Shown one piece after another: positions 1 to 9,108 of a stretch of DNA of 9,108 bases. How positions within the stretch are numbered: the first letter of the stretch is position 1; the number at the start of each line of letters is the position of its first letter. The notes below the pieces were generated by a model, which saw only the letters and a program-made list of their open reading frames with translations, had not been told where the DNA came from and made no database searches. The stretch comes from a virus (Duplodnaviria; Heunggongvirae; Uroviricota; Caudoviricetes): IMG/VR virus record IMGVR_UViG_2667527657_000003, one strand, 5' to 3'. A program made the position numbers and the translations under genes.

Positions 1-6674: not shown

Positions 6675-8585
6675 TCACTCCTCCGGACAGCTTCGCTGCC
6701 AGTTCTTCAAGGGTCGGTTGTGCAGTTGCATCCTTGCGGGATGCAACTGCACAGCCAGATCAAGTTGCCAGCGTTGCACGGACACACGTAATGCCGCATA
6801 GGCATACACCAGGCAGTCCAGCGCTTCGTTACGCCGCTTTTTGTTATCCCACAACAGACGCATCTTTCCTTTTTCCCACTTTTCCACCAGTTCCTCCGCC
6901 ACCAGTTGTTGTGCCTCTGTCTGCGAAAAAATCTCCGGATTATCAGGAAAGCGGATGGCATACGATGTGGCCTCATTCACAGGGGTGGGATCGGCCTTCA
7001 TTCGGGCATAGAGAATTTCTTTTGCGGTATCCGTCCCCACCTCACACAGATACACACCCCGCTGATTGCGGGTTTTCGGCATGGTGATCACCGGCTTGCC
7101 ATAGACAGAGGCACCTTTTACCGGCAGTACCCGGAAAATACCGTGTTTTTTTGACCTCTGATACACGATTTCGCCATCGATCCCCCCGATATCCCAGCAG
7201 ACACGGGAAATGGTCATTTCGGTACCGTCTGCATGGCGGTATTTTTTATTGATCGCCGCATCCACACGTAACAGCGTCTCTTCCTCATCAGGACGTCCCA
7301 TGATGATGATTTTATCCACCAGAAAGGCTTCCTCTCCCGGAGCCCACCCCCAGACATACATCTCAAAACGGTTTCGCTGCGAGTCAATGCCCGCCGTCAG
7401 ATAAACCACCCGGACAGGCACCGTTGCCGTGTAAGGCACAACCTTATCCATCAGTACCTGGTGATCGAGTTTTTCGCCCACGGCCTCTTCCCAGGTCTCG
7501 CCCAGCGTGGTGTTCACAAAAGTTTTCACGCCGTTGGGATCTTTCAGTGCATCCAGCCAGTCACAGACTATCTGTACCCTGGTGGTGAACGGACTGTACG
7601 CCGTCCATATATGGAAAGTGATGGAGCGCGGCGGCGGAATTTCATTACCCGAAGCACTGAAAAACGTCAGACCGTCACACGTCCACATCCCGGTATTGTC
7701 ACAAATCCAGCGCCCCCCGGTCTGATCAAGTTCAGACTGACGGATCACGCAGCCATTATGTTCACACAGGTAATACACCGTTTCCGGTTTACCCTTCTCC
7801 CATTTCAGGCCAAACGACGTCGCATCATCGCCAAACTTCAGATACTGCTCCTCCCCGCAATGAGGGCAAGGGACATAAAACCGCATGAAATGCGCAGATT
7901 CATTCGCAGCTTTTTCAATCTGACAGGAGCCTTTAATTTTTGGCGTTGAACCGCGTATGGATTTTGGCCATACCGAACCTTCAATACGTTTATCGCCAAG
8001 CAGTGTTGGCGAACCTTCTTTTTCCACATCCGGTTCAAACGAGGAGAGTTCGTCATAGCAGACCACATCGACAGATTTTTCACGGTAGTTTTTGGCAGCA
8101 GCACCACCCAAACACCAGAACCCCACACCAGAGGAAAAACGCTTCAGTGTGAGCGTATTATCCCGGTGTTTCCGGCCCAGCCAGGGAGAAAGTTTTTTCA
8201 GGCAAGGAACATCACGAATTGTTGCTTCCACGTGAGACTTCATAAAATCTTCAGCAGCTGAGTCCGTCGGCTGAAAAAGAAGAGTGTTGCGGGATTTGTG
8301 CTCAATAAAATACCCGATCACACCAAGCACCATTTTTGTATAACCAACACGGGCAGATTTAATCAGGTTAACTGTACGAATCTCGTCATTGCCCATGCAG
8401 TTCATGATGGCGACCTGAAACTGCAGCGTTTTCCATTCCCCCTCACCGTATGACGATTCTTTAGGCAGGTAATAATTTTGATCGGCCCATTCTACAGCCG
8501 TCACCGGCAATACCCTGACCAGTGGCTGCAGTGCGATAGTGACTGCCACCATCATATTACTCAGTTGTTGTTCTGATATATTCAT
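6675..8585 (-). CDS. A: Terminase large subunit (lambda gpA homolog)
   Basis: Collinear with lambda gpA from MNISEQQ (ATG at 8583-8585) through the C-terminus: TAVEWAD.NYYLPKES, KSARVGY, FWCLGG.AAKNYREKSVDV, GDKRIEGSVWPKSIRGSTPK, CPHCGEEQYLKFGD, FHIWTAYSPFTT, FVNTTLGETWE, YLTAGIDSQ, WDNKKRRNEALDC. The 19 codons upstream in the ORF track overlap the end of Nu1 and are not the native start. Confidence 0.95.
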   Translation of the reverse strand: MNISEQQLSNMMVAVTIALQPLVRVLPVTAVEWADQNYYLPKESSYGEGEWKTLQFQVAIMNCMGNDEIRTVNLIKSARVGYTKMVLGVIGYFIEHKSRNTLLFQPTDSAAEDFMKSHVEATIRDVPCLKKLSPWLGRKHRDNTLTLKRFSSGVGFWCLGGAAAKNYREKSVDVVCYDELSSFEPDVEKEGSPTLLGDKRIEGSVWPKSIRGSTPKIKGSCQIEKAANESAHFMRFYVPCPHCGEEQYLKFGDDATSFGLKWEKGKPETVYYLCEHNGCVIRQSELDQTGGRWICDNTGMWTCDGLTFFSASGNEIPPPRSITFHIWTAYSPFTTRVQIVCDWLDALKDPNGVKTFVNTTLGETWEEAVGEKLDHQVLMDKVVPYTATVPVRVVYLTAGIDSQRNRFEMYVWGWAPGEEAFLVDKIIIMGRPDEEETLLRVDAAINKKYRHADGTEMTISRVCWDIGGIDGEIVYQRSKKHGIFRVLPVKGASVYGKPVITMPKTRNQRGVYLCEVGTDTAKEILYARMKADPTPVNEATSYAIRFPDNPEIFSQTEAQQLVAEELVEKWEKGKMRLLWDNKKRRNEALDCLVYAYAALRVSVQRWQLDLAVQLHPARMQLHNRPLKNWQRSCPEE

Positions 8586-8869
8586 CGAGTAAATCCGGTA
8601 ATTTATCCCCCGCACGCGCGCACTGATTCGCTCCCTTAGCAATAAGGATTTTCAGATGATCAATATGACGCGGCGTTAAATCCGGGAACTGTCGTTGCAT
8701 GGACAAAGGAATGGAGTCAAGCGTACTGGATAAAGCCATCGCCAGCTTACTAAGGGCAAAAATACAAAATCCGGTATCGATAAGATTTCCTTTTGACACC
8801 TGATTTTTTAACTGCTGTGCGACAGCCTGTTCTGCGGTCAGTTCCCATCTGGCAATGAGTAGTTTGAGG
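8557..8869 (-). pseudogene. Nu1: Terminase small subunit (lambda Nu1 homolog), 5'-truncated by the IS insertion
   Basis: The 107-aa ORF aligns only with the C-terminal ~100 residues of lambda Nu1 (ELTAEQAVAQQLKN, FCIFALSKLA, LDSIPLSMQRQFPDL, RHIDHLK, LLDEYI). The N-terminal ~75 residues are absent. The ORF's first few codons, including the ATG at 8878-8880, fall inside the IS terminal sequence. The Nu1 stop overlaps the A start by about 29 nt, as in lambda. Confidence 0.75.
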
Positions 8870-9108
8870 TGTACTGGCAATAGCGGACACTACCATTTGT
8901 TCTTTTTTTAAGCAGCCATCTGATGATATTTTTCCCTGAAGGCTGCAGGGGAGATATTCCCCAGACGAGAGTGACGACGCTGACGATTGTAGAAAATCTC
9001 AATGTATTCCCGTATTACTGAGATGGCTTCATCCCGGTTATTAAAACGATAGTGGCTCAGGCTCTCATTTTTCAGCGTTCCCCAGAAGCTTTCCATCGGA
9101 GCATTGTC
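8870..9108 (-). mobile_element. End of an IS3-family insertion sequence (continues past the right edge of the window)
   Basis: Contains the transposase C-terminus (see 8908..9108). Phage homology stops at about 8869. The + strand tgtactggcaatagcggacac starting at 8870 has the 5'-TG..CA-3' terminus expected of IS3-family ends. Boundary uncertain by a few bp. Confidence 0.65.
8908..9108 (-). CDS. IS3-family transposase (OrfB, DDE integrase domain), C-terminal 66 codons only
   Basis: Translation DNAPMESFWGTLKNE...YIEIFYNRQRRHS..G.ISPAAFRE carries the IS3-family C-terminal signature (DNA.ES.F..LK.E ... YN..R.HS.L ... SP..F). The reading frame is open to the window edge. Confidence 0.8.
   Translation of the reverse strand, partial: DNAPMESFWGTLKNESLSHYRFNNRDEAISVIREYIEIFYNRQRRHSRLGNISPAAFREKYHQMAA

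What the first reader, a model, noticed from the sequence alone, without database searches (positions are those of the whole stretch)
8557..9108. IS3-family insertion decapitates the terminase small subunit and removes the cos-proximal region
The Nu1 homolog retains only its C-terminal, terminase-A-interacting portion. The N-terminal ~75 residues, which in lambda Nu1 form the DNA-binding domain that recognises cosB, are replaced by the end of an IS3-family element whose transposase C-terminus runs off the window. In lambda, cos lies immediately upstream of Nu1, so this insertion (or an IS-mediated deletion) has probably removed the packaging site together with the Nu1 DNA-binding domain. The large terminase subunit gene directly downstream is intact.
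Basis: partly seen in the sequence, partly recalled or inferred. Interest (0 to 1): 0.5.

Follow-up and report, generated by a model that had tools for sequence, protein, structure and literature searches.

The report
IS600 truncates a prophage terminase gene
A common Shigella jumping gene (IS600) has cut off the front of the small terminase gene in a decaying lambda-like prophage of Shigella flexneri, and in this lineage the DNA-packaging site was deleted as well; this is ordinary, well-known genome decay.

Summary
Window 8865-9108 is the last 244 bp of IS600, an IS3-family element (99.2% identical to annotated copies). It abuts codon 68/69 of a 169-codon lambda Nu1-type small terminase gene, whose remnant lies at 8864-8557 on the minus strand.

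The window is a complete 9,108-bp draft contig of a Shigella flexneri-type genome and ends inside the repeat, so it cannot be extended in its own assembly. Finished S. flexneri chromosomes carry the identical junction, and two of them match window 169-9108 with no differences.
- **Simple insertion:** five genomes keep an insertion with a 3-bp AAC duplication. The Nu1 5' end and a lambda-like cos site sit on the other side of the IS.
- **Deletion:** nine genomes have one intact IS600 between a truncated Rz lysis gene and the Nu1 remnant, with no duplication. This is a deletion of about 3.2 kb that removed cos. The window shares all eight diagnostic alleles with this group.
- **Other deletions:** two further genomes lost cos by different IS600-bounded deletions.

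The large terminase is not intact: a 1-nt deletion replaces its last 30 residues. The portal gene is also frameshifted. This is known Shigella IS-driven prophage decay, of low interest.

The parts
8865..9108 (-). The last 244 bp of insertion sequence IS600 (element positions 1021-1264). The element is transcribed in the same direction as the phage late genes. The rest of it lies beyond the end of the contig.
   Evidence: It is 99.2% identical to annotated IS600 copies. It is 100% identical to the full 1,264-bp IS600 at L002 6347-7610.
8865..8893 (-). The right terminal inverted repeat (IRR) of IS600. The + strand reads TGAGGTGTACTGGCAATAGCGGACACTAC.
   Evidence: The same terminus is shared by independent IS600 copies with different flanks (L010 both copies, L003 second copy). 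It is an imperfect inverted match to IRL, TGAGGTAGCCTGAGTTTAACGGACACTCC.
8908..9108 (-). The C-terminal 66 codons plus stop codon of the IS600 transposase (the OrfB part of OrfAB).
   Evidence: Pfam rve_2 E = 5.7e-15 and rve_3 E = 6.3e-12. NCBIfam transpos_IS3 positions 313-369 of 369, E = 3e-20.
8862..8864 (-). AAC (minus strand), the right-hand copy of the 3-bp target-site duplication made by the original insertion.
   Evidence: In L003, L008, L021, L022 and L025 the left junction reads ...GAAGAGAAAC|TGAGGTAGCC and the right junction reads ...CACCTCA|AACTACTC. The uninterrupted target is GAAGAGAAACTACTC.
8557..8864 (-). Remnant of the lambda Nu1-type small terminase gene: codons 68/69-169 plus the stop codon. 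The N-terminal 67 codons are missing.
   Evidence: It is 99.8% identical in DNA to the 3' part of an intact 169-codon gene in E. coli FDAARGOS_943. Pfam Phage_Nu1 profile positions 85-163. It matches phrog_1790 and phrog_57 'terminase small subunit'.
6675..8585 (-). Large terminase gene (gpA type). It overlaps the Nu1 remnant by 29 nt. A 1-nt deletion at window 6748 makes the last 30 residues out of frame.
   Evidence: Pfam GpA_ATPase and GpA_nuclease. It is 607/612 identical to the intact 642-aa homologue and then diverges.

Best explanation
The window is one whole draft contig that carries the head-gene block of a defective lambda-like prophage fixed in Shigella flexneri.

**Step 1, insertion.** In an ancestor of S. 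flexneri, IS600 inserted into codon 68/69 of the prophage's Nu1-type small terminase gene and duplicated the target AAC. IS600 is a 1,264-bp IS3-family element whose transposase is made by programmed frameshifting. The insertion separated the N-terminal helix-turn-helix (cos-binding) part of the protein from the C-terminal part, which in lambda self-associates and binds gpA.

**Step 2, deletion.** In the sub-lineage to which this contig belongs, a second event removed about 3.2 kb: everything from codon 133/134 of the Rz lysis gene up to the left end of that IS600. The lost DNA includes the cos-like packaging site and the first 67 Nu1 codons. What remains is a single intact IS600 with non-matching flanks. 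I think the most likely route is a further IS600 insertion in Rz in the same orientation, followed by homologous recombination between the two copies. A one-step transposase-mediated adjacent deletion gives the same product and is not excluded.

**Consequence.** The prophage has no packaging site and no cos-recognising terminase subunit. Together with frameshifts in the large terminase and portal genes, this means it cannot package its DNA. The remnant ORF is a pseudogene.

**Shown versus inferred.**
- Shown: both junctions, the target duplication, the deletion, and the extra lesions.
- Inferred: that this strain has the deletion configuration, the recombination route, and the functional consequences.
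For: **Identity of the parts.** Searches identify IS600 and its transposase. Searches identify the Nu1 C-terminal half.

**Intact comparator.** E. coli FDAARGOS_943 carries an uninterrupted 169-aa gene that is 99.8% identical in DNA up to window 8865.

**Source of the window.** It is contig LAHV01000040.1 in full. Positions 169-9108 have no differences from the S. flexneri-type assemblies WACK01000005.1 and CP012735.1. They differ at 20-38 positions from AE014073 (strain 2457T) and the other chromosomes compared.

**The founding insertion.** A simple insertion with an AAC duplication is seen in CP026765, CP026792, CP000266 (strain Sf8401), UGYS01 and UGYU01. In these genomes the Nu1 5' end and a 45-nt cos-like sequence lie next to the left IS600 end. 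The cos-like sequence is 35/45 identical to lambda positions 1-45.

**The deletion.** Nine genomes have a full 1,264-bp IS600 between Rz' (134 aa instead of 155) and Nu1', with flanks GGG and AAC. All share the same left junction and none has cos within 21 kb.

**Placing the window in the deletion lineage.**
- It carries 8 of 8 alleles that separate deletion-type genomes from the others.
- One of these is the large-terminase frameshift. It co-occurs with the Rz'|IS600 junction in every genome where both can be read.

**The lost part is the DNA-binding region.** The N-terminal 68 residues of the intact homologue match phrog_57 positions 12-87 (E = 2e-11). Lambda Nu1 residues 1-85 match positions 11-91 of the same profile.

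**Background.** IS600 is one of five insertion sequences expanded in all Shigella species. Deletions between homologous IS copies are a recognised route of gene loss there (PMC7373316).
Against: - The contig stops inside IS600, so the left side of the element in this strain was never read. The deletion configuration is assigned by linkage, not observation.
- A single extra G lies between the Rz' flank and the IS600 left end (GGGACGG-G-TGAGG, while intact Rz reads GGGACGGAAT). Neither deletion route explains it without an added point change.
- IS600 SNP patterns are mosaic among copies, so they cannot separate recombination from one-step deletion.
- Pfam's Phage_Nu1 model and the PDB sequence search do not detect the N-terminal domain of this homologue. 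Its equivalence to lambda's winged-helix domain therefore rests on the PHROG profile and on position.
- The cos assignment rests on alignment to lambda only. The nick sites are untested.
Confidence: 0.88

Rival explanations
1. In this strain the IS600 is still a simple insertion. The Nu1 5' end and cos survive intact on the other side of the element, as in S. flexneri Sf8401. Only the gene is split and the packaging site is not lost.
For: The window ends inside IS600, so the far side is unread. Five finished genomes with the same right junction do have this arrangement.
Against: The window has no differences from two deletion-type genomes but 34-38 differences from the three simple-insertion or other-type genomes compared. 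It carries 8 of 8 deletion-lineage alleles. One of them is the large-terminase frameshift, which co-occurs with the Rz'|IS600 junction in every genome where both can be read and is absent from all genomes that retain cos.
Confidence: 0.07
2. The deletion was made in one step by IS600 transposase. The left end of the Nu1-resident IS600 attacked a target in Rz on the same molecule (an adjacent deletion). No second IS600 copy or homologous recombination was involved.
For: The product is one IS600, the right junction is unchanged, the left junction is new and there is no target duplication. That is exactly what an adjacent deletion leaves. Another strain, UAUS01, shows a deletion running precisely from one IS600 end to another, which suggests transposase-driven events at this locus.
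Against: Both routes leave the same product. From general knowledge, IS3-family elements move mainly through an excised circle (copy-out, paste-in), which does not normally give adjacent deletions. Recombination between IS copies is the route cited for Shigella (PMC7373316). IS600 SNPs are uninformative.
Confidence: 0.3
3. The junction is an assembly artefact: a short-read contig wrongly joined to a collapsed IS600 repeat.
For: The contig ends in repeats at both ends, IS600 and tRNA-Asp. Its left junction, tail gene U fused to aspV-downstream DNA, is unique to this contig.
Against: The identical 30-nt IS600|Nu1 junction is present in every one of the 17 independent finished or long assemblies examined.
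Confidence: 0.01

Closest known systems
IS600 (IS3 family, IS3 group) of Shigella and enteroinvasive E. coli
   Same: The 244 bp in the window are 99.2-100% identical to annotated IS600. The full copy in identical genomes is 1,264 bp with TG...CA ends and imperfect inverted repeats. It has orfA and orfB, with a programmed frameshift in the RefSeq annotation. It makes a 3-bp target duplication.
   Different: Nothing differs in the element itself. In the window's lineage the copy has lost its target duplication because of the flanking deletion.
Bacteriophage lambda Nu1 (small terminase) and the cos site
   Same: The gene sits just upstream of the gpA-type large terminase and overlaps it. The C-terminal 95 residues are 45% identical to lambda Nu1 residues 86-180. 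The intact relative has a cos-like sequence (35/45 identical to lambda positions 1-45) about 225 bp upstream of the gene, followed by three CCGGACAT boxes where lambda has its R sites.
   Different: The N-terminal domain of the intact homologue is too diverged for Pfam Phage_Nu1 and is recognised only by phrog_57. In the window both this domain and cos are absent.
IS-mediated pseudogenisation and deletion in Shigella genomes (Hawkey et al. 2020, PMC7373316; Nie et al. 2006, PMC1550401)
   Same: It shows the same element, the same organism and the same two processes: gene interruption, then deletion associated with IS copies. It also shows strain-to-strain variation in IS content at a single locus.
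   Different: The papers read here do not describe this particular locus. Its four configurations were worked out here.

Membership tests
IS3 family / IS600 | DDE (rve) transposase, with the C-terminal region matching the IS3-family model | tested here: met
   Pfam rve_2 and rve_3. NCBIfam transpos_IS3 positions 313-369 of 369 for the window fragment. The full OrfB of the identical element in L002 scores 336 bits against a cut-off of 160.
IS3 family / IS600 | Terminal inverted repeats ending 5'-TG...CA-3' | tested here: met
   The IRR, TGAGGTGTAC..., lies at window 8865. IRL, TGAGGTAGCC..., is seen in L002 and L003. The same termini occur in independent copies with different flanks.
IS3 family / IS600 | 3-bp target-site duplication | tested here: met
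   AAC flanks the Nu1 insertion in L003, L008, L021, L022 and L025. GTC flanks a second IS600 copy in L003. The duplication is absent in the window's lineage (GGG versus AAC), which is the signature of the secondary deletion.
IS3 family / IS600 | Two overlapping ORFs (orfA, orfB) fused by a programmed -1 frameshift; element length about 1.26 kb | tested here: met
   L002 has orfA of 100 aa and orfB of 272 aa within a 1,264-bp element. RefSeq annotates the same element with 'programmed frameshift'. Only the last 244 bp lie in the window itself.
IS3 family / IS600 | Near-identity in DNA to the named element | tested here: met
   99.2% over 248-249 nt to copies annotated as IS600.
Lambda Nu1-type small terminase (PF07471 / phrog_57) | C-terminal region (self-association and gpA-binding in lambda) | tested here: met
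   PF07471 profile positions 85-163, E = 5.6e-19. 45% identity to lambda Nu1 residues 86-180.
Lambda Nu1-type small terminase (PF07471 / phrog_57) | N-terminal helix-turn-helix DNA-binding domain | tested here: not met
   It is absent from the window, where the ORF starts inside the IS600 IRR. It is present in the intact homologue, whose residues 1-68 match phrog_57 positions 12-87. The window therefore holds a gene remnant and not a functional family member.
Lambda Nu1-type small terminase (PF07471 / phrog_57) | Position immediately upstream of, and overlapping, a gpA-type large terminase gene | tested here: met
   The remnant's stop codon is at 8557 and the large-terminase start is at 8585, a 29-nt overlap as in the intact relative.
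Lambda-type cos site | cosN/cosB-like sequence upstream of the small terminase gene | tested here: not met
   The cos-like 45-mer is absent from the window and from all deletion-type loci. It is present in the intact E. coli relative and in the five simple-insertion S. flexneri genomes. Cleavage at this site was not testable.

The most novel reading that the evidence does not exclude
The cos site and the small-terminase DNA-binding end were lost at least three separate times within S. flexneri, each time by a different IS600-bounded deletion. Meanwhile the 15-kb head and tail gene block stays more than 99.5% identical between strains. This pattern could reflect selection to immobilise the prophage while keeping part of it, for example its lysis or structural genes, and not neutral decay. 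The evidence here does not exclude this. The frameshifts in the portal and large terminase genes argue for plain decay.
Probability: 0.05. Interest if true: 0.3.

Novelty: already known. Interest (0 to 1): 0.08.

Why it matters
It matters little beyond annotation. The 107-aa ORF should be labelled as the 3' remnant of a small terminase pseudogene, and the prophage as defective: no cos, a truncated TerS, and frameshifted TerL and portal genes.

The locus is a clean worked example of how IS600 erodes a prophage in steps, first by insertion and then by flanking deletion. Its four configurations could serve as lineage markers within S. flexneri. It also shows that a contig ending in an IS cannot by itself tell an insertion from a deletion.

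Tried and rejected
- **tRNA scan.** ARAGORN found no tRNA in the window. The tRNA-Asp at the left edge lacks its first 5 nt because the contig starts there.
- **Expression signals.** The promoter and terminator scan of 8400-9108 found nothing, so there is no evidence that the remnant has its own promoter.
- **N-terminal domain by sequence.**
  - Pfam at E up to 10 gave only a non-significant Sigma70_r3 hint for the N-terminal 68 residues of the intact homologue.
  - NCBIfam gave no match for the intact homologue.
  - The PDB sequence search gave only chance hits and did not find the lambda Nu1 domain.
  - Equivalence therefore rests on PHROG profile positions.
- **Lambda cosN.** An exact search for GGGCGGCGACCT found nothing in any locus, because this phage group has a diverged cos. 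Alignment to lambda found the cos-like site instead.
- **IS600 SNPs.** I compared SNP patterns across copies to separate recombination from one-step deletion. The patterns are mosaic and uninformative.
- **Phage collection.** No deposited phage covers more than 46% of the cos-Nu1 region, so the prophage has no named close relative there.
- **Literature.** Searches for the assembly accession found nothing on that assembly. The combined search for S. flexneri, IS600, prophage and terminase returned one paper, which I did not open.
- **Not run.** I did not run structure prediction or the large protein-database searches. The full-length homologue is not encoded in the window, and the answer would not change the verdict.
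Full report
**What is in the window.** All long ORFs of the window lie on the minus strand and form the head and proximal tail block of a lambda-like phage. Reading from right to left they are:
- a Nu1 fragment
- the gpA-type large terminase
- W
- the portal gene, split into two ORFs
- an S49 protease/scaffold gene
- the decoration protein
- the major capsid protein
- FI, FII, Z and U

The finding concerns the right-hand 550 bases.

**Checking the observation.** ORF 8880..8557 (107 aa) matches Pfam Phage_Nu1 only over profile positions 85-163 of 164, E = 5.6e-19. It aligns to lambda Nu1 residues 86-180 at 45% identity (lambda sequence taken from J02459).

The frame entering the window at 9108 and stopping at 8908 matches rve_2 and rve_3. 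It also matches the C-terminal end of NCBIfam's IS3-family transposase model. The DNA from 8860 to 9108 is 99.2% identical to elements annotated as IS600 in about 3,000 E. coli genomes.

Comparison with independent IS600 copies and with an uninterrupted phage gene places the boundary exactly. IS600's right inverted repeat begins at 8865, and phage DNA begins at 8864. The first five codons of the 107-aa ORF, including its TTG start, come from the IS.

**The intact gene.** E. coli FDAARGOS_943 carries a prophage that is 99.7-99.8% identical to the window across the terminase region. Its small terminase gene is uninterrupted at 169 codons. The break in the window falls in codon 68/69, so 67 N-terminal residues are missing.

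Pfam's Nu1 model does not recognise that N-terminal part, and a PDB sequence search does not either. However, it matches positions 12-87 of PHROG family 57 ('terminase small subunit') at E = 2e-11. Lambda Nu1 residues 1-85 match positions 11-91 of the same profile. From general knowledge, that region of lambda Nu1 is the winged helix-turn-helix domain that binds cosB. I therefore accept that the lost part is the equivalent DNA-binding region, on profile and positional evidence.

About 225 bp upstream of the intact gene lies a sequence that is 35/45 identical to lambda positions 1-45 (cosN and its right flank). It is followed by three CCGGACAT boxes, one of them inverted, where lambda has its R sites. 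I call this the cos-like site. Its cleavage is untested.

**Where the window comes from.** The chimeric U ORF at the left end is on record in a single contig: LAHV01000040.1 of GCA_001017345.1, 9,108 bp, which is the window itself. The contig ends in IS600 because short-read assemblies break at repeats.

The frameshifted portal product is on record in 2,587 collection blocks. The 107-aa Nu1 remnant is on record in 362 blocks. These look-ups, plus a scan of species-representative genomes, gave 17 independent long assemblies that all contain the same 30-nt IS600|Nu1 junction. They include:
- AE014073, used in the literature as the S. flexneri reference chromosome
- CP000266, S. flexneri 5b strain Sf8401

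No complete E. coli genome in the collection carries the junction. Window 169-9108 has no differences from WACK01000005.1 and CP012735.1.

**What lies on the other side of the IS.** Four configurations exist.

| Type | Genomes | Arrangement | cos-like site |
|---|---|---|---|
| A | CP026765, CP026792, CP000266, UGYS01, UGYU01 | Simple insertion...GAAGAGAAAC\|IS600\|AACTACTC..., a 3-bp AAC duplication. The Nu1 5' end adjoins the left end. The IS600 is itself interrupted at position 181-184 by a 2.56-kb cluster of other IS (IS911 and others). Rz is intact, and a second, inverted IS600 with its own GTC duplication lies between Rz and cos. | Present |
| C | Nine genomes, including AE014073, CP012735, WACK01 and CP007037 | One uninterrupted 1,264-bp IS600 (CP178302 has a further IS nested in it). 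Rz, truncated from 155 to 134 residues, is on its left and the Nu1 remnant on its right. Flanks are GGG and AAC, so there is no duplication. | Absent within 21 kb |
| B | LR213452 | A different IS600-bounded deletion | Absent |
| D | UAUS01 | A different IS600-bounded deletion | Absent |

All type C genomes share the same left junction, so the deletion was one event. Measured on a type A genome it removed 3,218 bp. Of these, 1,264 bp are the inverted IS600, if that copy was already present at the time.

**Which configuration the window has.** This can only be inferred. Eight alignment columns separate type C genomes from the rest, and the window has the type C allele at all eight. One of them is a 1-nt deletion in the large terminase gene. 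That deletion co-occurs with the Rz'|IS600 junction in every genome where both can be read, and it is absent from every genome that keeps cos. I put the probability that this strain is type C at about 0.9.

**Mechanism.** The following are shown:
- the IS600 insertion with its target duplication
- a later deletion that ends exactly at the IS600 left end

The route of the deletion is inferred. I favour a second IS600 insertion in Rz in the same orientation, followed by homologous recombination between the two copies. That is the route generally cited for Shigella (PMC7373316). A one-step transposase-mediated adjacent deletion gives the same product. IS600 SNP patterns are mosaic and do not discriminate. 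A stray G at the left junction is unexplained by either route.

IS600 is oriented with the late operon, so read-through from the late promoter could still reach the head genes. No promoter-like site was found in 8400-9108.

**Other lesions.** It is not.
- **Large terminase.** A 1-nt deletion at window 6748 (CTGGCGG becomes C-AGTTG) replaces the last 30 residues with 24 unrelated ones. From general knowledge, the C-terminal end of lambda gpA is the part that docks on the prohead portal.
- **Portal.** An extra T at 5486 splits the gene. This lesion is shared by all the S. flexneri genomes fetched in the first look-up.
- **Tail gene U.** In this contig only, U is fused at 168/169 to DNA from downstream of a tRNA-Asp gene.

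The prophage is therefore defective several times over.

**Comparison with what is known, and novelty.** The element is IS600 by every defining feature that could be tested. The gene is a remnant of a lambda Nu1-type small terminase.

IS600 is one of five insertion sequences expanded in all Shigella species. IS interruption, and deletion between IS copies, are the recognised main routes of gene loss there (PMC7373316; PMC1550401). The locus has been present in published S. flexneri genome sequences for two decades.

The only additions made here are the step-by-step reconstruction and the observation that cos was lost at least three separate times by different IS600-bounded deletions. I rate the finding as already known and of low interest.

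Noticed in passing
window 1-168 (junction at 168/169): The left end of the contig holds the last 72 nt of a tRNA-Asp gene (aspV-type, downstream of dnaQ in E. coli) plus 95 nt of its downstream DNA. This is fused to codon ~118 of tail gene U, with no IS and no microhomology. The resulting 168-aa chimeric ORF exists in no other contig of the collection, and all other S. flexneri genomes continue into the tail genes. It is either a strain-specific deletion or an assembly chimera.
   Followed up: partly
window 6745-6749 (large terminase gene, minus strand): A 1-nt deletion with adjacent substitutions shifts the frame of the last 30 codons of the large terminase. It is present only in the S. flexneri sub-lineage that also carries the Rz'|IS600 deletion.
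   Followed up: yes
window 5486 (portal gene, minus strand): An extra T splits the portal gene into ORFs of 351 and 207 aa. The 351-aa product is on record in 2,587 collection blocks, so the lesion is old and widespread in S. flexneri.
   Followed up: yes
window 3806-3812 (S49 protease/scaffold gene): Relative to the E. coli relative there is a +1 and a -1 indel six bases apart. Together they leave the reading frame intact.
   Followed up: no
L005 (LR213452.1) 4161-6526 and L023 (UAUS01000007.1) 2440-2800: Two further S. flexneri genomes lost cos and the Nu1 5' end by different deletions. One removes two inverted 184-bp IS600 arms together with the DNA between them. The other runs precisely from the outer end of an inverted IS600 to the left end of the Nu1-resident IS600.
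   Followed up: partly
L002 6346 (left junction of IS600 in deletion-type genomes): One extra G sits between the truncated Rz sequence and the IS600 left end (GGGACGG-G-TGAGG). Uninterrupted Rz reads GGGACGGAAT at this point. Neither deletion model explains it.
   Followed up: no
L003 3969-6525 and L007 5429-6717: The Nu1-resident IS600 is itself a target for other elements. A 2.56-kb cluster of IS911 and other IS is nested at IS600 position 181-184 in simple-insertion genomes. A different IS is nested at position 372-377 in CP178302.
   Followed up: partly
L027 / L007 (CP178302.1): A chromosome whose record title reads 'Escherichia coli strain ECMA0423' carries the S. flexneri-specific IS600|Nu1 junction and the deletion configuration.
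   Followed up: no
L015 7731-8083 (E. coli FDAARGOS_943): The otherwise intact E. coli relative used as the reference has its own defects: a frameshifted head-tail joining gene next to an ISEc60 insertion, and a lysozyme gene with an internal stop. It is therefore probably also a defective prophage.
   Followed up: no
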